Shown: positions 1 through 64,000 of the stretch, one piece after another
Position numbering within the stretch: position 1 is the first letter of the stretch
Layout of the letters: each line of letters starts with the position of its first letter
Assembly: GCA_030628945.1 (NCBI GenBank)
Contig: DAOVPY010000002.1
Span: 87,831 to 151,830 of the forward strand
Direction of reading: 5' to 3'
Length of the DNA stretch: 64,000 bases
Source of the DNA: Candidatus Nealsonbacteria bacterium
GTDB lineage: Bacteria; Patescibacteriota; Minisyncoccia; Minisyncoccales; DAOVPY01
Notes under the pieces: model-generated
Databases searched by the model: none
Told to the model about the DNA's origin: nothing
The model's input: only the letters and a program-made list of their open reading frames with translations
Program-made: the position numbers and the translations under genes

Positions 1-506
1 TTTATTCCCTGAACTTCTTTAATCGTCGCTCCGTTTATTTTTGAAAGGGCAAAATCTATGTTATCTTGTCCAACAAATTGACTGAATTTAACTAATTCTG
101 GTATTTCTTTCTGACGGATTTTGTATAATTCTCTACTCTTTTCAAAAATAGAGATTTCTTTTCCTATAACATCTTTTTCAATTCTCACTATCTTCAAACC
201 ATCTTTCTGTAATTCAAACTTATTGGAAAAAAATTTAATCAATCCATTACTTTTTTCAGGCAGTTTTACTTCATATCCCGCTTTTCTCATCTCCCAGCCA
301 ACAGCATTTTTAACTACATCATTATTTATTGTTCTTAATTTACCAGTATCTTTATTCAAATAATGAATATGTCCAACGTGAATGTGAGATTCTTTTTTGT
401 TACTTTCATTACTAAATATCTTCGTATTAAGACTACGACTTTCTGTTTCTTCGTGATAATCTCTGTGTTTTTCTAAAAATTCTTGTGCTGCTGTTAATTT
501 TTCCAT
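1..506 (-). CDS. Hypothetical phage protein (partial, runs off left edge)
   Basis: Read manually: ATG at 506-504 (MEKLTAAQEFLEKHRDYHEE...), open to position 1. Absent from the ORF track because it has no stop in the window. No motif recognised. Confidence 0.4.
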   Translation of the reverse strand, partial: MEKLTAAQEFLEKHRDYHEETESRSLNTKIFSNESNKKESHIHVGHIHYLNKDTGKLRTINNDVVKNAVGWEMRKAGYEVKLPEKSNGLIKFFSNKFELQKDGLKIVRIEKDVIGKEISIFEKSRELYKIRQKEIPELVKFSQFVGQDNIDFALSKINGATIKEVQGI

Positions 507-583
507 ACATAAAAATAAAGATAATTAGTTCCTAATCTCTGGCCCCAAGGAAACGCCAGAGTTAAAAACCAATTAACTGATTT

Positions 584-1111
584 TTAAGAAAGAGTAATTT
601 CCAATGTCAATTCCCACGTTTGGCCGGAAGCTTTTGTGCCCTGCGCTTCTACTTTTCGGTTCAATAAATCGCCAGCCGAAGCGGCATTCAACACGCCGAA
701 TTCGTTCCACGCTTGATTTGCGTCAGCAGATCCATAACTTGATTTCCAAGTCGCTTTCTGTGAAGTTCCGTAGGTCGGAAAGCCGCTCATCATTCCTTTC
801 TTAACGCCGGCGGTAAAAGTTGCTTCTGTATCAGTGGCGTTAGCCGCACCCGAGCCAGTCCCAACAATTAAATTGGCAAGGGCATTGCTAAACTGAACCC
901 CACCTGTTCCGCAAATAGTTTTCCAAATATCATTTATTCCTTCATTACAAAGGCAATTGCCGTCAATTTCTGTAAATTGCGGCGCGCCGAATAATCTTAA
1001 TGCTTCTGCTTTGGAATAAATCTTGCCTGCTTTTTTGTCGGCCTCTGAAGCCCATCTGCCAATCTTCCAAATCGCTTTTTCTAACATTTTTTCTATAAAT
1101 GCTTTATTCAT
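584..1111 (-). CDS. Hypothetical phage structural-module protein
   Basis: 175-aa ORF downstream of the capsid gene; Gly/Ser/Ala/Thr-rich; no motif recognised. Confidence 0.4.
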   Translation of the reverse strand: MNKAFIEKMLEKAIWKIGRWASEADKKAGKIYSKAEALRLFGAPQFTEIDGNCLCNEGINDIWKTICGTGGVQFSNALANLIVGTGSGAANATDTEATFTAGVKKGMMSGFPTYGTSQKATWKSSYGSADANQAWNEFGVLNAASAGDLLNRKVEAQGTKASGQTWELTLEITLS

Positions 1112-1113
1112 AT

Positions 1114-1269
1114 TTATTCCTCCTCTTCGAGCTGTCTCTCTATCTCTTTAGCTGATTCAATAAATTTCTTAGCTAAAGAAACAGGAATCTCCCGAAAAGC
1201 GTCAACGGCAGGATCATACATTGAAACCATTCTCTCTTTCTCCTGAATTTTTTCTTTTTTCTTTGACAT
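1114..1269 (-). CDS. Small hypothetical protein (51 aa)
   Basis: Found manually (MSKKKEKIQEKERMVSMYDPAVDAFREIP...QLEEEE). Its stop lies 2 nt before the next ATG. Preceded by the AAAGGTCGA motif. Confidence 0.3.
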   Translation of the reverse strand: MSKKKEKIQEKERMVSMYDPAVDAFREIPVSLAKKFIESAKEIERQLEEEE

Positions 1270-1347
1270 AATTCTAATTGATCCTATTTATTAATTATTT
1301 TTCGACCTTTTTTGTGGGCATTGATTCTTCCACTAAAAAGCCCGCAC

Positions 1348-1866
1348 TTAAAAAGCAGGCTCTTCTTTTTCGTTTGATAAATCCGATTTCTCTAAAGCCT
1401 CTATAATTTTTTCCTTGTCGGCCTTTTCCCCCACTTCAATATCTCGCGCTTCCGCAATCTCTTTTAATTCTTCTATCTTCATTTTAGAATAATCGGTTTT
1501 TTCCTCTTTCTTTCCCAAACCTTCACCTTCTTCCAGCGCTTTCTCTCTCCTCTCCAATTCCTTTTCCTTAGCTTTCAACTCTGCTGTTTTGGTGTCTAAA
1601 TCTTTAAACTTGTCATTCCTGGCCTTTGCCAAATCTTTATCTTTCACTTTAATAAAGTAACCCCCACAATCTCCGTGATTGTCTAAGAATTTAATTTCTT
1701 TCGGGTCGTCAGTTTCGTATACTCCTTCTTTAAACTGGATTGAGTTTCCCGGCATAGCTATAATTTTTCCATTCACTTCCTTGGTATAAGAAGATTTCAT
1801 AACTATTCTGAAATTCAAACCTTTTGAAATGTATTTTATTTTTTCTTTTTTTTGTTGTTCTGACAT
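1348..1866 (-). CDS. Hypothetical phage protein with C-terminal Rho_N/SAP-like helix-extended-helix motif
   Basis: C-terminus MKIEELKEIAEARDIEVGEKADKEKIIEALEK resembles Rho-N/SAP DNA/RNA-binding motifs. Sits just downstream of the capsid gene. Confidence 0.45.
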   Translation of the reverse strand: MSEQQKKEKIKYISKGLNFRIVMKSSYTKEVNGKIIAMPGNSIQFKEGVYETDDPKEIKFLDNHGDCGGYFIKVKDKDLAKARNDKFKDLDTKTAELKAKEKELERREKALEEGEGLGKKEEKTDYSKMKIEELKEIAEARDIEVGEKADKEKIIEALEKSDLSNEKEEPAF

Positions 1867-1994
1867 AACGTTTTTTTAATTATGTTTTATTTTTCGACCT
1901 TTTTTGTCATCTTTAATAATGTTCGCTTGTTGACGCCCTCGGGGGAAAAGCGTCAACTTCTTTCCCCGAGAAACGAACATCACAAGAAAAATGT

Positions 1995-3185
1995 TTAGGA
2001 ATTTAAAGTTGCTCCCTTCGTCATCATCGCATGACGCAACGCTTGTTCCATCATCAGTCCAATTTCACTCAAATATTCGTCTACTCTTTCATCATCTCCC
2101 CGGGCTTGACGATTAGTCAGAAGTTTGGTGTCTCTATTGCTCAAATAGCGATAAGTCAACATTTCCATATCAATCATAACAGCGTAGTTGCCGTATGGAG
2201 TTCCGGTCAATAATGGGTGTTTGATGATGTTAACCGTTCCGTGAGGTGAAACATATCTGGTAATGTTCAATCCGTAGACTTTTTCTTTGCTTAGAATTTC
2301 TAATTTTCCTTTGGCCCAACCGTTAATCATTGAAACCACTGCCGCTGAAGCGAAGAGATATTTCTCACAATTGCCATGAGCAAACGCGCTTTCCAACCAT
2401 GTCTCAAATTCAGCTTCGGTATCTACTCCCAGACTTTGAGCAGCGCCGCCGGTAAGAACCATATCTATTATCCCTTGAGTAGTCCTTAACGGATTGCCAA
2501 GCGCCCCGGTTAAAGCAGTTTGTCCTTTACTAAAGATAAAAGCTCTTTCTATGTCAACCATATGTTCAATTCCTTTCTTTCTTCTTTGATAGTCAAAGTC
2601 ATTCTCGTTAATTAAGGTCTTGGTGTTCTTGGCGGTCTCGGTAACTCCGAATGGAGTTCTGAAAATCTGACAATAACCATGCTTCAAAGCTGAGGCAGTT
2701 CCTTTGATGGCTCTCAACCCTGCTCCTTCCTCATTAGCATTACCGATAATCCAAATCGTGTCGCCGGCAAAATCAGTAGCGCCCGCTCCCGTATCTGCTC
2801 CTATTTCCGCGCCAACTACTACGGTGGTGGCGGTTACGGATGCTACCTTAAAAACCCAGCCATGTTCAGAATCTAAAACTATATCTCCTGCCTGAAAGTA
2901 ATTACCCTCGGGAGTAGTTACGGTAAAAGTTCCGCCAGTGTCCGGGTCCCAGTTTCCGGAAGCCACTACTGCGCTTCTCACTCCAAATGTGTCTTCATAC
3001 CAATCAAACTGAGGGTCAGTGGTTTCTTTCTTTTTCATTGCTTTTCCTTCTCCGGTGCACGACTTTCCAGCATTCGTCAAAATAGCCAATAAAGGATATT
3101 TGTTTACATCAAGCAAGCCAATAGTATCTTTCATGTCATATTTTCTTGCGGTTGCGTTTTCTGTGCTTCTTGAGTATGTAGGCAT
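1995..3185 (-). CDS. Major capsid protein (HK97-fold type)
   Basis: 396 aa directly after an acidic scaffold-like gene. N-terminal ...DVNKYPLLAILTNAGK..., size and position recall SU10/DUF5309-type major capsid proteins (from memory, not searched). Confidence 0.7.
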   Translation of the reverse strand: MPTYSRSTENATARKYDMKDTIGLLDVNKYPLLAILTNAGKSCTGEGKAMKKKETTDPQFDWYEDTFGVRSAVVASGNWDPDTGGTFTVTTPEGNYFQAGDIVLDSEHGWVFKVASVTATTVVVGAEIGADTGAGATDFAGDTIWIIGNANEEGAGLRAIKGTASALKHGYCQIFRTPFGVTETAKNTKTLINENDFDYQRRKKGIEHMVDIERAFIFSKGQTALTGALGNPLRTTQGIIDMVLTGGAAQSLGVDTEAEFETWLESAFAHGNCEKYLFASAAVVSMINGWAKGKLEILSKEKVYGLNITRYVSPHGTVNIIKHPLLTGTPYGNYAVMIDMEMLTYRYLSNRDTKLLTNRQARGDDERVDEYLSEIGLMMEQALRHAMMTKGATLNS

Positions 3186-3373
3186 TTCAGAATTAAGTTT
3201 CTTTCAATTTGTTAATCAGTAAACTAATCAACAAATTTCAAAAACTTATTTTCGTTTTTGAGAAGCTCGACTAAACTTCCCAGGGCGATTTGGATTATCT
3301 TTAGAGTTCTTTGCCAATGGCAAGCTCCTTAGGTCAAGGGGTGCTTTCCTCCCCCGTTTTTTTTATTAAATTA

Positions 3374-4258
3374 TTATAATCCTCCAAGTTCTCCGGTTTG
3401 AGATCGTTTCAACATCCCTGTCTTAATTTTTTCTTCTTCGGTTTCCGGAGCTCCGCCTGGCGCTGCTCCCGCGTTGGTCTCTATTTGCGCTTTCGCTTTC
3501 TTGATTTTTTCTTTTTCTTCTTCGTCTGGTGTTTTCTTGCCTCCCCCCACCAATTTATCTACTTTGGCGCAAGCTTCTTTAAGACTTATCGTTTTGTCTT
3601 TTGAGGCAGCTGCTACCACAATTGCCAGCGCTAATTCTGTATAATCATTATCTTTTTTAAGAAGAGGATGATCCTTTCGGGCTTCTGCTATTTCTGATTT
3701 CACACTGACTTTAATTTTGGAGCTGTCCGAATAAATCTTTTTTGCTATTGCCCCTGCCTTTGCCTCTGCTTTCTCATCTATTCTCTTATCAACCCATTCA
3801 GCGAATTTTTCCGGTGTCATTTTAGAAAAGTTAAGCTTATCTTCTTTTAAAATTTCTTTGAGCTCTTTTCCCTCTTCCTCTTTCTTCTCCTCCTCTTTTG
3901 TTTCCTTTTTTTTCTTTGTTATATTCTCAGCTTTTTCTTGGGCCTTTTTATCAATCATGCCCTCTAATTCCATATAGGATTTAGCGATATCCTTTGCCGA
4001 CTTGTCCTTAAACTTGTCGGGCATCTTAAATTGTTCGCTTCCCTCCTCAGTCCCTTCTTCTTTTTTTTCTTCAAATGGAACAAAGTTGCCTTCTCCATCC
4101 TCTAATGGTTCACCTGGATTGTCAGAATCTTCTTTGTATTTAACTCCATCTATTTCAACAGATTTTTCTTCTTCAGGAGTTTCTTCTGTGGTTTCTTCCT
4201 CTTCATCTTCCCCGGGATTATCGAGTTGGGATTTGAGTTCTTCGGTGTTATCCGACAT
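3374..4258 (-). CDS. Scaffolding protein candidate
   Basis: 294 aa, extremely acidic and Lys/Glu-rich, predicted helical. Lies between the portal-proximal genes and the capsid gene. Confidence 0.5.
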   Translation of the reverse strand: MSDNTEELKSQLDNPGEDEEEETTEETPEEEKSVEIDGVKYKEDSDNPGEPLEDGEGNFVPFEEKKEEGTEEGSEQFKMPDKFKDKSAKDIAKSYMELEGMIDKKAQEKAENITKKKKETKEEEKKEEEGKELKEILKEDKLNFSKMTPEKFAEWVDKRIDEKAEAKAGAIAKKIYSDSSKIKVSVKSEIAEARKDHPLLKKDNDYTELALAIVVAAASKDKTISLKEACAKVDKLVGGGKKTPDEEEKEKIKKAKAQIETNAGAAPGGAPETEEEKIKTGMLKRSQTGELGGL

Positions 4259-4298
4259 AAAATTATTAAAATAGTTAATTTATTAATTGTTTCGACCT

Positions 4299-4496
4299 TT
4301 ATACTTCTAATTGTCTTTTTATTTCCTCGGCCCTATCTCTTGCTGTCACCCAAGTTTTTTTCTTTCCTCTTTTAATCTTTTTTGATTTTTTTAATCTATC
4401 AATGCAAATCGCCCAAGCACTGCTGCCTTTCGGTAGCTCGCCGGCATCTATTTTCTCCTGAACCTCTTTTACACATTTGTCTAAAATTTTAGGCAT
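4299..4496 (-). CDS. Hypothetical small phage protein
   Basis: Start moved to the internal ATG (MPKILDKCVKEV...), 5 nt after the upstream stop. Confidence 0.4.
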   Translation of the reverse strand: MPKILDKCVKEVQEKIDAGELPKGSSAWAICIDRLKKSKKIKRGKKKTWVTARDRAEEIKRQLEV

Positions 4497-4500
4497 CTTT

Positions 4501-4743
4501 TTATTTTTTGGCTTCCAAAAATTCCTCAATGAAATCAAAGATTGATTCAAGGGCATTTAATTTTTCCCGATGCTCCAAATATTCCGCCGCTATTTCCTGA
4601 AGTCCTTTTTTCTCAATTGAAAAATCTCTAATCAAATCATACTCATCTTTGATTTCTCGTTTTATTCTTTGTTCTAAAATCTGCCACCCTTCGCTACGAA
4701 GCAAATCTTGAATCGCTTTTCTTTTTTCTATTTCGTCAACCAT
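4501..4743 (-). CDS. Hypothetical phage protein
   Basis: Start moved to the internal ATG (MVDEIEKRK...), 5 nt after the upstream stop. Confidence 0.4.
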   Translation of the reverse strand: MVDEIEKRKAIQDLLRSEGWQILEQRIKREIKDEYDLIRDFSIEKKGLQEIAAEYLEHREKLNALESIFDFIEEFLEAKK

Positions 4744-4747
4744 AAAT

Positions 4748-5050
4748 TTATCCTTTGGTTTCGGCAGGAAGCTCCACTCCATCTTCTTCTCCTAATCCAC
4801 CCAGTTTTAATTCACCGCTTTTTATCTTTTGAAGCACTTCTATTAAATCTCCCAGCGCTTTTTCAAAACTGACTGTTTTAACCTCGGGGTCACTATGCTC
4901 ATAGCCACCAGTGTAAGCCGTGCGAGCAGCCTGAACAGCGTCTGATACTTTATCCCATTTCTTATTTTTGTTCTCTTTAGCCTGGTCTTTTTTGAATTTA
5001 TTGAGGACAACATTCCCTGTTGTCTCTTTTTCTTTTTTTTCTTCTGCCAT
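4748..5050 (-). CDS. Hypothetical phage protein
   Basis: 100-aa ORF in the head module; AAAAGTCGA motif upstream. Confidence 0.4.
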   Translation of the reverse strand: MAEEKKEKETTGNVVLNKFKKDQAKENKNKKWDKVSDAVQAARTAYTGGYEHSDPEVKTVSFEKALGDLIEVLQKIKSGELKLGGLGEEDGVELPAETKG

Positions 5051-5093
5051 GATAATTAAAATTTATTTTAATTTTATTTTTCGACTTTTAATT

Positions 5094-5429
5094 TTAAGCA
5101 GGTTCTTCCGCGCCGTGAATGATCAATAGAGCGTCATCTGTCGCGGTTGCGTCTGTTATCACCATTTCTATTTTTTCTCCCGCCTCTAAATAAAGTTCAC
5201 CCAAATTTGGTATTCTTTCTAACTGTCCGGAAGTAGGATTAGCAGTAGTTTTATAAACTGTTTTCCCTCCTGCTTTAATTTCTATTCTGACACTCGCCAC
5301 TGTGCCGGTATAAGAGAAAGCAATATCAGTTATTCTCTGAATGCGGCCGGCCACGACCGCGGTAGAAGAAAGCGTATTTGTCCCTGCAGACAAATCAGTA
5401 TCTTCAATTTTTTGATGAGTTGCTTTCAT
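5094..5429 (-). CDS. Hypothetical phage protein
   Basis: 111-aa ORF in the head module; motif upstream. Confidence 0.4.
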   Translation of the reverse strand: MKATHQKIEDTDLSAGTNTLSSTAVVAGRIQRITDIAFSYTGTVASVRIEIKAGGKTVYKTTANPTSGQLERIPNLGELYLEAGEKIEMVITDATATDDALLIIHGAEEPA

Positions 5430-5471
5430 AAAAATTTTTATGAATTAATTATTTTAGATTGCTCGACTTTT

Positions 5472-6128
5472 TTAAGAATTATCTATGTCGTCTGCGCTTA
5501 AGCGCGGGAATGGTTTTTGAGCGTTCCATAAAAGGAATGCTCCAAAACATTCAACAGTCGGAGTTGTTCCGCCGGCCGTAGTTACCACTATCCTTAAATA
5601 TCTTTTGGTTCTTTTAATTTCCATCGTATAACTGTGGTCCGCGGCTACGGTTATTTCTGCCCCGCCGTCTGCTACGGCCGCACCTCCGAATGCTGAATCA
5701 TCATCTTCCTCAACTTTTATTTTTACTGATGTCGGGGTGCCTGTAATGTCTCCGATTTCTATTAAGGCTAAGGCGGTATCAAATGAAAGTGTCTCACTTA
5801 CGGTATAGAGTTTAAATCCCTCATTGCCATCAGAAAAGGCGTCCCAGGCTAATGTCAATTGGTCATCGCTGTCCTTGGCTATAACTTTGGCGTAAGTGTG
5901 GTCTGTCGTATTGTAAGCCACCATTCCGACATAATATTTCGCATCCTCTGTAAACACTCCTGTGTCGTGAAGTTTGTTCTCCACATTTGAATCTGCTGTT
6001 CCCGTAACAATTGCATTTGATAGAGATCTGGTCTCAATCGCACGTCCATTCAATGACCCAGTGCTGGGGATTATCTGAATTGGAATACTAATTGCTTTTA
6101 AAAAATTTTGTTCAAATAATTTTGGCAT
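5472..6128 (-). CDS. Hypothetical phage structural protein
   Basis: 218-aa ORF directly after the portal gene. Confidence 0.4.
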   Translation of the reverse strand: MPKLFEQNFLKAISIPIQIIPSTGSLNGRAIETRSLSNAIVTGTADSNVENKLHDTGVFTEDAKYYVGMVAYNTTDHTYAKVIAKDSDDQLTLAWDAFSDGNEGFKLYTVSETLSFDTALALIEIGDITGTPTSVKIKVEEDDDSAFGGAAVADGGAEITVAADHSYTMEIKRTKRYLRIVVTTAGGTTPTVECFGAFLLWNAQKPFPRLSADDIDNS

Positions 6129-6147
6129 ATTTTTGTTTTACTTTGTC

Positions 6148-7992
6148 TTAGATTATTTGTTTTTTCGACCTTTGTGCAATTTTCTTAATTAAAGGAATCT
6201 TGCCTTCTGGCATTAGCACTTCTTCCGAAGGCAATATTGGTTCTGGTTCTCTCGGCGGCAATACAACCGGCTTCAGCGCTTTTGGCTTTGGCTCCGGCCG
6301 TGATTCTTTTTCCTCTTCCTCCTCTTCTAATAAAAGATCTTCATATTGGCTTTTGTCGCATTCCTCCAAAATTAACTTCTGAAGAGTTCTTTTCCTGGTC
6401 TTCCATTTCTTTACTGATTCAGCGTCATTTAGGTCCGGTTTATCTTCTGCCACAAATATCTTATAAAGCAATAGCGCTTCATCCTTTCTCTGCTCTGGTG
6501 TTCTGTAGGGCTTCGGTTCAATCTCTACTCTGGCATCTACTTTTATTTTTTTATCTTTTTGCGTAAATTCCTTGAAATCTATTTCTTTGCCAACTAATCT
6601 GTAAGCTTTTTCTTTTGTCAAAAATTCTTGATTTAACTCAATCAGATTATTTACTAATCGAGTTGTTACAATTCCAAGCTGTCGCACCAATAAACTAAAT
6701 CTAATATTGGTCTGCATTAATAAGAGTTCCACTTTGCCCATTGGTTCTTGTTTTGATTTCGGCAGACCTGTTGCGTATTCTGAAATCGCCAGCGATGATT
6801 GAATTTCTTTTCTTAACAGATTATCTTTTTCTATCCATTGTTTGCTTATTTCGGGTGGTTTCTCTGTCACTACATCATCGACATTATCCAATTCCCAAAC
6901 CGCTCCTGGCTTATATTTAATATCATCAGCAACTAAGTGAGCTTTTTTCCTTAATTTCCGAACAGGATCAAGAGTGAAAACAATGTCGTCCATCGCTTGA
7001 TTTCTGGAATCTGCGATTTCAATAATGGTTGTTTCTACCGGCTCGATGTGTCCGATTGACCATAATTCCCAAAGCACAGCGTGGTCTGATAGTTTAAGAA
7101 AAGTCCTGCCGTTATTCACATTCTTATAGGGATTATCATCGTATCTAATTAGTTCCTCTTGGTTAACAATTACTAACAGCTTACCTTCCTCGTGGTCCCA
7201 AATTTGTAAAATCTCCAGTTTTTCTTCGGTTATCTTTTCTTCTGATTTTGTGCCTTCTTTTTCTCCGCCTTTCGCAATCTGCCCCATTTTTTTAGTATTA
7301 ATTTCGTATCTCTCTTTGCGCGGGTCATCAGTAATTTTTTTATTTTGGACTTTATCTAAATTACTATAAATCTTATTATTGCCTCTTTTCTTTTCTTCTT
7401 TTTCTAATTGCCCTTTTGTTTTGTAACTTAACTGAATTTCGTATCTGCTGTCTTTCTGCAGGTCGGTCGCTTCGGGGTCCGGATAGAAAAGCCAAAGGTC
7501 TTGAATCACTAAAAAGGGAGCGCCGTTATCCTCGTCATCCTTACTTGTGCCCCAAGTTAACTGAGCGACTCCATCTCCGAATTCTAATGTGGAATTAATC
7601 AAGTCAATCTTTTTGTCTGAAAACTCTATTGTATCTAAATTGTGTTTAATTAAATCGTCCCACGATTCTAATGATTTTGATTTTACATCTTTTTTAAATC
7701 GAGGTAGTATTCTCACATTTACCTTTGCCGCTGCTAATCTCGGTTTGACTGTTTCCACAATCTCAAAGGCAATCGGAGGCATTAGATTGGTATTATAAGC
7801 GTAGTTCGTCTTATCCCGATAGGCGCGATAAAGATAAGCCATCCGCAACCATTTCTCCTGGTATGGCTTGCGGAAATCTCTGGCTTTTTTGAATTTCTTT
7901 TTCCATTTATCAACAATCTCTTTTCTCTTTTTTTCATCTAAGCTATCGAGTGTTACTTGTTTTGTTATTTGTTTTGTTTTTTCTTTTGGCAT
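6148..7992 (-). CDS. Portal protein candidate
   Basis: 614 aa, first large gene after the large terminase. Size and position are typical; charged low-complexity C-terminal tail. No motif-level proof. Confidence 0.6.
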   Translation of the reverse strand: MPKEKTKQITKQVTLDSLDEKKRKEIVDKWKKKFKKARDFRKPYQEKWLRMAYLYRAYRDKTNYAYNTNLMPPIAFEIVETVKPRLAAAKVNVRILPRFKKDVKSKSLESWDDLIKHNLDTIEFSDKKIDLINSTLEFGDGVAQLTWGTSKDDEDNGAPFLVIQDLWLFYPDPEATDLQKDSRYEIQLSYKTKGQLEKEEKKRGNNKIYSNLDKVQNKKITDDPRKERYEINTKKMGQIAKGGEKEGTKSEEKITEEKLEILQIWDHEEGKLLVIVNQEELIRYDDNPYKNVNNGRTFLKLSDHAVLWELWSIGHIEPVETTIIEIADSRNQAMDDIVFTLDPVRKLRKKAHLVADDIKYKPGAVWELDNVDDVVTEKPPEISKQWIEKDNLLRKEIQSSLAISEYATGLPKSKQEPMGKVELLLMQTNIRFSLLVRQLGIVTTRLVNNLIELNQEFLTKEKAYRLVGKEIDFKEFTQKDKKIKVDARVEIEPKPYRTPEQRKDEALLLYKIFVAEDKPDLNDAESVKKWKTRKRTLQKLILEECDKSQYEDLLLEEEEEEKESRPEPKPKALKPVVLPPREPEPILPSEEVLMPEGKIPLIKKIAQRSKKQII

Positions 7993-8143
7993 AATTTTTC
8001 CAACAGAAAAAGGGCCACAACTTCTGGTCCTTAAAATTACCCCATTTCAAAAACGGGTTTAAGGACAGAAGTTGTAGCCCCGTGCTTTGCCGTCAGGCTC
8101 TTTCCTCTGCTTCTTTAATTTTAACAAATAAGAAAAATAGCTG

Positions 8144-8350
8144 TCAAGCCTCAATTTGTGGAAAACATTTATTTCCTTTCCCTGTATTTGATTCTACCGT
8201 CTCAGACCTGAACGCATAGCCATCTTGAACGTAAATAATAATCCTACCAAATTCCAATCGGCGAATATCTTCTTTTACTTTTTTAATAATCTGCTCCATT
8301 CTCTCTTTTCTTCTCTTTTTTCTCTCTTCTTTTGTTTGTTTATTCTTCAT
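8144..8350 (-). CDS. Hypothetical small basic protein
   Basis: 68-aa ORF overlapping the terminase stop by 11 nt. Confidence 0.3.
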   Translation of the reverse strand: MKNKQTKEERKKRRKERMEQIIKKVKEDIRRLEFGRIIIYVQDGYAFRSETVESNTGKGNKCFPQIEA

Positions 8351-9869
8351 AGCGCAATTTTTTTTCTAATGCGATTTTAAAATAAATTAAAGCGTGGAAA
8401 AAATCATCCTGGCCCAAACTCGCCCACTCCCGATGCTCCTCTCCAACCTTATCTGTTACTGTCCGGGAATATATTTTTTTCACGTGACTTATTAATTCAT
8501 CAATCCTCATATCTCCTCTCTGAAAATTAAACTTTATTTTCTTTCCCTTTCTTAAATCATCAATCAAAGCATCAATGATTCGGTTCCTATCTGTCAGCAC
8601 TTTTATTTCTTCCTCAAATTCTTTCGGCTTGTCGGTAAATTTTCCTTCGTCTCCGAATCTTATTATCGCTATCTTTTTCGGATCCTCTTTATACCAATTC
8701 ATATAAACTTTATAAGGAAATCTTTTTGCGAATTTTAACACGCTATTTGTATCATAATGAGCATCAATAACCACATATCTTCCCTCATAAACTTCTACTA
8801 ATTCGGCTAATCTGTCCCATTTATCTTTCCCCGGGCCATCTTCCAATTTAGCTATTCCGAATATCCCTTTTTCATTTCCAACAATCACATAGAGTTCTCT
8901 TAACTGAACGTCTACCCCTATCACGCAATCTTTCTCGTCGTTCTTTTCAGCAATCAGATTTTTCAGGATTAAACCGGCCGAGATTTGAGATTCAGGATTT
9001 AAATATTCTAACCCTAAAATGAAATTATAAAAGTATTGCTCGTCTTCCGCGTCTTCTAATTCCTTAATCAAATCCTTTGCGGTTCGATATGTTGCTATCA
9101 TCTGCGGTATCCAATATCCTGATATATTTCTGCCTGGATATTTTGCTTCCCATCGTCCGCTCCTGATTGTCTCCGGCGTCAACTCCAGATGACATTTCCG
9201 ACAAATGTATTTCTTAAAATCAAAATCTACATTCTTTTCCCATTCCATGTGCTGACAGCATCCACAATGAGGACAATTGAACCTCCAATATTTCTGGTCT
9301 GACTTTTTAAAAAGTGCGGCTATCCCGAAATCAGGAATGGTTGGCGTGCTCAAAGAAATTTTCGCACCAATTTTTGAGAAGCTCATTCGTGACGAATAAT
9401 CCCGAATAACCGCCGACTTACTTTTATCAACCTCATCATAAACATTCCTATCGCTTGAAATAATAATCGCCGCTCTCTCGGTAAAAGTTCCTTTATAATA
9501 AATAAATCCCTTGCCTATGCCTTTAATCTCAGTGCTATTTTTATCAAGGACAATCCCATTTACTCTGATTATTTTATCTACCTTGGTCGGCACAAACTCC
9601 CAAACATCTTTATCGCTTGGCAAAGTATGAATTTGATTGATTCCTAAATATTTTAAATCGTGCGCTTCTGTCAAAATAGCGTAAGTTGACACTCCGACCT
9701 GCGCCCCTTTCTTGACAACAATCTCCTTACTTTTATCCGCATAAATATCTAAAAGAAAACGGTGATCATCAAATTCAATTAGATCTCCCTTTTCATTTTT
9801 TATCTTGTCCTCCTTTATCCACGCCAGAGTGCTGGCTCTTTTGATATTTTCTTTTAATCTGTTGTTCAT
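8340..9869 (-). CDS. terL: Terminase large subunit (GpA-like)
   Basis: Walker-A-like KKGAQVGVST and a Cys4 zinc ribbon (CPHCGCCQ...CRKCH), as in lambda GpA-type terminases. Followed by the portal gene. Confidence 0.8.
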   Translation of the reverse strand: MNNRLKENIKRASTLAWIKEDKIKNEKGDLIEFDDHRFLLDIYADKSKEIVVKKGAQVGVSTYAILTEAHDLKYLGINQIHTLPSDKDVWEFVPTKVDKIIRVNGIVLDKNSTEIKGIGKGFIYYKGTFTERAAIIISSDRNVYDEVDKSKSAVIRDYSSRMSFSKIGAKISLSTPTIPDFGIAALFKKSDQKYWRFNCPHCGCCQHMEWEKNVDFDFKKYICRKCHLELTPETIRSGRWEAKYPGRNISGYWIPQMIATYRTAKDLIKELEDAEDEQYFYNFILGLEYLNPESQISAGLILKNLIAEKNDEKDCVIGVDVQLRELYVIVGNEKGIFGIAKLEDGPGKDKWDRLAELVEVYEGRYVVIDAHYDTNSVLKFAKRFPYKVYMNWYKEDPKKIAIIRFGDEGKFTDKPKEFEEEIKVLTDRNRIIDALIDDLRKGKKIKFNFQRGDMRIDELISHVKKIYSRTVTDKVGEEHREWASLGQDDFFHALIYFKIALEKKLRYEE

Positions 9870-10452
9870 AAAATTCCACTGCTTTTTTTAGTTCCGGGCT
9901 TACTTCGGTTGTCTGCTCTAATTCCACTTTACCTGAATACTCTGTTTTTGTTTTCTCAACCCAGCCCTCTACATACTGCATCCAAAATTTTACTTCCGCA
10001 GCGTTCCCTTCTCTTACTGCTGTCTGATATAAACCTAAAATAACATTCGGTGTCCGGCCCCTTACCCATTCTTTTGTTTCCTTTTTTACTCTATCCCAAA
10101 AATCTTCTCGCTTTTTCCAATCAGTTAAAGTATCCACTGAAACACTAAATCTTTTAGCAAAATCTGTTTGAGTTCTAATATTTTGAAATTCATCTGGAAT
10201 ATCATCCGGAGTAAAACCATATTTATCTAATCGCTCTTTTGTTGCTCGCCTTAGTAAAGAAGGCAAAGCCCACCATTTAATAAATGCTTCGTATTCCTTT
10301 TCTAAAATAGGTGGATTTTCTACATCTTTTTTGTCCTCTTTTTTATCACTCCGATTTTTTTTAGTTTCATTCTTAAAGGCACCTGATTTTTCGGATTCTT
10401 TCGGAGTGCTCTTTTTCCTCTTTTTTTGTTGTTCTTGTTTGCTCTTTTTCAT
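9793..10452 (-). CDS. Terminase small subunit candidate
   Basis: HTH-like FAKRFSVSVDTLTDWKK and ...REGNAAEVKFWMQYVEGW..., typical of small terminases. Lies immediately upstream of terL. Confidence 0.55.
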   Translation of the reverse strand: MKKSKQEQQKKRKKSTPKESEKSGAFKNETKKNRSDKKEDKKDVENPPILEKEYEAFIKWWALPSLLRRATKERLDKYGFTPDDIPDEFQNIRTQTDFAKRFSVSVDTLTDWKKREDFWDRVKKETKEWVRGRTPNVILGLYQTAVREGNAAEVKFWMQYVEGWVEKTKTEYSGKVELEQTTEVSPELKKAVEFYEQQIKRKYQKSQHSGVDKGGQDKK

Positions 10453-10522
10453 AGTTGTAGTTTAGCTCCACTTCGCTTTTGAAAGCCCCGTGGTGTCTAT
10501 CCTGGTTGCTCAAATTCTACCT

Positions 10523-11947
10523 TTATCCCAGTTTTATTGCCCTTTTGCCTGTAAATTTCTCAAACCTCGCCAATATCACTTCTCCATAAACTGGGCTCAA
10601 TTCTATTGCCCGGCATTTCCTTTTCATTATCTCGCAGGCAATTATAGTTGACCCACTTCCCGCGAACGGTTCTACCACTATTCCATTTCTCGGGCTTAAT
10701 ATTTTTATGTATGGAACTAAAATTGAAATTGGCTTTGTGCCGAATACTATATTCTGTCCGCTTGACTTACTTGTCTCGGCTGTTCCGGTAATATGATCAT
10801 TCACCTTAGCCCACCGCGTTCCTTTCTTTTTGTCCCAATAAGCTTCTTTTCCTTGCTGGCCATAAAGTATCACCTCGTAGCTATCTAAAAGTTTTTGTCC
10901 TTTCTCCTGTAAGTAATCATCTAACTCTTTTTCATATTCCTCATTCTGAACGGCTTTTCCTTTACTGGCCAAGGGCGCTATATCGTATTTATTATAAAAG
11001 TGATGTTTATTTGAAAAGCCCTGGCATCTATTTGGCAGCCACCAAATTATTTGATTTCTGATTTTCCAATACTTCTTCATTGCCTGCCATAATTCAACCG
11101 AGTTTCGCCAGTTTTCAAATATCATTACATTCACTCCTTTTGGATTTTGAAAATCTTTTGCTATTGAAAGCCAATCATCATACTCTGGCACACCGCCGCC
11201 TTTCTCTACTCCCAGGTATATCCTGTTTCCTTTCATTCCAAATCCTTTTGGCTTGCCTTGTTTATCTGTCTCGCCGGTGCTCAAATATGTTCTGCTTCTC
11301 TTTAGCCGCATTCCCGCGCTGGTCTTAACTTTTCTGGTCCTAACTTTACTATAAGCTAATTTATAGGGCGGGTCGGTGAACATAAAATCAAATTTCTCTT
11401 TCCGAAGTAATTTTTCCCAATTCTTTTTTTCTATGCAGTTTCCAATAATTAACCTATGCTCACCTAATTGCCAAACATCCCCGGCTTTTACTCTTTTGGC
11501 TTTTTTCTTAAGCGCTTTCTCTAATTCTTTTTGAACATTAAAATCCTCATCTATATCTAAGCCGAATATCTCATCCATTTCCTCGTCCAAAAATCCAACG
11601 CCTTTTAATAAATCCTCGCCGAAATCTTTTAACAAATCATCATCCCATGAGCCCTGATTTTTATTTAACCTTAAATTCAACTCCTCAACTTCTTTCCCGG
11701 TCAGTTTCCTATTCGGGACGCGGACATCTATTTCCTTAATTCCTTTTTCTTTCAATCTTCTATATCTAAAATGCCGGCCGATAATCATATCGTCTGTATT
11801 GATTATTAACGGATCTGCTAAATTGAATCGCTCTAAACTCTTATCCATGTCCTCTGTTTGTTTTTCCGTAGCTCTCCTTGGATTTTTTGCCCAAGGTCTT
11901 AAATCTTTTAATTTTCTTTTTTCGTTGTGCCAAATAATTTTCTCCAT
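10523..11947 (-). CDS. ParB-like nuclease domain / DNA methyltransferase fusion
   Basis: N-terminal ParB-type box (WAKNPRR), catalytic DPPY (FTDPPYKLAY), AdoMet motif EPFAGSGST near the C-terminus. Confidence 0.8.
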   Translation of the reverse strand: MEKIIWHNEKRKLKDLRPWAKNPRRATEKQTEDMDKSLERFNLADPLIINTDDMIIGRHFRYRRLKEKGIKEIDVRVPNRKLTGKEVEELNLRLNKNQGSWDDDLLKDFGEDLLKGVGFLDEEMDEIFGLDIDEDFNVQKELEKALKKKAKRVKAGDVWQLGEHRLIIGNCIEKKNWEKLLRKEKFDFMFTDPPYKLAYSKVRTRKVKTSAGMRLKRSRTYLSTGETDKQGKPKGFGMKGNRIYLGVEKGGGVPEYDDWLSIAKDFQNPKGVNVMIFENWRNSVELWQAMKKYWKIRNQIIWWLPNRCQGFSNKHHFYNKYDIAPLASKGKAVQNEEYEKELDDYLQEKGQKLLDSYEVILYGQQGKEAYWDKKKGTRWAKVNDHITGTAETSKSSGQNIVFGTKPISILVPYIKILSPRNGIVVEPFAGSGSTIIACEIMKRKCRAIELSPVYGEVILARFEKFTGKRAIKLG

Positions 11948-12195
11948 AATCTCCTAAAAATTAAAACGCTAGTAATATAAATTCTCTGCCACCATTTTAA
12001 TTGTTGGACGATTGATTCTAATTTCTGCTTCATTGATATTTTCTGTTTATAATAATTATCCAACTGCCCTGTATGTTTTAGATAAAGAAATTTTTTCCTT
12101 CGCTCCCGCTCATATTCTCCTCGCTCTTTTTGAATTCTTTGTTTTATTTGTTCTTTGTTTTCCATCATTCTTCTTTGGGTTTTTCCCAAACCCAA
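11908..12195 (-). CDS. Hypothetical protein
   Basis: 95-aa basic ORF. Confidence 0.3.
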   Translation of the reverse strand: MGLGKTQRRMMENKEQIKQRIQKERGEYERERRKKFLYLKHTGQLDNYYKQKISMKQKLESIVQQLKWWQRIYITSVLIFRRLWRKLFGTTKKEN

Positions 12196-12485
12196 TTTTT
12201 TAATACCTCCTCCCCGCCCGGCTCTGCTTCCAACGTTTCTTTAATCGCTTTTAATCTGGCGCTGAGGATTTTATAATCTCTCTCTACCTCTTCAATCCGC
12301 ACCTTTACTGTTTTATCTCTTATTATTGGCGGAAGGCCCGGGCCCGACGGCACAATTTCATTTTTTTCCATAATCATATCAGCGGGCAATGTTTTAAGGG
12401 CTTTAAGTAATCCCTCTATTCGGATCACACCCAAATAAAAATTTGAGTATTCGTTTAAAAGGACTTTGATTTTATTTTTGTCCAT
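12165..12485 (-). CDS. Hypothetical protein
   Basis: 106-aa ORF. Confidence 0.35.
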   Translation of the reverse strand: MDKNKIKVLLNEYSNFYLGVIRIEGLLKALKTLPADMIMEKNEIVPSGPGLPPIIRDKTVKVRIEEVERDYKILSARLKAIKETLEAEPGGEEVLKNWVWEKPKEE

Positions 12486-12711
12486 AGTTCTCTATTATTT
12501 CTTTTACAACCTCCAAATTTTTTTCTCTCTCTGTTTTTTCTTTTTGGAGATTTTTAAGAAGTAATTTTTTCTTTACTCCGCTCCCTTGAAATTCCTCAAC
12601 CTCTTCCGAGCTCATTGGTTTAACTCTCTTAATTGTCCAGAGAGTTTCGGCTAATTGTTTTTGTATTCGATTGTATAAATCCTCAAACGCTTCTTTTAAT
12701 GTGATAATCAT
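12472..12711 (-). CDS. Hypothetical protein
   Basis: 79-aa ORF; AAGGTCG motif upstream. Confidence 0.35.
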   Translation of the reverse strand: MIITLKEAFEDLYNRIQKQLAETLWTIKRVKPMSSEEVEEFQGSGVKKKLLLKNLQKEKTEREKNLEVVKEIIENYGQK

Positions 12712-12854
12712 AGCTCTGTTATTTTACTAAATACGACCTTAATTATTATTTTGATTCTATCCCGGACCATCTCTGCTTTTATCCCCCTTTTTTTTATTTT
12801 TGAAAGGTCGAAGAGGGTCGACCTGACAGAGATGGTCCGGGCGAATCCTTACTT

Positions 12855-13178
12855 TTAATCCTCCAATCCTGAAGGAAAACCGAAACCTACCGCTTTCTTC
12901 CTGGGTCCACGATCAGAAATTTCGCCTCGCTCTGGAACCAAAAGCTTTATATTAAATCTGGCTCTATTCTTTGCCCCCACTGCCGACATCACTGTTCTGA
13001 CTGCCTGGATGGTTCTCCCTTGCTTTCCAATTACTAATCCCGCGTCTCCGTCCCCGAGCTTCACTGAAAACAAAACTCCCATCTCATCCATTTTCTTTTC
13101 AATCTTCACCTCTCCGGGTTTGGTAACAAGCGATTTAAGAATTGCCTCTAATAATTCTTTTGATGTATCTTTTTCCAT
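12855..13178 (-). CDS. KH-domain RNA-binding protein (YlqC/UPF0109-like)
   Basis: GxxG KH loop LVIGKQGRTIQAVRTV; size and layout of the UPF0109 family. Confidence 0.7.
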   Translation of the reverse strand: MEKDTSKELLEAILKSLVTKPGEVKIEKKMDEMGVLFSVKLGDGDAGLVIGKQGRTIQAVRTVMSAVGAKNRARFNIKLLVPERGEISDRGPRKKAVGFGFPSGLED

Positions 13179-13223
13179 GGCTTCTTCTTTTATTAATTAT
13201 TTTTACTTTTATCGACCTTTTTC

Positions 13224-13667
13224 TTATTTCTCTATTTCTTTTAAAAACGCTTTCACTGCTTCAACAGCCCGTCGACCTTTCCATGCTACCTCTCTGTCCG
13301 GACTTTTTATTTTCGGTTCTTTTGCTCTTTTTAGTAAATCCAATATTTGATTAAAATCTATCACCGCGTAAAGTTCCGGATTGGCTTGCGGACTTCTTGG
13401 ATCTCTTAGCACCAACATCCATTTATCCGAGTTAAAATTCCCGATCTCAGCTTGTCGTTTTGCTTGGTCTATGCTCCTAAGCCATAGAGGATTTTCCTGA
13501 TTTTTCACTTCAATAAGAAATTCCAAACAACTATCAATATCTCCTTTTCTCTTTCCACTACCGGAACCAACCTCACGCCGCGCACGGCCAAGGCCAGCTT
13601 GCTCAATCTGCTCAGCTACGTATTTTTCAAGGAATTTCCCTTTTTTAATGGCAGATTCTGGTGTCAT
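13224..13667 (-). CDS. PD-(D/E)XK nuclease, Holliday-junction-resolvase-like
   Basis: GDID...LIEVK arrangement (D..ExK) after a Gly-rich loop. Confidence 0.55.
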   Translation of the reverse strand: MTPESAIKKGKFLEKYVAEQIEQAGLGRARREVGSGSGKRKGDIDSCLEFLIEVKNQENPLWLRSIDQAKRQAEIGNFNSDKWMLVLRDPRSPQANPELYAVIDFNQILDLLKRAKEPKIKSPDREVAWKGRRAVEAVKAFLKEIEK

Positions 13668-13692
13668 AATAAATTACTCATCGTAGTTTTAG

Positions 13693-13863
13693 TTATTTGC
13701 TCTGTCGACTTTTAATTTTATAATCTCTACATCTCTGACAAATCGTGGGTGCAGACACTCCGCACTTTTTGGCGATTTGAAAACAAGTCAAACCCTCTTT
13801 TCTCATTGCTTCTAAACTTTCAGGTTTTAATAATTTTATTTGTTTTACGGTTAGGATTTTCAT
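13693..13863 (-). CDS. Small HTH protein (56 aa)
   Basis: Found manually: MKILTVKQIKLLKPESLEAMRKEGLTCFQIAKKCGVSAPTICQRCRDYKIKSRQSK, with an HTH-like core. Confidence 0.35.
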   Translation of the reverse strand: MKILTVKQIKLLKPESLEAMRKEGLTCFQIAKKCGVSAPTICQRCRDYKIKSRQSK

Positions 13864-13876
13864 TTGATTTTAATTG

Positions 13877-13949
13877 TGGCGCAGGGCAGGAATTGAACCT
13901 ACCTATTCTGGCTTATGAGGCCAGCGTGATACCGTCTCACTCCCGCGCC
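13877..13949 (-). tRNA. tRNA-Met (anticodon CAT; could be lysidine-type Ile2)
   Basis: Cloverleaf read by eye: D stem GTGA/TCAC, anticodon arm CTGGC-CTCATAA-GCCAG, T arm GTAGG-TTCAATT-CCTGC. The acceptor can be drawn with 8 bp. No encoded CCA. Confidence 0.8.
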
Positions 13950-13952
13950 AAG

Positions 13953-14057
13953 CGGGCTTGTCGGGTTTTGAACCCAATTTTATGTCCCTAATGGAGGGTT
14001 AATTTGTGGAAAAGCAATATCCGTTTTTCACTTTTCAAAAAGTGAGAAAACAAGCCC
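13953..14057 (-). other. tRNA-like element (acceptor + T-arm minihelix, aberrant interior)
   Basis: GGGCTTG...CAAGCCC is a perfect 7-bp acceptor, directly preceded by a canonical T arm TTGGG-TTCAAAA-CCCGA. The interior 70 nt does not fold as D or anticodon arms. Confidence 0.35.
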
Positions 14058-14084
14058 AGATAAAATCTTAATTCCTTTTTTATT

Positions 14085-14348
14085 TTAATACCTATACATC
14101 TTAAACGCTTCCTCATCGCAAGGAACTAACCTTTTAATTACTTCTTCAAAGTAGCATTTATCACCCCAATCTCTAATTTGTTCATCAGCTTTTCCTTCTT
14201 CAGCATAATAAATAGCCCAGTCGTGGATACCGCCTCTAACGGCAACCCATTTTGTATTCATTTCTCTGCTAAATTCTTCAATTAAACCACCACCTTTCGC
14301 AAAAATTGTATGTGGCTTCATTTCTTTTAACTTTTGTAATGTCAACAT
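14085..14348 (-). CDS. Hypothetical protein
   Basis: 87-aa ORF. Confidence 0.4.
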   Translation of the reverse strand: MLTLQKLKEMKPHTIFAKGGGLIEEFSREMNTKWVAVRGGIHDWAIYYAEEGKADEQIRDWGDKCYFEEVIKRLVPCDEEAFKMYRY

Positions 14349-14357
14349 AATTTTATT

Positions 14358-16124
14358 TTACAAATTAAACAAATGTTCCGCCGCTTTTATTTCTCCGTTG
14401 GAAATCTCAACCAAATTATTACTGCGAAGAATGCTTATATAGGTGCTGAATGAACCGCCGGTATGGACTACTCCGGCTAATTCTCCCAGGGCTTCTTTTG
14501 TGTATCCGGCCGGATATGCGTCAATTAAAATCTCAAACATTCTCCTGGCGCCGCCGGTTAAATTATTCTTCCATAGTTCAATTACTTCCTCTGAAGTTTG
14601 CGGTGGATTTGGTTGCTCACCCAAATAATCAATGCCGGCTTCGGTAGCAACTAATAATCCATTATCACCATAAATAAGACCCGCGCCTTTCAGCGTTGAA
14701 AGATAAGTGCTAAAAGTTCCGCCCCTTGGCTTCATTTTTGAAAAAGTCCCCAACTGCGCTTTAGATAACTTTACCGGATAACGAGAAACTAAAACTTTAA
14801 GCATTCGTAGAGCGCCACCCTGTATTTTAAGTTCACCATCAATCTCGCCTGTTTCCAATATTTTATCTTTTTCTTTTTCAGTTGCCCCAAAAAATCTGTT
14901 TGTTTCTTTTTGAGACGGCAATTTCATATTGCTTATCAATAATTCCTTGACAACTGGTCTCTTTGAAGTTGTGCTATACCGCATCGGAAACTTTCTGATA
15001 GATATTTTAGGTTGTTCTACTTTTTCAATACTGCCGGCGAGTTTTTCTATTTGTTTAAGGACTTTATAAGAATTTTCAACAAAAATAACATTTTTCTTGT
15101 GAGCTTCTACAAATTTATTTATCTCTTCTTGCTTTTTATTTAGTGCTTCCGCAACGGCCCTTTTAATCGCTTCCGGAGAACAGGTCTCCGTCTGGCCAGC
15201 TATTCTTAATTGTCTTTTTAAATTGAATATTTCCTGCTTAAATTCAGCAACGGTTTCTGCTTTCTTTTTCGCTTCCTGTGGCAAATCAGCCAGTTTTTTC
15301 AAAATATTTTTAATTTTCTCGGTAGGAGGTATTACCTTCTTTAATACTTTAAAACCCTCTCCGGCGGCCCGGGGATGAGTAGTAAGAACTTCTCCCACTT
15401 TAGTCTTAATAATCTCGTTAGAAATCGCCGGACCATAAATAAAGAACTCCCCTGGCTCCAATTTTCGCAAAGATAGATACTGCTCTTTAGAAGTAAATCC
15501 CAATTCCTCTGAAGCGCGCTTCATATCAATATCCAATCCGGTGCGACCAATTAGTTTGTTATTACACTCCGCGGCCGCGTCTTTGTGAAGTTTAGAAAGG
15601 CGCTGTGTAGCCAAAACAGCACAATAGCCGCGCTTCCTTCCCCTTGTGGCTAAATCAATAACCGAATCCATTGCCTCTGATTGACCTTTTTCAGGGCAAA
15701 ATTGGTGAGCCTCATCTACAACCACAAGACAAGGATGCCAAAATTCTTTAGGAGCGTTAATCAAACTATCTAAAAAAAGTTTTACAAAGTGCTTCCTTTC
15801 GTAATGCGGCAATTCGTATAAATCAATAATAGCCGATACATTCATCTCTAATATCTTTCGTGCCAAAAGACTTGCTGTTTTAGATTCTGCTACGACATCG
15901 CCACCCTTGCCGACTAAAATATAATCATACTTCTCCCGGAGCGTTGAAAATTCTCCTTCAAGATCAATAACGATTTGCTGAACCTTGCCGTGAGATTGTT
16001 CAAGAAGCCGGCGTAATAACCACGATTTACCGCCACCGGAATTTGCCTGGACTAAAAGCCGACTATCAACCAGTTTTATTAAGTCAATCTTTATTTTATC
16101 GTTTAATTTAATTATGTTTTTCAT
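14358..16124 (-). CDS. HerA/FtsK-like (DUF87-type) ATPase with two C-terminal winged-helix-like repeats
   Basis: Walker A NSGGGKSW, Walker B LVVVDEAHQF, ATQR. Two ~65-aa repeats: GGALRMLKVL...TFSTYLSTLKGAGLI and GGARRMFEIL...SFSTYISILRSNNLV. Confidence 0.65.
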   Translation of the reverse strand: MKNIIKLNDKIKIDLIKLVDSRLLVQANSGGGKSWLLRRLLEQSHGKVQQIVIDLEGEFSTLREKYDYILVGKGGDVVAESKTASLLARKILEMNVSAIIDLYELPHYERKHFVKLFLDSLINAPKEFWHPCLVVVDEAHQFCPEKGQSEAMDSVIDLATRGRKRGYCAVLATQRLSKLHKDAAAECNNKLIGRTGLDIDMKRASEELGFTSKEQYLSLRKLEPGEFFIYGPAISNEIIKTKVGEVLTTHPRAAGEGFKVLKKVIPPTEKIKNILKKLADLPQEAKKKAETVAEFKQEIFNLKRQLRIAGQTETCSPEAIKRAVAEALNKKQEEINKFVEAHKKNVIFVENSYKVLKQIEKLAGSIEKVEQPKISIRKFPMRYSTTSKRPVVKELLISNMKLPSQKETNRFFGATEKEKDKILETGEIDGELKIQGGALRMLKVLVSRYPVKLSKAQLGTFSKMKPRGGTFSTYLSTLKGAGLIYGDNGLLVATEAGIDYLGEQPNPPQTSEEVIELWKNNLTGGARRMFEILIDAYPAGYTKEALGELAGVVHTGGSFSTYISILRSNNLVEISNGEIKAAEHLFNL

Positions 16125-16128
16125 CTTT

Positions 16129-17541
16129 TTAAAACATTTTCAGAACCTTATTTTTAAAGCCCCATGTTCTTTCAAGTAAAACCCCGATAATAAATCTCAG
16201 TTTTTTGGCATTATCCATTTTCTTTGCCGCTTCCCTAATAGGAGCCTCCCAATCGTAATAGCTATAACTCATACTATTTGTCTTTTTCTCTGGTGTAATT
16301 CCGAATCTCTTGGCCACCGGTCTGAGCACGGTAGTCCCCTGCCCCTGCAAAATCATTTCAAATATGATATCCAAAGTTTTTTTATCGAGCGGCCATTTAA
16401 TTTTATTTAAGGCCTCAACAATTTTTTCTTCCTCATTTTCTCTCTCTGCTTTTTGTTTTTTCGCTTCTTTTTTTCTCCTCTCTTTTTCCTTCGGACTAAG
16501 GGAATAATCGGCGTGCTGAGAATAGTGTTTTGTGCATTTAGGATTCACGCATATCCATAAAAATGTTCCTGTGTCCGGGCCCGCGGCCACTATCGCCTTT
16601 TGAGCATATTTACACTGCTCTTTTTTCTTAAAACTAAGCGACTGATATTTACTGGCCGACAAAATTCCTGAACTATCCGAACTATACTCTTTGCTTACTT
16701 TCAACATTTCAATTCCTTGCTCTTTAGCTTTGGCAATCTGATATTCTATGTATTTTTCCATCTTTCTTTTCCAACATTTCAAATCGGTGCACGCCCCTTC
16801 TTTAACTTCGCCGAATAAAGTATTTTTATTTGGCAGACATTCGATGCATTCTCCGACTGCCTCATTAGCTTCCTTGTCTTTAAGCCATGGCTGGAAAGCG
16901 AGCGGATGATAAAAAGTTCGTTCGATCCATTCTTTGAATTCTTTAACCGATGGCAACTCCCATCCTTCTTTTAAATACTTCATTGCCTTAGATTGATCGT
17001 TGAAAGAAAGTTTAGCTATAAGAACAGCGTGCCCATCAGTGATATCTCCCTTGCGATAAGCATTGGCTGGTCTCTCGATTAGATTTGTTAAAAATAAACG
17101 TTGGCGAATATAACCCTGGGATTTACCCACTTTAATTGCGATATTTTCTATGGTGTATTTTGATTTCTCTATCAGCTGCCGATAGCTAAAACCCTCATCT
17201 AAAGAATGAATGTCGGAGCGTTGCAAGTTTTCTATAATCTGAACCTCTTTGGCCTCGCCATCGGTGAGATCCCTAACCATCGCCGGTATTTCCTTGAGTC
17301 CAACTATCTCAGCAGCTCTAAATCTTCTCTCCCCGGCAACCACTTCGTAGCCGGTAACCACATTGTAGGCCGCGGCGTGTTTACTCTTGCTCGTCGGCCG
17401 AACAATAATCGGAACCAGCACTCCTTTCTCTTTAATGCTTGCCACAAGATCATTGAACTCTGCGCCATCAAAACCCTTTTTTCTTACATTGGTGTTTGAT
17501 TTGCGAATTAACGAAATTTTAATCGATTGAAATTTATTCAT
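16129..17541 (-). CDS. ParB/Spo0J-like protein with Cys-rich C-terminal half
   Basis: GERRFRAAE box, IIENLQR, HTH (IAIKVGKSQGYIRQRL). C-terminal Cys clusters CIECLP...CTDLKC...CVNPKC. Confidence 0.75.
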   Translation of the reverse strand: MNKFQSIKISLIRKSNTNVRKKGFDGAEFNDLVASIKEKGVLVPIIVRPTSKSKHAAAYNVVTGYEVVAGERRFRAAEIVGLKEIPAMVRDLTDGEAKEVQIIENLQRSDIHSLDEGFSYRQLIEKSKYTIENIAIKVGKSQGYIRQRLFLTNLIERPANAYRKGDITDGHAVLIAKLSFNDQSKAMKYLKEGWELPSVKEFKEWIERTFYHPLAFQPWLKDKEANEAVGECIECLPNKNTLFGEVKEGACTDLKCWKRKMEKYIEYQIAKAKEQGIEMLKVSKEYSSDSSGILSASKYQSLSFKKKEQCKYAQKAIVAAGPDTGTFLWICVNPKCTKHYSQHADYSLSPKEKERRKKEAKKQKAERENEEEKIVEALNKIKWPLDKKTLDIIFEMILQGQGTTVLRPVAKRFGITPEKKTNSMSYSYYDWEAPIREAAKKMDNAKKLRFIIGVLLERTWGFKNKVLKMF

Positions 17542-17593
17542 TTTTTTCCCCTCGCCTTATTTGTTCGGCAAGGATTGATTATTTTTTTATTGC

Positions 17594-17839
17594 TTAAAAT
17601 AATTTTCTTTGTCCTATAAGTTCATAAATCTTTTCCATTGCTATTGCTATATTTTCATATTTTTTAGGATTATCATCTACAAACTTTTCTATAATTTCGC
17701 TTGCCTTTTCTTTGCTTAAATCTTTAGAACTCTCAACTTTATAAAAATGTTTAAGATAGATTTTCCGATTAAATTCTCCAAAACTTTGGGTGAGTAAAAT
17801 GTTAAGATATTTCAATTGTTTCTCAGTGATTGTAATCAT
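17594..17839 (-). CDS. Hypothetical protein
   Basis: 81-aa ORF. Confidence 0.35.
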   Translation of the reverse strand: MITITEKQLKYLNILLTQSFGEFNRKIYLKHFYKVESSKDLSKEKASEIIEKFVDDNPKKYENIAIAMEKIYELIGQRKLF

Positions 17840-17843
17840 AAAC

Positions 17844-18308
17844 TTAATTCAGTTTAGTTATTTCTAATGTTCTTTTGCCCCAAGCCAAGGCTTCAGCCCG
17901 GGTCGGAAACCAAATATCTATTCTATATCCGTAGCGCGCGTTCGTCCTGTCCTGGACTTCATAAATCAATCCGTCTATTAAAAGTAAAATGCCAAAAGGA
18001 AATTCATTTGTGGCTACTATCCCGAGCCGAACTCTTTGTCCGGACGCTGTAATAAACGGGGTATCATCTGTCTGGTCCGGGGTTGAAGAATAGCCGGTAA
18101 CTATTCTCCAAAATTTTTCACTTTGCCAATCCATTCTCACCGGCGATTGCCACGAAGCATAAGATATTTCATAAAATTGACTATGTCTTTCAGGTAAAGT
18201 TTGACTGGCCGTTCTCGGAATAAATAAAACGATAATACTAACAATCACAACAACTGCTATAATCACCATCCCCCAAAAATGAATTTTTAATTGAGTTTCG
18301 TAATTCAT
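17844..18308 (-). CDS. Membrane-anchored 3D-domain protein (putative cell-wall hydrolase/lysin)
   Basis: N-terminal TM helix, then the 3D-domain pattern TGYSS..DQTDDTPFITASG..IVATN..PFG..VQDRT..IDIWF. Start set at an ATGA overlap with the upstream stop. Confidence 0.6.
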   Translation of the reverse strand: MNYETQLKIHFWGMVIIAVVVIVSIIVLFIPRTASQTLPERHSQFYEISYASWQSPVRMDWQSEKFWRIVTGYSSTPDQTDDTPFITASGQRVRLGIVATNEFPFGILLLIDGLIYEVQDRTNARYGYRIDIWFPTRAEALAWGKRTLEITKLN

Positions 18309-18607
18309 AAACCGCAAGCTTGGCAAAGCTTCATTAAATTTTCATCTTCAAGAGTTAAATCGGGTCTTTCTCGCAGTTCGGGATAACTATCAGCGTCCAC
18401 CCGATTGGGCTCAAGCATTTGTAATCCCGTGAGGATATTTCCTTTTTTCATCAGAGGCCGCCAGCGCGCGTAATTTCTGAAAGTTCTGACAATATCTGTT
18501 TCGGCCCACTCGCCGGAAGGAAACATCTTGAAATAAACTCTTATAAAAACCTCTCTCTTATTTCTGGACTGCTTTGGCGGATCTATTTTAATAATTTCGC
18601 CTTGCAT
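18305..18607 (-). CDS. Hypothetical protein
   Basis: 100-aa ORF. Confidence 0.35.
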   Translation of the reverse strand: MQGEIIKIDPPKQSRNKREVFIRVYFKMFPSGEWAETDIVRTFRNYARWRPLMKKGNILTGLQMLEPNRVDADSYPELRERPDLTLEDENLMKLCQACGL

Positions 18608-18611
18608 AAAA

Positions 18612-19109
18612 TTATTTATTAGAACATTGATGAATAACTATTTTCTCAAATAACCGTAAATCGCTCATTCCTATCCCTGTTTTTATTTCTTTAATAGGAC
18701 TTATAATTAAGCAATGCTTATCGCATCCATCGCAACGAAATTGTATGCCGCCCCTATCTCTTTTGAGAATTCTTTTCTGTGGATTTAAAAACCTTCTGAA
18801 TTTTAGAACCCTATACCTATTTTTTAGAAAAATATTATAAGATGATTCTGGATTATGACGCCATTCGATGGCTTTTAATCGGCTATTTTCCCTATGTTTT
18901 TTTAACAATTTTGGACTATTTTTTATTTTTAAATAGAATTTATGGTGTCTTCTTTTGCAATCTTCTTTTCTTTTAGAATTTCTACCTCTTTCTTTATCAA
19001 AACAGTGTAAGCATAGTCCTCTTCCCTTGTGTTTAATTTTGGTCGTTCCGCATTTGACACAGGCATCATATTTCCAAGCCCATTTTCCTTTGGGAATTGG
19101 TGCGCACAT
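18612..19109 (-). CDS. Cys-rich zinc-ribbon protein
   Basis: CVKCG...CLHCF and CDGCDKHC clusters. Start moved to the ATG 6 nt after the upstream stop. Confidence 0.4.
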   Translation of the reverse strand: MCAPIPKGKWAWKYDACVKCGTTKIKHKGRGLCLHCFDKERGRNSKRKEDCKRRHHKFYLKIKNSPKLLKKHRENSRLKAIEWRHNPESSYNIFLKNRYRVLKFRRFLNPQKRILKRDRGGIQFRCDGCDKHCLIISPIKEIKTGIGMSDLRLFEKIVIHQCSNK

Positions 19110-19114
19110 AAAAA

Positions 19115-19981
19115 TTAAATGTAAATAATTTTTGATTCTAAATCGGCAAACTCTTTCCAATCTCCTTTTTCAAGAACCTGCCATTTTCCAAACATTTTTC
19201 TCATCGGACTTCCGTTATAAGTAGGTCTTTTTGGTCTTTCCAGTTTGCCTATAAGCCATTGATTTATTACCGGCGCCGAAAGGCAAATACTCAAAGTAAA
19301 TCCTAAATCCTCTCCTACCTTTGACTTCATAAATTTGTCAATCAAATCTTTTAGCTGTTCCGCGGAATATCTTTTAAGTTTGTCTTTTAAGAGCCTGCCC
19401 TCTTTTCCAAAAGCCATCTCCGGTTCAAATCCTTTTAAGATTTTACACTTCTCAATAAAATAATCTCTAATAGTGGCAACCGCCGAAGGCGGGTTGCTAC
19501 CACTTTGTTTCTCTTTGTTTCCTTTCTTTTGTGGGTTAAGTAACTTAACCTGTTTTGGTAAACTTTCTTTACCACTTCTAGTTAACTTTCTTAACTGGTT
19601 AACTTTCTTAACCACCTCGTCTGCCACCTCTCTCATATCTCTATTTTCAAATAATTTAAGGTTAATTTCGTAATAATTACCTCCCGGGGTTTTAATTACC
19701 TTGACTAAATCGGCTCCTATAAGATTTTTTAATGCCTCTACTACGCTTGGTCTTGAAAGACCGGCGCCATAATCTAATTGTTTGTCATTTCTATCTTTTA
19801 TTCCCTTTACAAATTGGGTTAAACTGATTCGGTCTCTTTCCTTGTGAAATCCATAAGTGCGCCGACAGATGTATCTTAAACATCTTATTTCTCCCTCTGG
19901 AATGCGAGGCTCAATCAAATCGCTAATTATATTCGGTGTCTGTGTTGAATTTGGTATTAATTTGTTTTCTTTTTCCTCCAT
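19115..19981 (-). CDS. Phage replication initiator / replisome-organiser-like protein
   Basis: N-terminal RCLRYICRRTYGFHKERDRISLTQF pattern, typical of phage replication protein O / replisome organiser N-domains. Confidence 0.55.
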   Translation of the reverse strand: MEEKENKLIPNSTQTPNIISDLIEPRIPEGEIRCLRYICRRTYGFHKERDRISLTQFVKGIKDRNDKQLDYGAGLSRPSVVEALKNLIGADLVKVIKTPGGNYYEINLKLFENRDMREVADEVVKKVNQLRKLTRSGKESLPKQVKLLNPQKKGNKEKQSGSNPPSAVATIRDYFIEKCKILKGFEPEMAFGKEGRLLKDKLKRYSAEQLKDLIDKFMKSKVGEDLGFTLSICLSAPVINQWLIGKLERPKRPTYNGSPMRKMFGKWQVLEKGDWKEFADLESKIIYI

Positions 19982-19986
19982 TTTTA

Positions 19987-20427
19987 CTACTTATATTTAA
20001 TTTTATATTTCCGGTATTTTTCTTTAATCCAGATTGTCATGGTTTTCTCATCAATTAAAACTGAGATAAATTGCTTTTTAGAAGTTTCTTTCGGTTCGGT
20101 CAATTCTTTTTTAATAAAAACCCATTTTATTTCTTTGCCCCATTTTTTAACTTCCTTTGGGAATTTAGGATATTTCCGGCAAAATTCCAAACAATACCAC
20201 AAATCCCTTTCGCCTTTATTTAAATCTACTGCACACCTATGCAGTGATTTTGTTATTCCTTTATCCTCGTCTTGTAAAATCCGCTCGCCTATTTCCCACT
20301 TACCTAAAATCTTTTCATATTCCGAGTTGAAAGTTCTCTCTACTACAATCGCTTTTAAATCATCAATCAAATTTTGATACCACTCCTCTTTTTGTAAAAT
20401 CGTTGTTAATTCCTTGTTTTTACTCAT
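19987..20427 (-). CDS. Hypothetical protein
   Basis: 146-aa ORF. Confidence 0.35.
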   Translation of the reverse strand: MSKNKELTTILQKEEWYQNLIDDLKAIVVERTFNSEYEKILGKWEIGERILQDEDKGITKSLHRCAVDLNKGERDLWYCLEFCRKYPKFPKEVKKWGKEIKWVFIKKELTEPKETSKKQFISVLIDEKTMTIWIKEKYRKYKIKYK

Positions 20428-20536
20428 ACCTCTTGAAACGGCTTGTCAGGATTGCCCTGATGCTTCTTGAATTATTGAGTTGTAGTAATAGACCTCTAAT
20501 TAGATTGCCCGGTTTCGGGCAATCTCAATCAATTGT

Positions 20537-20818
20537 CTATCTTGCCGGTGACTCACCTTTTGGAATTACCTTTTTAACTATCACTTGCGGTTTTGTAGGA
20601 TACTTATCTAGCGGATATTTTTCTAACACCTTATCAGATAATCTCTCAATAAAATTTCTAACTTTTCTTATGTGATGGCAAACCTTTTTCATTTCCGCGG
20701 CAAAGCAATCGCATCTCATTTCTCCGTTGGTATAAATTTCAACTATGTGAAATGTGCCCGGTTCTGATTTACTCGGTATTTTTAATTTCCAAAGAAGTTT
20801 AGTATTTTGGTTTTCCAT
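20537..20818 (-). CDS. SWIM zinc-finger protein
   Basis: CDCFAAEMKKVCHHIRKV = CxC..CxH SWIM signature. Confidence 0.6.
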   Translation of the reverse strand: MENQNTKLLWKLKIPSKSEPGTFHIVEIYTNGEMRCDCFAAEMKKVCHHIRKVRNFIERLSDKVLEKYPLDKYPTKPQVIVKKVIPKGESPAR

Positions 20819-21536
20819 AACCCAATTCTTTTAATCTATTTTTAAGTGCCAAGCAGGCGAGGAACGCTTTTTTATCCGCTTCGTCATTATCTAATTCTTT
20901 TACTTCAAATTCCCCTGTCTCTTTTCCAAATCTAACAATTATTCTTTTATCAAATTTCTTTCCAGTTTCTTCTTCGTAAGCAATCTGATAACCGGATACT
21001 TGAAATCTCATCTCGTCATAAATTCCATTTGAACTCTTAAAATCTACAAGCACTAATTCCTTTCCCTTTTTGGCTACTGCGTCTAAAATCCCCGCATATC
21101 CATACTTTTTTGAATAAACTATCCTTTCACTGTCAATCCATTTGAATTTATGCTCTTTCTGAAATTTTAGAAAAGCGGTTATTCCATTGACTACTTTTTC
21201 CTCCTCGGGCATTTTCGGTTTCTTGCCTAATATCCAATCGCTACACCATTGATGTATCTGTGTTCCCATATCCGCGGCTTTCTTTTTGAACGCCCTGTGT
21301 TGCTTACTCGCTTCTATAATATCCATTTCTACAATCTGTCCGGACTGTATCTTTTCTAATAGATAATCCCGCGCTAAATTGACTGCCCAATACATTAACG
21401 GCCCCGATTTATCAATTACTCCGGTCACTCCGGTCACTGATGTCAGGTATTCTCCGTTCGGGCCATAGAAGACATGGCGACCGTCATCGAACCTAATTGT
21501 TATTTTTTTGTCGTATAATGAATATTCTTTTAACAT
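20799..21536 (-). CDS. PD-(D/E)XK recombination exonuclease
   Basis: GILDAV...LVLVDFKSS core. Adjacent to the annealase, as in phage recombination modules. Confidence 0.6.
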   Translation of the reverse strand: MLKEYSLYDKKITIRFDDGRHVFYGPNGEYLTSVTGVTGVIDKSGPLMYWAVNLARDYLLEKIQSGQIVEMDIIEASKQHRAFKKKAADMGTQIHQWCSDWILGKKPKMPEEEKVVNGITAFLKFQKEHKFKWIDSERIVYSKKYGYAGILDAVAKKGKELVLVDFKSSNGIYDEMRFQVSGYQIAYEEETGKKFDKRIIVRFGKETGEFEVKELDNDEADKKAFLACLALKNRLKELGYGKPKY

Positions 21537-21542
21537 ATTATT

Positions 21543-22277
21543 TTACTTTTTTACTTGCTTAATTAATAATGCTGCCAATATCATGGTCGCTTGTGTTCTG
21601 GTCATGCTCTTCCAACTAATCGTCAATCCGATCTTTCGCTCTATTCCTCCAATGGTATTGATCCCCATTTCCCTGGCGATTTTTTTAATTCTTTCTTTCT
21701 CTGTTTCACTGGCAAACAATTTTTCAGTTTTATTTTCTGCCGGTTTCCCATTGCCGTTCTCCGGAGAAATAAACTTTTTATCTACTCTCTGAATTTCTTT
21801 GAATTCCTCTTTACCATAGATATCTGAGGCAATTCCTAACTCAGCGGCGCACTTTTTCAGAGCATCAGTGGCGGCCGCTTTCAAATCATTTCCATAATCA
21901 AGTGGGATTTTTGTGTTTTTCTTGAACTTTACATCGGCCCGGCCGAATTGCTCTTTAACTATCATCGCTTCTCCTTTCTTATTCTTAATGGTCAATCTAC
22001 CTTGAACCCACACCAAATCTCCTTCTCGGCCCTTGTCTTTAATTTCAAAATCCCATAGCCAGCCGAATGTATAATTGAGAATCTTTTTAACATAAACCCC
22101 TGTCACATAATCCCAAGTTCCGCCGCCTTTTCCCGGACGGTGATAGATGTGCTCCGCTGGGGTTTGTTGAGTGATAAAGAGCAACTGCTGAGCTTTGAGA
22201 AGCCCCGGAATTAACATCATCTTTTTTGTTATTTTCCTGGCTTCTTGCGCTTTAACCAATGCTTTAGTTTTAGCCAT
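21543..22277 (-). CDS. Rad52/Sak-type single-strand annealing protein
   Basis: WVQGRLTIKN...EQFG beta-hairpin region and KKCAAELGIASDIYG, typical of Rad52-family SSAPs. Confidence 0.65.
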   Translation of the reverse strand: MAKTKALVKAQEARKITKKMMLIPGLLKAQQLLFITQQTPAEHIYHRPGKGGGTWDYVTGVYVKKILNYTFGWLWDFEIKDKGREGDLVWVQGRLTIKNKKGEAMIVKEQFGRADVKFKKNTKIPLDYGNDLKAAATDALKKCAAELGIASDIYGKEEFKEIQRVDKKFISPENGNGKPAENKTEKLFASETEKERIKKIAREMGINTIGGIERKIGLTISWKSMTRTQATMILAALLIKQVKK

Positions 22278-22366
22278 TTTAATTTTGGTAAGATGTAGGG
22301 GCTGAAGGGTTGGGTTGCCCTAAAACTTCAGCACCCACATCTGCAACCTAACTTTTATTTCGACTT

Positions 22367-22576
22367 TTATAATTGTTCTTCTCTCGCCGCTTCCTCGGCC
22401 GCTCTATCGCACATTTCTTTTTCAGTTTCTATATCATGTCTTTCAATTGTGCCTCCGATTGGATTTTCTTCCGAGCAATTTTGTTCATCACGATTTCTAA
22501 TATATGAAGGAATATCCTCATAATCATAACTTTCTCCGTGAACTCGTATGACTTCTTTTTCTTCTTTTTTAGTCAT
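22367..22576 (-). CDS. Hypothetical acidic protein
   Basis: 69-aa ORF; first gene of the phage block next to rpsI. Confidence 0.35.
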   Translation of the reverse strand: MTKKEEKEVIRVHGESYDYEDIPSYIRNRDEQNCSEENPIGGTIERHDIETEKEMCDRAAEEAAREEQL

Positions 22577-22627
22577 CTTTTTTTACTTTTTAATTTTCTA
22601 CCGATCCGACTTTTAATGTTTTATAAT

Positions 22628-22667
22628 AAAAAATCGGCAGTTCACTTAGAACTACCGATTTTTATTC
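22628..22667 (-). terminator. Hairpin + U-run after rpsI (bidirectional)
   Basis: aatcggcagtt/aactaccgatt stem flanked by A- and T-runs. Confidence 0.55.
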
Positions 22668-22695
22668 TAATCCTTATAGAGTTTTGCCCTACAAT

Positions 22696-23274
22696 TTACC
22701 GCTTTGCCCACTGGGGCGCGCGACGGGCTCGTTTGAGGCCGAATTTTTTTCTCTCTCTCATCCTTGAATCACGGGTTAAGTACCCCGCTTTTCTCAAACG
22801 TTTTTGGAAATCCGGATTAAAAAGAATGAGAATTCGGGCTGTTCCGTGCCTCACTGCTTCTGCCTGACCCTGCACTCCTCCTCCTCTTACCTTAACTAAA
22901 ACCCTAAACCTATCAAGGCATTTCATTTTTCTTAAAGAAGCGCTGGCAGTTTGTTGAAGTTCTTGAGTGGGAAAATACTCTTGATAAGGCTTATTATTTA
23001 TTAAAAATTCATTTTCTCCCCTAGTCCATAGCTGCACCCGGGCCACAGCGGTCTTTCTTCGACCGATTGCTCCTAAATACCGGGCCGGCTTTTTCACAAG
23101 TTTTTTTACTCCGTTAAATTGCTCGCCCTTGGGGCGAGCACCCCCGCTTTTAGCGGGGGATTTAACAGGGTGAACCTTTTTAGAAACCGCCTTCTTGGAC
23201 ACTGCTTTTTTCTTTAATTTTTTAGCATCCTTTGGCTGTTTTTTTAATTTGGCTGTTTTTTTAGTTATTGACAT
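22696..23274 (-). CDS. rpsI: 30S ribosomal protein S9 with ~60-aa Lys-rich N-terminal extension
   Basis: GRRKTAVARV...; C-terminal RRAPQWAKR. Confidence 0.95.
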   Translation of the reverse strand: MSITKKTAKLKKQPKDAKKLKKKAVSKKAVSKKVHPVKSPAKSGGARPKGEQFNGVKKLVKKPARYLGAIGRRKTAVARVQLWTRGENEFLINNKPYQEYFPTQELQQTASASLRKMKCLDRFRVLVKVRGGGVQGQAEAVRHGTARILILFNPDFQKRLRKAGYLTRDSRMRERKKFGLKRARRAPQWAKR

Positions 23275-23276
23275 AC

Positions 23277-23624
23277 TTATTCAAATTTTAGCCGTTTTAT
23301 TATTTTGGCTCTCAGCTTATTTTTGGGCAGCATGCCAAATACCGCTTTTTTGAAAACTTCTTCCGGATTCTTTTCAAAAAGTTTTTTCATGGGCATTTCC
23401 TTTAAGCCGCCTAAATATCCGCTATGATGATAATAAATCTTCTGGTCTATTTTTTTACCGGTTAATTTTATTTTCCCGGCATTCTTGATAATAACAAAAT
23501 CGCCTTCATTTTTATAAGGAGCGTAATCAGGCTTATGCTTGCCGCGCAGCAATATAGCAACTTCAGTGGCTAATCGTCCTAAAACTTTATTGGCAGCGTC
23601 TATGGTATGGGTATTTCTTTCCAT
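23277..23624 (-). CDS. rplM: 50S ribosomal protein L13 (short form)
   Basis: VLGRLATEVAILLRGKHKP, HHSGYLGG. Confidence 0.9.
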   Translation of the reverse strand: MERNTHTIDAANKVLGRLATEVAILLRGKHKPDYAPYKNEGDFVIIKNAGKIKLTGKKIDQKIYYHHSGYLGGLKEMPMKKLFEKNPEEVFKKAVFGMLPKNKLRAKIIKRLKFE

Positions 23625-23627
23625 ATT

Positions 23628-23978
23628 TTACTTTAATAATTCAATAATAGCCATTTTGGCACTGTCGCTCTTTCTCTGTCCCAGCTTAATTATTCGAGTA
23701 TATCCTCCTTTTCTCTCTTTATATCTCGGCGCAATCTCATCAACTACCTTCTTAGCGACTTTTTGGGAAAGATACTCAGAGAATCTTCTTCTTGAAGATA
23801 GGCCGCCCTTGCGAAACTGGGTTATAATTTTTTCCGCAATAATGGAAACTTCTTTTGCTTTGGCTTCAGTGGTTTTAATCTTTTCATTCAAAAAAAGCGC
23901 TCTAACCAATGATTTTAATAGGGCTTTTCGCTGGTCTTTTTTCAGACTAAATTTTCTTCCTCGTTTAAGTTTGCGCAT
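23628..23978 (-). CDS. rplQ: 50S ribosomal protein L17
   Basis: MRKLKRGRKFS...ALLKSLVRALF...TTEAKAKE...GGYTRI. Confidence 0.9.
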   Translation of the reverse strand: MRKLKRGRKFSLKKDQRKALLKSLVRALFLNEKIKTTEAKAKEVSIIAEKIITQFRKGGLSSRRRFSEYLSQKVAKKVVDEIAPRYKERKGGYTRIIKLGQRKSDSAKMAIIELLK

Positions 23979-23980
23979 GT

Positions 23981-24814
23981 TTACCGCTTTTTTGACGACT
24001 TGTTTTTTGACGACTTGGCCGGCTTTGTCCTCGCCGAAGAAAACTTTTTCTTGCGAATTATGTCCGGCTTTTTTGCCTTTCTGGACTTTTTCTCTTTTGC
24101 CAAAGGCTTAACTCTCGGAAATTTCTCTTTTACTTTAAATGACTCTGAAAGCAAAGAAAAATGTTCAATTAAAATTTCCGAGGCCTGAAAAAAAGCGCTT
24201 TGCGGGCTTAGAGTTCCATCTGTCTCAATTTCTAAAATCAATTTATCAAAATCTGTCCGCTCCCCCACTCTCATATTTTCAATTTCATAGCTCACTTTTT
24301 TAATTGGGGTAAAAATCGCGTCCAAAGCAATAACCCCGATCTCTAATTTTTCCTTCTTTCTCCTTTCAACCGGCTCATAGCCCATTCCTTTTTTAATTAA
24401 AATTTCCATTTCTATGGCTGCTTTTTTGTCAGTTAGGGTCGCAATATGAGCATTTTTATTAATAAGTTCTACCTGGGAAGGAAATTTAAAGTCAGAACCC
24501 CTTATTTTTTTCTCCCCCTTAATGGAAAGAGTCGCGGAAACCGGCTCCTCAGTGTAAATCTTGAATCTCAACTGCTTTAAATTCATCATAATTGTAATCA
24601 CATCCTCCAGTACGCCGGGAATGGTTGAAAATTCATGTTGAATGCCTTTAATTTTCATCTGAATAACGGCCGCTCCAGACAAAGAAGATAATAAAACGCG
24701 GCGCAAACTATTGCCGATAGTAATGCCATAGCCCGGATATAAGCCGCTCATGCTAAACCGGGCATGGTTATCTCCTGTTTTAATAATTTTTGGCAAAGAT
24801 GGTAAAGAAATCAT
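23981..24814 (-). CDS. rpoA: RNA polymerase alpha subunit: N-terminal domain only, with a Lys-rich tail
   Basis: GYGITIGNSLRRVLLSSL and the rest of the alpha-NTD. The last ~50 aa are KEKKSRKAKKP...SSKNKSSKKR, with no helix-hairpin-helix CTD. Confidence 0.9.
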   Translation of the reverse strand: MISLPSLPKIIKTGDNHARFSMSGLYPGYGITIGNSLRRVLLSSLSGAAVIQMKIKGIQHEFSTIPGVLEDVITIMMNLKQLRFKIYTEEPVSATLSIKGEKKIRGSDFKFPSQVELINKNAHIATLTDKKAAIEMEILIKKGMGYEPVERRKKEKLEIGVIALDAIFTPIKKVSYEIENMRVGERTDFDKLILEIETDGTLSPQSAFFQASEILIEHFSLLSESFKVKEKFPRVKPLAKEKKSRKAKKPDIIRKKKFSSARTKPAKSSKNKSSKKR

Positions 24815-24944
24815 ACTTTAAAAATGTAAAGCTGAAAGCGAAAAATTTAAAGCAACAGTTCAAAACTTAAAACTTTTAATTAAATTTTGTTTTGAATTTT
24901 TAGTTGTTATTTTGCTTTTTTCGCTTTACACTTTACACTTTAGT

Positions 24945-25595
24945 TTATCGTGAATAATACTCAAATACTGCCGCGATTTCCACTGGCGGCGCCGCTTCTT
25001 CCAGGGAAGGCAAATCAATAATCTCTCCCTCTATCTTCTCTATATCAAATTTAAGCCAGGAAGGCGGCTGTCTTTTCTTCAAGGATGGAATTAAATCCTG
25101 AAAAAATTTCTTTTTTAAGGAAACTGCCCTGATAGCGATTTTGTCTCCCTTTTTCAGCGGATGAGACGGAATATTTACCGGCTTCTTATTTACAAGAAAA
25201 TGGCCGTAAGAAACTATTTGCCGCGACTGGGACCGGGAGGAAGCGAAACCGAGTCGAAAAATTACATTATCTAAACGGGTCTCTAATTTTCTGATTAAAA
25301 CAACGGCTGAATTTGCTTCTTCGGTTGAATCCCCTGTTTTCCCTCTTGTTGCCAAACTTTCTTTTACATATCTTTTGAATTGATGTTCGCTTAAATTATA
25401 CCATTTTTTTAATTTCTGTTTTTCTTTCAACTCTTTTCCATACTCAGAAAGAGAGCGGGCTCTTCTTTTTCCTTTTATGCCAGGGGCATAGGGTTTCCTT
25501 ACCATGGGACATTTAGACGACGTACATTTGTCGCCTTTGAGAAAAAGTTTTGCCCCCAATCTTCTACATATTTTACATTTATTATTAGTCAACAT
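24945..25595 (-). CDS. rpsD: 30S ribosomal protein S4
   Basis: MLTNNKCKICRRLGAKLFLKGDKC... Start moved from the GTG-extended ORF to the ATG at 25595. Confidence 0.9.
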   Translation of the reverse strand: MLTNNKCKICRRLGAKLFLKGDKCTSSKCPMVRKPYAPGIKGKRRARSLSEYGKELKEKQKLKKWYNLSEHQFKRYVKESLATRGKTGDSTEEANSAVVLIRKLETRLDNVIFRLGFASSRSQSRQIVSYGHFLVNKKPVNIPSHPLKKGDKIAIRAVSLKKKFFQDLIPSLKKRQPPSWLKFDIEKIEGEIIDLPSLEEAAPPVEIAAVFEYYSR

Positions 25596-25597
25596 AA

Positions 25598-25654
25598 TTA
25601 AACTCGCCTTACCTTTGGCGGCCTGCAGCCGTTGTGTGGTATCGGCGTAATATC
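25598..25654 (-). pseudogene. Relic second copy of the rpsK 3' end (18 codons + stop)
   Basis: Encodes [18 protein letters not shown], identical in protein to the S11 C-terminus but with 13 of 18 codons synonymous-different. Its stop lies 2 nt before the rpsD ATG. Confidence 0.75.
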
Positions 25655-25727
25655 GCCATGTGAGGGACACCTAAGGTTTCCCTCACCTCCCTTCCTAAGA
25701 TGTAAATCAGGCATTAGTTAAAATAAA

Positions 25728-26180
25728 TTATACCCTCCTCACTTTTGGTGGTCGACATCCATTGTGAGGTATGGGCGTAATATCTTTAATGGAAATAACT
25801 TCAAAACCTCTATTGGCTAAAGACCGAAGAGCGGAATCCCGGCCGCTGCCGATTCCTTTCACAAAAATAGCAATTTTTTCCATTCCCCTTTTTCTGGCTC
25901 TCTGGACTAAAGCTTCCGCGGTTTTAGAAGCGGCAAATGGTGTGGCTTTTTTGGTCCCCTTAAATCCAATATTGCCGGCGCTCACCCAGTCCAATACATT
26001 TCCTCGGGAGTCGGTTAAGGTTATTATGGTGTTATTATAAGAAGCCGAAATATAAACTCGCCCTTCGGTAATTCTCCTCGAGGTTTTTGTCTTGACTTCT
26101 TTCTTTGTCGCTGCCTCTACCTTTTCTCTTTCTTTCAGCAGCTCCTCTTCTGATTGTTGTATAATACGTTTTTTACCCAT
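25728..26180 (-). CDS. rpsK: 30S ribosomal protein S11
   Basis: ASYNNTIITLTD..GN...SAG..GFKG.RK.TPFAA; C-terminal [13 protein letters not shown]. Confidence 0.95.
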   Translation of the reverse strand: MGKKRIIQQSEEELLKEREKVEAATKKEVKTKTSRRITEGRVYISASYNNTIITLTDSRGNVLDWVSAGNIGFKGTKKATPFAASKTAEALVQRARKRGMEKIAIFVKGIGSGRDSALRSLANRGFEVISIKDITPIPHNGCRPPKVRRV

Positions 26181-26183
26181 GAT

Positions 26184-26573
26184 TTACTTGGGGGCGGGCG
26201 CCGCTTTCTTGCCGCTACCCACTGTTTTTCTAACATTTCCCCGCACTGTCCTTGTATTGGTTTGGGTTTTCTGTCCCCGCGCCGGCAAACCCTTTATATG
26301 GCGAATTCCTCGCCAACAACTAATATCTCTTAATCGTTTTAAGGCGAGCATTTTCTCCCGACGGAGAGTTCCTTCAATTTTATATCTTTTTTCAATAATT
26401 TCTCTTAATTGATTTACTTCCTCTGACGTTAATTTGGAGGAGCGAGCGTGAAAATCAATTTTTATTTCACGCAAAATTTTCCTGCTCAAAGACCGGCCTA
26501 TTCCGTAGATGTAGGTTAGGGCTATCTCTATCTGTTTATTCTCTGGTATATTGACTCCAGCTATACGTGGCAT
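26184..26573 (-). CDS. rpsM: 30S ribosomal protein S13
   Basis: [26 protein letters not shown]... Confidence 0.95.
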
Positions 26574-26620
26574 AAAACTTTAAAATTTTTAATTTTTAAT
26601 TTTTAATTTTTAAAATATTA

Positions 26621-26780
26621 AAGCGAGGAATGTGGTTTCAGGGACACTCAAGGCTGCGAGCGGGCATGGTTCCGAGCGAACGGAGCGAGCGAGGAGAGCG
26701 AGTAATTTATTCTGCCTTGCGTGAGCGAGCCAGCCACGCTGGGGCTGGCGAGCGACCCCTGAAACCAGCATTCCGAGCGT
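26621..26780. repeat. GGAATGTGGTTT-type structured intergenic element, copy A (GC-rich core)
   Basis: Terminal inverted repeats gaggaatgtggtttcaggg / ccctgaaaccagcattccgagcg. Abuts the rpmJ stop. Confidence 0.7.
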
Positions 26781-26897
26781 TCATCCTTGACGTTGTTTGT
26801 GCCTCGGATTTTTTTTGCAAATAACATAAACTCGTCCTTTTCTTCGGACGATTTTACAATCTTTACAAATTTTTTTAACCGACGGCCGAACTTTCAT
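26781..26897 (-). CDS. rpmJ: 50S ribosomal protein L36
   Basis: Found manually: [38 protein letters not shown]. Confidence 0.9.
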
Positions 26898-26940
26898 ATG
26901 CGTGAATAATATAATATAAGATAGCAAAAATCAAATCTCA

Positions 26941-27480
26941 TTACCCATATATTGGATTATTTTGGTCTTCTTTTGCTTTTTTCTTTGCGTCTTCTTTTTC
27001 GTGCAAATACTGCACCAGCCAATATTCAGGATAAGCCGCGTCAACCAATTCTTCAATTCTTTCTACTTGAGCAATAGAAACCTTATCGCGAGTTTTTTCA
27101 AACTTAAAAGATTGCGCTTTTAATTCGTCTGATGCTTCTTCTCCATATTCCGCCAAAATACTAGGTATTTCTTGCTTTTTGCCGTTTACTTCAACCAATT
27201 CTGTTTTAAATCCCAATTTTGCCCAATCCCTATGCTGCAATCCAAATAAACGACGCATTGTTTCCGCGTATTTTTTTTCATCCACGGAAGCTGTCTCTAA
27301 AAACTTTGCCAAATGTTTTTGGGCATTTTCTCTTTTTCCTATTTCCTCGGAATTAAGATTTTCCAGATATGATTTTGTGATTTCTTCCAATTCTTTTTCT
27401 TTGCCTTCTAAAATTTCCTGGTCTGTTAATTGAGCTCCTGATTCTTGCTTTGGACATTTTTTTTCAATTGAATTTCGCAT
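26941..27480 (-). CDS. Hypothetical protein inserted between infA and rpmJ
   Basis: 179-aa charged ORF. Start moved to the ATG 17 nt after the infA stop. No motif recognised. Confidence 0.5.
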   Translation of the reverse strand: MRNSIEKKCPKQESGAQLTDQEILEGKEKELEEITKSYLENLNSEEIGKRENAQKHLAKFLETASVDEKKYAETMRRLFGLQHRDWAKLGFKTELVEVNGKKQEIPSILAEYGEEASDELKAQSFKFEKTRDKVSIAQVERIEELVDAAYPEYWLVQYLHEKEDAKKKAKEDQNNPIYG

Positions 27481-27496
27481 ATTTTTTTGTTTATAA

Positions 27497-27736
27497 CTAC
27501 TTTCCGCGATACACAATTCTGCCCCGGGTTTCGTCGTAAGGGGTCATTTCTACTGTTACCTTGTCGCCGGCTAAAATTTTAATCCTGTATATCCGAAGCC
27601 GCCCGGCTAAATGAGCCAAAATCTCCTTTCCATCGTCTAATTTAACTCTGAACAACAAACTGGGCAGGGTTTCCAAAACAATGCCTTGTTTTATTATTTT
27701 GCCCTTGCGTTTTGAATTCTTATTATTTTGGTCCAT
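27497..27736 (-). CDS. infA: Translation initiation factor IF-1
   Basis: [31 protein letters not shown]...[19 protein letters not shown]. Confidence 0.95.
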
Positions 27737-27777
27737 TTATTACCTAAAATAATAGCAAAAATACTCTAATAAGTCAA

Positions 27778-29583
27778 TCACTCCAAAATTGCTCTTATTC
27801 TTCTCACCCCTGCGCTTGATGATTGTTCTTTTACAATCTTAAACCTGCCCAACTCCCCGGTTCTTTTCGCATGGGGACCCGCGCAAATTTCTTTAGAAAA
27901 CCCGCCAATTGAATAAACACTCACTTTTTCCGGATATTTTTCTCTAAAGAATGCTAATGCGTTGGATTTTATCGCTTCTTGATAAAACATCTCCTCTTTT
28001 TTAACAATCAAATCTTGTTTAATTTTTTGATTAACTAAATCCTCAACTTTTTTTAATTCGTCGGAAGTCATCTTCCGTTCAAAAGAAAAATCAAATCTTA
28101 ATCGTTCCAAGTTAATATCCGAACCCATCTGCTTTACTTGTTCGCCTAAAATCTCTCTTAAAGCAGAATGTAACAAATGGGTGGCAGTATGAAGTTCCGC
28201 TGAAAACTCTCCACCGCCCCCAAATTTCTTTTCTTTTCCTGCGCGGGAAATTTCCTGATGCTGTTTCAGCGCCTTATTAAAACCTTGCTCATCTACTTTC
28301 CTGCCACGTTCTTTCGCCATTTCTTTGAGCATCTCAATGGGAAATCCATAGGTCTGGTATAAATCAAACGCTTGTTTTCCGGAAATATCTCCTTGAGCAA
28401 CTACTGAACTCGTTTCTTTCATGCCTGTATCCAGCGCTTTCTTAAATTTTTCCTCCTCTTTCTGAATTACTGTCAAAATATCCGCTTGTTTTGACTGAAC
28501 CTCTGGATAGATATCTTTATAAATCTCAATTACTTTCTGGGCTAAAGGAATTAAAAATCCCGGCTTTGCTCCTAAAATTTTTCCATAACGCATCGCCCTC
28601 CTCAAAAGCCGGCGCAAAACATAACCCTGTTCCACGTTTAACGGCAAAATGCCTTCGCTGATTAAAAAAACCGCGGCCCGAATATGGTCGGCGATAATTC
28701 TATAGTTTGTAGTTTGTAGTTTGTAGTTTGTAGAAGAAATTTTTTCTAATTCTTGAATAATTGGTAAAAATAAATCTGTTTCGTAAGCCGAAGCTTTATT
28801 TTGCAAAATTGCCGCCATTCTTTCCAACCCCATTCCGGTATCCACGCTCTTCTGCGGCAGTAATTGATATTTTCCGTTTTTGTCTTTGTAATATTGGATA
28901 AAAACCAAATTCCATATTTCTATAAATCTCTGGCAATGAACACAATTCGGTGCGCAATCTTTTCTATTACAGCCGAATTTTTCTCCCCTGTCAAAAAAAA
29001 TCTCTGAATTCGGTCCGCAAACGCCAACCTCTCCTACCGGGCCCCAAAGATTGTCTTCTTTGCCAAATTCCTTTATTCTTTCCTTTGGGATATTATTTTC
29101 CTGCCAAATTTTTAGCGACTCTTCATCTCTTGGAATACCCCCACTACCAAAATTTTGGTGTGGGGGTAAATCTTTATTTCCCTTGAAAATAGTCGGATAT
29201 AATTTGTTTTTGTCAAATCCTAGTTCGTTCACTAGGAATTCAAGCGCAAACTTTATGGCTCCCTCTTTAAAATAATTTCCATTTTCGTCCTGGCCGATAG
29301 ACCAATTGCCCAACATCTCAAAAAAAGTGTGATGGGTATCGTCGCCTATTTCTCCAATATCATCGCTGCGAAAGCATTTCTGGCAGTCAACTAAATGTTG
29401 CGAGCCAAATTTTTTAATCGGGTCTTGCTTCCCTTCCAGCTCCAAAGCAAACTGCTGCATCCCGGCAGTGGTAAATAGAACGCTGGAATCAGGGGGCATT
29501 AACGAAAACGAAGGCGCTGTTTTATGCCCTCTTTTCTCAAAAAACTTTAAAAACTTTTCCCGCAATTCCTTTGACGCCATCAT
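27778..29583 (-). CDS. alaS: Alanine--tRNA ligase, lacking the C-terminal C-Ala/DHHA1 region
   Basis: Class II core (FTTAGMQQF), editing-site HTATHLLH and CAGPH. Ends right after GVRRIRAILE. Start moved to MMASKELREKF. Confidence 0.9.
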   Translation of the reverse strand: MMASKELREKFLKFFEKRGHKTAPSFSLMPPDSSVLFTTAGMQQFALELEGKQDPIKKFGSQHLVDCQKCFRSDDIGEIGDDTHHTFFEMLGNWSIGQDENGNYFKEGAIKFALEFLVNELGFDKNKLYPTIFKGNKDLPPHQNFGSGGIPRDEESLKIWQENNIPKERIKEFGKEDNLWGPVGEVGVCGPNSEIFFDRGEKFGCNRKDCAPNCVHCQRFIEIWNLVFIQYYKDKNGKYQLLPQKSVDTGMGLERMAAILQNKASAYETDLFLPIIQELEKISSTNYKLQTTNYRIIADHIRAAVFLISEGILPLNVEQGYVLRRLLRRAMRYGKILGAKPGFLIPLAQKVIEIYKDIYPEVQSKQADILTVIQKEEEKFKKALDTGMKETSSVVAQGDISGKQAFDLYQTYGFPIEMLKEMAKERGRKVDEQGFNKALKQHQEISRAGKEKKFGGGGEFSAELHTATHLLHSALREILGEQVKQMGSDINLERLRFDFSFERKMTSDELKKVEDLVNQKIKQDLIVKKEEMFYQEAIKSNALAFFREKYPEKVSVYSIGGFSKEICAGPHAKRTGELGRFKIVKEQSSSAGVRRIRAILE

Positions 29584-29688
29584 ATTTATAATACCCAAAA
29601 AACCAAAATAACACAAATAAAAATAAAATCTCGCCCAAAAGGTGAGATTTATTTCTATTATTTTATAATCCAAACATTTTTTATCAGA

Positions 29689-30165
29689 TTATTCGTCTTT
29701 GTCTCGTTCAGCTATTTCTCTAATAATATCAAGCATCTGGTTCGCGGACCACGATGGTGATCTGTGAATCAATCCCTTAACATGAAGGGCAAACCAAGGC
29801 TCGTTGTAATATACATTATGGGCAACGCCTAATCTTAACATCTCCATCCGAACCTTTTCAGCGTCTTCGCTGCCATCATGATCAAGATGTAGCACGGGAT
29901 GCCATTTGCTCCAAATTAAAGGTGTATCACTATCCCTATCGCTTTTTAATCCAAGTCCCTCAGCCATTCTAACAGCACTTTCGTAAGAAACGTTCCTTAT
30001 CTCAAATAGATCCCTATCGCCATGACCATGACACGCATGCAAAACGAGTTTTTCTGTTTCTGGGTCATAATGTAAAGAATAATCAGATTTAATAAGAAAC
30101 TCGCGAAGGGTCTCAGGATACATTGCCAAATTACCAACCACAACTTTCCTTTCAAAATTTTCCAT
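29689..30165 (-). CDS. Hypothetical protein
   Basis: 158-aa ORF, His/Asp-rich; no motif recognised. Confidence 0.45.
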   Translation of the reverse strand: MENFERKVVVGNLAMYPETLREFLIKSDYSLHYDPETEKLVLHACHGHGDRDLFEIRNVSYESAVRMAEGLGLKSDRDSDTPLIWSKWHPVLHLDHDGSEDAEKVRMEMLRLGVAHNVYYNEPWFALHVKGLIHRSPSWSANQMLDIIREIAERDKDE

Positions 30166-30267
30166 ATCTTTTCACTTCCTATTTTTTTTCCAAAAATTTT
30201 CAAAGAGCGTTATTAATTCTACTTTCTCTCTCCTCTTTGTATTTTAAGATTAGCAGAATTTGAGAGA

Positions 30268-31305
30268 TCAGTCAATCACGCCGCCGCCTAAGAGTTGTTG
30301 TCCCGAGTAAAATACCACGGACTGGCCCGGAGTTATTGCCCGCTGAGGTTTATTAAATTTTAGGTGATAAGTTTTAGGTTTTAGGTTTTTAGTTATTATA
30401 GCTAAAGCGGCTTTGTGGCGGTACCGGATTTTTGCTTTCACTTTTATCGGTAATTTGTACGGGCTTCCGGAAATCCAATTCACTTTCTCGCAAATTAACT
30501 CTTTTTTGTCTAAATCCTTTTTATGTCTGGTAACAATTAAAATATTCCTTTTCAAATCCTTATCTAAAACATAATAGGGCCTGCCGCCGCCAATTCCTAT
30601 GCCGGCGCGCTGGCCAATAGTGTAAAAACACAAACCTTGATGCTCGCCAAGAACCTTGCCTTTAATATCAGCGACTATCCCTTTTTTCTGACAGAGACGT
30701 TGTTTTAGAAATTCATTTTGCGCGCCTTGGATAAAACAGACGTCTTGGGATTCGGGCCTGACAAACTTTGAAATTCCAAATTCTTCAGCCAAATCTCTCA
30801 CTTGTTTTTTGGTGTAATTTCCCAACGGAAATAAAATATGTTTGAGTTGTTTTTGATTTAACTGCCATAAAAAATACGACTGATCTTTTTGTTTGTCTTT
30901 GGCGCAGAAAAGCCGTGTATTCCTAATTTCGGCATAGTGTCCGGTGGCGATAAAATCAAATCTTCGCTTCTTCGCTTGTTTTAATAATAATTTGAATTTT
31001 ATTTCTTTATTACAAACCACGCAGGGATTGGGAGTCCTCCCTCTTTTAAGTTCCTTTAAAAAATAACCAATAATTTTTTTCTTGAATTCCTTTCTCAAAT
31101 CCAAAACAAAAAAAGGAATCCCCAAAAATTTGGCGATTCTTTGAGCGCTTTTTTTGGCGTCTTTGAGTTGAGAAGAATCAAAAAGCCGCAGAAAAACTCC
31201 GGCCACATTAAAACCCTGTCTTTTCAACAGGGCAGCGGCAACGCCGGAATCTACGCCTCCGGACATTGCTGTTAAAATTTTTGGGATTTTTTTTATCTTA
31301 CCCAT
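30268..31305 (-). CDS. mnmA: tRNA 2-thiouridine(34) synthase MnmA
   Basis: PP-loop SGGVDSGVAA; PNPCVVCNKEIKF; GHYA. Confidence 0.9.
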   Translation of the reverse strand: MGKIKKIPKILTAMSGGVDSGVAAALLKRQGFNVAGVFLRLFDSSQLKDAKKSAQRIAKFLGIPFFVLDLRKEFKKKIIGYFLKELKRGRTPNPCVVCNKEIKFKLLLKQAKKRRFDFIATGHYAEIRNTRLFCAKDKQKDQSYFLWQLNQKQLKHILFPLGNYTKKQVRDLAEEFGISKFVRPESQDVCFIQGAQNEFLKQRLCQKKGIVADIKGKVLGEHQGLCFYTIGQRAGIGIGGGRPYYVLDKDLKRNILIVTRHKKDLDKKELICEKVNWISGSPYKLPIKVKAKIRYRHKAALAIITKNLKPKTYHLKFNKPQRAITPGQSVVFYSGQQLLGGGVID

Positions 31306-31314
31306 TATTTATTT

Positions 31315-31839
31315 TTAAGTAAACCTGTCAGCGACAACGCTAGCGACAAAAGACTCCGGCTTTATTTTTGCCTCAAAACCGTTGCCGCGAATAAGGCCAA
31401 CCACTTCCTTAATCATATCTTTGGTCCTGCCGTTTTCTCCGACATCGGCATGAATATAGCGAAATTGATAATTACAAAAACCGGTTTTGCTTTTCGTTTT
31501 TTCCACAATTCTTTCCCGCAATGACAAAGCCATTTGGCAGGAAAGTAAAACCTCTTCCAGAATTCGCTCTTTCCAATTATAAAATTTTTTCTTGGAACCC
31601 CTGTAATTTATTTTTTTAAGAAAAAATCTCCCCCCCTCGCCTTTTCTTAAAACAACTATAGCTATCGGAAACCGAGGTTCTTCTTCCGAAGAAGAATCGC
31701 AGCCAACAATAATTTCATAAAACTTTTCTGGTTTTTCTCTAATATAATCTATTATTTCTTCTATCATGCTGACATCGCTCAAATTTCCCCTGCTCGGACT
31801 ATAAAAATAACCTTTTAAAATATTTTCCATAATTTTCAT
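31315..31839 (-). CDS. YkuK/DUF458-like RNase-H-fold protein
   Basis: IIVGCDSS...PIAIVVLRKGEGGRFF pattern, recalled from the DUF458 family. Confidence 0.5.
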   Translation of the reverse strand: MKIMENILKGYFYSPSRGNLSDVSMIEEIIDYIREKPEKFYEIIVGCDSSSEEEPRFPIAIVVLRKGEGGRFFLKKINYRGSKKKFYNWKERILEEVLLSCQMALSLRERIVEKTKSKTGFCNYQFRYIHADVGENGRTKDMIKEVVGLIRGNGFEAKIKPESFVASVVADRFT

Positions 31840-31881
31840 CCTTGATGATAACAGTTTTTATAACCAAAAGTCAACCATGCC

Positions 31882-32574
31882 CTATGCCGCGGCTTTAATT
31901 ATTTTAATGAATTCTTGGGGATCCAAAGATGCCCCGCCCACTAATAATCCGTTCATCCCCGCCTCTTTGAGATAACCGCGAGCATTTTTGGAATTCACGC
32001 TTCCACCATAAAGAATTGGAATATTTGTTTTCAATGTTTTCCTAATCAAAGCGCTCATTTTTCTTGCTTTCTCTATACTGCAGGGCCTGCCGGTGCCGAT
32101 GGCAAAGACCGGCTCATACGCCAAAACTAAATTTTTGAATTGTTTTTTTGAAAGACCCTTTATGTCTTTTTTAATTTGAGACACTTTGTCAACGCACAAA
32201 ATAACGTTCAAATTATTTTCCAGCGCGGCTTTTATTTTCTTATTGACGAGTTCATCGGTTTCCTGAAAATATTTCCTTCTTTCAGAATGGCCGACAATAA
32301 CATATTTACAACCTAAATCTTTCAGCATTCCAGGTGAAACCTCGCCGGTAAAAGCGCCTTTTTCCTCCCAAAAACAATTCTGTCCTCCCAACTTAATAAT
32401 TGATAACTGATTATTAATTACTGATAGATACTGAAACGGCGGACAAATCACTACCTCTGCCTTTTTATTCTTTATTTTCCTTAGTCCTTTTTCTATAGAA
32501 CTAAAAATCCGATTAGCTTCGGCTAATGTTTGCGGATTCATCTTCCAGTTGGCTATAATAAGTGATTTACTCAT
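31882..32574 (-). CDS. tpiA: Triosephosphate isomerase
   Basis: IIANWKMN, VGHSERR, AYEPVFAIGTG, ILYGGSV. Confidence 0.95.
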   Translation of the reverse strand: MSKSLIIANWKMNPQTLAEANRIFSSIEKGLRKIKNKKAEVVICPPFQYLSVINNQLSIIKLGGQNCFWEEKGAFTGEVSPGMLKDLGCKYVIVGHSERRKYFQETDELVNKKIKAALENNLNVILCVDKVSQIKKDIKGLSKKQFKNLVLAYEPVFAIGTGRPCSIEKARKMSALIRKTLKTNIPILYGGSVNSKNARGYLKEAGMNGLLVGGASLDPQEFIKIIKAAA

Positions 32575-32591
32575 AATTTTGTTTTAAAAAT

Positions 32592-32718
32592 GAGGAATGT
32601 GGTTTCAGGGACATATTGTAAGCGAGGCGAATGAAAATTTTTAGTATGGGGTGGTTGGGTGGGTCTAATTACTAAAAATTTTCATTTGCCGAGCGATATA
32701 AAACCAGCATTCCGAATG
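32592..32718. repeat. GGAATGTGGTTT-type structured intergenic element, copy B
   Basis: About 90% identical by eye to copy C. Nested inverted repeats ggaatgtggttt/aaaccagcattcc and aatgaaaatttttagta/tactaaaaattttcatt. Confidence 0.8.
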
Positions 32719-32723
32719 AATTA

Positions 32724-33812
32724 TTATTGTTTCCGAAGATATTCGGCCGCTTTTTCCGGTTCAATCGTGGAAATTTCCATCATAGTGCCGATTTCAAACC
32801 CGGCCCAGGTTGACGTTTTTGGCAAAATGGTCCAATGCCAATGATAATCAGGATATTTCTTTCCATCGCAAGGCGCGGTGTGAAGATAAAAATTATAAGC
32901 CGGGTCGTTCAATCCCTTGTAAATCTTGCTCAGAGCGTTTTGAAACGCTTGCGCCAGATGTTGTTTTTCTTTTTCTGTAATTTTCTCAAAATAAGGAAGA
33001 TGCTTTTTAGGCGAAATAATAACCTCAAAAGCTCTTTTGGAGGCAAAAGGGCAAATAACCAGGAAATCTTTATTTTCAAAAATTTTCCTTTTTTTGCTTT
33101 TTCTCTCCCATTCACACATTAAACAATAAACACATTTTTTGTGAACCCTGAAATACTTTTTAGAATTGTGAATCGCTTTTTTTAAATCCGTATCAATAAG
33201 AGGGGTGGTAATAATCTGAGAATGAGGATGAACAATTGAAGCGCCGGCTTCTATTCCGTGATTATGAAAAACAGAAATATAATTCACGAATTTTTCCTTC
33301 ATCAGCCATAAATATCTCTCTTGATAAACATCAATCACCTCTTTAATTTGGCTCACCGAGAATTGAGCCATTTGCTTGCTATGCTCCCGGGTAATCACTA
33401 CTTCGTGAAAGCCAACCGCGCTGAGTTTTTCATACAATCCTCCCTCAATATGTTTATCTATTCTGGACCCTGGAACAAAAGCCGGATATTTATTCGGCAC
33501 AACTATGGTAGTCCATTGTCGCGGAACTCCTTCATCAGCTCTAAATTCCTTTTTTTTACCATTATTGAAAACTAAAACAGGTCTTCCCTGACTGGAAATA
33601 TTACAAAAAGGACAAGCGCTTTTGGAAATTTTTTCTATTTTTCTTCTCTCTTTCTTAAATGTCTCCGGCCTCCGAGCCCGACCCGTGGCAATGACAACCC
33701 AATCCTTGCTCGCCAGGTCAAAACGGAGTTCAGATGGAAATTTCGTTTGTTTGAATTTTGAGCTTGATTTGGCATAATTTGGCATAATTTGGATTTTGGA
33801 TTTCTCAATCAT
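32724..33812 (-). CDS. galT: Galactose-1-phosphate uridylyltransferase (HIT family)
   Basis: CPFC zinc site and the HPHSQI active-site motif. The start may be the internal Met at 33785. Confidence 0.8.
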   Translation of the reverse strand: MIEKSKIQIMPNYAKSSSKFKQTKFPSELRFDLASKDWVVIATGRARRPETFKKERRKIEKISKSACPFCNISSQGRPVLVFNNGKKKEFRADEGVPRQWTTIVVPNKYPAFVPGSRIDKHIEGGLYEKLSAVGFHEVVITREHSKQMAQFSVSQIKEVIDVYQERYLWLMKEKFVNYISVFHNHGIEAGASIVHPHSQIITTPLIDTDLKKAIHNSKKYFRVHKKCVYCLMCEWERKSKKRKIFENKDFLVICPFASKRAFEVIISPKKHLPYFEKITEKEKQHLAQAFQNALSKIYKGLNDPAYNFYLHTAPCDGKKYPDYHWHWTILPKTSTWAGFEIGTMMEISTIEPEKAAEYLRKQ

Positions 33813-34524
33813 ATCTATGACTGAGCAGATTCTTTCTAATCTGGAAAATCTCTAACAGCATCTTAATCATTGATTTAAATTTCACCCTGCTTTCCGGATT
33901 ATTTCTCCATATAACCGGAATCTCTTTTATTTTATATCCCATTTTTTTTGCTAAAACTAAAACCTCAACATCAAAAGCAAAACGATGAATTTTACATTTT
34001 GAAAAAATATCCTTAGCTGTACGAGCTGTAAATCCCTTAAAACCGCACTGGGTATCCCAAATTCCCCAAAGTCCTGAAATTACCTGAACGAGCAAATTAA
34101 AAACATTGCCCAGCATTATCCGCCACCAGGGCTGAGGCAAGGCAATTATTGTTCCTTTTATATCGCGCGAACCAATAACTACTTCATAACCCTTTTCAAA
34201 TTGGGGCCACATATTTTCAATTTGATCAATTGAAGTAGCGTTATCAGCGTCGCTGAAAATCCGATATTCTCCTTTTGCTTCCAGCATCCCCTGCCGCACC
34301 ACATAACCCTTGCCATGATTTTCCTTATTGTCAATCATTTTCAAATTTCTAATGACAGAGACCTGTTCTCTGCCAACTTCGGCTGTCCTGTCTTTTGAGC
34401 CGTCATTAACCACTAAAATCTCATAATCATAGGTTTGTTTTGACAGATACTTATCAATTTCTTTCAGAGTATTTGCCAGCTGTTTTTCCTCATTATAAGC
34501 CGGAATAATAATTGATAGATACAT
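33805..34524 (-). CDS. Family-2 glycosyltransferase (dolichyl/polyprenyl-phosphate glycosyltransferase-like)
   Basis: LSIIIPAYNEE, VNDGSKD, DADN. Confidence 0.8.
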   Translation of the reverse strand: MYLSIIIPAYNEEKQLANTLKEIDKYLSKQTYDYEILVVNDGSKDRTAEVGREQVSVIRNLKMIDNKENHGKGYVVRQGMLEAKGEYRIFSDADNATSIDQIENMWPQFEKGYEVVIGSRDIKGTIIALPQPWWRIMLGNVFNLLVQVISGLWGIWDTQCGFKGFTARTAKDIFSKCKIHRFAFDVEVLVLAKKMGYKIKEIPVIWRNNPESRVKFKSMIKMLLEIFQIRKNLLSHRYD

Positions 34525-34574
34525 ATATTTGTTTTCAAGCGAGCGAAAAAAAAGGTTATAGCTTTACTATATTT

Positions 34575-35324
34575 TTATAGTACCACAGTTAGAATTTTAG
34601 CGCCATTTTGGGTGATAACCATTTGGTGTTCAAAATGCGCGGATAGAGAGCCATCTGCTGTTTCAAAGCCGTAATGGTCTTTGGATTTTTTTATTTTCCA
34701 ATCCCCTACTGTAACCATCGGCTCCAAACAAAAAACCATGCCCGATTTTATTTTGGGGCCCGTATGCCGTTTGCCGTAGTTGAGAATCTGCGGGTCCTCG
34801 TGAAGTTCTTTGCCAATTCCGTGGCCGCAGAGCTCGCGGACAACATTAAATCCCTGGGACTCCACATATCTTTGAATTGTATTTCCAATATCGCCGAAAG
34901 TATTTCCCGGCCTTGCTTTTTTAATCCCTCTTTTCAACGCTTTCTTGGTAACCCGAATCATTCGCAAGACCTCCAATTCAACTTTTCCTATTGGAACCGT
35001 TATTGCCATATCCGCAAAATACCCTTTCCATATAAGCCCTAAATCCAAGGATAAAATGTCGCCTTGTTTTAGTTTGTAGAGAGACGGAACGCCGTGAACT
35101 ATTACTTGATTCACAGAGGCGCAAAGCGCGGTCGGGTATCCCTCGTGGCCCTTGAAAGCAGGTTTGGCGCCATAACTTAAAATAAGGTCTTCAGCGACCT
35201 TATCTAATTCTCTAGTGGTTATTCCCGGCTCAACTCTTGCCATCAACTGCTTCATAATTTTTGCCAGGATTCTCCCTGCCTCAGTCATTATAACGATTTC
35301 TTGAGGGGTCTTGATTGAAATCAT
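34575..35324 (-). CDS. map: Methionine aminopeptidase type I
   Basis: VHGVP, DLG..WKGYFADM, GHGIG..HE, FCLEPM. Confidence 0.95.
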   Translation of the reverse strand: MISIKTPQEIVIMTEAGRILAKIMKQLMARVEPGITTRELDKVAEDLILSYGAKPAFKGHEGYPTALCASVNQVIVHGVPSLYKLKQGDILSLDLGLIWKGYFADMAITVPIGKVELEVLRMIRVTKKALKRGIKKARPGNTFGDIGNTIQRYVESQGFNVVRELCGHGIGKELHEDPQILNYGKRHTGPKIKSGMVFCLEPMVTVGDWKIKKSKDHYGFETADGSLSAHFEHQMVITQNGAKILTVVL

Positions 35325-35980
35325 TTGAGTTTGATTAGGATTTCTTTGAAAACATCTTCTATCGGCTGCTCGCCGTTAATTCGGATAAGCCGGTTTTGGT
35401 CCTCATAATATTTCACAACTTTCGTTACTCTTTCGTCATAATAATCCAAGCGACTTTTTATCGCTTCGGGACTATCATCCGGACGAGTAACCAATTCGCC
35501 GCCGCATTTATCGCAAACTTTTATTTTTTTAAACTCGCCAACCCATGGAATCAATCTGCCGCATTTCTTGCAAATTCGTCTTTTTGACAACCGGCCAAAC
35601 GCTTCTTCTCTTGATATATCAATTAACAAATTAAAGGTTCTGTCTTTTCTGTCCAAAAAGTCCAAAAATTTGTCTAAGGATTTGGCCTCATTAACACGGC
35701 GAGGAGCGCCGTCAAGAATAAATCCCTGTCTTTCTTTGAGGTTATAAGCAAGTTTATGCATCCATAAAGTAGTTGCCATATCATCAAACGGCAATCCACC
35801 TTCTTTTATAATTTTTTTAATTCTTATGCTGGTATCTGTATCTGCCTTAGCTAAATCCCTAAATAAATCACCCGTAGAAATATAAAACAGATTTCCGAAA
35901 TGCTTCATTAAAAGTTTTGCCTGGGTTCCTTTTCCGCAACCAGATCTCCCTATTAAAGTAAAATTCATTGGTTTAGACAT
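35321..35980 (-). CDS. adk: Adenylate kinase (zinc-lid type)
   Basis: P-loop GRSGCGKGTQA; lid CKKCGR...CDKCGG. Confidence 0.9.
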   Translation of the reverse strand: MSKPMNFTLIGRSGCGKGTQAKLLMKHFGNLFYISTGDLFRDLAKADTDTSIRIKKIIKEGGLPFDDMATTLWMHKLAYNLKERQGFILDGAPRRVNEAKSLDKFLDFLDRKDRTFNLLIDISREEAFGRLSKRRICKKCGRLIPWVGEFKKIKVCDKCGGELVTRPDDSPEAIKSRLDYYDERVTKVVKYYEDQNRLIRINGEQPIEDVFKEILIKLK

Positions 35981-35982
35981 AT

Positions 35983-37260
35983 TTAGAATGTTTCGTATTC
36001 CCTCATTTGCAATTGGGCGTTAACCTGACGCATTGTTTCCAGAACAACGCTTACCACAATCAAAAGCGCCGTGCCGCCGATAAAAAACTGAAAAACAGTT
36101 ACTCCGGTTATGCCGGCAACAACAGAGGGCATCACCGCAATAGTTCCCAAGAACAACGCTCCGATAAATAAAATCCTGTTTAAGATGTAGTATAAATAAT
36201 TAGCAGTTGACTGACCGGGCCGAATGCCCGGAATAAATCCGCCCATTTTTTGAAGATTGGTAGAAATGGCTTTAGGGTCAAAAGTTACTGCCGTATAAAA
36301 GTAAGTGAACATGACTACCAGGGCAAAATACATTGTGCCGTAAAACCAGGGATTCTGAAACAGCATAGACGCGCTCTGGGCGATTTTAGCCACCATTCCG
36401 CTGCCGCCGATAAAAAAATTAGCAATCATTCCGGGAAACATCATAATAGACAGCGCGAAAATTATAGGAATTACGCCGGCAGGATTAATATTTAAGGGCA
36501 GATAAGTGGAAACTCCGCCGTACATCTTCATTCCGCGCACCCTTTTGGCGTAAGAAATCGGTATATTGCGCCGCGCCTCGTTGATTAAAACCACGCTGGC
36601 AATAATAATTAAAGCCATAACAAAGAAAAGCAAATAAATCGGAAGCTGGCTCGGCTCCCATTTAACCAGCATCTCCCGCATGCTCAAAGGGAAGCCGGAA
36701 ATAATTCCGGCGAAAATTAAAAGGGAAACGCCGTTGCCAATTCCCTTCTCGGTGATTAACTCCCCAAGCCACATCAGAAAGACAGTGCCGGCCGCTACGG
36801 TAATGATTGAACTCAATAGAACAGCGGGCGAAAGAGCGTCTATTACTCCCTGCCTCTGGAATAAAGTCAACATTCCGTATCCCTGAAGCATTGCCAGGGG
36901 CACGGTAAAAATCCGTCCGTATTGATTAAATTTTTGCCTGCCCGCCTCGCCTTCTTCTTTATACATCCTTTCCAGTTGAGGAAAAATCATTGTCAACAAC
37001 TGCATAATAATCACTGCGGTAATATAAGGGCCTAAGCCCAGCATCACAATAGAAAGATTTTCCAAAGTGCCGCCGGTAAAGATATTCAAAAGACCAAAAA
37101 TTTGAAATTGTTCAAAAAACGATTTCAGATTTGCGCTGTCAATTCCCGGCATTGGAATATTCGCCATTATCCGGAAAATGACAAAAACACCCAGAACGAA
37201 CAGTATCTTCTTTCGGAGGTCTTTTATTTTAAATATCTGAATGAGTTGGTGATACCACAT
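35983..37260 (-). CDS. secY: Preprotein translocase SecY
   Basis: 425-aa polytopic membrane protein in the canonical rplO-secY-adk position; GIGNG.S. Confidence 0.95.
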   Translation of the reverse strand: MWYHQLIQIFKIKDLRKKILFVLGVFVIFRIMANIPMPGIDSANLKSFFEQFQIFGLLNIFTGGTLENLSIVMLGLGPYITAVIIMQLLTMIFPQLERMYKEEGEAGRQKFNQYGRIFTVPLAMLQGYGMLTLFQRQGVIDALSPAVLLSSIITVAAGTVFLMWLGELITEKGIGNGVSLLIFAGIISGFPLSMREMLVKWEPSQLPIYLLFFVMALIIIASVVLINEARRNIPISYAKRVRGMKMYGGVSTYLPLNINPAGVIPIIFALSIMMFPGMIANFFIGGSGMVAKIAQSASMLFQNPWFYGTMYFALVVMFTYFYTAVTFDPKAISTNLQKMGGFIPGIRPGQSTANYLYYILNRILFIGALFLGTIAVMPSVVAGITGVTVFQFFIGGTALLIVVSVVLETMRQVNAQLQMREYETF

Positions 37261-37279
37261 ATCTCAAAATGACTAATTT

Positions 37280-37732
37280 CTAATTTCTAATTTTTATTGT
37301 GCCGCCTGCCTTTTCAACCTTTTCTCTGGCGCTCTTTGAGATATCGCAATTCTGAATAATCAGGGTTTTCGTGAGTTCTCCTCTTCCCAAAATCTTCACC
37401 GCGGGAATTTTCCCTTTCATTCTACAAATTATTTTCTTCTCAAGCAAGGTTTGAGAATTAACTTTATCTCCTGATTTAAATTTTGTTTCCAAAACATCTA
37501 AACTTAAAATTGTAATTTTGGATTTTAAAATTTTGGCTTTGGATTTAAATCTGTATCCTCTTAATTTTGGATATTTCTTTATCAATCCTCTAATAATCGG
37601 TTCAAACCTGGCTCCGGCTCGTGATTTCTGGCCCTTCTGCCCTCTACCGGAATACGTGCCGCTTTTGCCGCCGCGGCCTATTCTTTTCTTTTTCTTTGAT
37701 TTATGGATTGGAGAAATATTGTGTAATTGCAT
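37280..37732 (-). CDS. rplO: 50S ribosomal protein L15
   Basis: KKRIGRGGKSGTYSGRGQKGQKSR. Confidence 0.95.
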   Translation of the reverse strand: MQLHNISPIHKSKKKKRIGRGGKSGTYSGRGQKGQKSRAGARFEPIIRGLIKKYPKLRGYRFKSKAKILKSKITILSLDVLETKFKSGDKVNSQTLLEKKIICRMKGKIPAVKILGRGELTKTLIIQNCDISKSAREKVEKAGGTIKIRN

Positions 37733-37734
37733 GT

Positions 37735-38214
37735 CTAATTCGCCTTTAATTGCTTCAACGCCTTGATGGTGGCTCTGGCGTTATTAAGTTTATTCCTTGT
37801 TCTTCCCAAAATCTTTGACGAAATGTTTTTAATTCCGGCCAGAGCGCAAACAACCCTCACTGTTCCGCCAGCCACTAACCCCCTGCCTTTCTTTTGGGGC
37901 TTCAGCAAAACCCTTGCCGAGCTAAATTTTGCCTCAACTTCATATGGAATGGTATCATTTGTAATCGGAACAATAATTAAATCTTTTTTAGCCAACCGGC
38001 TTGCTTTTTCAACTGCCTGAGCCACGTCTGTTCCTTTGGCCACTCCTACTCCCACCTTTCCTTTTTTATTCCCGATTACCACTGTTGCCCGAAACCGAAA
38101 TCGCCGACCGCCGGCCGAAACCCGGGTCACCCGCGCCAAATCCAAAAGCTTGGAGTCAAACTCACTTTTTGGTTTCTCTCTTTGAAATCGTTTTCTTGGA
38201 GATTGTTTAAACAT
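37735..38214 (-). CDS. rpsE: 30S ribosomal protein S5
   Basis: RVTRVSAGGRRFRFRATVVIGN..G.VG.G.GK. Confidence 0.95.
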   Translation of the reverse strand: MFKQSPRKRFQREKPKSEFDSKLLDLARVTRVSAGGRRFRFRATVVIGNKKGKVGVGVAKGTDVAQAVEKASRLAKKDLIIVPITNDTIPYEVEAKFSSARVLLKPQKKGRGLVAGGTVRVVCALAGIKNISSKILGRTRNKLNNARATIKALKQLKAN

Positions 38215-38232
38215 AAAAAATATAAACTGAAA

Positions 38233-38667
38233 CTAAAATACTAACCCTGTTTCTCTTGCTCCCTCTGCTACCGCTCTAACTCTACCATGATACTTATATC
38301 CTCCTCTGTCAAAAACAACTTTTTTAATCTTTTTCTCCAGCGCCTTTTCCGCAATCATTTTCCCAACTTCATAAGCTATCGTAGCCTTCCCGCTTCTAAC
38401 CACTTCTTTTTTTTCTTCTTTCTTTTCTAACTTTTTAGTTTTGGGCTGTAATTTTTTGTTTTTTGTTTTTTGTTTTTTGTTTTTGAGTTCAATGTTGCTC
38501 GCGCTCAAAATTGTTTTTCCCTTCTCGTCGTCAATCAATTGCGCGTAAACGCGCTTGTTTGACCGGAAAACGCAAAATCGCGGAACCTTACTTGTCCCGA
38601 ATATCTTGGCTCTTACTCTTTTATGTCTCCTTTTTCTTTTTTCTTGTTTTATTTTAGTATCCATCAA
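38233..38667 (-). CDS. rplR: 50S ribosomal protein L18 with internal Lys-rich insertion
   Basis: [18 protein letters not shown]...[21 protein letters not shown]. The insertion is encoded by a TTTTTTG heptamer array. Confidence 0.9.
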
Positions 38668-38680
38668 CTTAATTTTTAAT

Positions 38681-39223
38681 TTACGTTGTGGTTATTGCTT
38701 TCTTCCCCACCTTCTTCCTTACCTTTTCCCCAACATATCTTATTCCTTTTCCTTTATACGGCTCTGGCGGCCGCGTTTTTCTTATTTTTGCCGCAATTAG
38801 GCCCACCAGTTGTTTATTAATTCCAAAAATAGTAATAATATTTTTTTCTACTTTGAATTTTATGCCTTTTGGCGCTTCAATTTTTACCGGATGCGTGAAC
38901 CCAATTGTCAAAACTAAATTCTCGCCCTCTAATGAGGCCTTATAGCCAATGCCTTTAATTTCCAGCTTCTTCTCATATCCGCTAACCACCCCGTTGAGCA
39001 TATTGGCTAAAAGAGCCCGCGTTAAACCCCAGAATGCTTTAGTCTGCTTAGTCTCCATGCCCGGCGAAACATAAATTTTGTCTTTTTTAATTTCAATATT
39101 AATTTCGGGTCGAATCTCTTGCGAAAGTTCGCCCTTAGGACCCAAAACTGTCACTTTTCCATCCTCAATCTTTACTTCAACGTTGTGTGGTATTTCAATT
39201 GGCTTTTTTCCAATACGAGACAT
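38681..39223 (-). CDS. rplF: 50S ribosomal protein L6
   Basis: [14 protein letters not shown]... Confidence 0.95.
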
Positions 39224-39365
39224 AATAAATTTTTAATTTTTAATTTTTAATTTTTAAATAATTTTTAATGTCTTAATTTTTAAACCTGGAAATTGAATAA
39301 TAAAGTTTTAGAATTTAAAATTTAGAATTGATTTAGAATTTAAAATTTAGAATTTAGAATTTTAT

Positions 39366-39755
39366 TTACCATACTTCACATATCACCTCCCCTCCCAATT
39401 TTTGGCGTTTCGCTTCTCTGTCTGTCATCAATCCCTTGGTCGTAGAAATCACTAACATCCCCCTACCTCCTTTCACCCGCTTAATTTCTTGATTAGAAAC
39501 ATAAATCCTTTGACCTTGCTTGGAAATCCTTCGCAGTTTAGTGATAACAGGAGTCTTATCTTCATATTTGAGAGTAATCTGGATTATTTTTCTGGTTTTT
39601 TTGCCTTTCTTCTCTATTTTTTTCACAAATCCTTGTTTTTCTAAAATTTTAGCGATCTCGTATTTTACGTTAGAAAAAGGAACATCAACCGTTTGATGTA
39701 AAACCATGCAAGCATTGCGTATTCGATTAAGCATATCAACTATTGGATCAATCAT
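39366..39755 (-). CDS. rpsH: 30S ribosomal protein S8
   Basis: DPIVDMLNRIRNA...; C-terminal GGEVICEVW. Confidence 0.95.
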   Translation of the reverse strand: MIDPIVDMLNRIRNACMVLHQTVDVPFSNVKYEIAKILEKQGFVKKIEKKGKKTRKIIQITLKYEDKTPVITKLRRISKQGQRIYVSNQEIKRVKGGRGMLVISTTKGLMTDREAKRQKLGGEVICEVW

Positions 39756-39766
39756 AAATATTGAAA

Positions 39767-39952
39767 TTACCAGGATGATTTTTTCACTCCCGGTATTAAA
39801 CCCTTATTCGCCATTTCTCTAAAGCAAATGCGGCACAATCCAAATCTACGCATATACCCCCTTTTCCGTCCGCACCTAAAACAACGGCGCGTAATGCGAG
39901 ATGAAAATTTTGGCTTTTTTTTTGACTTTATGATTTGCGCTTTGGTAGCCAT
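39767..39952 (-). CDS. rpsN: 30S ribosomal protein S14 type Z
   Basis: 61 aa; [23 protein letters not shown] zinc motif. Confidence 0.95.
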
Positions 39953-40525
39953 TTACTTTTTAATGGGAAATCCCATTAACTTTAATAATTCTAATCCTTC
40001 TTCCTTGTTCTTAGCGGTTGTAGCAACGGTTATCTCTAATCCAAAAATATTCCTGGTCTTTTCCGGTAAAATCTCGGGAAAAACAATATGTTCTTTTAAT
40101 CCGACAGTCAAATTTCCTTGCCCATCAACCGACTTTTGGTTAATTCCTTGAAAATCGCGGGATCGGGGAAGGGCAATATGAATAAGCCGCTCCAAAAAAT
40201 CATCCATTTTTTTTCTTCTTAAAGTAATTGTTGCCCCAATTGGCGTTCCCTCTCTAAGCTTAAAAGCGGCAATTGATTTTTTAGCTTTGGTTAAAACCGG
40301 CTGCTGTCCGGCGATAATGGCTAAATCGTTTAAAATAGATTTAGAAATTTTTTTTTGCTCGTCCTTGGTCTTTCCGCCAATTAATCTCCCAAAGCCGGTG
40401 TTTATTACCACTTTTTGAATACGCGGAACAGCCATATCATTAGTATAGCCAAACTTTTTCTTCATCTCGGGCACAACCTCGCTTTTATATTTGTCTTTAA
40501 GGTTTAACATAGTATCTTGCAACAT
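39953..40525 (-). CDS. rplE: 50S ribosomal protein L5
   Basis: VPRIQKVVINTG.G...; ITLRRKKMDDFLERL. Confidence 0.95.
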   Translation of the reverse strand: MLQDTMLNLKDKYKSEVVPEMKKKFGYTNDMAVPRIQKVVINTGFGRLIGGKTKDEQKKISKSILNDLAIIAGQQPVLTKAKKSIAAFKLREGTPIGATITLRRKKMDDFLERLIHIALPRSRDFQGINQKSVDGQGNLTVGLKEHIVFPEILPEKTRNIFGLEITVATTAKNKEEGLELLKLMGFPIKK

Positions 40526-40604
40526 GTAACTTGTAACCTATAACCTAAAAATTTTTAATTTATTTTTTCTTGAGTTTCAAGTTACAGGTTACAGGTTTCG
40601 AGAT

Positions 40605-40910
40605 TTATATTTCTTGGTTGCATTTCTTGCACACTCTGTACTTCTTTTTCCCTTCAACCTTATATCCCACCCTTGTTGCTTTTCCGCACTTTGAGCAGAT
40701 TAGTTTAACGTTAGAAACCGAAATTGGACCCGGCGTCTCCACAACTTGACCCTTTTCTCCCTGTTTCTTGGGCCGAACATGTTTTTTTCTTATGTTAATG
40801 CCTTCCACCGCAATCTTCTCCTCACGCGGAAAAGCATCCAAAACCTTACCTTTTCTGTTGCGGTCTTTTCCTGAAATTATTAAAACAATGTCATCTTTTT
40901 TAATCTTCAT
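40605..40910 (-). CDS. rplX: 50S ribosomal protein L24 with C-terminal zinc ribbon
   Basis: [22 protein letters not shown]; CSKCG...CKKC. Confidence 0.9.
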
Positions 40911-41278
40911 ACTAATTCTGATGCCAATCCGGCAATCTTGCTAAAGCCCTTTTCTTTGAGCTCTCTCGGTATGGGTCCGGAAATTCTTCCCCCTTTGGGA
41001 TTTTTTGTTTTTCCATCTAAAATCACTACGGTATTTTCATCAAAACGGATATAAGAACCATCTTTCCGACGATACTCCTTTTTTTGCCTGACTATCACCG
41101 CTCTAACCACATCGTGCGTCTTGACAATTTTTCTTGGTTCGGCTTTCTTGACAGCCGCCACAATAACATCCCCGAGTTGAGCGTATCGGCGCCGGCTTCC
41201 GCCAAGCACCTTAAAACACTGGATAACTTTGGCTCCGGTATTGTCGCACACTTTTAACATTGTCCGAGGTTGAATCAT
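40907..41278 (-). CDS. rplN: 50S ribosomal protein L14
   Basis: [17 protein letters not shown]. Confidence 0.95.
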
Positions 41279-41291
41279 AGCTTTTTAATTT

Positions 41292-41549
41292 TTAAATCTT
41301 CTTTATCACTATCCATCGCTTGTCCTTTGATAAAGGTCTTGTTTCCTCAATGACCACTTTGTCTCCGACTTTGTATTCGTTCTTCTCGTCGTGCGCCTTA
41401 TATTTCTTATGCGTCTTAAACCGCCTCCTGTATTTAGGATGTTTTTTTATCCTTTCTACCTTAACAACTATTGTCTTAGCCATCTTATCTGAAACAATTA
41501 CGCCTTTTAATTGTCTTTTAATTTTTAATTTTTCTTTGTGGTTTTTCAT
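41292..41549 (-). CDS. rpsQ: 30S ribosomal protein S17
   Basis: [20 protein letters not shown]...HPKY. Start moved to the internal ATG (MKNHKEK). Confidence 0.9.
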
Positions 41550-41621
41550 AATTGCGAGTGAGGAAGAAAAAGAAAAATTCATTTTTCTTTTTCGACCGAA
41601 CGAAGCAATTAGAAGCTTCGC

Positions 41622-41804
41622 TTATTTTTCATTTAATAAAGTTAGCGTCCTGGCAATATCCTTTTTGATTTTCCGTATTTCCCTTACATTTTTCACTTTA
41701 CCCGAAGACAAATCAAAACGCAACTGCCGAAGTTTCTCGCGACTGTCTTGCAAAAAATTACTTAACTCTGTTTTGGATTTTTGACGAATTTCGTTTGCCT
41801 TCAT
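41622..41804 (-). CDS. rpmC: 50S ribosomal protein L29
   Basis: 60 aa; ...[28 protein letters not shown]. Confidence 0.9.
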
Positions 41805-42211
41805 CTTTTTATAAATTTGGTTTTTATCGGCAGTTTTTCCGAAGCTCTTCCCAGCGCCTCTCTTGCCATTTCTTCTTCTATTCCGTCTATCTCAAAAAGA
41901 ATCCTGCCCGGTTTAACTGAAAAAACATAATGGTCAACACTCCCTTTTCCGCCGCCCATTGGAATCTCAATTCCCTTAAAGGTCACGGGTTTATCAGGAA
42001 AAATTCGTATCCACAGCTTGCCTCCTTTTCGTAAATATCTAATAATTGCCCGCCTGGCCGCTTCAATCTGACGAGCCGTAATCCACCGGCTTTCCATACT
42101 CTTTAACCCAAAACTGCCGAAAACAAGATTGGTTCCTCGGGTTTCAACGCTCTTATTTCTTTTTCTGCCTTTATGCCATTTTCTATGTTTTACTTTTTTG
42201 GGCATCAACAT
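41801..42211 (-). CDS. rplP: 50S ribosomal protein L16
   Basis: [16 protein letters not shown]... Confidence 0.95.
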
Positions 42212-42212
42212 A

Positions 42213-42893
42213 TTAAAATTTGTCGCCTTTGTATATCCAAACTTTTACACCCACTACTCCATAAACGCAATGGGCCTCGCAATGGCAATAATCTATTTCA
42301 GCCCTGATAGTCTGACGGGGAAGACGGCCCTTTTTCAACCACTCCCGGCGGGCAATTTCCGCTCCCATCAATCTGCCGGCGACTTCTATTCTGGCTCCCT
42401 CCACTCCCTTGGAAGACATAATCTTGTCTATTGAGCGTTTCAAAATCCGGCGATGATGTATTCTTTTCTCAATTTGCTGCGCAATCCACTCGCAAGCCAA
42501 ACTTGCCATAGACCAGGGTTCTCTAATTTCCCGCACTTCAAGTTTAAGTTTTTTTTGTTCTAAAACTTTCTTTCCGCGCAACTTCTTTTTAAAAGAAGAA
42601 TCTCCAAAATTTAAAATTTTCTCTAAATCTTTTTTTAATTTCTCTATGCCCTCTCCCCCGCGACCAATAATAAGGCCGGGCCGGGCGCTATTAATGATAA
42701 TCTTTACTTCTCCGGAAAATCTTTCAATTTCTACGCCTTGCAGCGCAGCCTCTTTCAGCCGTTTTTTCAGAAATTCTCTAATTCTAAAATCCTCCTCCAA
42801 ATATTCGGGAATCTTTTTTTTATTTAACCATCGGGAACTCCAATCGCTTGTTTCCTTTATTCTAAATATTTTCGGGTGAACTTTATGCGCCAT
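42213..42893 (-). CDS. rpsC: 30S ribosomal protein S3
   Basis: [11 protein letters not shown]...; KH motif [13 protein letters not shown]. Confidence 0.95.
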
Positions 42894-42896
42894 ATT

Positions 42897-43415
42897 TTAG
42901 AAGGCTTTTCGCCTGAACATTTTTTTAGCCGCTTTTTCCATTTTTGGCCTGAATATCTCTTTCCGTGTTTTTGGTTTAATTTTTGGTTTTTCCAGTTTGG
43001 AAACTCTTCCTGCCTTATCTGCCCCTACCGCCTTCTCCGCTTTCTTGGGTTTCTGAATTTTTTTAACTCTTTCTCCTTGCTTATTTATTTCCTCAACCAC
43101 AACAGTAATATGAGAAGTTCTCTTCTGAATTTCAAACGCCTGTCCGCGGGCCCGCGCCCGCCATCTTTTATTTTTCGGACCCGCGTCAACGACAATTTTA
43201 GAAATGTAAAGACCGCTTTCCTCAAGTTGAAAATCATTCTTGGCATTGGCAACAACTGATTTTAAAAGTTTTGAGAGCGGCTTGCACGCTCTTTTAGCCG
43301 TAAAATTTAAAATCGTTTGAGCCTCCTCAATTGTTTTTCCGCGAACCAAATCAGCAACCAACCGAACTTTTCGAGGCGCGATATGGAGATATTTTAATTT
43401 CGCAATTACTGCCAT
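42897..43415 (-). CDS. rplV: 50S ribosomal protein L22 with Lys-rich C-terminal extension
   Basis: ISPRKVRLVADLVRGK..EEA..IL.F. Confidence 0.9.
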   Translation of the reverse strand: MAVIAKLKYLHIAPRKVRLVADLVRGKTIEEAQTILNFTAKRACKPLSKLLKSVVANAKNDFQLEESGLYISKIVVDAGPKNKRWRARARGQAFEIQKRTSHITVVVEEINKQGERVKKIQKPKKAEKAVGADKAGRVSKLEKPKIKPKTRKEIFRPKMEKAAKKMFRRKAF

Positions 43416-43417
43416 AA

Positions 43418-43729
43418 TTATTTTAGCTTTTCGGTTTCTTTCTCTTTTGCTTTTGCTTCCTGCTCACGCTGCATCTTGCCTCCATGCCTTACAAATTTGG
43501 TGGTGGGAGCAAATTCGCCAAGCTTGTGTCCAACCATATCCTCGGCCGCGCTAACCGCAATATGCTCTTTGCCATTATGAACTCCGAAAGTAAAACCAAC
43601 CATTTCAGGCGTAATAGTGCAAGCCCTGCACCAGGTTTTAATAACGGTTTTATCGCCTTTTCGGAGCTTGCTTATTTTCTTTAACAATTTTTCGTTTATA
43701 TACGGGCCTTTTTTTAGACTTCTTGACAT
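43418..43729 (-). CDS. rpsS: 30S ribosomal protein S19
   Basis: [11 protein letters not shown]...[10 protein letters not shown]. Confidence 0.95.
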
Positions 43730-43748
43730 AAATTTCTAATGTTTAATG

Positions 43749-44585
43749 TTATTTCTTTTTTCTCTTTTGTCGTCTCTTGATGATAAGTTTATCTGTCCAC
43801 TTCTTTTTTCTTGTCTTCACGCCGCGAGCCGGCTTGCCCCAAGGCGTTTTTGGGCCGGGCATCCCGATTGGCGCCCTGCCTTCTCCTCCGCCGTGAGGAT
43901 GGTCGGCAGGCACCATCGCGCTCCCCCGCACCGTGGGTCTTCGGCCTTTGCGGCGCGACCTTCCAGCTTTCCCTATTTTTACAAAAACATGCTCGGGATT
44001 TGACACCATCCCAATTGAAGCAAAACAATCTTCCCGCACTCGCTTTATCTCAGTTGAAGACAGCTTAAGATGGCTGTAACCCCCTTCCAAAGCCAAAACC
44101 TTTGCCGAAGTTCCGGCTCCTCGCGCTAATTTTCCTCCTCTGCCAGGCTCAATCTCTATATTATAAACCGCAGTTCCTATTGGAATATTTTTTAGCTTCA
44201 TTCTGTTGCCAACGCGGATTTCGGTTTTTTCGCCCGCGATTATTTCATCGTCCTTTTTCAAACCATGGGGAGCAATAATATATTTTTTTTCTCCATCCTG
44301 ATATTTTACCAAGGCGATGAAAGCGGCTCTATAGGGGTCGTATTCCACAGCCGCGACCTTTGCCGGAACATTTAATTTTTCCCGTGTAAAATCAATAAGC
44401 CGATAAAGTTTTTTGACACCGGCGCCCTGGTGTCTGGTAGTAATCCTGCCCTGTGAATTTCTTCCGGCTCTCCTTTTCAAAGCCAAAAGCAAACTCTTTT
44501 CGGGTTTCTTTTTCCTGGTCAGAACCGAAAAATCCTCTCTCGTGGCTCCTCTTCTTCCCGGCGTTGTTGGCTTGTATAATTTCAT
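43749..44585 (-). CDS. rplB: 50S ribosomal protein L2
   Basis: ...GSAMVPADHPHGGGEGR. Confidence 0.95.
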   Translation of the reverse strand: MKLYKPTTPGRRGATREDFSVLTRKKKPEKSLLLALKRRAGRNSQGRITTRHQGAGVKKLYRLIDFTREKLNVPAKVAAVEYDPYRAAFIALVKYQDGEKKYIIAPHGLKKDDEIIAGEKTEIRVGNRMKLKNIPIGTAVYNIEIEPGRGGKLARGAGTSAKVLALEGGYSHLKLSSTEIKRVREDCFASIGMVSNPEHVFVKIGKAGRSRRKGRRPTVRGSAMVPADHPHGGGEGRAPIGMPGPKTPWGKPARGVKTRKKKWTDKLIIKRRQKRKKK

Positions 44586-44771
44586 GCTCTAAATTTCTAA
44601 TTTCTAATATCTAATTGACCTAATCAAATCCCAAATCCCAATTTCTAATGTCTAACTTTTTTGGTCATTGGTTATTGGACATTGGGTATTGATTAGACAT
44701 TAGGTTAATTAGGAATTAGGAATTTTTAACTTTTTTGTTGTAGTTTTGGCTTTTGTGTTTTGTGTTTTGTA

Positions 44772-45275
44772 TTATCTTGGTAAAACTTCAATCTTCTGCC
44801 CCTCTTTGACCTTCACAATGGCTTTTTTGTATCCCTTTTTCCAGCCTGTAATTCTTCCCAACCGCCTATGACGTCTATGAACGTTGATAATTCTAACGCC
44901 AATAACGTCTACATTATAAAGACCTTCAACTGCTTTTTTGACTTCAATCTTGTTGGCTCTGGGCAAAATCTTAAAAGTATATTGGTTCTTCGCGACTAAA
45001 TCCGTTGCTTTTTCGGAAACATGGGGCGATTTTAAAACTCGATAAGCCGTACCCGAAATTTTTGCGCGCGGTTTTGAAACTTTCGGCTTTACCCTGTTAA
45101 ATTGCTTTGCGCCAGCTTCGCTGGATTTAACAGGGTGAATTTCTTTTCTCTCTTCAACCGCCTTTTCTTTTTTTATTTTTCTTGGTTTTTCCTCAACTCT
45201 AATCTTAGGGGCTTTTTTCTCCTCTTTTGGCTTTTCCTCTTTCTTCTTTTTTCTGAAAAAATCAAACAAACTCAT
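44772..45275 (-). CDS. rplW: 50S ribosomal protein L23 with ~75-aa Lys/Glu-rich N-terminal extension
   Basis: VLKSPHVSEKATDLVAKNQYTFKI...KIEVKKAVEGLYNV. Confidence 0.9.
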   Translation of the reverse strand: MSLFDFFRKKKKEEKPKEEKKAPKIRVEEKPRKIKKEKAVEERKEIHPVKSSEAGAKQFNRVKPKVSKPRAKISGTAYRVLKSPHVSEKATDLVAKNQYTFKILPRANKIEVKKAVEGLYNVDVIGVRIINVHRRHRRLGRITGWKKGYKKAIVKVKEGQKIEVLPR

Positions 45276-45955
45276 TTTATAAATGTATCTTTAATTATCT
45301 TTATTGCTTCTTTCGGGAGCATTAAATACTTATAACTCAATATGTCCAGACAATTCAAGTCCTTTGCAAGAATTGTCGTTGCCTTTGGCAAATTCCTCGC
45401 TGCCCTGATTATATTTTCATCCATTTTCGGCAAGGCAATTAAAAAACTTTCTTGTTTTTTAGTTTTTGAGCTTTTTGCTTTTGAGTTGCGAATCTGATTG
45501 ATGGACTTATTCGCGCGAATAAGTCTTACGATATTCGCCGCTTCCTTTGTCTTTGCTTTTTCTAATTTCAATTTATCTAAAATAATTATTTCGCTGTCTT
45601 TCGCTTTTTGGCTCAAAACCATAAATAATGCCTTTCTCCGCATTTTTTGAGGAATAATTTTTTTGAAATTTCGTTCATTCGTGGGCCCGAATGTAATACC
45701 GCCGCCCCGCCATATCGGCGAACGCCGCGAACCGGCTCGCGCCCTGCCTGTTCCTTTCTGGCGCCAGGGCTTTCGTCCCCCGCCGCGAACGTCTCCCCTG
45801 CCTTTTGTGTGCGCTGAAACCTGCCGCCTGTTCCCCATTTGCGAAACAACAACCTGATGGACCAGATCGGAATTAAAAGACACCTCAAAGAGCTCTTTGG
45901 GCAATGCTGTTTTTCCAGTTTCTTCGCCTTTTTGATTATAAACCTTGACAAACAT
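45272..45955 (-). CDS. rplD: 50S ribosomal protein L4
   Basis: MFVKVYNQKGEE...GGGRKPWRQKGTGRAR. Start moved to the ATG at 45955; the longer ORF-track start lies inside the inserted cassette. Confidence 0.9.
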   Translation of the reverse strand: MFVKVYNQKGEETGKTALPKELFEVSFNSDLVHQVVVSQMGNRRQVSAHTKGRGDVRGGGRKPWRQKGTGRARAGSRRSPIWRGGGITFGPTNERNFKKIIPQKMRRKALFMVLSQKAKDSEIIILDKLKLEKAKTKEAANIVRLIRANKSINQIRNSKAKSSKTKKQESFLIALPKMDENIIRAARNLPKATTILAKDLNCLDILSYKYLMLPKEAIKIIKDTFIK

Positions 45956-45973
45956 AATATAATTTGTTATGAT
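45945..45973 (+). promoter_or_regulatory. Consensus sigma-70-like promoter P1 (antisense to the S10 operon)
   Basis: TTGACA, 17 nt, TATGAT, followed by AGGAGG and an ATG. Confidence 0.6.
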
Positions 45974-45994
45974 AATTTCAGGAGGTAAAATGGG

Positions 45995-46132
45995 ATGACA
46001 ATAGAAATAACCGAACAAGCGAGAGGCGCGTTGTTTAAAGTAATAGCGGAAGGCATGCCCGAGAAGTTAGGAATGTCTGAAGAGGAGCGCATAACTCTTG
46101 GGCTGGAACTTTCGCAGAAGCCAAAAAAGTGA
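45995..46132 (+). CDS. Small protein (45 aa) of the antisense cassette
   Basis: MTIEITEQARGALFKVIAEGMPEKLGMSEEERITLGLELSQKPKK. AGGAGG lies 8 nt upstream of the ATG, with its own promoter and terminator. Confidence 0.5.
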   Translation: MTIEITEQARGALFKVIAEGMPEKLGMSEEERITLGLELSQKPKK

Positions 46133-46161
46133 AAAAGTAGGCAATCGGTCCTTCGGGACAA

Positions 46162-46211
46162 GGATATAATTCTCACTTTTAGTGATTGTAATTATATCCC
46201 TTTTTATTTTC
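46162..46211 (+). terminator. Intrinsic terminator of the antisense cassette
   Basis: ggatataatt(tcact ttt agtga)aattatatcc stem, then CTTTTTATTTT. Confidence 0.6.
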
Positions 46212-46252
46212 AAATTTTATTTTCAAATAATTTCTACAAACTTTTAACGGGG

Positions 46253-46281
46253 TTGACAAACATAATATAATTTGTTATGAT
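46253..46281 (+). promoter_or_regulatory. Promoter P2, identical copy of P1, pointing into antisense rplC
   Basis: Second copy of the 47-bp repeat (46253-46299). Confidence 0.5.
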
Positions 46282-46399
46282 AATTTCAGGAGGTAAAATT
46301 TATTGAAAGGAAAAATGTAATAAATAAGAGTGCCGTCAAAGGAGGTTAGCAATGCCACAGAGGGTTGGCAAAACAAAACCAGGGCGGCGCTTTTTTTTA

Positions 46400-46987
46400 T
46401 TATCCTCTGATTTCCAGAAATGTGCCGCGTCTGCCCGGCACAGCGCCCTTTACCGCAATTATGTTATTTTCTTTGTCAATTTTTACTATTTCCAGATTTT
46501 TTGTTGTTACTCTTTCCGCGCCCATTCTGCCGGGCATTTTTTTTCCTTTAATTACTCTTTGCGGATAACCGCATCCCACCGAGCCCAATGTCCGCTGTTC
46601 ATGTTTAACTCCGTGAGTAGCGTTCCTGCCGTGAAATCCCCACCTCTTTACAGCTCCCTGAAATCCTTTTCCCTTGGAAATCCCGGAAATCTTCACTTTA
46701 TGGCCTTCTTCAAAAATACTCACATCAATTTTGCTTCCCATTTTGTAATCCTCACCATCCTTAAACTCTCTTAAATGCCTAAACTCTTTTCCTTTCATTG
46801 TTTTCTTTATTTTATTTTTTTTCTCTATTTTCTCAAAACCAACCTGTATGGCGTTATATTTGTCCCTGTCTTTTGTTTTAATCTGCGTAATAAAACAAGG
46901 TCCCGCCTCAATCAGAGTCGCTGGAATAACTTTTTCGTCTTTCCAGAGCTGAGTCATTTCTAATTTTCTGCCTAATAAAAATTTCAT
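46400..46987 (-). CDS. rplC: 50S ribosomal protein L3
   Basis: LGRKLEMTQLW...KGKGFQGAVKRWGF. Confidence 0.95.
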   Translation of the reverse strand: MKFLLGRKLEMTQLWKDEKVIPATLIEAGPCFITQIKTKDRDKYNAIQVGFEKIEKKNKIKKTMKGKEFRHLREFKDGEDYKMGSKIDVSIFEEGHKVKISGISKGKGFQGAVKRWGFHGRNATHGVKHEQRTLGSVGCGYPQRVIKGKKMPGRMGAERVTTKNLEIVKIDKENNIIAVKGAVPGRRGTFLEIRG

Positions 46988-46999
46988 GTATTTTCAATG

Positions 47000-47025
47000 A
47001 AAAACTGGGCAACTGCCCAGTTTTT
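47000..47025 (-). terminator. Hairpin + U-run between rpsJ and rplC (attenuator candidate)
   Basis: aaaaactgggca/tgcccagttttt 12-bp stem. Confidence 0.4.
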
Positions 47026-47053
47026 CCGGCAATTCGCGCTATTTTTACATATT

Positions 47054-47392
47054 TCACATCTTAATTTCAATATCAACTCCGGCTGGCAGGGTTAAAGACG
47101 TTAAAGCGTCAAGAATTCTTGGATTTGGATTCAGGATATCTATCAGACGTTTATGCATCCTCATTTCAAACTGCTCCCTGCTGTCTTTATGGACAAAACT
47201 GGATCTGTTAACAGTATATTTGCGGATTTCAGTGGGAAGAGGCACGGGCCCGGAAATCTCGGCTCCATATCGCAAAACAGTCTCAACAATCTGTCGAGCG
47301 CTGTTATCAATAACTTTATGGTCGTAAGCCCGCAATTTAATCCTAAGCCTGGGCTTAATCTCTTCTTCTACGGCTTTCGTTTTTTTCGGCAT
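47054..47392 (-). CDS. rpsJ: 30S ribosomal protein S10
   Basis: [24 protein letters not shown]... Start set at the ATG at 47392 rather than the upstream GTG. Confidence 0.9.
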
Positions 47393-47421
47393 AGCTTGAA
47401 AGAACACGCTTTATCAAAATT

Positions 47422-48621
47422 CTATTTTATAATTTTGGTGACTACTCCGGCTCCAACTGTCTTTCCCCCCTCTCTGATGGCAAATCTCTGTTTTTCCTCA
47501 AGGGCAACCGGCGCAATCAATTTAACTTTTAAATTAACAGTGTCTCCCGGCATAACCATTTCCGTGCCTTCGGGCAAAGTGACATCGCCGGTCACGTCAG
47601 TGGTCCGAATGTAAAACTGAGGCTTGTATCCCGCGAAAAACGGAGTATGGCGGCCTCCTTCCTCTTTACTCAAAATATAAATTTCTCCTTCAAATTCAGT
47701 GTGAGGGGTGATTGAACCGGGTTTTGCCAAAACTTGGCCTCTTTCCACTTCTTCTTTCTTAAATCCTCTTAAAAGAATACCAACATTGTCTCCTGCCCTT
47801 CCCTCATCCAATATTTTATTAAACATCTCAATGCTAACAGCCGTAGTTTTCTTGGTTGGCCGCAATCCTATTAATTCCACCTCTTCATTGGCATGGACTA
47901 TTCCTCTTTCAACTCTCCCCGTGGGAACGGTTCCTCTTCCGGCAATAGAAAAGACATCCTCAATAGCCATTAAAAAGGGCTTGTCTATGTCCCGTGTCGG
48001 CTCTGGAATATGCTCATCCACGGCTTTCATCAACTCAAAAATCGGTTTGGCGACTTCGTCGTCTGCTGTTTTCGCATCTATGGCCTTTAGGGCAGAACCC
48101 CTGATTATAGGAATCTTATCCCCGGGATAATTATATTTCTTCAAAAGCTCCCGCACCTCGGATTCCACTAAATCAATAATTTCCGGGTCGTCCACCATAT
48201 CGCACTTATTCAAAAAAACCACTAATGAAGGCAAACCCACCTGGCGCGCCAGCAAAATATGTTCTCTGGTTTGGGGCATTGGCCCGTCCGGCGCAGAAAC
48301 CACTAAAATCGCGCCGTCCATCTGAGCCGCGCCGGTAATCATATTCTTGATATAGTCGGCGTGGCCCGGGCAATCAATATGCGCGTAATGCCGCTTTTCG
48401 GTCTCGTATTCCAAATGAGCGACATTAATGGTCAAGCCGCGCGCTTTTTCCTCGGGCGCCGAATCAATCTGGTCCACGCTTTTCTCGCTGCATTTCCAGC
48501 CCTTTAACTTAAAGACGTGGAGAATAGCCGCGGTGAGCGTGGTTTTGCCATGGTCAACATGACCAATGGTGCCGATATTAAGATGAGGTTTCCCTCTCTC
48601 AAATTTTTCTTTCTCTGCCAT
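47422..48621 (-). CDS. tuf: Elongation factor Tu
   Basis: [27 protein letters not shown]. Confidence 0.98.
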
Positions 48622-48716
48622 AATAAATTATGAAACTTGAAACTTGAAACTTGAAACTTAATTAAAAGGTTACAGGTTTCAGGCTGCAGATTTCAAAAAT
48701 TTGTTAATATGTTTTT

Positions 48717-48745
48717 ATTCTATTAAAACTAAAAAAAAATGTCAA
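48717..48745 (-). promoter_or_regulatory. tuf promoter candidate
   Basis: Minus strand TTGACA, 17 nt, TAGAAT. About 95-nt leader containing a heptamer-repeat hairpin. Confidence 0.5.
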
Positions 48746-48841
48746 CCTTTATATTTATAATATAATTATACTAAATTATAGTTAAATGGGCAAGCCCTGT
48801 TAAATGCCACTTCGCGGCAATTTTGCGTGTAGCAAAATTAT

Positions 48842-49105
48842 TTAACAAGGCAAGTCCTCTATCTTCAATGGTTCGTTCTTTAGTCCTTCTGGCAACTGCT
48901 CATTATCTTGGTCTTTTTTAATTTCCCCGAGATTATTAGATTTATCCAAAATTTTTTTATAGTCCTCAAATTTGAGCACTGCCAACTCTGGCTTTCCGTT
49001 TTCCACAATAATAAGTCTGCCTTTATCTTTCTCTATTAAATTCTTGATTTCATCTAATTCCATGAATTTTAATTTTACCTTAGCAAACTCCTTCCAAAAA
49101 ATCAA
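48842..49105 (-). CDS. Phd/YefM-like antitoxin-domain protein (no adjacent toxin)
   Basis: GRLIIVENGKPELAVLKFEDYKKIL resembles the Phd/YefM N-domain. The last codons and the stop come from a palindromic element. Confidence 0.4.
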   Translation of the reverse strand: MIFWKEFAKVKLKFMELDEIKNLIEKDKGRLIIVENGKPELAVLKFEDYKKILDKSNNLGEIKKDQDNEQLPEGLKNEPLKIEDLPC

Positions 49106-49124
49106 ACTATTTAAATCTTAGAAA

Positions 49125-49496
49125 TTACTTTTGGTCCTCAAATTTCGGCGCTTTCCCTTCTTTGACTAATTTTTCTAATTCCTCAAGAGACCTTTCGTAA
49201 GACGTTCCTCTTGAACCCAAAGCGGTTTTTGTTAATATCTCTGTGATTCTTTTATCTATCTTCTGCCAATCCTCAAACGCGACACCCATTTTCTTCATTT
49301 TTTCTCGCATCAACTCCTCAAATCTCTTTTCTTTCTCAAGCCCTTCTCTTTCCTTTGCTTCTTTGTTCACTTGCCTCCAAACAGAAAAATCCAGTTCCTC
49401 AAAATCTTGAATACTCATCTTCCTTAATTCTTCTACATTTAATATCTTTTCTTTTTCTTCTTCAACTTTCGGTTCTCTTTTTTCTATTGATGGCAT
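49125..49496 (-). CDS. Hypothetical acidic protein (paralogous 5' end with 50588-50911)
   Basis: MPSIEKREPKVEEEKEK...; shares its upstream 30 nt and N-terminus with the other copy. Confidence 0.45.
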   Translation of the reverse strand: MPSIEKREPKVEEEKEKILNVEELRKMSIQDFEELDFSVWRQVNKEAKEREGLEKEKRFEELMREKMKKMGVAFEDWQKIDKRITEILTKTALGSRGTSYERSLEELEKLVKEGKAPKFEDQK

Positions 49497-49561
49497 AATT
49501 TTTATAATTTTTTATTGATATTGATATTAAACCCGACCTTTTAAAAATTTTAAACTTCTAA

Positions 49562-50209
49562 TTACATTTTAGATAGACTCTTCTTTAGCGCTTCTTGCAA
49601 TGCTAATGATATAATCTCTTCTAATAACGAGTAATCATGTTTATCGGCAAGTTGCATTGCTCTGGTATAACGTTCTCTGTCTTTTTTAATTTCAACTTTA
49701 ATTTCTAAAAGCGGAAGTCCCAATTTCAAAAAAATAAGATTGGTTAAAAGTCGCGCTGTTCTGCCGTTATAGTCATTAAAAGGATGTATCCAAACAAAAC
49801 GATGCTGTGCCCAACTAGTTAAGGATACAATTTCTTTAAGATATTTATCCACTTCTGTTTTTGGGGGAATATGTTTTAACCTCTCATTCAAATCATCGCA
49901 AAATTGTTTTATTAAAATCGGCACTTTATAAAATTTTGGCGGGTGATAACCGGAAATCTCTACTTCAATTTTTCTGAATTTTCCTGCCCATTTTGGAAAA
50001 ATCCAGGCAAAAGATTTTTTATGGATAGACAAAATCATTTCGGAAGAAATTAAAAAATCCTTTTTTGATAAAATTTTTATAAACTTTAATCCCCTTTTCA
50101 CCCCTTCGCTTTCTAATTTTACTAATTTAGAACGAGAAACAATTCCAAACTTTGTCTCCTTGAAATTGGTAGCGTCTTTTGGTTTTGTAGAATTTTTCTT
50201 TTTTGGCAT
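49562..50209 (-). CDS. Fic/Doc-family protein (toxin candidate)
   Basis: Fic motif variant HPFNDYNGRTAR (consensus HxFx[DE]GNGRxxR, with Tyr replacing the first Gly). Confidence 0.8.
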   Translation of the reverse strand: MPKKKNSTKPKDATNFKETKFGIVSRSKLVKLESEGVKRGLKFIKILSKKDFLISSEMILSIHKKSFAWIFPKWAGKFRKIEVEISGYHPPKFYKVPILIKQFCDDLNERLKHIPPKTEVDKYLKEIVSLTSWAQHRFVWIHPFNDYNGRTARLLTNLIFLKLGLPLLEIKVEIKKDRERYTRAMQLADKHDYSLLEEIISLALQEALKKSLSKM

Positions 50210-50210
50210 T

Positions 50211-50429
50211 TTACTTTGATTTTAATATCTTCTTAATATCCTTGCGGCTTATATTCTCGCCCTCAAGTTTCATTGTCCGAAAAATCACTTCTGGAACTTG
50301 TTTATTGAAAAATTTCTCTTTTTCTGCTTGAGAAAGTTTCAAAAAATTATACAAAAGAAAAGCCTGCGCAAGCTCTCTGCGCTTTTGCGATTGACTCTTT
50401 TTAATAATTTTAATTTCAGATTTTTTCAT
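50211..50429 (-). CDS. FicA/VbhA-like antitoxin
   Basis: 72 aa. Contains TMKLEG, which matches the inhibitory helix motif [ST]xxxE[GN]. Its stop lies 1 nt before the Fic ATG. Confidence 0.55.
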   Translation of the reverse strand: MKKSEIKIIKKSQSQKRRELAQAFLLYNFLKLSQAEKEKFFNKQVPEVIFRTMKLEGENISRKDIKKILKSK

Positions 50430-50587
50430 CTTGTAAACTTCTCCTAAAAAATCAAATCAAATTTCTATACAACAACAGAAATGTTTAACTTACGATGTTA
50501 AACATACCGATGTTTAAAAATCATTTCTCGCCCTCATCCTTGCCGCACGCTCAAATTGCCCATCACGTCTCCTAAAAAATCACTTAA

Positions 50588-50911
50588 TTAATTTAGGCCT
50601 TTGGTCATTTTGGCAAAAAGTTCGCGAAGTTCTTCGTGATCAGCAAAACTTTCACCTTCTATATTCAACTCGTCAGTTACATCCATCACTTCCAGCCCCT
50701 GCTCTGTAATAGTCCAAAGGCCGCCATCCCTTTTTTTGTAACGCTTAATACCTTCCTCTATTTGCTCTCGGGAAAGCCCAAATCTTTTCACAACCGGCAA
50801 AGAGAGAATTTCTTCAATGTTTACTTCCTCTAATTCTTTTTTCTTTTCTTCTCCTTGTTCCCCTTCTTTCTTTTCGATTACTGGTTTTCTTTTTTCAATT
50901 GATTCTGGCAT
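50588..50911 (-). CDS. Hypothetical acidic protein (paralogous 5' end with 49125-49496)
   Basis: MPESIEKRKPVIEKKEGE... Confidence 0.45.
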   Translation of the reverse strand: MPESIEKRKPVIEKKEGEQGEEKKKELEEVNIEEILSLPVVKRFGLSREQIEEGIKRYKKRDGGLWTITEQGLEVMDVTDELNIEGESFADHEELRELFAKMTKGLN

Positions 50912-51018
50912 AATTTTTATAGTTTTTTATTGATAAAATTTTAAACCCGACCTTTTTATCTACTATTTTTATAGTATCTAAAAATAGCATTATGGTCAAA
51001 TAAACTTTGGGGTTTTAG

Positions 51019-51146
51019 CGAAGAATGTGGTTTTTGGGATAAATTGTAAGCGAGGCTAATGAAAATTTTTAGTATGGGGTGGTCTGGGTGGGTCTATTAC
51101 TAAAAATTTTCATTTGCCGAGCGATATAAAACCATATTCCGAGCGA
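51019..51146. repeat. GGAATGTGGTTT-type structured intergenic element, copy C
   Basis: Abuts the fusA stop codon; near-identical to copy B. Confidence 0.8.
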
Positions 51147-53255
51147 TTACCGGCGTTTGCCTTCCGCGATTTCCCGGGCAATGTTGCCCGGGACTTCCTC
51201 ATATTTGTCAAATTCCATAGTAAAGGTTCCTCTGCCCTCTGTAAGAGAGCGGAGCGAAGTGGCGTAGCCGAACATCTCTGCCAAGGGAACCTTGGCGTCA
51301 ATCACTTTCAAATTCAAGCGGTCGCTTGTTTCTTCTATTTTGCCGCGCCGCGCGCTCAAATTGCCCATCACGTCTCCTAAAAAGTTTTCCGGGACAATTA
51401 CTTCCAGTTTCATAATCGGTTCCAAAAGAATCGGCTTGGCTCTTTTTGTCGCGCTTTGCAATGCCTGGGAACCGGCAATTTTAAAAGCGATTTCCGAAGA
51501 ATCAACTTCATGGAAAGAGCCATCATATAAAGCAACGCTCATATCTATCAATGGATAGCCGGCAACCACGCCTTTTAACATTGCCTCTTTAATTCCTTTT
51601 TCAACAGCCGGAATAAACTCCTTGGGAATAATTCCGCCTTTAATTTCGTCAATAAATTCAAAGCCCTGTCCTCTTTCTTTTGACTCAACCCTGAGCCAGA
51701 CATGGCCGTATTGGCCCCTGCCTCCTGACTGGCGAATATATTTTCCTTCGGCTTCGGCTTCTGTTTTTATCGTCTCTTTGTAGGCAACCTGGGGCCTGCC
51801 CACGCTCGCTTCAACTTTAAATTCTCTTTTCATTCTGTCCACTAAAATATCCAGATGAAGTTCGCCCATTCCGGAAATAATGGTTTCTCCCGTATCAGGG
51901 TCGCCTTTTATTCTGAAAGTCGGGTCTTCCTCGGCCAAACGATGAAGAGCCATGCCCATTTTTTCCTGATCTGCTTTTGTTTTCGGCTCAATGCGAATAG
52001 CAATAACCGGCTCAGGAAAAGTAATTTCTTCCAGAACAATCGGCACGCTGTCCGGGTCGCATAATGTATGGCCTGTGCTGGTATTTTTGAGGCCCACGGT
52101 AGCCGCGATGTCGCCGCTAAATAATTCATCCACCTCTTCTCTTTCAGCGGCATGCATCCTTAAAATCCTGCCTAAACGCTCTTTCTCTCTGGTGGTGGTA
52201 TTCAGGATATAAGAACCCTTGCTTAACGTTCCGGCATAAACCCTAAAATAAGTAAGGGCTCCCACATAAGGATCTGTGGCAACCTTGAAAGCCAGCGCGG
52301 TGAACGGCTCGCTGTCATCGGATTTCCTGCTTATTTCTTTGCCTGTTTTTGAATCAACGCCGATAATCGCCGGCAAGTCAACAGGGCTGGGAAGGTAATA
52401 AACAACTCCGTCCAGCAAAGGCTGGACTCCTGTATTTTTCAAAGCGCTCCCGCAAAAAACCGGAATAAGTTTGTAATTTATGGTTGCTTGTCTTAAAACC
52501 CGTCTTAAATCCTCAATGGAAATTTCTTCGCGCGCCAGATATTTTTCCAGCAAATTTTCGTCTTCCGCAGCGATTTTCTCAACCATTTTGTCCCGCCATT
52601 TATGCGCTTTTTCCAATAAGCCAGAAGGGATTTCTTCTAATTTTACTTTCTCACCCAAATTGCCTTCAAATTTCAGCGCTTTCATAGAAAACAAATCAAC
52701 CACTCCGCTTAAATTCTGTTCTTCTCCAATTGGAATCTGCACGGCGCAGGCGTTCGGAGAAAGTTTCTGGACAATGGAATTAAAACTCTTTTCAAAAGAG
52801 GCGCCTATTCTGTCCAATTTATTGATAAAACATATTCTTGGCACCTTAAACTTATCTGCCTGTCGCCACACGGTTTCTGATTGCGGCTCTACTCCGGCAA
52901 CGCCGTCAAAAACAACTACGGCGCCGTCCAGCACTCTAAGCGACCTCTGAACCTCAACGGTAAAATCAATATGGCCGGGTGTGTCAATAATGTTAAATCT
53001 ATGCTCGTTTGTTTTTTCTTTGGTTAAATATTCTTCCGGCGACCAAAAGCATGTTGTTGCCGCGGAAGTTATGGTAATCCCCCGCTCTCTTTCCTGCTCC
53101 ATCCAATCCATAATCGCTTTTCCTTCATGCACCTCGCCGATTTTGTGGGAAATCCCTGTATAAAAAAGCACCCGTTCAGTCACGGTTGTTTTCCCTGCGT
53201 CAATGTGCGCTATAATGCCAATATTTCTGTATTTTTCTATTGGATACTTTCTCAT
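51147..53255 (-). CDS. fusA: Elongation factor G
   Basis: [21 protein letters not shown]; 702 aa. Confidence 0.98.
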
Positions 53256-53288
53256 GAATTTTTAATTTTTGATTTTTCAAATTATAAA

Positions 53289-53320
53289 GCAAGGAATGTG
53301 GTTTTTGGGACATTCCTTGC
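53289..53320. repeat. Mini-hairpin version of the GGAATGTGGTTT element (copy D)
   Basis: gcaaggaatgt-ggtttttggg-acattccttgc, a perfect 11-bp stem just after the rpsG stop. Confidence 0.6.
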
Positions 53321-53323
53321 GAT

Positions 53324-53788
53324 TTATCGGGCGAAGTGGGCAAAGGCGCGGTTCGCTTCCGCCATTCTGTGGGTATTTTCTTTTTTCTTTACCGCGGAGC
53401 CGGTATTGTTTGAGGCGTCAATTAATTCCTGGGCTAATTTTTCCTTCATCGGCTTGCCCTTTTTTGCTCTGCTTGCCTGAATAAGCCAGCGAATAGCCAA
53501 AGTCATTCGCCTCTCTCCTTTTACTTCCCGCGGCACCTGATAAGTGGCGCCTCCCACTCTTTTTGATTTCACTTCCAACACAGGTCCCGCGTTTCTCAAA
53601 GCCAAATCAAAAACCTCCAAGACATCTTTTTTTGTTTTTTCTTTAATAATGTCAAAAGCGCTGTAAACAATTTTTCTTGCCGCGTTCTTTTTGCCGCGCT
53701 CCATAATCCGGTTGATAAATCTGGCAACAGTGATGTTGTCATAAACCGGATCGGGCTGAATTATGTGTTTTTTTATTTTTTTCGGCAT
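53324..53788 (-). CDS. rpsG: 30S ribosomal protein S7
   Basis: PDPVY...; C-terminal [18 protein letters not shown]. Confidence 0.95.
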
Positions 53789-53790
53789 AG

Positions 53791-54204
53791 TTATTTTTGT
53801 CGTTTGGTGCCGTATTTGCTTCTCTGCTGCTTCCTTCCCTCCACTCCGCCGGTGTCTAATTTTCCGCGCACCACATGATATCTTACTCCGGGCAAATCTT
53901 TCACTCTTCCCCCTCTAAGCAAAACAACCGCGTGCTCTTGCAGATTATGTCCTTCCCCGGGAATATAAGCCGTCACTTCCATTCCGTTGGTAAGCCGGAC
54001 CCGGGCCACTTTTCTCAAAGCTGAATTCGGTTTTGTGGGAGTAACGGTAAAAACCTTAAGGCAAACTCCCCTTTTAAAGGAAGAAAAATATTTCCGGGGC
54101 TGGTTCTTCAAAACATTAAACCCAAAACTCAAAGCCGGCCCCTTAACCGGCTTTTTCATTTTCTTCCTGCTTTTTTTCATCAATTGATGAATGGTCGGAC
54201 ACAT
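53791..54204 (-). CDS. rpsL: 30S ribosomal protein S12
   Basis: PTIHQLMKK...[31 protein letters not shown]. Confidence 0.95.
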
Positions 54205-54212
54205 ATGTTTTT

Positions 54213-54241
54213 AATGTAGCAAACCAAAAAACAAAAGTCAA
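54213..54241 (-). promoter_or_regulatory. rpsL operon promoter candidate
   Basis: Minus strand TTGACT, 17 nt, TACATT, 8 nt before the ATG region. Preceded by a terminator hairpin at 54256-54285. Confidence 0.5.
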
Positions 54242-54321
54242 ACCCTCCAAATAGAAAAGCGCGGGTTTACGCCTGCGCCTTTTTTAATTACCTCCTAAAA
54301 ATTTCTCCTGTTTCAAAACAT

Positions 54322-55137
54322 TTATTTTTCATCCGGAGAATTCTTCAACCAGGACTTTCTCATTGCCTCTCTTTTTTTTATTGCTTCTTGATAAGTATGC
54401 TTGTTGTCAATCAAAAAGTCCAGTTTTTGGTCTCTGACAAACTTGAAAATTCTCTTCGGCGGAACGAAAAATCCCATCCAGCTTACGACATTTGTCCCGA
54501 AACCCAATTGAACACTGGTAATTCGAGCCGGAATGCCAATAAATTGTTTTGTATCTTCCAGAAACACGGCTCCTCCTGAATTGCCGAAAATGCTGTTGGC
54601 ATTGGACATCCAGTATTTTTCGCCATCTATAATTTCTTTCAGGGAAGAAATTTGTCCTTTGTTGGGAAACGGTTCGTGGAGCAAAGAACAACCTACGCTG
54701 TATATCGGCATAAAGACCTTTATTTTGGAAATTTCTTTTGCCGGTATTAATTCTGCGACATAGGGCATTTTCCGCGGCGTATCAATCTTTAAAATAGCCA
54801 GATCATTGGTCTCATCATAAGCAATAATGGTCCCCTGGTGTGTATTGCTGCTTACTACTTCGGAAAGCCGCACATAATCAAAAATATCTATATTAACCTT
54901 TTCAAAGATTTCCCTTCTAACTTCTTTTTTAGAAAGGTCATCCCATTCTTCCTTATAATGTATGGCACCTTCTACAACGTGCCAGTTGGTAATAATAATA
55001 CTAATCCATTCTCCGGGATTTTCCGGGTCTTCTTGAGAATAGATAATTGTTCCTGAACCGCCGGCTGCACTGGTTCTTATCCTTACCACCGGATACAAAA
55101 TTTTCTCATGCAATTCTTTCAATTCTTTTTCTTCCAT
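54322..55137 (-). CDS. Trypsin-like serine protease
   Basis: TNWHVV (His), ...DLAILKI (Asp), GNSGGAVF (Ser) triad context. Confidence 0.8.
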   Translation of the reverse strand: MEEKELKELHEKILYPVVRIRTSAAGGSGTIIYSQEDPENPGEWISIIITNWHVVEGAIHYKEEWDDLSKKEVRREIFEKVNIDIFDYVRLSEVVSSNTHQGTIIAYDETNDLAILKIDTPRKMPYVAELIPAKEISKIKVFMPIYSVGCSLLHEPFPNKGQISSLKEIIDGEKYWMSNANSIFGNSGGAVFLEDTKQFIGIPARITSVQLGFGTNVVSWMGFFVPPKRIFKFVRDQKLDFLIDNKHTYQEAIKKREAMRKSWLKNSPDEK

Positions 55138-55291
55138 TTTTTCTCACCCCTACTTTTTCCTTTATTTCGTTTTACCCCCACACCAAAATTTTGATGACGG
55201 GAATAAACCCACATACCACTAACTAAAATTTTGGTAGTGGGAGTTTTCAACGAACTTTATTACACAATAAACAATTGAAAAATCTTGTCAA

Positions 55292-55319
55292 CCCCCACAC
55301 CTATTTTTAGGTGTGGGGG
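55292..55319. promoter_or_regulatory. CCCCCACACCTA/TAGGTGTGGGGG palindrome fused to TTGACA (operator-promoter candidate for the protease gene)
   Basis: Minus strand reads TTGAC-palindrome-TTGACA. The same architecture occurs at 63492-63528. Confidence 0.45.
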
Positions 55320-55335
55320 GTCAACCCCGCAAAGT

Positions 55336-55360
55336 AAAAATCCCCAAGATGGGGATTTGT
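55336..55360 (-). terminator. acs terminator
   Basis: aaatcccc/ggggattt stem followed by a U-run on the minus strand. Confidence 0.55.
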
Positions 55361-55380
55361 TTTATATATAAATTCTACTT

Positions 55381-57378
55381 CTATTCTTTGAGCAAATTCT
55401 GTATTGCCGACTCGTCCGCCAATGTGGACAAATCGCCGAGTTCAGTGATATTTTTTTCTCCGGCGGCAATCTTTCTAAGCACCCTCCTCATAATTTTGCC
55501 GCTTTTTGTTTTGGGCAGTTTTTCTGTAAATTTAATTTCTCTAATCGTATAAATCGGCCCCAATTTTTCTCTCACATGTTTAACTAAAACTATTTGGAAT
55601 TCTTTATCCATATCAACCTCTTTTCCTAAAACTACAAAAGCGTAAAGCTCGTTGCCTTTTATCTTATGCGGTTTGCCTACCACTGCTGCTTCGGTCACAT
55701 ACTGATGAGAAATCAACGCGCCCTCTGTTTCAGCCGTAGATAGAAGATGACCGCTTACATTAATAAGGTCGTCAATTCTCCCTGTGACCCAGAAATAACC
55801 GTCTTCATCTTCAACAGCGCCGTCGCCGCTAAGATACTTTTCAAATTTATGCCAGTATGTTTTGCTAAATCTCTCCGGGTCTTTCCAGAGCCCTTTCAGC
55901 ATTCCGGGCCAGGGCCTGCTAAACATTAACTTACCCATTTCTCCGACAGAACATTGAGAACGACGCAAATCCGGTTCATTGCATTCTTCGTCGGATTCTT
56001 TATGTTTGATAATTTCCGGGACTACTCCGAAAAAAGGAAATCCCGTTGAACCCGGTTTCATTGAATGAACTCCAGGCAAAGTGGTAAGTAAAATTCCGCC
56101 GGTCTCTGTCTGCCAATAAGTATCCACTAACGAACATCTTTTCTTGCCAACATTCTCGAAATACCAAAGCCAGGATTTTGAATCAATCGGCTCGCCAACA
56201 GAACCCAACAATCGCAAACAAGACAAATCGCGCTTTTGAGTCCATTCTGTTCCTTGTTGAATCAGGTCTCTAATAACAGTGGGCGCTGTGTAGAAAATTG
56301 AGATTTTATATTTCTCTATCAGCTCCCAATATCTGTCCGGCTCGGGATAAGTGGGCACGCCTTCATACATAAACACGGTCGCGCCGCAGGACAAGGGTCC
56401 ATAGACAACGTAACTGTGTCCCGTAATCCAGCCAATATCAGCAGTGCACCAGAAGACATCGTTATCGCGGATATCAAATATGTACCACATAGTAGTGTTG
56501 ACGTAAACCAAATATCCGCCCGTGGTATGAACAACTCCTTTAGGTTTGCCTGTAGAGCCGCTCGTGTACAACAGAAATGAAATATCATCGGCGCTCATTC
56601 TCTCCGGCGCGCATTCTACCGGAAAATCATAGTCATAAAATTCCATTTCTTGCTCCCACCAGGAGTAAACCGGCTTTTGGCATTCCGCGCAACAAGGAAG
56701 GTGCGTTTCTTTGTCTATTCGTTTCACCACTATTACGGTCTCAACGCTGTGGCAATCTTTTATCGCTTCTTTCGCTATTTCCAAAGAATCTTTGATTTTT
56801 CCTGCCCGGTAATAACCATTGGCTGTTACCAACATTTTCGCTTCAGCGTCCTGAATTCTTATCTTTACCGCTTCCGCGCTGATGCCGCCAACAATTACGG
56901 TATGAATCGCGCCAATCTTTGCGCAGGCAAGCATTGCTATCGGCAGTTCCGGAATCATTGGCAAATAAAGCGCTACCCTGTCCCCCTTTTCAACCCCGAA
57001 ACGTTTAAGCGTGTGAGCAAACCGATTAACTTGTTGCTTTAATCCGTCATAAGTAAATGTCCTTACATCCTCATCTGGCTCGCCCTGCCAAATAATTGCT
57101 AATTTTTCCGGCTGAATCTCTGCCCAGCGATCTACACAGTTATGACAGATATTAAGTTCTCCGTTAACAAACCACTTATAAAAAGGCGGATTTGTTTCGT
57201 CTAAAACCTTATCCCATTTTTTGAACCAATCCAATGCTTCTGCTTGTTTTCCCCAAAATTTTTCCGGGTTTTTAATACTCTCTCTATAAAGCCGTTCGTA
57301 CTCGTCTACGGATCGAATCCAGGGCATCCTTCTCATAAACTCTTTCGGCGGCAAAATCGCCTCATTCTTTTCTCCCAT
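55381..57378 (-). CDS. acs: Acetyl-CoA synthetase (AMP-forming)
   Basis: 665 aa; YTSGSTGKPKG, TGD..., typical Acs N-terminus (WW...FVNGELN). Confidence 0.9.
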   Translation of the reverse strand: MGEKNEAILPPKEFMRRMPWIRSVDEYERLYRESIKNPEKFWGKQAEALDWFKKWDKVLDETNPPFYKWFVNGELNICHNCVDRWAEIQPEKLAIIWQGEPDEDVRTFTYDGLKQQVNRFAHTLKRFGVEKGDRVALYLPMIPELPIAMLACAKIGAIHTVIVGGISAEAVKIRIQDAEAKMLVTANGYYRAGKIKDSLEIAKEAIKDCHSVETVIVVKRIDKETHLPCCAECQKPVYSWWEQEMEFYDYDFPVECAPERMSADDISFLLYTSGSTGKPKGVVHTTGGYLVYVNTTMWYIFDIRDNDVFWCTADIGWITGHSYVVYGPLSCGATVFMYEGVPTYPEPDRYWELIEKYKISIFYTAPTVIRDLIQQGTEWTQKRDLSCLRLLGSVGEPIDSKSWLWYFENVGKKRCSLVDTYWQTETGGILLTTLPGVHSMKPGSTGFPFFGVVPEIIKHKESDEECNEPDLRRSQCSVGEMGKLMFSRPWPGMLKGLWKDPERFSKTYWHKFEKYLSGDGAVEDEDGYFWVTGRIDDLINVSGHLLSTAETEGALISHQYVTEAAVVGKPHKIKGNELYAFVVLGKEVDMDKEFQIVLVKHVREKLGPIYTIREIKFTEKLPKTKSGKIMRRVLRKIAAGEKNITELGDLSTLADESAIQNLLKE

Positions 57379-57394
57379 TTTTTCTTTCCTCTTT

Positions 57395-57520
57395 TTATAC
57401 TCCTTTTTCCCGTATTTCCTTTACTTCTTCTACTGAAATGCCAAGTCTCGCCGCAACTATGGTATCACAATACCCAAATTCAAATAATGCCCGTATGTCG
57501 AGTTCTTTTTGTTTTTCCAT
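57395..57520 (-). CDS. Small HTH-like ORF (41 aa) upstream of acs
   Basis: Found manually: MEKQKELDIRALFEFGYCDTIVAARLGISVEEVKEIREKGV. Promoter TTGACT, 17 nt, TAATAT at 57589-57617. Confidence 0.35.
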   Translation of the reverse strand: MEKQKELDIRALFEFGYCDTIVAARLGISVEEVKEIREKGV

Positions 57521-57764
57521 TTTTTCTTTCCTCTTTTTCCTCTTTTTTTTCTCTCCCAAAAAATTTTCAAATTGCTGTTATCTGAATTATATTACAACGC
57601 AAACCAAAAAAAGTCAACCCTATACGCCTAAAAACCCCATTACAAACTAATCCGATCGGATTAGTTTGTAATGGGACAAAAAAGATGTTTCTGCAAACAC
57701 CCGGTGTTTGCAGAGTGTTTGTAAATAAATTTAAAAACAGGAACTACGTTCCTGCTTCTTCTGT

Positions 57765-58112
57765 TTATTGCTTTTTTATTAATTCCATTCTCAATCCTTT
57801 TGAGCTACGCCTGTCATAATCCATTTTGCGGGCGACAAGATCAAAACCGTGATATGGGCCCTCGCAGGATAACAAATCTTTATTTTCCCGCATTACTTTA
57901 GCGACCCTATCCAAGCTTAGTATGTTTTTCTTTTTTGATTTTCTCCCGATGGCCTTCTTAACCACATCAATATCTTCCAAAACGCTTTCTATTATCAATA
58001 TCATATTGGTTGGCGCGCATTTCGGGAATTCATCCAACATTTCTTCAAAAAACGCTTCTACATTCTCTTTTAAATGGGTCCTCTCCTCTGGCTTACAACA
58101 TCTTTGTGGCAT
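57765..58112 (-). CDS. Hypothetical protein
   Basis: 115-aa ORF followed by three hairpins. Confidence 0.4.
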   Translation of the reverse strand: MPQRCCKPEERTHLKENVEAFFEEMLDEFPKCAPTNMILIIESVLEDIDVVKKAIGRKSKKKNILSLDRVAKVMRENKDLLSCEGPYHGFDLVARKMDYDRRSSKGLRMELIKKQ

Positions 58113-58161
58113 TTTTTCTCTCCTGTTTTTTTTGTTTTCTTATATTTCCTCTATTCTGTTT

Positions 58162-58389
58162 TTAATTCCCTCCTTTTTCTTTTTCCTTTTCTTCCTTGCA
58201 GGCCTTGCCACATCTTCTATAAAGCGTTTCTCTTGCCTCTTTATCTGATAAACCATATTTTTTTAACCTCTCTATGAGACTAAATATAAATCCATCTACT
58301 GCTTTTCCTTTATCTATCTCAAAGAGAGCTTTCTCCCTTGCTTTTCTTGCTCTTTCTCCCATTGTTTCTTCCTCCACTTCTTTTACCAT
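58162..58389 (-). CDS. Hypothetical small charged protein
   Basis: 75-aa ORF. Confidence 0.35.
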   Translation of the reverse strand: MVKEVEEETMGERARKAREKALFEIDKGKAVDGFIFSLIERLKKYGLSDKEARETLYRRCGKACKEEKEKEKGGN

Positions 58390-58448
58390 AAATCAAAATA
58401 CTTGTCAAGGGGCATTGCTTAACCGAGTTAAGCAACGCCCCTTTAATT

Positions 58449-59066
58449 TTAGAATAGCAAAGGCATTCCGGTGATTAAAACAAAAAGCGGTTCCAGAATA
58501 AATGGAATGCCGATATAAATCATAAAGAAAATTACTCCAAGCAGCAAAAGAAGGCCATTTTGAGAAAGAAAAATTTTTGTTTGCTCGGACAAGGGAAGAA
58601 TCGCAAAAAGAATATGATGGCCGTCTAACGGCGGAATGGGCATTAAATTAAACACGCCCAGAATAAGATTAATCCAGACAAAAAAACTAAAAAAGAAAAA
58701 GAGCGCCGGGTTGGATATAACAATAAAACGCAATAAAAGCCCGACTATAAGAGCCATCATAAAATTAGAAGCCGGGCCTGCCAAAGCAACTAAAGCCGGA
58801 CCGTATTTTTGATTTCTAAGATTATAGGGATTAAAAGGCACTGGCTTGCCCCAGCCAATTCCAACAATAAAAAGAAGAATCGTCCCCAGAGGATCCAAGT
58901 GGGCCAAAGGATTGATAGTTAAGCGGCCCTGCTCTTTTGCAGTTGGGTCGCCCAGAAAATAAGCTGTCCACGCGTGAAAATATTCATGCAAACTCAAGGC
59001 AAGCAAAATCGCCGCTGCCACTATAACAAACATCAAAGGATTAACAAAAAGAAGTTGAATAAGCAT
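58449..59066 (-). CDS. Site-2 protease family (M50) zinc metalloprotease
   Basis: HEYFHAWTA (HExxH) in a TM helix; polytopic; 205 aa. Confidence 0.8.
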   Translation of the reverse strand: MLIQLLFVNPLMFVIVAAAILLALSLHEYFHAWTAYFLGDPTAKEQGRLTINPLAHLDPLGTILLFIVGIGWGKPVPFNPYNLRNQKYGPALVALAGPASNFMMALIVGLLLRFIVISNPALFFFFSFFVWINLILGVFNLMPIPPLDGHHILFAILPLSEQTKIFLSQNGLLLLLGVIFFMIYIGIPFILEPLFVLITGMPLLF

Positions 59067-59131
59067 TGAATTTAATATACCAAATATTTAAAATCTTGTA
59101 AAACTAAAAAATCTTTGTTAGGATATAACAT

Positions 59132-59353
59132 ATGGCAAAACAATGCGCTATCTGCGGCAAAAAAAGCATAATGGCCCGGAAGTTAAACAAGCTCCGGGGC
59201 AAATATAATCCGGCTCCGAAAAAAAGAAAATACCCAAACCTCCAACAGGTGCGGATTCCTTTTGATACCCAACGAAAAAACTTTAAAAAATTCGCAGGCA
59301 AACGAGTTTTGGCCTGTACACAGTGCATCAAGACCCTTTCTAAAACCAACTGA
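59132..59353 (+). CDS. rpmB: 50S ribosomal protein L28
   Basis: MAKQCAICGKK...RKYPNLQQVRI... Confidence 0.85.
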   Translation: MAKQCAICGKKSIMARKLNKLRGKYNPAPKKRKYPNLQQVRIPFDTQRKNFKKFAGKRVLACTQCIKTLSKTN

Positions 59354-59404
59354 CAAGTTGGACCAACTGACAAGTTGCGCGCGCTTGCCAGCCAAACTTT
59401 TTTA

Positions 59405-59475
59405 CGGAGTGTTGTATAACGGTATTATGCGCGCATGGGGTGCGCGCGACCCGGGTTCAACTCCCGGCACTCCGA
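59405..59475 (+). tRNA. tRNA-Pro (anticodon GGG)
   Basis: Acceptor CGGAGTG/CACTCCG, anticodon arm CGCGC-ATGGGGT-GCGCG, T arm CCGGG-TTCAACT-CCCGG. No encoded CCA. Confidence 0.8.
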
Positions 59476-59479
59476 CATA

Positions 59480-59513
59480 TTCAAAAAATCGCTTTCAAGA
59501 GCGATTTTTTGAA
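59480..59513 (+). terminator. Terminator after tRNA-Pro
   Basis: aaaaaatcgc/gcgatttttt stem flanked by A- and T-runs. Confidence 0.6.
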
Positions 59514-59688
59514 TGGTCCTGCCCGTTTCCCGAAGAATCTTCGGAAAAAAATCCAAGTGGGTGTCCGCAATTCCCGACCAAGGCCGAGAAAAATATAGGA
59601 CTCCCTCAAAAAACGTTTGATCCAGAATCTTACAGGAAAGTTATGGCAGGACCACTTTCATTATAGCAAATTTAAAAACAAAAAACAA

Positions 59689-60951
59689 TTACTCGTATCT
59701 TAGCGCTTCAATCGGAGAAAGCCGCGCCGCCTTGCGCGCGGGATAGATTCCGAAAATCAAACCGATTATAAAAGCCATGCCAAAAGCCAAACCGACCGCG
59801 GGCAGAGAAATGCTGAAATTCCATCCTACGTCTAATAAATTATTCAGAACAACATAACCAAGATAAGAGCCAAGAATGCCAAAGATTATGCCGATTATTC
59901 CGCCGACAACAGTCAAAACCACGGACTCTATGAGAAACTGCTCTAATATGTCTTTCTTGCGGGCGCCGACCGCTTTTCTAAGGCCGATTTCCCTGGTTCT
60001 TTCCGTTACAGATACCAGCATAATATTCATTATGCCGATGCCGCCGACCAAAAGGGCAATGGCTGCCACGCAGGAGAGAAAAATAGTGAAAACATTAGTG
60101 ACAGTAATAAGTATCTCGGCTGTTTCTTTTTGGCTCATTACCTTAAAGTCGTCTTTGCTTAAGTCATTTTCCGGATTATAGATATTATGCCTTTCCCTTA
60201 AAATCAAACGGATGTTTTCTACTGCCGCGTCTATTTTTTCTTCGCTTATGGCTTTTGCCATAATCCATCGCACATGGTCAACGCCCATTAAAAATTTTTG
60301 GGCGGTGAAGAGCGGCGTATAAACAACCTCGTCAAGATTTAGAAACATCTGAGTTCCCTGTTCCTGGGCAACGCCAACCACCCTGAGGTTGGTTTTTTTG
60401 AGCCGAATTGTTTTGCCCAAAGGGTCTTGTTCGCCGAATAAATCCTCTTTGATTTTAAAGCCCAGAACCGCTACCTTTGCTCTGCTTTTAACATCGGCTT
60501 CTGTAATGCCTCTTCCAACAGCCAAATAAACAGTGTTAATTTCCAGAAATGAAGGCGTGACTCCCATAAAAGTAATTTTCTCGTCAACGCTTTGATAAAC
60601 CGCGCGCGCTACGCCAAAAACAACCGGAGCCGCAAGTTCTATATTGGGGTCTTTTTCTATTGCCAGAGCGTCTTTGTATTTAAGCGTGGTGATTTCCATT
60701 TCTTCAATCATCCCCTGCATCATTCCCTGGCCTCCGCCTTTGGGATCCCATGTGCCCGGTTCAATAAAAATAGTATTGGAGCCCATTGAAACAATCTGGC
60801 CTACAATAAGATTTTGCGCGCTTTGGCCCAAAGATATTATCATCACCACCGAAGCAATGCCAATAATAATTCCCAGCATTGTCAGCGCGGAACGGGTTTT
60901 ATTTGTCTTTAAGCCCCTAAGGGCTGTTTGCAGAGAATCAATGAATTTCAT
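59689..60951 (-). CDS. MacB/FtsX-type ABC transporter permease
   Basis: N-terminal TM, large periplasmic domain, C-terminal FtsX-like 3-TM bundle. Start moved to MKFIDSLQTALRGL. Confidence 0.85.
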   Translation of the reverse strand: MKFIDSLQTALRGLKTNKTRSALTMLGIIIGIASVVMIISLGQSAQNLIVGQIVSMGSNTIFIEPGTWDPKGGGQGMMQGMIEEMEITTLKYKDALAIEKDPNIELAAPVVFGVARAVYQSVDEKITFMGVTPSFLEINTVYLAVGRGITEADVKSRAKVAVLGFKIKEDLFGEQDPLGKTIRLKKTNLRVVGVAQEQGTQMFLNLDEVVYTPLFTAQKFLMGVDHVRWIMAKAISEEKIDAAVENIRLILRERHNIYNPENDLSKDDFKVMSQKETAEILITVTNVFTIFLSCVAAIALLVGGIGIMNIMLVSVTERTREIGLRKAVGARKKDILEQFLIESVVLTVVGGIIGIIFGILGSYLGYVVLNNLLDVGWNFSISLPAVGLAFGMAFIIGLIFGIYPARKAARLSPIEALRYE

Positions 60952-61039
60952 AAGCCTGACACCAATACACTGATAACACACCAATGTCACTAATAAAATT
61001 ATTAGTGACATTCGCGCCAATTCGTGAATTAGTGTCGGG

Positions 61040-61750
61040 TTATTTAACTAGGCCGTCGCGGGCAAATCTTTGATGGCCAATTTTTTCATCGCTTATGAGT
61101 TTGCCATCCTTCAGTTGGATCACTCGTTTTGCCATTTCCGAAGTGTATTTTTCATGGGTAACCAGAATAATAGTATGGCCTTGATTATTTAATTCCTGTA
61201 AAACCTCCATTATTTGCTGGCCCGACTTGCTGTCTAAATTGCCTGTTGGCTCGTCAGCGAAAATTATTGAGGGATGATTAACTATTGCCCGGGCAATTGC
61301 GGCTCTTTGCTGTTCGCCGCCGGAAAGCTGGCCCGGCAGATGTTTTAAACGATGAGAAAGTCGCACTGCTTCAAGCGCTTCCTTTGCGAATTCGTCTTCT
61401 TTTTGCGAAGGAATTCCCGCGTATATTAACGGCAATTTCACGTTTTCCAAAACACTGGTCCGGGCTAAAAGATTAAAGGTCTGAAAAACAAAACCCATCT
61501 GCTTATTTCTTATCCTTGCCAATTCATCGTCAGACAAATCATTCATACTCTGTCCCCGAAATTTATAAGTTCCTGAACTGGGCCTGTCTAAAAATCCCAT
61601 AATATGCATCAAGGTTGACTTGCCGGACCCGGAAGGACCCATTATTGCCACGAACTCGCCTTCTTTTATATCAAAACTGACGCTATCCAGCGCCGTGGTC
61701 TTCACTGTATCCTGCTGATATTCTTTTGTAAGTTCGCGCGCCTGAATCAT
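61040..61750 (-). CDS. ABC transporter ATP-binding protein (MacB/LolD-type)
   Basis: GPSGSGKST, LSGGEQQRAAIARA, IIFADEPTGNLD. Confidence 0.95.
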   Translation of the reverse strand: MIQARELTKEYQQDTVKTTALDSVSFDIKEGEFVAIMGPSGSGKSTLMHIMGFLDRPSSGTYKFRGQSMNDLSDDELARIRNKQMGFVFQTFNLLARTSVLENVKLPLIYAGIPSQKEDEFAKEALEAVRLSHRLKHLPGQLSGGEQQRAAIARAIVNHPSIIFADEPTGNLDSKSGQQIMEVLQELNNQGHTIILVTHEKYTSEMAKRVIQLKDGKLISDEKIGHQRFARDGLVK

Positions 61751-63436
61751 TTACTTTTGTTTTAGAAAAGTGATAACTTTATCTCCTTTGTTTAAACCGG
61801 AAATAATTTCTATCATCCCATCGCTGCCTCTGAGGCCGGTTTCTACTTCAATTTCCTGATATTTTTCATTGTCATCAGTCAAAGGGACCCGGACTATTTT
61901 TTTGCCCTCTTTTTCCTGAATTGCTCTTTGAGGGATAATTAGCGCGTTTTCCCGCGAATCAGTAATAATAGTGATGTTTGTAGTCATGCCGGATTTTATT
62001 TTCTGCTTTTCACCATCAAAAGCTGTTAAGTCAAATCCAATGGTTGTTTTGTAATAAATTACGCCCTGAATAATTGTTTCTACGAGGTCTATCTCTATAA
62101 CTTTGCCCAAAAGTTCTTGTTCCGGAAAAGCGTCCAGCTCAATTTTTGCCAGTTGGCCCGGGTTCACTTTTCCAATATCAGCTTCGGAAATATCGGCCTT
62201 AATTTGGAATTCGCTTTTATCCATCATTATCACAACCAGAGTCCCGGCTTTTATTATTTCGCCTATTTCTCCCTGAATATTTGTAATCACTCCGTTAATC
62301 GGCGCTCTCAAAATAGTATCGCTGATTTGTTTTTGAATTAAAGACAGGTTTGCTTCGGCTTCTTTAATTTGGGCATTGAAGAGCGCGATGTCAGTTGCCC
62401 GGGGTTCGGCTTGGGCTAAAAACAATTTATCTTTAGCGGTTTGAAGAGCGCCTTGCGCTGCATTCAACGCGGTTTGCGCCACGTCTTTCTTGGCTTTGTA
62501 GGTATTGATATTTGTCTGATTGGTTATTTTAGTTGAAGAAATGGTTTGTTGGGAGTTAATGATATTAGTTAGCGCGGTATTGATGTTTATTCTTTCAGTA
62601 TCCACCAAGAGCTTGTTAGCGGAAGAAATAACATCGCGATAAGCCGGTTCTTCCATTATTTCCCGGACAGCAGTTAATGCTTGGGCAATTTCCCCAAGAA
62701 ATTGTTTGGTTTCAAAAAGAACCGTGTCAAAAACCTGATATGTCGCTGTTTCAAGTTCAGCCGCACTAAGAGAGGATTTTATTTTAAATAAATTATTTTC
62801 TATTTCGTCCCTATTCGCTTTTACTGTTATTGATTCCTGGTTGTTGATGGTAAAATAGGTTCGCTGGATTGAGTTAATTATTTGGAACGCGTTATAACTT
62901 TTGAGTTCAGAATCATTCAAATCCAAAAGAGCGTCTTCATAGGCGTGATTTAAATCTGTCTCTGCCTTGGCTTGAATGTCTTTGAGATTTTGTTGAGCGT
63001 TTTCCAAAGCGATTTCCTTATCTTCAACCGTTTTTTCCGCGTTTTTTACCGCTGTTTTGTAAATTTCAATTTGCTCCGGACTCTCGCCAGCCAAGAGCTG
63101 CTCAAATTTCGCTTGAACCAATTCCAGAGAAGCGTTTGATTGCTGTTCCTGGATGTATAAATCAGCAGGGTCTAATTTTACCAGCGTTGCTGTTGCTTTA
63201 ACCTCGTCGCCGATTTTCACAAGAATAGATTTTATTTTCCCGGCTGTTTTAAACTGCAATTCAATTTTTTTTGCCGGAGTCACCGCGCCAGTAGTAGAAA
63301 CCTCCTGAATAATGTCTCCAATTTTTACAGCAACAAAATCATAAGGCAATTCCTTTTCCGAAAAGAAATACTTATATCCGCCTATAGCTCCAACAGAAAC
63401 CAAGACAATTGCGATAAATGTTAATATTTTTTTCAT
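61751..63436 (-). CDS. HlyD/MacA-like periplasmic adaptor with a very long coiled coil
   Basis: N-terminal anchor, lipoyl/barrel segments flanking ~300 aa of coiled coil. Operon with the ABC genes. Confidence 0.8.
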   Translation of the reverse strand: MKKILTFIAIVLVSVGAIGGYKYFFSEKELPYDFVAVKIGDIIQEVSTTGAVTPAKKIELQFKTAGKIKSILVKIGDEVKATATLVKLDPADLYIQEQQSNASLELVQAKFEQLLAGESPEQIEIYKTAVKNAEKTVEDKEIALENAQQNLKDIQAKAETDLNHAYEDALLDLNDSELKSYNAFQIINSIQRTYFTINNQESITVKANRDEIENNLFKIKSSLSAAELETATYQVFDTVLFETKQFLGEIAQALTAVREIMEEPAYRDVISSANKLLVDTERININTALTNIINSQQTISSTKITNQTNINTYKAKKDVAQTALNAAQGALQTAKDKLFLAQAEPRATDIALFNAQIKEAEANLSLIQKQISDTILRAPINGVITNIQGEIGEIIKAGTLVVIMMDKSEFQIKADISEADIGKVNPGQLAKIELDAFPEQELLGKVIEIDLVETIIQGVIYYKTTIGFDLTAFDGEKQKIKSGMTTNITIITDSRENALIIPQRAIQEKEGKKIVRVPLTDDNEKYQEIEVETGLRGSDGMIEIISGLNKGDKVITFLKQK

Positions 63437-63495
63437 ATTTTTTTCTCTTTAATTCCTTAATTGTATCAAAATAAAATCTTTGCGTCCACTATTGA

Positions 63496-63551
63496 CCCCC
63501 ACACCTAAATTAGGTGTGGGGGTTGACAGATTTTACAGAATATGTTATGTT
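63496..63551 (+). promoter_or_regulatory. Palindrome-TTGACA operator-promoter (plus strand), divergent from the ABC operon
   Basis: TTGA-CCCCCACACCTA-AAT-TAGGTGTGGGGG-TTGACA, 17 nt, TATGTT. Confidence 0.45.
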
Positions 63552-63731
63552 TAAATTGTAATTGAAAAAGCACCTTGAAAGCGATTAAAAAGGAAGGAAG
63601 AATATATTTATCTGCTCGCCGAAAGGGACTTTAAACAATTGGAATCTCTTTCGGCGGACAGATGAAGATGAAGTCTCTAATGTTCGTTTAAGTTTCTCCT
63701 GACTTCAAAAAGGGGAAAAGAGGTATTAGTT

Positions 63732-63851
63732 ATGGTAGTTTGCGTTATTTGCGGGATGCGGCTCGACTTGTGGGCGCGGTGTCCAAACGGCGGTCCGGGT
63801 TCTGGTCATTTTGGCTGGGAGGAGGACACCCCTTACGACGATTGGGATTAA
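63732..63851 (+). CDS. Small Cys/Trp-rich ORF (39 aa)
   Basis: Found manually: MVVCVICGMRLDLWARCPNGGPGSGHFGWEEDTPYDDWD. Visibly more GC-rich than its flanks. Has an upstream promoter and a downstream hairpin + T-run (about 63935-63965). Confidence 0.35.
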   Translation: MVVCVICGMRLDLWARCPNGGPGSGHFGWEEDTPYDDWD

Positions 63852-64000
63852 TCTCTTTTTTTTCCTTCCTTTTTCTTTTTTTCCAGTTGAGAATCAAAGG
63901 ATTGTCGGTTGGAAAAAGAGGAAAAAATGAATTGAAAAACTCCGTTTTTTACGCGGAGTTTTTCAATTGGAACGAGCGTTGTTTTTATTTTATCGATTTT

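Follow-up and report, generated by a model that had tools for sequence, protein, structure and literature searches.

We describe a family of mobile elements that are very small and non-autonomous, apparently undescribed until now and present in several bacterial phyla, and that are probably moved by an HUH single-strand transposase. Three copies lie in the 64-kb stretch of DNA analysed here (the window), two of them in frame within genes for ribosomal proteins. The family is unusual in that the moving unit and its target are defined to the nucleotide, that the ends are identical across phyla, that the interior is conserved in structure only and that insertion leaves no duplication. Literature searches with the exact terminal sequences returned only primers and coincidental matches, and no description of palindromic, MITE or Rickettsia palindromic elements (RPEs) in CPR was found in the literature.

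Each element has a left end, TTCA-CCCTGTTAAAT, and a right end, ATTTAACAGGG, with a variable interior between them. Within the window, CCCTGTTAAAT-(22-40 nt)-ATTTAACAGGG occurs three times, against 0.04 occurrences expected by chance; the pattern GTTAAAT-N10-40-ATTTAAC likewise gives three matches against 0.04 expected, a number reached by none of 100 shuffled sequences, and looser patterns revealed no fourth copy in the 64 kb. All three copies lie where the original prediction had placed them, in rpsI, in rplW and between genes. Copy 1 (positions 23105..23174, minus strand; core 23109-23170), identified from sequence, reading frame, translation and fold, lies in the Lys-rich N-terminal extension of S9 (rpsI, 22696..23274, minus strand; an ORF with PF00380 homologues). 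On the plus strand its core reads CTCCGTTAAAT...ATTTAACAGGG; on the coding strand TTCA (23174-23171) comes first, followed by the core (23170-23109), CCCTGTTAAAT-(CCCCCGC..GCGGGGG)-(TGCTCGCC..GGCGAGCA)-ATTTAACGGAG, and then by TAAA on the target side (23108-23105). Copy 2 (45088..45139, minus strand; core 45092-45135, both ends perfect) occupies the Lys/Glu-rich N-terminal extension of L23 (rplW, 44772..45275, minus strand; an ORF with PF00276 homologues) and reads TTCA-CCCTGTTAAAT-(CCAGC GAA GCTGG)-CGCAAAGCA-ATTTAACAGGG-TAAA on the coding strand (core 45135-45092), an insertion of 48 nt, that is, the 44-nt core plus 4. Copy 3 (48791..48854, no strand assigned; core 48795-48850) is intergenic, with tuf ~175 nt downstream; it reads CAAG-CCCTGTTAAAT-(GCCAC TTC GCGGC)-(AATTTTGC GTGTA GCAAAATT)-ATTTAACAAGG-CAAG, its right end being ATTTAACAAGG, and that end supplies the TAA stop codon (48842-48844, minus strand) of an ORF at 48842..49105. 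The conserved ends reach 4 nt beyond the core, and on the plus strand copies 1 and 2 both read TTTA-core-TGAA.

The inserts in S9 and L23 share orientation and reading frame, with the translations that had been predicted: S9 reads ..KKV-HPVKSPAKSGGARPKGEQFNGV-KK.. (the insert being residues 35-56) and L23 reads ..KEI-HPVKSSEAGAKQFNRV-KP.. (residues 47-62). The extensions of S9 homologues share sequence with that of the window S9 on both sides of the insert. An alternative S9 start at a GTG further downstream, by which the element would fall in the leader, was rejected because homologues show protein-level conservation upstream of the insert. Because the closest homologues (P0002-P0005 for S9; P0242, P0243, P0249 and P0250 for L23) keep the extension without the segment, the two copies are lineage-specific insertions and not conserved protein sequence, in line with the indel that had been suspected. 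An insert is found at other positions in three S9 homologues (P0012, P0014 and P0032); among 120 L23 homologues the element is present in two, and the carrier P0291 has it at a different position.

In other genomes the element was found in at least 119 loci (contigs, one genome per species), against an estimated ~17 pattern matches expected by chance, and these loci hold about 130-150 copies. Neither of the two observations named beforehand as refuting a mobile repeat, a lack of further copies or orthologues with a common peptide, was therefore made. The hosts among the loci listed include many Patescibacteria classes, Desulfobacterales, WOR-3, Omnitrophota and other phyla, the phylum labels being dependent on MAG binning. 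The family had been set in CPR ribosomal proteins; the S9 and L23 copies are real, but the family spans several phyla and lies mostly between genes. It should be noted that the 11-nt termini, although invariant in the recovered copies, were demanded by the scan pattern; four more terminal positions, outside that pattern, are 70-80% conserved. Elements are ~39-70 nt long and rarely up to ~170 nt, the longest copies, in which ~146 nt separate the terminal repeats, being without an ORF. In old copies the ends decay in place (e.g., HPIKS, QLNGV and ATTTAACGGAG), and some copies in Desulfobacterales and WOR-3 are embedded in longer conserved repeat units with flanking direct repeats. A phage or plasmid vector was considered and rejected, with only three IMG/VR matches and with plasmid and phage collections at chance level.

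Only 15-17% of copies lie in ORFs, compared with 79% for random positions, and ~85% are intergenic, at scattered positions relative to genes. The peptide ends (H)PVKS..FN(R/G)V nevertheless recur in S9, L23, RsmA/KsgA, glycosyltransferases, MurJ, an ABC ATPase and LeuRS, and the sharing of peptide ends by all of these but LeuRS can be taken to mean that HPVKS...QFNRV is a conserved peptide module on which selection acts as protein, with the palindromy of the DNA secondary. We find this scarcely credible: the share of copies outside ORFs already contradicts it, elsewhere this DNA is translated in a different frame (as LLN..LTG) or provides a stop codon, constraint is seen on the DNA hairpins and not on the central part of the peptide, and the nearest orthologues lack the peptide altogether. 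Most in-ORF copies are in the stop-free frame PVK..FNR and some in other frames; the frame common to S9 and L23 is largely forced, because the termini carry a TAA in one of their frames and only stop-free frames survive. In RsmA/KsgA, 12 of 120 homologues carry the element, all at one codon; they fall on at least seven scattered branches, each next to empty sister sequences, and their interiors are of different kinds. The strand on which TTCA comes first is the sense strand of neighbouring genes in a ratio of 29:11 (p = 0.006). A purine bias of the loops relative to the gene strand was also considered and found weak (54:44). We infer that a copy within a gene would survive only when the length of the unit is a multiple of three and the frame is free of stops, adding a loop of 13-22 residues, (V)HPVKS...(Q)FN(R/G)V, to the protein. 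The S9 and L23 copies would then be explained by the Lys-rich, disordered extensions of ribosomal proteins, since these may offer many TAAA-type targets and tolerate loops.

Because the two ends pair and the interior forms one or two hairpins, a single strand of the element is predicted to adopt a Y-shaped three-way junction. The window copies fold into an outer stem with inner hairpins on either strand, with DNA folding z-scores of -4.2 to -8.2 (none of 200 shuffles folds as well), and the predicted fold of copy 1 is such a three-way junction (z = -8.2). That the inner hairpins differ between copies, as noted originally, proved general: interiors vary in sequence (median identity 41% at equal length) while retaining one or two hairpins, and on their own they have a median z of -1.9 versus +0.2 for control segments. 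In the 56-nt subtype to which copy 3 belongs, the one with covariation (9 copies), pairing holds in 97% of cells and both sides are changed in 9 pairs, which none of 500 shuffles matches; the outer stem also shows compensatory variants, GTGAAAT/ATTTCAC and GTTAAGT/ACTTAAC.

Strong conservation of structure with covariation would also fit a host-beneficial structured RNA or protein-binding site (a processing site, regulatory hairpin, promoter or RBS module), and some copies adjoin start codons with a Shine-Dalgarno-like GGGTGA, in copy 3 an outward TTAACA and a TATAAT upstream of tuf are 17 nt apart, and there is the moderate strand bias relative to genes. A host function of this kind is nonetheless very improbable in our judgement. 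The copies are scattered relative to genes and occur within unrelated coding regions, both strands fold equally well, presence or absence differs among close homologues, and ends decay in place. No Rfam family matches at the copies: at gathering score the window yields tRNA alone, and five element-bearing loci searched at E<=1 gave no match at the elements. Donation of a promoter by the outward TTAACA was rejected, as -10 boxes are not enriched at promoter spacing over 262 element ends.

Empty and filled sites, together with tandem arrays, show the mobile unit to be TTCA plus the core. The empty site GCTAAGAAAG|CAGGGAAAGTT (L125) corresponds to the filled site GCTAAAAAAG-(TTCA + 35-nt core)-CAGGAAAGGTT (L212), a second such comparison is provided by L128 and L022, and insertions of 39, 48, 57 and 60 nt are in every case 4 nt longer than the core. 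In tandem arrays, neighbouring copies are separated by precisely one 4-nt spacer, TTCA/TGAA. The flanks are asymmetric, TTTA..TGAA and its reverse complement being seen 38 times versus 10 times for the two symmetric combinations (Fisher p = 3e-4), and a logo of 77 oriented copies has purines at the two upstream bases and Y-A-A-R at the four downstream ones, at 85-87% each. YAAR (YTTR on the other strand) is already present in empty sites, and the tandem spacers agree with a retained target. Judged from these sequences alone, insertion is into a short target, purine|YAAR (e.g., G|TAAA or G|CAGG), without target duplication: no duplicated bases were seen at the pairs L125/L212, L128/L022 and L209/window, nor at the RsmA/KsgA and L23 sites, and only 5 of 152 copies have identical 4-mers on both flanks. 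A symmetric parse (CA-core-TG into TT|AA) fits three sites and is contradicted by the tandem spacers and by L125/L212. Because the homologues compared are only 55-86% identical, there is a 1-nt ambiguity in the junction; for S9, core+1 and core+4 fit the comparison equally.

These junctions bear on whether the element could be a classical MITE, that is, a deletion derivative of an insertion sequence with a DDE transposase that shares its terminal inverted repeats and moves by cut and paste. The perfect 11-15 nt terminal inverted repeats, the small size, the many copies and their mostly intergenic location fit, as do direct repeats of 7-10 nt, which are over-represented in the flanks (27 of 130 copies versus 6 in the control). 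We rejected these repeats as target duplications, since many are conserved between copies, being part of the longer repeat units found in Desulfobacterales and WOR-3, and the clean empty and filled RsmA/KsgA and L23 sites have none. With asymmetric flanks, a unit of core+4, selection for hairpins in the interior, which a MITE does not lead one to expect, and no transposase-bearing insertion sequence with TTCACCCTGTTAAAT inverted repeats in ~1.4 Mb of loci (whole genomes excluded), a MITE origin is improbable. Classical MITEs such as Correia, ERIC and Chunjie have terminal inverted repeats, are non-autonomous, lie mostly between genes and occasionally form in-frame fusions (PMC10969869). The element shares all of these features and differs in lacking a target duplication and, within the loci covered, a parent insertion sequence, in being much shorter and in having an interior constrained by structure alone.

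The element behaves like RPEs but is not an RPE (no RPE consensus was compared), and it is likewise distinct from classical MITEs, REPs and attC sites. RPEs are geneless palindromic repeats of ~150 bp, described in Rickettsia in ten families conserved over their whole sequence, that occur between genes and in frame within unrelated housekeeping genes (PMC10969869). The likeness on which the original prediction was built, a selfish geneless palindrome that adds a family-specific peptide tolerated by the host protein (PMC10969869), thus stands, but the size (39-70 nt versus ~150 bp) and the hosts, which belong to several phyla, do not fit; only the ends of the element are conserved, the interior being free, and its unit and target are defined (TTCA+core into R|YAAR, without duplication).

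Constant ends, an interior conserved in structure only and the absence of duplication imply an unidentified, broadly distributed mobilising enzyme. No such enzyme was found, and our best guess, an inference, is an HUH-type single-strand transposase (Y1 or Y2) like that of IS200/IS605. IS608 inserts beside a specific tetranucleotide, which is retained, without duplication and via hairpin-bearing single-stranded DNA; its target is recognised by base pairing with a 4-nt guide, and the retained target is required for later transposition (PMC5027513; PMC5934647). The element also adjoins a short, unduplicated target and has hairpins, and its TTCA is complementary to a TGAA/TAAA-type target. IS200/IS605 elements have no terminal inverted repeats, each end carrying its own subterminal hairpin, whereas the two ends of the element pair mutually in a conserved terminal stem of 11-15 bp and both strands fold alike. 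In addition, no TnpA was linked to the element in the loci covered (for the genome of the window, these 64 kb) and its strand bias has no clear match: if 5'-YTTR|core-TGAA is taken as the equivalent of the IS608 top strand, that strand is mostly the antisense, C-rich one. On that reading the bias is opposite to the lagging-template bias reported for IS608.

All-against-all clustering of 811 ORFs near copies revealed no recurrent neighbouring gene, transposases and recombinases included. Y1_Tnp (RAYT-like) ORFs were present in 3 of the 119 loci (L003, L090 and L102), and linkage was checked in 80 metagenome loci around relatives of these ORFs. A RAYT/REP system was rejected, since the 465 kb around the 80 RAYT-like relatives contained one element, 2 kb from the gene, and none adjacent. 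REPs share a conserved GTAG at the foot, vary from species to species and lie on either side of a RAYT gene; in contrast, the ends of the element are alike across phyla, there is no GTAG at the foot, and RAYT-like relatives are not flanked. REPs and REPINs are short, mostly extragenic, multi-copy palindromes whose mobilisation in trans is attributed to a domesticated Y1 enzyme (PMC8266576). The element resembles them in being a short, mostly extragenic palindrome with many copies.

The main rival to an HUH enzyme is an Xer-like tyrosine recombinase: an Xer- or IntI-like enzyme would act on folded or abutted ends, with the termini as its binding arms, and the circle or tandem junction ATTTAACAGGG-TTCA-CCCTGTTAAAT would serve as a dif-like core from which the element reaches weak secondary sites through conservative, site-specific recombination. 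A dif/Xer site consists of two 11-bp recombinase arms around a central region of 6-8 bp. In the element, the 8 outermost nt of either terminus (TGTTAAAT) are identical to the outer 8 of the 11 nt of the highly conserved dif XerD arm, TTATGTTAAAT (PMC2731167). Tandem junctions present two inverted arms 3-4 nt apart, target duplication is absent, and a universal host recombinase would explain the invariance of the ends across phyla. The inferred junction GGG|TTCA also falls exactly at the border of arm and central region, the place of XerD cleavage. On the other hand, the inner three bases of the arm are unlike dif (CCC versus TTA), no 28-bp XerC-6-XerD site is present, and it is only at tandem or circle junctions that two arms are opposed; the spacer there, 4 nt (6 nt if the arms are taken as 10 nt), is an arrangement not demonstrated for Xer. 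Moreover, the target consensus is only ~6 nt (RR|YAAR) and contains no recognisable binding arm, and no integrase gene recurs near copies.

Integron recombination sites carry the motifs GTTRRRY and RYYYAAC, which GTTAAAT and ATTTAAC fit, and conservation of structure with free sequence follows the logic of attC. In attC the order is RYYYAAC ... GTTRRRY, the sites stand at the 3' ends of cassettes, and the arrays lie beside intI. The element, like attC, is conserved as a fold with short terminal motifs and a free interior. Its arms are oriented wrongly, GTTRRRY...RYYYAAC, and because this order is reversed on both strands and cassette arrays are lacking, attC itself was rejected; copies are dispersed and also lie within genes, with no cassette arrays in the loci, and when the neighbouring ORFs were grouped by similarity (without an intI-specific scan) no recombinase-like cluster recurred. 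Taken as a whole, an Xer- or IntI-like recombinase is unlikely, and we continue to favour an HUH transposase.

An HUH transposase suggests the following course of events, which is inferred and not shown. The element would move as folded single-stranded DNA, mobilised in trans by an enzyme that recognises structure, and its TTCA may pair with a TRAA target in the manner of the IS608 guide sequences. The target would outlive the insertion and remain usable, and such re-use would account for the tandem arrays and for the shared RsmA/KsgA codon. The constancy of the ends from phylum to phylum may reflect a requirement for intact copies in mobilisation. A stronger formulation, which we put forward only tentatively and regard as possible rather than likely, is that this is a previously unrecognised minimal form of mobile DNA, a Y-shaped element of 40-70 nt, defined by its structure and a 15-nt end and common to distant phyla, moved via folded single-stranded DNA by a widely conserved HUH or Xer-like enzyme, with TTCA picking targets by pairing. 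If true, it would be a natural, programmable, cargo-free insertion module that has repeatedly remodelled S9, L23 and RsmA/KsgA.

The sequences defined here make the mobilising enzyme searchable and testable, and the repeated hits of RsmA/KsgA at one codon amount to a natural experiment on insertion-tolerant protein loops. For annotation, ribosomal-protein 'extensions' and odd loops may be derived from such elements, and alignments of marker proteins for phylogeny may be affected by such inserts. For the Patescibacteria themselves, the finding means that very small, streamlined genomes still tolerate selfish DNA in essential translation genes.

The three copies of the element in the window lie where the original prediction had placed them, with cores (terminal repeat to terminal repeat) at 23109-23170, 45092-45135 and 48795-48850. 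Copy 1 (ends CTCCGTTAAAT...ATTTAACAGGG) sits inside the rpsI ORF (22696..23274, minus strand) and copy 2, with both ends perfect, inside the rplW ORF (44772..45275, minus strand); the in-frame translations predicted for S9 and L23 could be reproduced from these ORFs as HPVKSPAKSGGARPKGEQFNGV and HPVKSSEAGAKQFNRV, respectively, translation itself being inferred from the intact ORFs, without protein data. Copy 3, which terminates ATTTAACAAGG, is intergenic and flanked by CAAG at either side, and its end provides the TAA stop of the ORF at 48842..49105. The genes around all copies are on the minus strand throughout. The pattern GTTAAAT-N10-40-ATTTAAC is found three times in the window against an expectation of 0.04 (0/100 shuffles gave three), and looser pattern scans returned no fourth copy there. 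Both strands of every copy fold into an outer stem with inner hairpins (z -4.2 to -8.2).

At copy 3 (48775-48854), the element's outward TTAACA and a TATAAT upstream of tuf are spaced 17 nt apart on the minus strand (an 11/12 match to sigma-70), and a second site, TTGACA-17-TAGAAT, follows at 48745..48717; a survey of 262 element ends gave no general excess of -10 boxes at this distance. The window also holds a second repeat family, that is, two near-identical stretches of ∼120 nt (32590-32720 and 51020-51150), in each of which a G-rich 23-nt loop is enclosed by a 21-nt inverted repeat, GGCGAATGAAAATTTTTAGTA / TACTAAAAATTTTCATTTGCC, as well as a 40-nt perfect palindrome, CCCATTACAAACTAATCCGA|TCGGATTAGTTTGTAATGGG, at 57636-57675. 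Downstream of rpsI, past a small ORF, comes an ORF (21543-22277, minus strand) with a Rad52/Rad22-family Pfam hit, PF04098.

Compared with their homologues, both ribosomal-protein copies are insertions. The nearest S9 homologues among the 120 listed (70-86% identity) have the Lys-rich N-terminal extension, recognizably alike on both sides of the insert, and lack the 21-22-residue segment; the part of the extension preceding the insert is conserved at the protein level, which places copy 1 within the coding region rather than in a leader. Three other S9 proteins among the 120 carry the element elsewhere in the extension. In L23, the element is present in 2/120 homologues and absent from the nearest relatives, and the insert measures 48 nt, i.e., the 44-nt core plus 4. 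The S9 comparison fits core + 1 as well as core + 4, the sequences being too diverged to decide.

A scan of one genome per species with the pattern CCCTGTTAAAT-N12-42-ATTTAACRRRG gave at least 119 matching loci, against our own estimate of ∼17 hits by chance. By record title, the matches listed come from many Patescibacteria groups and, outside these, from Desulfobacterales, WOR-3, Omnitrophota, Armatimonadota, Cloacimonadota, Calditrichaceae, Acidobacteriota, Bacteroidales and some "Gammaproteobacteria" bins. This taxonomic spread depends on MAG labels and hence on binning; the spread beyond Patescibacteria nevertheless looks real, because the Desulfobacterales and WOR-3 copies form subtypes of their own, each recurring in several MAGs. 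Beyond these genomes the family is scarce or missing, with only three hits from viral contigs (IMG/VR) and none from plasmids and phages of cultured organisms; no Rfam family matches the element, and no description of it was found in the searchable literature. In nine Desulfobacterales loci (L017, L018, L020, L030, L045, L046, L072, L099 and L101; alignment A1), the element is part of a ∼250-nt repeat unit with inverted ends of its own, CTTCGTAAAAAGTC... / ...GACTTTTTACGAA; the WOR-3 copies have a conserved 40-nt interior in common and conserved flanks, AACCACAGA. One IMG/VR contig (L124, 889-934) has a canonical copy, TTTA-core-TGAA, flanked by CTACAGCC direct repeats and closely downstream of a 679-aa ORF; going only by the translated sequence, we take this ORF for a phage terminase large subunit.

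All recovered copies share the same 11-nt termini, as the search pattern demanded, and conservation at four more positions, on which the pattern made no demand, is 70-80%; interiors of equal length have a median identity of 41%. The interiors fold far better than shuffles (median z -1.9, versus +0.2 in control segments). In a 56-nt subtype (n = 9 copies, copy 3 of the window among them), the proportion of paired cells is 97.3% and nine pairs have changes on both sides, a result equalled by 0/500 shuffles; compensatory variants of the outer stem (GTGAAAT/ATTTCAC and GTTAAGT/ACTTAAC) also occur. Larger forms of 120-170 nt follow the same plan, one of the hairpins having a big loop. Older copies have decayed ends (HPIKS, QLNGV and, in window copy 1, ATTTAACGGAG), and the ends are therefore not preserved within individual copies; their constancy is a property of the family, which is what spreading by intact copies alone would produce.

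What is inserted, and where, can be read from junctions drawn by comparing diverged homologues. The best empty/filled pair comes from RsmA/KsgA, where the empty site in locus L125, GCTAAGAAAG|CAGGGAAAGTT, becomes GCTAAAAAAG[TTCA CCCCGTTAAAT...ATTTAACGGGG]CAGGAAAGGTT in L212, a 39-nt insertion with 1-nt ambiguity; a second pair, L128 (AGA GTA AAA AAA) and L022 (AGA G[TTCA+56]TA AAA AAG), agrees. Insertion lengths of 39, 48, 57 and 60 nt each equal core + 4. One copy is nested within another, inserted behind the TTCG loop of a hairpin, and other copies form tandem arrays with 3-4-nt spacers in which the joint is exactly TTCA or TGAA (nested and tandem cases: L058, 812-929; L080, 2051-2228; L052, 1630-1700; L114, 6022-6118; L015, 2051-2161). 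The flanks are asymmetric, with TTTA..TGAA and its reverse complement TTCA..TAAA seen 38 times versus 10 for the two symmetric combinations (Fisher p = 3e-4); copies 1 and 2 read TTCA-core-TAAA on the coding strand. In 77 copies oriented TTCA-first, the two bases upstream are purines (74% and 86%) and the four post-core bases are Y-A-A-R (85%-87% each). Taken together, these observations imply that the unit is TTCA + core and the target RR|YAAR, with no duplication and with the target bases staying beside the insert.

ORFs of at least 100 codons contain only ∼15%-17% of the copies, versus 79% of random positions. Nearly all in-gene copies are read as PVK...FN(R/G); the frame CCC TGT TAA is closed by a stop. 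Their hosts are mutually unrelated: RsmA/KsgA, glycosyltransferases, MurJ, an ABC ATPase, LeuRS and a DsbD-like membrane protein. In RsmA/KsgA, 12/120 homologues carry the element at an identical codon, between motif I and the V-A-x-E-x-D strand, with interiors of different kinds (one-hairpin and two-hairpin). Carriers are scattered over at least seven separate places in a neighbor-joining tree, beside empty sister sequences, which means that this codon is a hot spot with repeated gain or loss. A different GC-rich palindromic in-frame insertion, reading K-PARNAFGIADAGG-K (DNA AAA CCT GCC CGC AAT GCC TTC GGC ATA GCC GAT GCA GGC GGG), occupies the same codon in L213 (protein P0195) and in P0135, making this loop a hot spot for palindromic elements of more than one family. 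Elsewhere, element ends lie directly 5' of start codons, as ...ATTTAACAGGGTAAAAAA(A)TATG, before rplL and rplJ in L007 (4883-4917 and 5477-5487) and a long ORF in L090 (6272-6327), and the GGGT(G/A)A there might serve as a ribosome-binding site; the distribution of element-to-gene distances reveals no clear enrichment.

As to mechanism, we infer, without having shown it, that the element would move by single-strand HUH transposition of the IS200/IS605 kind. Like these elements, it makes no target duplication, retains a short target, has hairpins under selection and has a 4-nt end (TTCA) complementary to the preferred target, TGAA/TAAA; IS608 inserts 3' of TTAC, which is kept and is recognized via a base-pairing guide (PMC5027513; PMC5934647). 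Neighboring genes have the TTCA-first strand as their sense strand in 29 cases versus 11 (p = 0.006), and this strand tends to be the G-rich one (38:23, p = 0.07); in the window it is the purine-rich, presumably leading-sequence, strand. Along window positions 1-64000 of the plus strand, strongly negative GC skew (-0.11 to -0.27) goes with negative AT skew throughout, so that the minus strand, bearing the genes near the copies, is purine-rich. Against HUH transposition, the ends of IS200/IS605 are not mutual inverted repeats, no recurrent transposase was found near the copies, and the RAYT-like Y1 genes present at three loci show no linkage to the element. The main rival, a tyrosine recombinase that works on element ends when folded or abutted, cannot be excluded: TGTTAAAT corresponds to the outer portion of dif's conserved XerD arm (TTATGTTAAAT; PMC2731167) and the junction GGG|TTCA falls at the border of this XerD-like arm, although a 6-nt target without a binding arm speaks against such an enzyme.

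Among known systems, an attC site was rejected because the motif order is reversed, a classical MITE because there is no target duplication and, in the ∼1.4 Mb of loci examined, no parent IS, and REP/RAYT because the foot has no GTAG and RAYT genes are not linked to the copies; the RAYT-like Y1 genes, at three loci, are unlinked to the element, with one copy in 465 kb around 80 relatives. The original prediction of a selfish palindrome tolerated in frame, like a Rickettsia palindromic element (RPE), holds for behavior; membership of the RPE families was rejected, as size, hosts and conservation pattern all differ. The element is an extremely small, structure-defined and duplication-free mobile element, with ends common to several phyla.

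Follow-up and report, generated by a model that had tools for sequence, protein, structure and literature searches.

Hairpin-forming repeats with a conserved foot next to stop codons in a Parcubacteria genome

Four related elements and their neighbouring genes

The window, a 64-kb stretch of DNA from the metagenome-assembled genome of an uncultured member of the Parcubacteria (CPR), contains four related intergenic elements that can form hairpins, which we call A, B, C and D (Table 1). Its G+C content is 39%, the GC skew of the plus strand is strongly negative, and 82 of the 88 ORFs in a greedy ORF set are encoded on the minus strand, as are all the genes that flank the four elements. The window corresponds to a part of scaffold_23 (144,953 bp) of ENA ERZ23498683, where each position is that of the window plus 72,621. 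Its EF-G and GalT proteins have their closest named homologues, at 82-83% identity, in MAGs of Parcubacteria and Minisyncoccales. According to the Pfam assignments, A lies between the genes of L36 (rpmJ; stop codon at 26781-83) and S13 (rpsM), where the (AAAAAUU)n leader of rpsM comes after it; B lies between the gene of a GalT/HIT-type uridylyltransferase (GalT-like; stop codon at 32724-26) and that of triose-phosphate isomerase, with 14 nt separating its end from the tpiA start; C follows the EF-G gene (fusA; stop codon at 51147-49); and D is located between the genes of S7 (rpsG; stop codon at 53324-26) and EF-G. An earlier note on this DNA, which was made from the sequence alone, had placed four copies at these sites and named the genes upstream of them, and both the sequence and the Pfam assignments agree with it. 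Its statement that every copy starts 0-5 nt after a stop codon also holds, since with the conserved feet included the distances are 1 nt for A, 5 nt for B, 1 nt for C and 2 nt for D. The GalT-like stop codon is doubled by a second in-frame UAA at 32721-23 (tandem UAA UAA), and B begins 2 nt after this second stop. The termini proposed in the note are real inverted repeats, but they fall short of the feet CGCUC and UCGCU; these feet belong to the hairpin and are included in the coordinates given here. The description of the upstream genes as highly expressed is an assumption in the case of the GalT-like gene.

Table 1. Positions in the window of the elements, of the modules nested in them and of an adjacent promoter-like site
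Feature	Position	Strand	Description (mRNA sense for the elements and modules)
Element A	26622..26779	-	Long type, 158 nt; CGCUC-GGAAUGCUGGUUUCAGGGG ... CCCUGAAACCACAUUCC-UCGCU
Degenerate short module in the GC-rich core of A	26647..26674	-	CGGAACCAUGCC-CGCUCG-CAG-CCUUGAG; motif match at 26672
Inner hairpin of A	26723..26756	-	UCGCU-C-GCCAGCC..GGCUGGC-UCGCU; foot motif as in the outer stem
Element B	32589..32718	-	Long type, 130 nt; feet CAUUC / UCAUU replace CGCUC / UCGCU
Inner nested hairpin of B	32621..32696	-	UCGCU-C-GGCAAAUGAAAAUUUUUAGUA, C-rich loop, UACUAAAAAUUUUCAUUCGCC-UCGCU
Promoter-like TTGACC-17-TACTAT	50971..50999	-	Directly downstream of C, in a spacer 89% conserved with L030
Element C	51017..51145	-	Long type, 129 nt; near copy of B
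Inner nested hairpin of C	51049..51124	-	Module as in B
Element D	53288..53321	-	Mini version, 34 nt

All four copies fall within the 42 kb of host DNA and none within the roughly 32 kb of phage-like DNA. We found no extra copy in the 64-kb window or in a further 9.4 kb of its contig; the sequence of the source genome that was covered thus amounts to about 73 kb with four copies. D is present in identical form in the assembly of a second sample (L024).

The 12-mer GGAATGTGGTTT was found as three exact arms and two arms with one mismatch, all of them at the sites of A-D, while the chance expectation for the exact 12-mer is about 0.008 in 128 kb by our own calculation. B and C are 88% identical over 115 nt when compared without gaps, and their alignment has 93.8% identity over 113 nt (E=7e-40), in line with the figure of about 90% over some 127 nt in the earlier note. 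The second, nested inverted repeat that had been described in these two copies is 17 nt long and exact in both of them. The arm of D matches that of C at 17 of 17 positions, and the terminal inverted repeats have a length of 17-20 nt, GGAAUG(C)UGGUUUCAGGG / CCCUGAAACCACAUUCC. The core of A is rich in GAGCGA, as had been noticed before: six of the 15 occurrences of this hexamer in the window are in A and nine are in A, B or C together, while none of the 11 occurrences of its reverse complement is in A-C. Given the E-value of the B/C alignment and the arms shared at these four sites only, A-D are a true repeat family.

Fold and foot structure

In the mRNA sense, each of the four elements folds better than shuffled versions of itself, with -66.2 kcal/mol (z -4.27) for A, -36.0 kcal/mol (z -7.8) for B, -31.8 kcal/mol (z -6.65) for C and -15.6 kcal/mol (z -6.3) for D, so that the z-scores range from about -4 to -8. 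The layout of a long copy, read in the mRNA sense, is stop - N(1-5) - CGCUC - GGAAUG... ...CAUUCC - UCGCU, and the unit is bounded by 5'-CGCUCGG and CCUCGCU-3'. The base of the hairpin consists of a 2-bp clamp (GC/GC), a conserved 2x2 internal loop (UC/UC) and then the main stem. The clamp of B is AU/AU, a doubly compensatory variant of GC/GC. In D, both sides of the base have changed (CGCAA/UUGCU) and are complementary to each other, and the loop is closed by AA/UU, which yields the perfect 11-bp hairpin recognized in the earlier note. As D keeps both tips of the long type as well as its 3' arm GUCCCAAAAACCACAUUCC, it reads as an internal-deletion derivative of the long type.

We counted base pairs in the feet of eight hairpin bases from two genomes, which were chosen and trimmed by hand, and found that 78.8% of the cells were paired compared with 59.8% after shuffling; six pairs were changed on both sides, and none of the 500 shuffles reached the observed score. 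When the feet were slid out of register as a control, 28-52% of the cells were paired. The interior of the elements is modular, with further hairpins carrying CGCUC/UCGCU feet nested inside the outer one (Table 1). The degenerate short module in the core of A resembles the arrangement AGAACCUGCC-UCGCUAACGCUCG-GCAGAACCUUGA seen in relatives and has weak local matches to the modules of L030 and L040, the likeness being one of resemblance only.

The complementary strand folds 10-12 kcal/mol better than the sense strand in five of seven copies, and the internal loop becomes a tandem G.A mismatch there, so that either strand may be the biologically relevant one. G.U pairs are not in excess on the sense strand (9 of 299 pairs, versus 20 of 322 on the antisense strand). 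We considered whether the hairpins are intrinsic (Rho-independent) terminators and rejected this, since none of A-D was among the hits of the terminator scan and none has a U-tract, the 3' flanks being UCGCUUUAAUAU and similar sequences.

Empty sites and related elements in other genomes

The closest relative that we found is L030, whose EF-G is 90% identical to that of the window and whose nucleotide identity is about 83%. In L030, the fusA stop codon directly joins the spacer that in the window comes after C: positions 12076-12177 of L030 match positions 51006-50906 of the window at 89%, while window positions 51007-51148 have no counterpart between L030 positions 12074 and 12076. The region of C is therefore an insertion relative to L030. 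The putative promoter directly downstream of C belongs to the conserved spacer and marks it as the native spacer that received C; it is part of the context and lies outside the element. The motif UCGCU does not occur at the empty fusA site of L030. D is missing from L030 too, and a small antisense gene is found between rpsG and fusA instead. At the site of A, L021 and L022, which have an identical L36, possess a different rpmJ-rpsM spacer of 103 nt, and B is located at a break of synteny, where the GalT gene of the relative is followed by a different gene.

Three long elements with CGCUCGG...CCUCGCU feet were found in the genome GCA_030612885.1 (contributing loci L034 and L040). The one after rplC in L034, CGCUCGGAAAG...CUUUCCUCGCU, folds with -69 kcal/mol (z -6.9). 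A second copy overlaps the end of rplY and provides the last five codons of this gene together with its stop (IRSEK* in L040), and a third, different long element follows rplF. The rplC and rplY copies are identical at about 140 of about 150 aligned positions between the feet (around 93%, by our own count), and their mean column identity is 91% over all 193 alignment columns with the flanks included. Their likeness runs exactly from CGCUCGG to CCUCGCUU, and the flanks beyond are unrelated; with ends as exact as these and unrelated flanks, there is no target-site duplication. L034 and L038, which are about 88% identical to each other, form filled and empty pairs in both directions, as L038 contains a 190-nt insert where L034 reads 'CAG UAA C AUG', and the site of the long element in L034 is taken in L038 by an AT-rich hairpin of unrelated sequence.

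Short modules also occur in relatives, and in these the half-sites are permuted, as in CCUCGC-UAA-CGCUCGG or ..CUGCC-UCGCU-AA-CGCUC-GGCAG..; they usually sit inside AAGAACCUGC[loop]GCAGAACCUUGA. Of two such modules in L030, one supplies the last residues and the stop (..LPR + UAA) for rplE and the other for a YafQ-like gene, and three are arranged in tandem after rpmC in L038. In L036, a hairpin is inserted in a variant module whose feet have diverged to GCCUC ... CUCGGC; L034 and L039 have only the form AGAACCUGC-loop-GCAGAACCUU, in which the half-sites CCUCGC/CGCUCGG are lacking. What links the genomes is a set of foot motifs of 9-16 nt rather than long alignments; by our own calculation, the chance of finding a hairpin with both feet in the approximately 150 kb examined is about 1e-3. 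Searches with the 20-nt arm RGAATGTGGTTTYWGGGAYA returned five hits in GTDB representative genomes and 15 in JGI metagenomes, all of them single and none extending past the pattern, and these appear to be chance hits; the arm hits in L003 and L015 fall within coding sequence. The core of the short module has no match in the viral contigs of IMG/VR.

Placement, probable origin and possible roles

All four elements of the window lie within 7 nt of a stop codon, which has a probability of about 1e-3 under uniform placement in the present spacers (our own calculation from spacer and element lengths). Across the genomes, every long copy is in the sense orientation and either overlaps a stop codon or comes directly after it, and the same is true of all short modules but one; that one, in L038, is on the minus strand in a spacer between divergent genes, ahead of a gene on the minus strand, and so accords with the local gene direction. 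Because the copies are all in sense and nearly all the ORFs of the window are on one strand, an orientation linked to transcription is inseparable here from one linked to replication. Unrelated long hairpins stand right after stop codons in many other spacers of the window, and the post-stop position is not special to this family. Native spacers in the operons of relatives can be as short as 1 nt, the distal part of each spacer holds the leader or promoter for the gene that follows, and several copies in relatives overlap the end of a gene and provide its stop codon, the 5' foot being commonly preceded by UAA. Given these short spacers, the occupied distal parts, the unrelated hairpins at the same position and the copies that donate stop codons, a special targeting mechanism is not required for the placement. 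As a separate observation, the same spacers contain AT-rich hairpins made from mirrored tandem heptamer arrays, which may point to palindromes arising de novo through fold-back copying.

We consider that A-D probably represent a lineage-specific, non-autonomous and modular palindromic repeat of the REP/BIME/REPIN kind, or of a MITE-like kind that makes no target duplication, which is co-transcribed as a hairpin. The comparisons above indicate a family that is dispersed, turns over rapidly and is modular, with precise ends, no target duplication and a conserved foot structure; the word mobile would here refer to comparative absence rather than to observed movement. Units of the family have come to occupy new sites with precise ends, either between genes or at the very 3' end of a gene, and they probably move as hairpin-forming single-stranded DNA that is handled by a trans-acting enzyme, for example in an HUH/Y1, RAYT-like or IS200/IS605-derived manner. 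The Pfam search revealed no transposase, RAYT, integrase or IS with matching ends, and no hit of the Y1_Tnp type, among the window proteins scanned and the genes called on the contig. In very compact operons, the insertions that survive would be those placed after a stop codon but ahead of the leader or promoter that serves the downstream gene, and co-transcription would then turn them into 3'-UTR or intercistronic hairpins, which would most likely block 3' exonucleases or provide a site of processing or attenuation. The base of the hairpin lies within the footprint of the terminating ribosome, and effects on termination or on translational coupling are therefore conceivable too. The role as an mRNA 3' stabiliser or processing site that the earlier note had put forward is plausible, given that the copies are in sense and lie within transcription units or at their ends.

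REP/BIME elements and REPINs are known from Proteobacteria, where they are mobilised by RAYT (TnpA-REP), a Y1 HUH transposase. REP elements are extragenic imperfect palindromes that typically lie just 3' of genes inside operons and have no target-site duplication; their foot is a short conserved linear motif (GTAG) next to a variable stem with a conserved mismatch, and they occur in mosaic or nested arrangements. In E. coli they are co-transcribed and stabilise the upstream mRNA, and they interfere with termination when located less than about 15 nt from the stop codon. A genome usually has tens to hundreds of copies, and the RAYT gene is usually flanked by repeats. The family described here shares with them the extragenic palindromes after genes, the foot motif with a conserved mismatch, the nesting and the lack of a target duplication; the foot CGCUC...UCGCU with its UC/UC loop recurs in eight hairpins of two genomes, and the stems co-vary. 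It differs from them in several respects, namely, the foot is CGCUC/UCGCU instead of GTAG, the units are single long hairpins of 130-160 nt instead of two inverted REPs, the copies are few (four in about 73 kb), no RAYT was found among the proteins scanned, the host belongs to the CPR, and some copies give a gene its last codons and stop.

Of the three roles listed in the earlier note, a MITE/REP-like mobile repeat is thus the best supported one, in a REP-like form without target duplication. The part of this claim that stands is that of dispersed, insertion-type DNA, as B and C occupy unrelated loci, C is absent from L030, and relatives form filled and empty pairs; the part that does not is that of a classical MITE with a target-site duplication. 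A MITE mobilised by a DDE transposase, with terminal inverted repeats of about 20 bp and a 5-bp target-site duplication UCGCU (UCAUU in B), is very unlikely, even though terminal inverted repeats of the appropriate length are present, B and C are flanked by exact 5-nt direct repeats (of a different sequence in B) and A by repeats that agree at 4 of 5 positions, and a spacer at 34538-34546 contains the motif UCGCUCGCU in an unoccupied state. The same 'repeat' is also found on either side of the elements in other genomes and of the hairpins nested inside A, B and C, and therefore belongs to the element; beyond CGCUCGG..CCUCGCUU, the sequences around the two L034/L040 copies are unrelated; the empty fusA site of L030 has no UCGCU; the two sides of D are complementary rather than identical, and the change in B is what a 2-bp helix predicts; and neither the window nor the flanking sequence examined showed a related IS. 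Accordingly, we rejected the 5-nt flanks as target-site duplications, a reading that is largely refuted, since they pair as the 2-bp clamp across the UC/UC loop. UCGCU is not enriched in the spacers outside the elements, apart from the site at 34538. In other words, the inverted repeats expected of a MITE are there and a duplication of fixed length is not. Correia (NEMIS) elements of Neisseria and ERIC/IRU elements of Enterobacteria are MITEs that are transcribed into mRNAs together with the neighbouring genes and have a TA target duplication and IS-like ends; they are palindromic intergenic repeats of about 100-160 nt (ERIC about 127 nt) with terminal inverted repeats and internal-deletion variants, and their hairpins are RNase targets and alter mRNA stability. 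They are similar to our elements in size, palindromy, terminal inverted repeats and an internal deletion comparable to that of D, but they have no sequence similarity to them, and the target duplication was tested here and not found.

A live rival to the mobile repeat, although one that we hold to be unlikely, is a selected cis-acting RNA module, i.e., a clade-specific post-stop hairpin that is not selfish DNA and that recombination would have brought in again and again for its usefulness. Candidates for such a module are an RNase III/Y processing site, a terminator or attenuator that needs no U-tract, and a binding site for a reader of the clamp and loop. Nearly all copies follow or overlap a stop codon in sense, and even the lone exception in L038 conforms to the local gene direction; the stems vary, with compensatory changes, next to a clamp and a UC/UC loop that are conserved; and a placement this close to the stop codon would be improbable if it were random. 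However, the elements are not kept at orthologous sites even in close relatives, near-identical copies are found at functionally unrelated genes (GalT-like versus fusA, and rplC versus rplY), and neither an excess of sense-strand G.U pairs nor a U-tract is present. Moreover, the unrelated hairpins in the same positions indicate that the placement can be explained by where insertions are tolerated. A functional RNA is at any rate compatible with mobile DNA. It is highly improbable that the elements are independent genes of small RNAs, ribozymes or antisense RNAs, a candidate of the earlier note that received no support. Both strands do fold strongly, and the antisense strand is the more stable one and has the tandem G.A at its foot; however, no promoter-like site is listed within or next to the elements, the interior of A is wholly unlike those of B and C, and no known Rfam family explains the elements at the thresholds used, as the window gave nothing at A-D at the gathering threshold or at E<=5, and there was no match at six loci of relatives at the gathering threshold or at the L038 modules at E<=10.

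A broader and rather improbable reading is that of a clade-wide, modular system of post-stop-codon hairpins in Parcubacteria, whose signature, the 2-bp clamp and the UC/UC loop (tandem G.A on the other strand), would be read by a dedicated protein. At the RNA level the reader might be an RNase or an RNA-binding protein, and at the level of single-stranded DNA it might be an HUH enzyme; the system would at once propagate the modules, set translation stops and cut or stabilise polycistronic mRNAs of ribosomal proteins; permuted half-sites of the form CCUCGC-UAA-CGCUCGG could donate a stop codon and C-terminal residues to the genes that they enter.

Returning to the mobile repeat that we favour, the family is an undescribed one of a well-known bacterial kind, and it is unusual for its permuted half-sites, its donation of stop codons and its CPR host. 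In the literature that we searched, we found no paper on such repeats or on MITEs in CPR. CPR bacteria have small, streamlined genomes, and to our knowledge almost nothing is known of their mRNA processing or non-autonomous mobile DNA. A family that colonises the few nucleotides between the genes of ribosomal-protein operons, turns over in close relatives and can rewrite the 3' ends of genes may serve as a marker of strain-level evolution, and it flags a source of assembly and annotation artefacts (spurious ORFs, shifted stop codons); it could also help to learn how transcripts are ended or processed in these organisms. A further enzyme would be implied if the conserved foot is recognised by a protein.

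Two other kinds of palindromic sequence are worth comparing. The attC sites of integrons are variable imperfect palindromes with extrahelical bases that are recognised as folded single strands, and our elements resemble them in starting at the stop codon of the preceding gene or a few bases from it. However, their neighbours are housekeeping genes (rpmJ, rpsG, fusA) instead of cassettes, there is no integrase nearby, and we rejected attC as an explanation because the feet CGCUCGG / CCUCGCU lack the core sites GTTRRRY/RYYYAAC and because the neighbours are ribosomal and translation genes. The Rickettsia palindromic elements (RPE), which insert in frame inside genes, have no sequence similarity to the elements but are likewise palindromic repeats of a reduced genome that can enter reading frames and add residues to proteins; in contrast to RPE, the copies described here replace only the extreme 3' end of a gene, as in ..LPR* of L030 and IRSEK* of L040.

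Gene order around elements A and B

An open reading frame of 191 aa, rich in lysine and glutamate and without a Pfam match, sits between infA and rpmJ, whereas the same interval in two relatives encoding an identical L36 protein (L021 and L022) consists only of a 93-nt gap. Element B lies at a synteny break with respect to the related genome GCA_030612885.1, where GalT and an Sm_multidrug_ex gene overlap by 4 nt. In the window, the order after GalT is element B, tpiA, an RNaseH-like gene, mnmA and alaS, and this block is inserted between map and infA.

Repeat families, hairpins and leaders in the spacers

Coordinates of the features described here; L030 is the closest relative, L034 and L040 belong to GCA_030612885.1, L036, L038 and L039 come from relatives, and L025 covers the contig upstream of the window
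Feature	Record	Coordinates	Strand
191-aa ORF	window	26941-27516	
Synteny break with element B	window	32574-32724	
Synteny break, counterpart	L040	11038-11041	
64-nt direct repeat	window	45945-46008, 46253-46316	+
(A)CCCCCACACC-loop-GGUGUGGGGG hairpins	window	55174-55210, 55291-55327, 29138-29174	
Same	L036	2560-2600	
Same	L030	7629-7667	
39-nt stretch	window	55282-55244	
127-nt palindromic repeat	L040	2428-2554, 7138-7262	
Tandem heptamer arrays	window	26577-26614, 39221-39258, 53243-53280, 48619-48656	
AAAGGUCGGGUU leader module	window	50955-50903, 49541-49491	minus
Same	L030	12130-12177, 13179-13229	
Alpha_RBS match	window	26541-26625	minus
AT-rich mirrored-array hairpins	window	44583-44774, 40523-40607, 24812-24947	
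Same	L034	9770-9860, 12137-12229, 13838-13960	
Same	L038	17281-17395, 19394-19525	
Same	L039	9063-9234, 12514-12720	
Foot-like motif AGCGAGCGA	window	34538-34546	
Short-module-like core	L039	471-486	minus
Phage-like region	window	1-22300	
Same, upstream part	L025	11112-20528	
tRNA-Met in phage-like region	window	13876-13949	

Long AT-rich hairpins lie directly 3' of stop codons in the window and in three records from its relatives. Both of their arms are tandem arrays of 7-8-nt units, yet the arms mirror and complement each other, as in (AAUUUUC)n...(GAAAUUA)n or CAUUUUAA.../...UUAAAAUG. These families are specific to each genome, and orthologous spacers are unlike between close relatives. GCA_030612885.1 carries another palindromic repeat of 127 nt, found as a reverse match of 90.6% identity between the rpsN/rpsH and adk/map spacers, and its sequence is unrelated to that of elements A-D.

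The two copies of a 64-nt direct repeat, 88% identical, lie in the 381-nt rplC-rplD spacer in the orientation opposite to the neighbouring genes, and contain a near-consensus promoter followed by a Shine-Dalgarno sequence and a start (TTGACAAACATAATATAATTTGTTATGATAATTTCAGGAGGTAAAATG). A further hairpin family, (A)CCCCCACACC-loop-GGUGUGGGGG followed by UUGAC, may be promoter-associated; a 39-nt stretch is 95% identical between the window and L030.

Tandem heptamer arrays directly 5' of start codons look like a recurring leader design, with (AAAAAUU)3-4 preceding rpsM, fusA and one other gene, and (UUUCAAG)3-4 preceding tuf. About 35 nt of such leader is common to A and D outside the element proper (family D5, 86% identical). 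The module AAAGGUCGGGUU(C/U)AAAAUU...AAAAAUUAUG, repeated in the window and kept between it and L030, precedes several of the fusA-tuf island's small ORFs, namely, a Fic gene in the window and toxin-antitoxin-like genes in the relatives. The rpsM leader, the 3' neighbour of element A, gave a sub-threshold Rfam match to Alpha_RBS (E=0.54, with 22.5 bits where the gathering threshold is 38). The same position in E. coli is occupied by the S4-binding leader of the alpha operon; the match here is probably AU-rich noise.

Foot-like motifs outside the elements

The sole motif in the window spacers outside the elements that resembles their feet (CGCUC/UCGCU) is an uninterrupted AGCGAGCGA (mRNA sense UCGCUCGCU) in the 50-nt spacer from map to a GT2 gene, which may mark an unoccupied site or a footprint, or have arisen by chance. 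A core resembling the short modules of the relatives, AAACC-UCGCU-UU-CGCUC-GGUUU, occurs in L039 on the antisense strand within a called coding gene, and could be an intragenic copy or due to chance.

Phage-like region beside rpsI/rplM

Phage-like DNA of at least about 32 kb adjoins rpsI/rplM, including 9.4 kb upstream of the window on the contig, and harbors no copy of elements A-D. Genes for an SU10-type major capsid protein and a GpA-type terminase ATPase occur in it, as do genes for ParB, Rad52/22, phage Rep_O, a HerA/Zot-like ATPase, a PD-(D/E)XK nuclease and an N6/N4 methyltransferase.

Follow-up and report, generated by a model that had tools for sequence, protein, structure and literature searches.

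The window, by which we mean the whole 64-kb stretch of DNA that was analysed, carries on its minus strand the ribosomal protein gene rplW (44772-45275), which encodes an L23 protein of 167 aa. The L23 domain (Pfam PF00276) occupies residues 80-163 and is preceded by an N-terminal extension. Within the part of the gene that encodes this extension lies a palindromic element of 52 nt (45088-45139), retrieved both by an inverted-repeat search (repeat I20) and by a covariance model trained on foreign copies only (51.8 bits, E=9e-12); the strand assigned to it, minus, is that of the covariance-model orientation and is the same as the coding strand. Read on the plus strand, the element consists of a left arm, TTTAC-CCTGTTAAAT (45088-45102), an interior of 22 nt and a right arm, ATTTAACAGG-GTGAA (45125-45139). 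The limits of the left arm were set by its sequence and by family conservation, which ends at position -5, and those of the right arm by sequence, conservation and the inverted-repeat search. The two arms, TTTACCCTGTTAAAT and ATTTAACAGGGTGAA, are complementary, with 14 of 15 positions paired and one T.G. DNA folding resolves the interior into two mini-hairpins, both given here as on the plus strand: TGC-TTT-GCG (45103-45111), with a 3-bp stem that contains a T.G on that strand, and CCAGC-TTC-GCTGG (45112-45124), with a 5-bp stem and a 3-nt loop. Hairpins of the first type (TGC-NNN-GCA) recur in the related copies L301, L359, L352, L256 and L363, the last of which lies in the L23 gene of a different species and also has a second hairpin identical to that of the rplW copy. 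The initial annotation had reported at this place a string running from ccctgttaaat to atttaacaggg with perfect 11-bp terminal inverted repeats. The string is present as written, but it ends at 45135 (45092-45135) and not at 45136; its 11-nt arms are fully complementary, but the conserved arms measure 15 nt, of which 13 were apparently inserted, and the interior forms two mini-hairpins rather than one.

The same annotation had counted two copies, in rplW and rpsI; both are there, and the window holds a third, upstream of tuf. The rpsI copy (23105-23174, minus strand, 57 bits with the covariance model) lies in the S9 ORF (22696-23274), a host confirmed by Pfam, and encodes S9 residues 35-56, HPVKSPAKSGGARPKGEQFNGV; its interior hairpins measure 21 and 19 nt and its left arm has two base differences (CTCCGTTAAAT). 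The third copy (48791-48854, plus strand, 59 bits) lies between an ORF of 87 aa (48842-49105), to which it supplies the stop codon, and tuf, and in the covariance-model orientation its interior is turned the opposite way to those of the rplW and rpsI copies. These are exactly the three sites that the model finds in the 64 kb at E<=1e-11, the next best scoring 16.8 bits. They are spaced by 22 kb and 3.7 kb, and two of them are within ribosomal protein genes. All three fold as a three-way junction, as RNA or DNA and on either strand, with the arms as closing stem and the interior as two abutting hairpins; folding z-scores lie between -5 and -7 for RNA and DNA alike.

We then considered what the copies contribute to the two proteins. 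The element encodes residues 47-62 of L23, translated (I)HPVKSSEAGAKQFNRV(K), in a Lys/Glu-rich stretch of the N-terminal extension upstream of the Pfam domain, where the initial annotation had placed it, and the rplW and rpsI ORFs are uninterrupted across their copies. Firstly, the element peptide is absent from 118 of the best 120 L23 homologues, nearly all of which have similar Lys-rich extensions; the carriers are the identical protein and one other, P0051. The nearest homologue shows a gap precisely at the element, and each of the three nearest homologues aligns globally with a better score once residues 47-62 are removed. The nearest named L23 homologues are from Nealsonbacteria and Wildermuthbacteria, so that the DNA probably comes from a bacterium of Parcubacteria type within the Candidate Phyla Radiation. 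Secondly, P0051, an L23 from a different species, carries a near-identical element (CCAGCGAAGCTGG-TGCGGAGCA) at residues 12-27 and not at 47-62, and this other position points to a separate insertion, probably. Thirdly, the S9 segment is found in 0 of the 150 best S9 cluster representatives.

The copies in S9 and L23 share their frame (HPVK...FNGV) and orientation, as had been noted initially, and the resulting peptides are similar (HPVKS...QFN[RG]V), as would be expected of a motif that was inherited with the protein or selected for its peptide. We give next to no credence to this explanation or to a palindrome arisen by chance. The DNA of the segment is also found outside genes and on either strand, the peptide derives from the palindrome, PVK being the reverse complement of FNR, and homologues lack the segment; as for chance, the pattern GTTAAAT-N10-40-ATTTAAC has three matches in the window versus 0.04 expected. 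A nucleotide comparison of rpsI with rplW returned as common stretches only TTCACCCTGTTAAATCC (17 nt, E=1.4e-5) and AGCAATTTAAC (11 nt), both within the element, the rest in common being A-rich low-complexity words. The claim that S9 and L23 are linked through a DNA element and not through ancestry is thus supported: what they share does not extend beyond the element, is also found outside genes and is missing from nearly all homologues.

At the level of sequence, the segment is an insertion relative to its homologues, and copies of it lie in many unrelated genes and intergenic sites of several phyla. We consider it likely that the segment belongs to a dispersed family of selfish, non-coding DNA elements, one copy of which entered the L23 gene and is read through in translation. 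The rplW copy is most likely a tolerated insertion of 48 nt, which added 16 residues to a flexible extension, and these residues probably have no function of their own.

Spread and shape of the family

We searched for the pattern CCTGTTAAAT-N18-48-ATTTAACAGG, in which 20 nt are fixed, in one genome per GTDB species and found at least 119 loci, versus about 17 expected by chance on our own estimate for 596 Gb of uniform base composition. Judging from record titles, the genome matches listed include many Patescibacteria lineages, Desulfobacterales, Thermodesulfobacteriota, Omnitrophota, WOR-3/Stahlbacteria and scattered others. A 24-nt pattern gave at least 120 loci in metagenomes. A collection of 2.9 million viral contigs yielded one convincing copy only, and a looser pattern run on viral sequences gave chance matches only. 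Copies occur on either strand, inside and outside genes. Many lie in or beside ribosomal protein operons. The literature searched by arm sequence returned only unrelated primers and shRNAs, and searched by keyword (palindromic or MITE elements of the Candidate Phyla Radiation, CPR) no description relevant to the element; the family is apparently undescribed.

The family consensus of the arms is (TT)YAC-CCTGTTAAAT ... ATTTAACAGG-GTR(AA), enclosing about 20-48 nt, for a total length of 46-85 nt. Since the scans demanded perfect arms, they account in part for the arm conservation within positions -1 to -10 or -12; beyond the searched core, conservation extends over five further positions (T, T, Y, A, C) and ends at -5. 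Compensated arm variants are also found (GTTAAGT/ACTTAAC, GTTAGAT/ATCTAAC, GTGAAAT/ATTTCAC). The two ends are not equivalent: among the 96 copies with a pyrimidine and a purine at the third outer position, to which the count was restricted, 75 have T at one end and G at the other (C and A on the opposite strand). Owing to this asymmetry, the same position is a T.G wobble in the top strand and a C.A mismatch in the bottom strand.

Between the arms, shape is kept and sequence is not. In a set of 251 non-redundant elements selected on their arms alone, the interior consists of exactly two abutting hairpins, with all non-loop bases paired, in 129 (51%), versus 1 of 5020 shuffles (0.02%). The hairpin stems of this set contain 97% Watson-Crick pairs and 2.8% G.T/G.U, and 286 of 415 loops measure 3 nt. 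The interior sequences themselves are almost wholly different among copies, even in one genome. Covariation is high in alignment A5, whose sequences were picked by predicted fold, so that it is not independent evidence. Larger versions (110-140 nt), tandem copies and nested copies were found as well, and the element in Desulfobacterales forms part of a larger repeat, which measures about 230 bp and has inverted ends of its own. That the WOR-3 matches might form a tandem or CRISPR-like array was also considered, but neither Tandem Repeats Finder nor a repeat search detected one; these copies are a hairpin-less variant within a composite repeat.

A fold of such stability may be kept by selection for the host, as an mRNA stabiliser, a processing site or a replication or recombination signal. 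The many copies in or beside ribosomal protein operons would suit such a signal, as would a group of copies that occupy one conserved spacer in several CPR lineages and show compensatory substitutions in both hairpins; the gene downstream of this spacer, read in L178 only, is rpmJ (L36). We nevertheless hold a host signal to be improbable. G.U makes up only 2.8% of pairs, and inner-hairpin stability has no strand bias, both strands folding equally well. Copies take both orientations relative to genes, the ORF polarities H (CAC) and Y (TAC) being about equally frequent, and they also lie within catalytic domains of unrelated enzymes; in L23 and S9 they are missing from nearly all homologues. 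No Rfam family corresponds to the element: neither the window nor 18 related loci gave a match at the gathering threshold, and the highest-scoring match below it (mir-1991, 23.8 bits versus a threshold of 66) is meaningless.

Open frames of 150 codons or more wholly contain 37 of 249 non-redundant copies (about 15%), 26 of which are in the frame xPVK...FNRV. This frame is preferred because the right arm contains stops in two of three frames (ATT TAA; GGG TGA/TAA) and the left arm in one (TGT TAA). The hosts confirmed by Pfam are KsgA/RsmA, a class-V aminotransferase (IscS-like), PGK, MurD, PFOR-beta and TopA, and in several of them the insert is within the conserved domain. A peptide-profile search (73 candidates) returned mostly short spurious ORFs, with in-frame copies in a four-helix-bundle protein and in a LigA-like N-terminus, both recognised by eye. 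That few copies lie in long ORFs despite dense coding fits, we infer, purifying selection against most genic insertions. Genic copies would survive only in xPVK...FNRV, the one frame that is open through both arms, and only where the host protein tolerates them, as in the Lys-rich and probably disordered N-terminal extensions of L23 and S9.

Insertion sites, inversion of the interior and probable movement

We reconstructed the insertion at five sites where the length gained could be fixed by comparison. The PGK host has a gap of 20 aa against T. maritima PGK (1vpe), for an interior of 34 nt. The KsgA host gained 20 aa relative to B. subtilis KsgA (6ifs), with the flanking Arg-Val apparently duplicated. 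In L351, the prepilin motif KGFTLIE is split by 54 nt, with an interior of 28 nt. L23 gained 16 aa for an interior of 22 nt and S9, read likewise, 22 aa for an interior of 40 nt. At all five sites, the length gained exceeds that of the interior by 26 nt, which implies arms of 13 nt, YAC-CCTGTTAAAT. On its 5' side the insert is bordered by TT and on its 3' side by AA or TA (GTT^AAA three times, ATT^AAG and GTT^TAC), so that a preference for the target would best account for the outer TT and AA of the "15-nt arms". In the left arm of the rplW copy, the inner 13 nt (TAC...) would accordingly be inserted DNA and the outer TT target sequence. The IscS-like and PFOR-beta hosts have their sites in variable loops, where the length of the insert is not fixable. 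The family is probably mobile, a conclusion drawn from gaps at the protein level and from dispersal, no pair of filled and empty DNA alleles having been found.

Terminal inverted repeats, many copies and the lack of coding capacity are also the features of a classical MITE, whose 15-nt arms would be bound as duplex by a DDE transposase encoded elsewhere, with duplication of the target. Flanking direct repeats of 6 bp or more (6-8 bp) speak for this possibility: they were found at 15 copies (about 6%), in 8 distinct sequences, versus 0.8 expected. We judge it unlikely all the same. None of the five reconstructed sites requires a target duplication, and the rplW copy has none. Many of the flanking repeats are the 8-mer ATCTGCGT or its relatives, which also recur as tandem 9-mers beside the element; these seem to have been there already and to have been split when the element inserted, although a few cases may be target duplications. 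Moreover, arms 22-48 bp apart would be hard to synapse as duplex, given the stiffness of DNA, and the hairpin-shaped interior is kept, for which a MITE has no need.

The parent insertion sequence of such a MITE was not found either, be it in the neighbourhoods of the copies or in about 1.7 Mb of flanking sequence, where no autonomous element with these ends was detected. Clustering of neighbouring ORFs gave housekeeping families only as recurrent protein families, with no transposase among them, and no transposase, including RAYT, was recognised by eye among the ORFs of the window. Solo arms, considered as possible ends of a long autonomous element, proved to belong to larger (110-140 nt) or diverged copies.

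Pairs of loci with homologous 40-nt flanks revealed a further property of the family: the interior has the same orientation in 50 pairs and is inverted in 11, while arms and flanks are unmoved. The inverted pairs include L230/L239, L168/L170, which are from the same genome, and L167/L341; in the spacer upstream of rpmJ, the interior of L285 is inverted relative to that of L128. Thus, the interior inverts between fixed arms, and because it flips, its orientation is uncoupled from the T/G asymmetry of the ends.

Our preferred reading, a selfish element dispersed through genes and spacers, can be extended to a mechanism. Either DNA strand, or an RNA copy, would fold into a T- or Y-shaped three-way junction, and the element, being non-autonomous, would depend for its movement on an enzyme supplied in trans, to which the paired arms of the folded single strand would serve as recognition site. 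A hairpin-dependent, single-strand mechanism of the HUH/Y1 type would be the likeliest, rather than DDE cut-and-paste, and the active strand may be marked by the conserved T.G wobble at the foot of the stem, which corresponds to C.A on the opposite strand. We infer movement as a folded single strand because insertion occurs at a short site without duplication, because shape prevails over sequence in the interior, because the arms are only 22-48 bp apart, and because of the T.G wobble and of the flip/flop of the interior. Folded single strands are the substrates of HUH/Y1 "peel and paste" transposons, of REP/RAYT, of integron attC sites and of parvoviral terminal resolution.

There is a real chance that the mechanism of the element is new. 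A bolder proposal, which we put forward only tentatively, is that the family constitutes a new class and the smallest known mobile DNA: a T-shaped hairpin of 46-85 nt that would move as a folded single strand, insert at TT^AA without duplication, flip and flop like a parvovirus end and spread across phyla, that would have remodelled essential proteins in CPR, and that would depend on an enzyme yet to be discovered, perhaps a HUH nickase or a structure-specific recombinase. The strict shape, the loose interior, the conserved arms, the flip/flop and the TT^AA site together provide a handle for finding a hairpin-recognising enzyme. "Selfish DNA inside protein genes", so far a hallmark of Rickettsia, would be extended to the Candidate Phyla Radiation and beyond, and some of the unusual insertions and extensions of ribosomal and housekeeping proteins in CPR would stem from the element. 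In annotation, the element accounts for many short spurious ORFs, with xPVK...FNRV or LLN...LTG peptides, and for odd gaps where essential genes from metagenomes are aligned.

Comparison with known systems

Two kinds of recombination site share short motifs with the arms. GTTAAAT fits the GTTRRRY box and ATTTAAC the RYYYAAC box of integron attC sites, which are likewise imperfect palindromes, act as folded single strands and have a variable, sometimes branched tip; TGTTAAAT fits 8 nt of the E. coli XerD arm. That the element is an attC or a Xer/dif-like site is nonetheless very improbable. In every copy the boxes run GTTRRRY...RYYYAAC, on both strands, which is the reverse of the attC order RYYYAAC...GTTRRRY, so that the stem is flipped with respect to the loop. 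Cassette arrays and an integrase context were not seen, the copies of the window being 22 kb and 3.7 kb apart and two of them in ribosomal protein genes. As to dif, the likeness is limited to the 8 nt of the XerD arm: there is no conserved 11-6-11 layout, the positions of the centre are unconserved and nothing is conserved past -5, where the XerC arm would be.

With bacterial MITEs (Correia, ERIC, RUP, BOX), the element shares terminal inverted repeats (14/15 complementary), non-autonomy, a multicopy state and an occasional in-frame fusion with host ORFs, which has been described for MITEs too (PMC10969869). It differs from them in being much smaller, in having no consistent target duplication and no parent IS that we could find, and in the constraint on the shape of its interior. 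It satisfies the definition of a MITE only in part.

REP/BIME/REPIN sequences, mobilised by the Y1 HUH enzyme RAYT, and derivatives of IS200/IS605 resemble the element as short, high-copy palindromes with folded single strands, duplication-free insertion by a short site and tandem clusters. REPs are however species-specific, essentially extragenic and made of a single hairpin, whereas the arms of the element are conserved across phyla and enclose two hairpins, and many copies are intragenic. REPs are described as carrying a GTAG or CGTC tag (PMC3733652); the foot of the element, TTYAC-CCTG / CAGG-GTRAA, has neither tag.

In shape and in flip/flop, the element may be compared most closely with the inverted terminal repeats (ITRs) of parvoviruses. 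The ITR of AAV and other parvoviruses is a long outer palindrome around two abutting small palindromes with 3-nt loops, and it exists in flip and flop forms. The element has the same T geometry, keeps this shape while the sequence of the hairpin arms is free, and presents both orientations of its interior. ITRs, though, measure about 125-145 nt, form the ends of a linear single-stranded viral genome and contain a Rep-binding GAGC repeat and a nicking site; the element is internal to chromosomes, far smaller and without these motifs, and no Rep gene was seen near its copies. The two resemble each other in form, and possibly in mechanism, but the element does not belong with the ITRs.

In behaviour, the closest analogy appears to be with the Rickettsia palindromic elements (RPEs), short non-coding palindromic repeats that are dispersed in Rickettsia and occur in frame in unrelated housekeeping genes, to whose products they add a peptide (PMC10969869). 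Like RPEs, the element is short and palindromic, has no coding capacity of its own, resides in reduced genomes of host-dependent bacteria and is inserted in frame into genes (37 of 249 copies). Unlike RPEs, which measure about 100-150 bp, form ten sequence families and are confined to Rickettsia, it measures 46-85 bp, about a third of the size, and occurs in several phyla; it also has a T-shaped, two-hairpin interior that flips, and its sequence is apparently different. Taken together, these sequence features suggest that the element is a member of the small palindromic selfish repeats, with a behaviour akin to that of RPEs and a shape akin to that of parvoviral ITRs.

Possible phage-like block and further repeats in the window

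Besides the T-shaped palindromic element, the window contains several other features. The block of minus-strand ORFs at 1-22300 looks phage-like by eye; its large ORFs resemble portal, terminase, capsid and ParB-like proteins by the same inspection, and a tRNA-Met gene (13876-13949) is located within it. The block stops just short of rpsI, and none of the window's three copies of the element lies inside it.

The spacer between rpmJ and rpsM (26600-26780) is AT-rich apart from a nested, GC-rich palindrome of ~150 nt, whose arms, GGTTTCAGGG / CCCTGAAACC, enclose GC-rich hairpins. This palindrome looks like a second palindromic insert of the operon, distinct from the T-shaped element. Two nearly identical 95-nt repeats (32610-32705 and 51038-51133) form another repeat family; each copy holds a hairpin whose arms, GGCKAATGAAAATTTTTAGTA / TACTAAAAATTTTCATTTGCC, are 21 nt long and whose loop is G-rich. 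Alternatively, they possibly represent a small RNA or a terminator. AT-rich short tandem repeats are also present in gene leaders: four GAAACTT units immediately upstream of the tuf start (48632-48660), AAAATT-type repeats upstream of rpsM (26600-26640), and TTAGGAA and TTTTGTG repeats downstream of rplW (44700-44770).

Arm variants and peptides of L23 extensions

Sister families in which both arms have changed in a compensating manner were found in the host ORF of locus L301 (N-terminal residues 7-31), in the protein P0131 and at positions 2455-2495 of locus L141. The arm variant GTTAGA/TCTAAC gives the peptide HPVR...LSNGV, and the variant GTGAAAT/ATTTCAC gives SPCEI...FHRV. These sequences suggest that the element belongs to a wider superfamily of arm variants. 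In addition, recurrent short peptides of other kinds, for example (S)FAKAT(A/V)GKE, occur in several CPR L23 N-terminal extensions (homologues P0004, P0008, P0038, P0043, P0102 and P0115). Such peptides may be the footprints of additional palindromic element families.

Element copies in other genomic settings

At positions 310-380 of locus L351, the prepilin signature KGFTLIE is interrupted by a copy of the element, in the order native GGGTTTAC, core element, then GTTTAC a second time. In one reading frame, the element arm encodes FTLLN, which is similar to the prepilin FTLIE; because of this resemblance, pilin leaders may be natural targets of the element, or the arms may mimic them. In a complete Nealsonbacteria genome (L186, 1199-1252), a copy lies in the 16S-23S spacer, ~30 nt ahead of the 23S rRNA 5' end. 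In Desulfobacterales, the element is nested within a multi-copy repeat of ~230 bp (loci L137, L160, L154, L201, L217, L159, L147, L179 and L220; alignment A2). This repeat is bounded by inverted ends of its own, …CTTCGTAAAAAGTCCA / GGACTTTTTACGAA…. There, the T-shaped element is carried along by this larger, MITE-like repeat.
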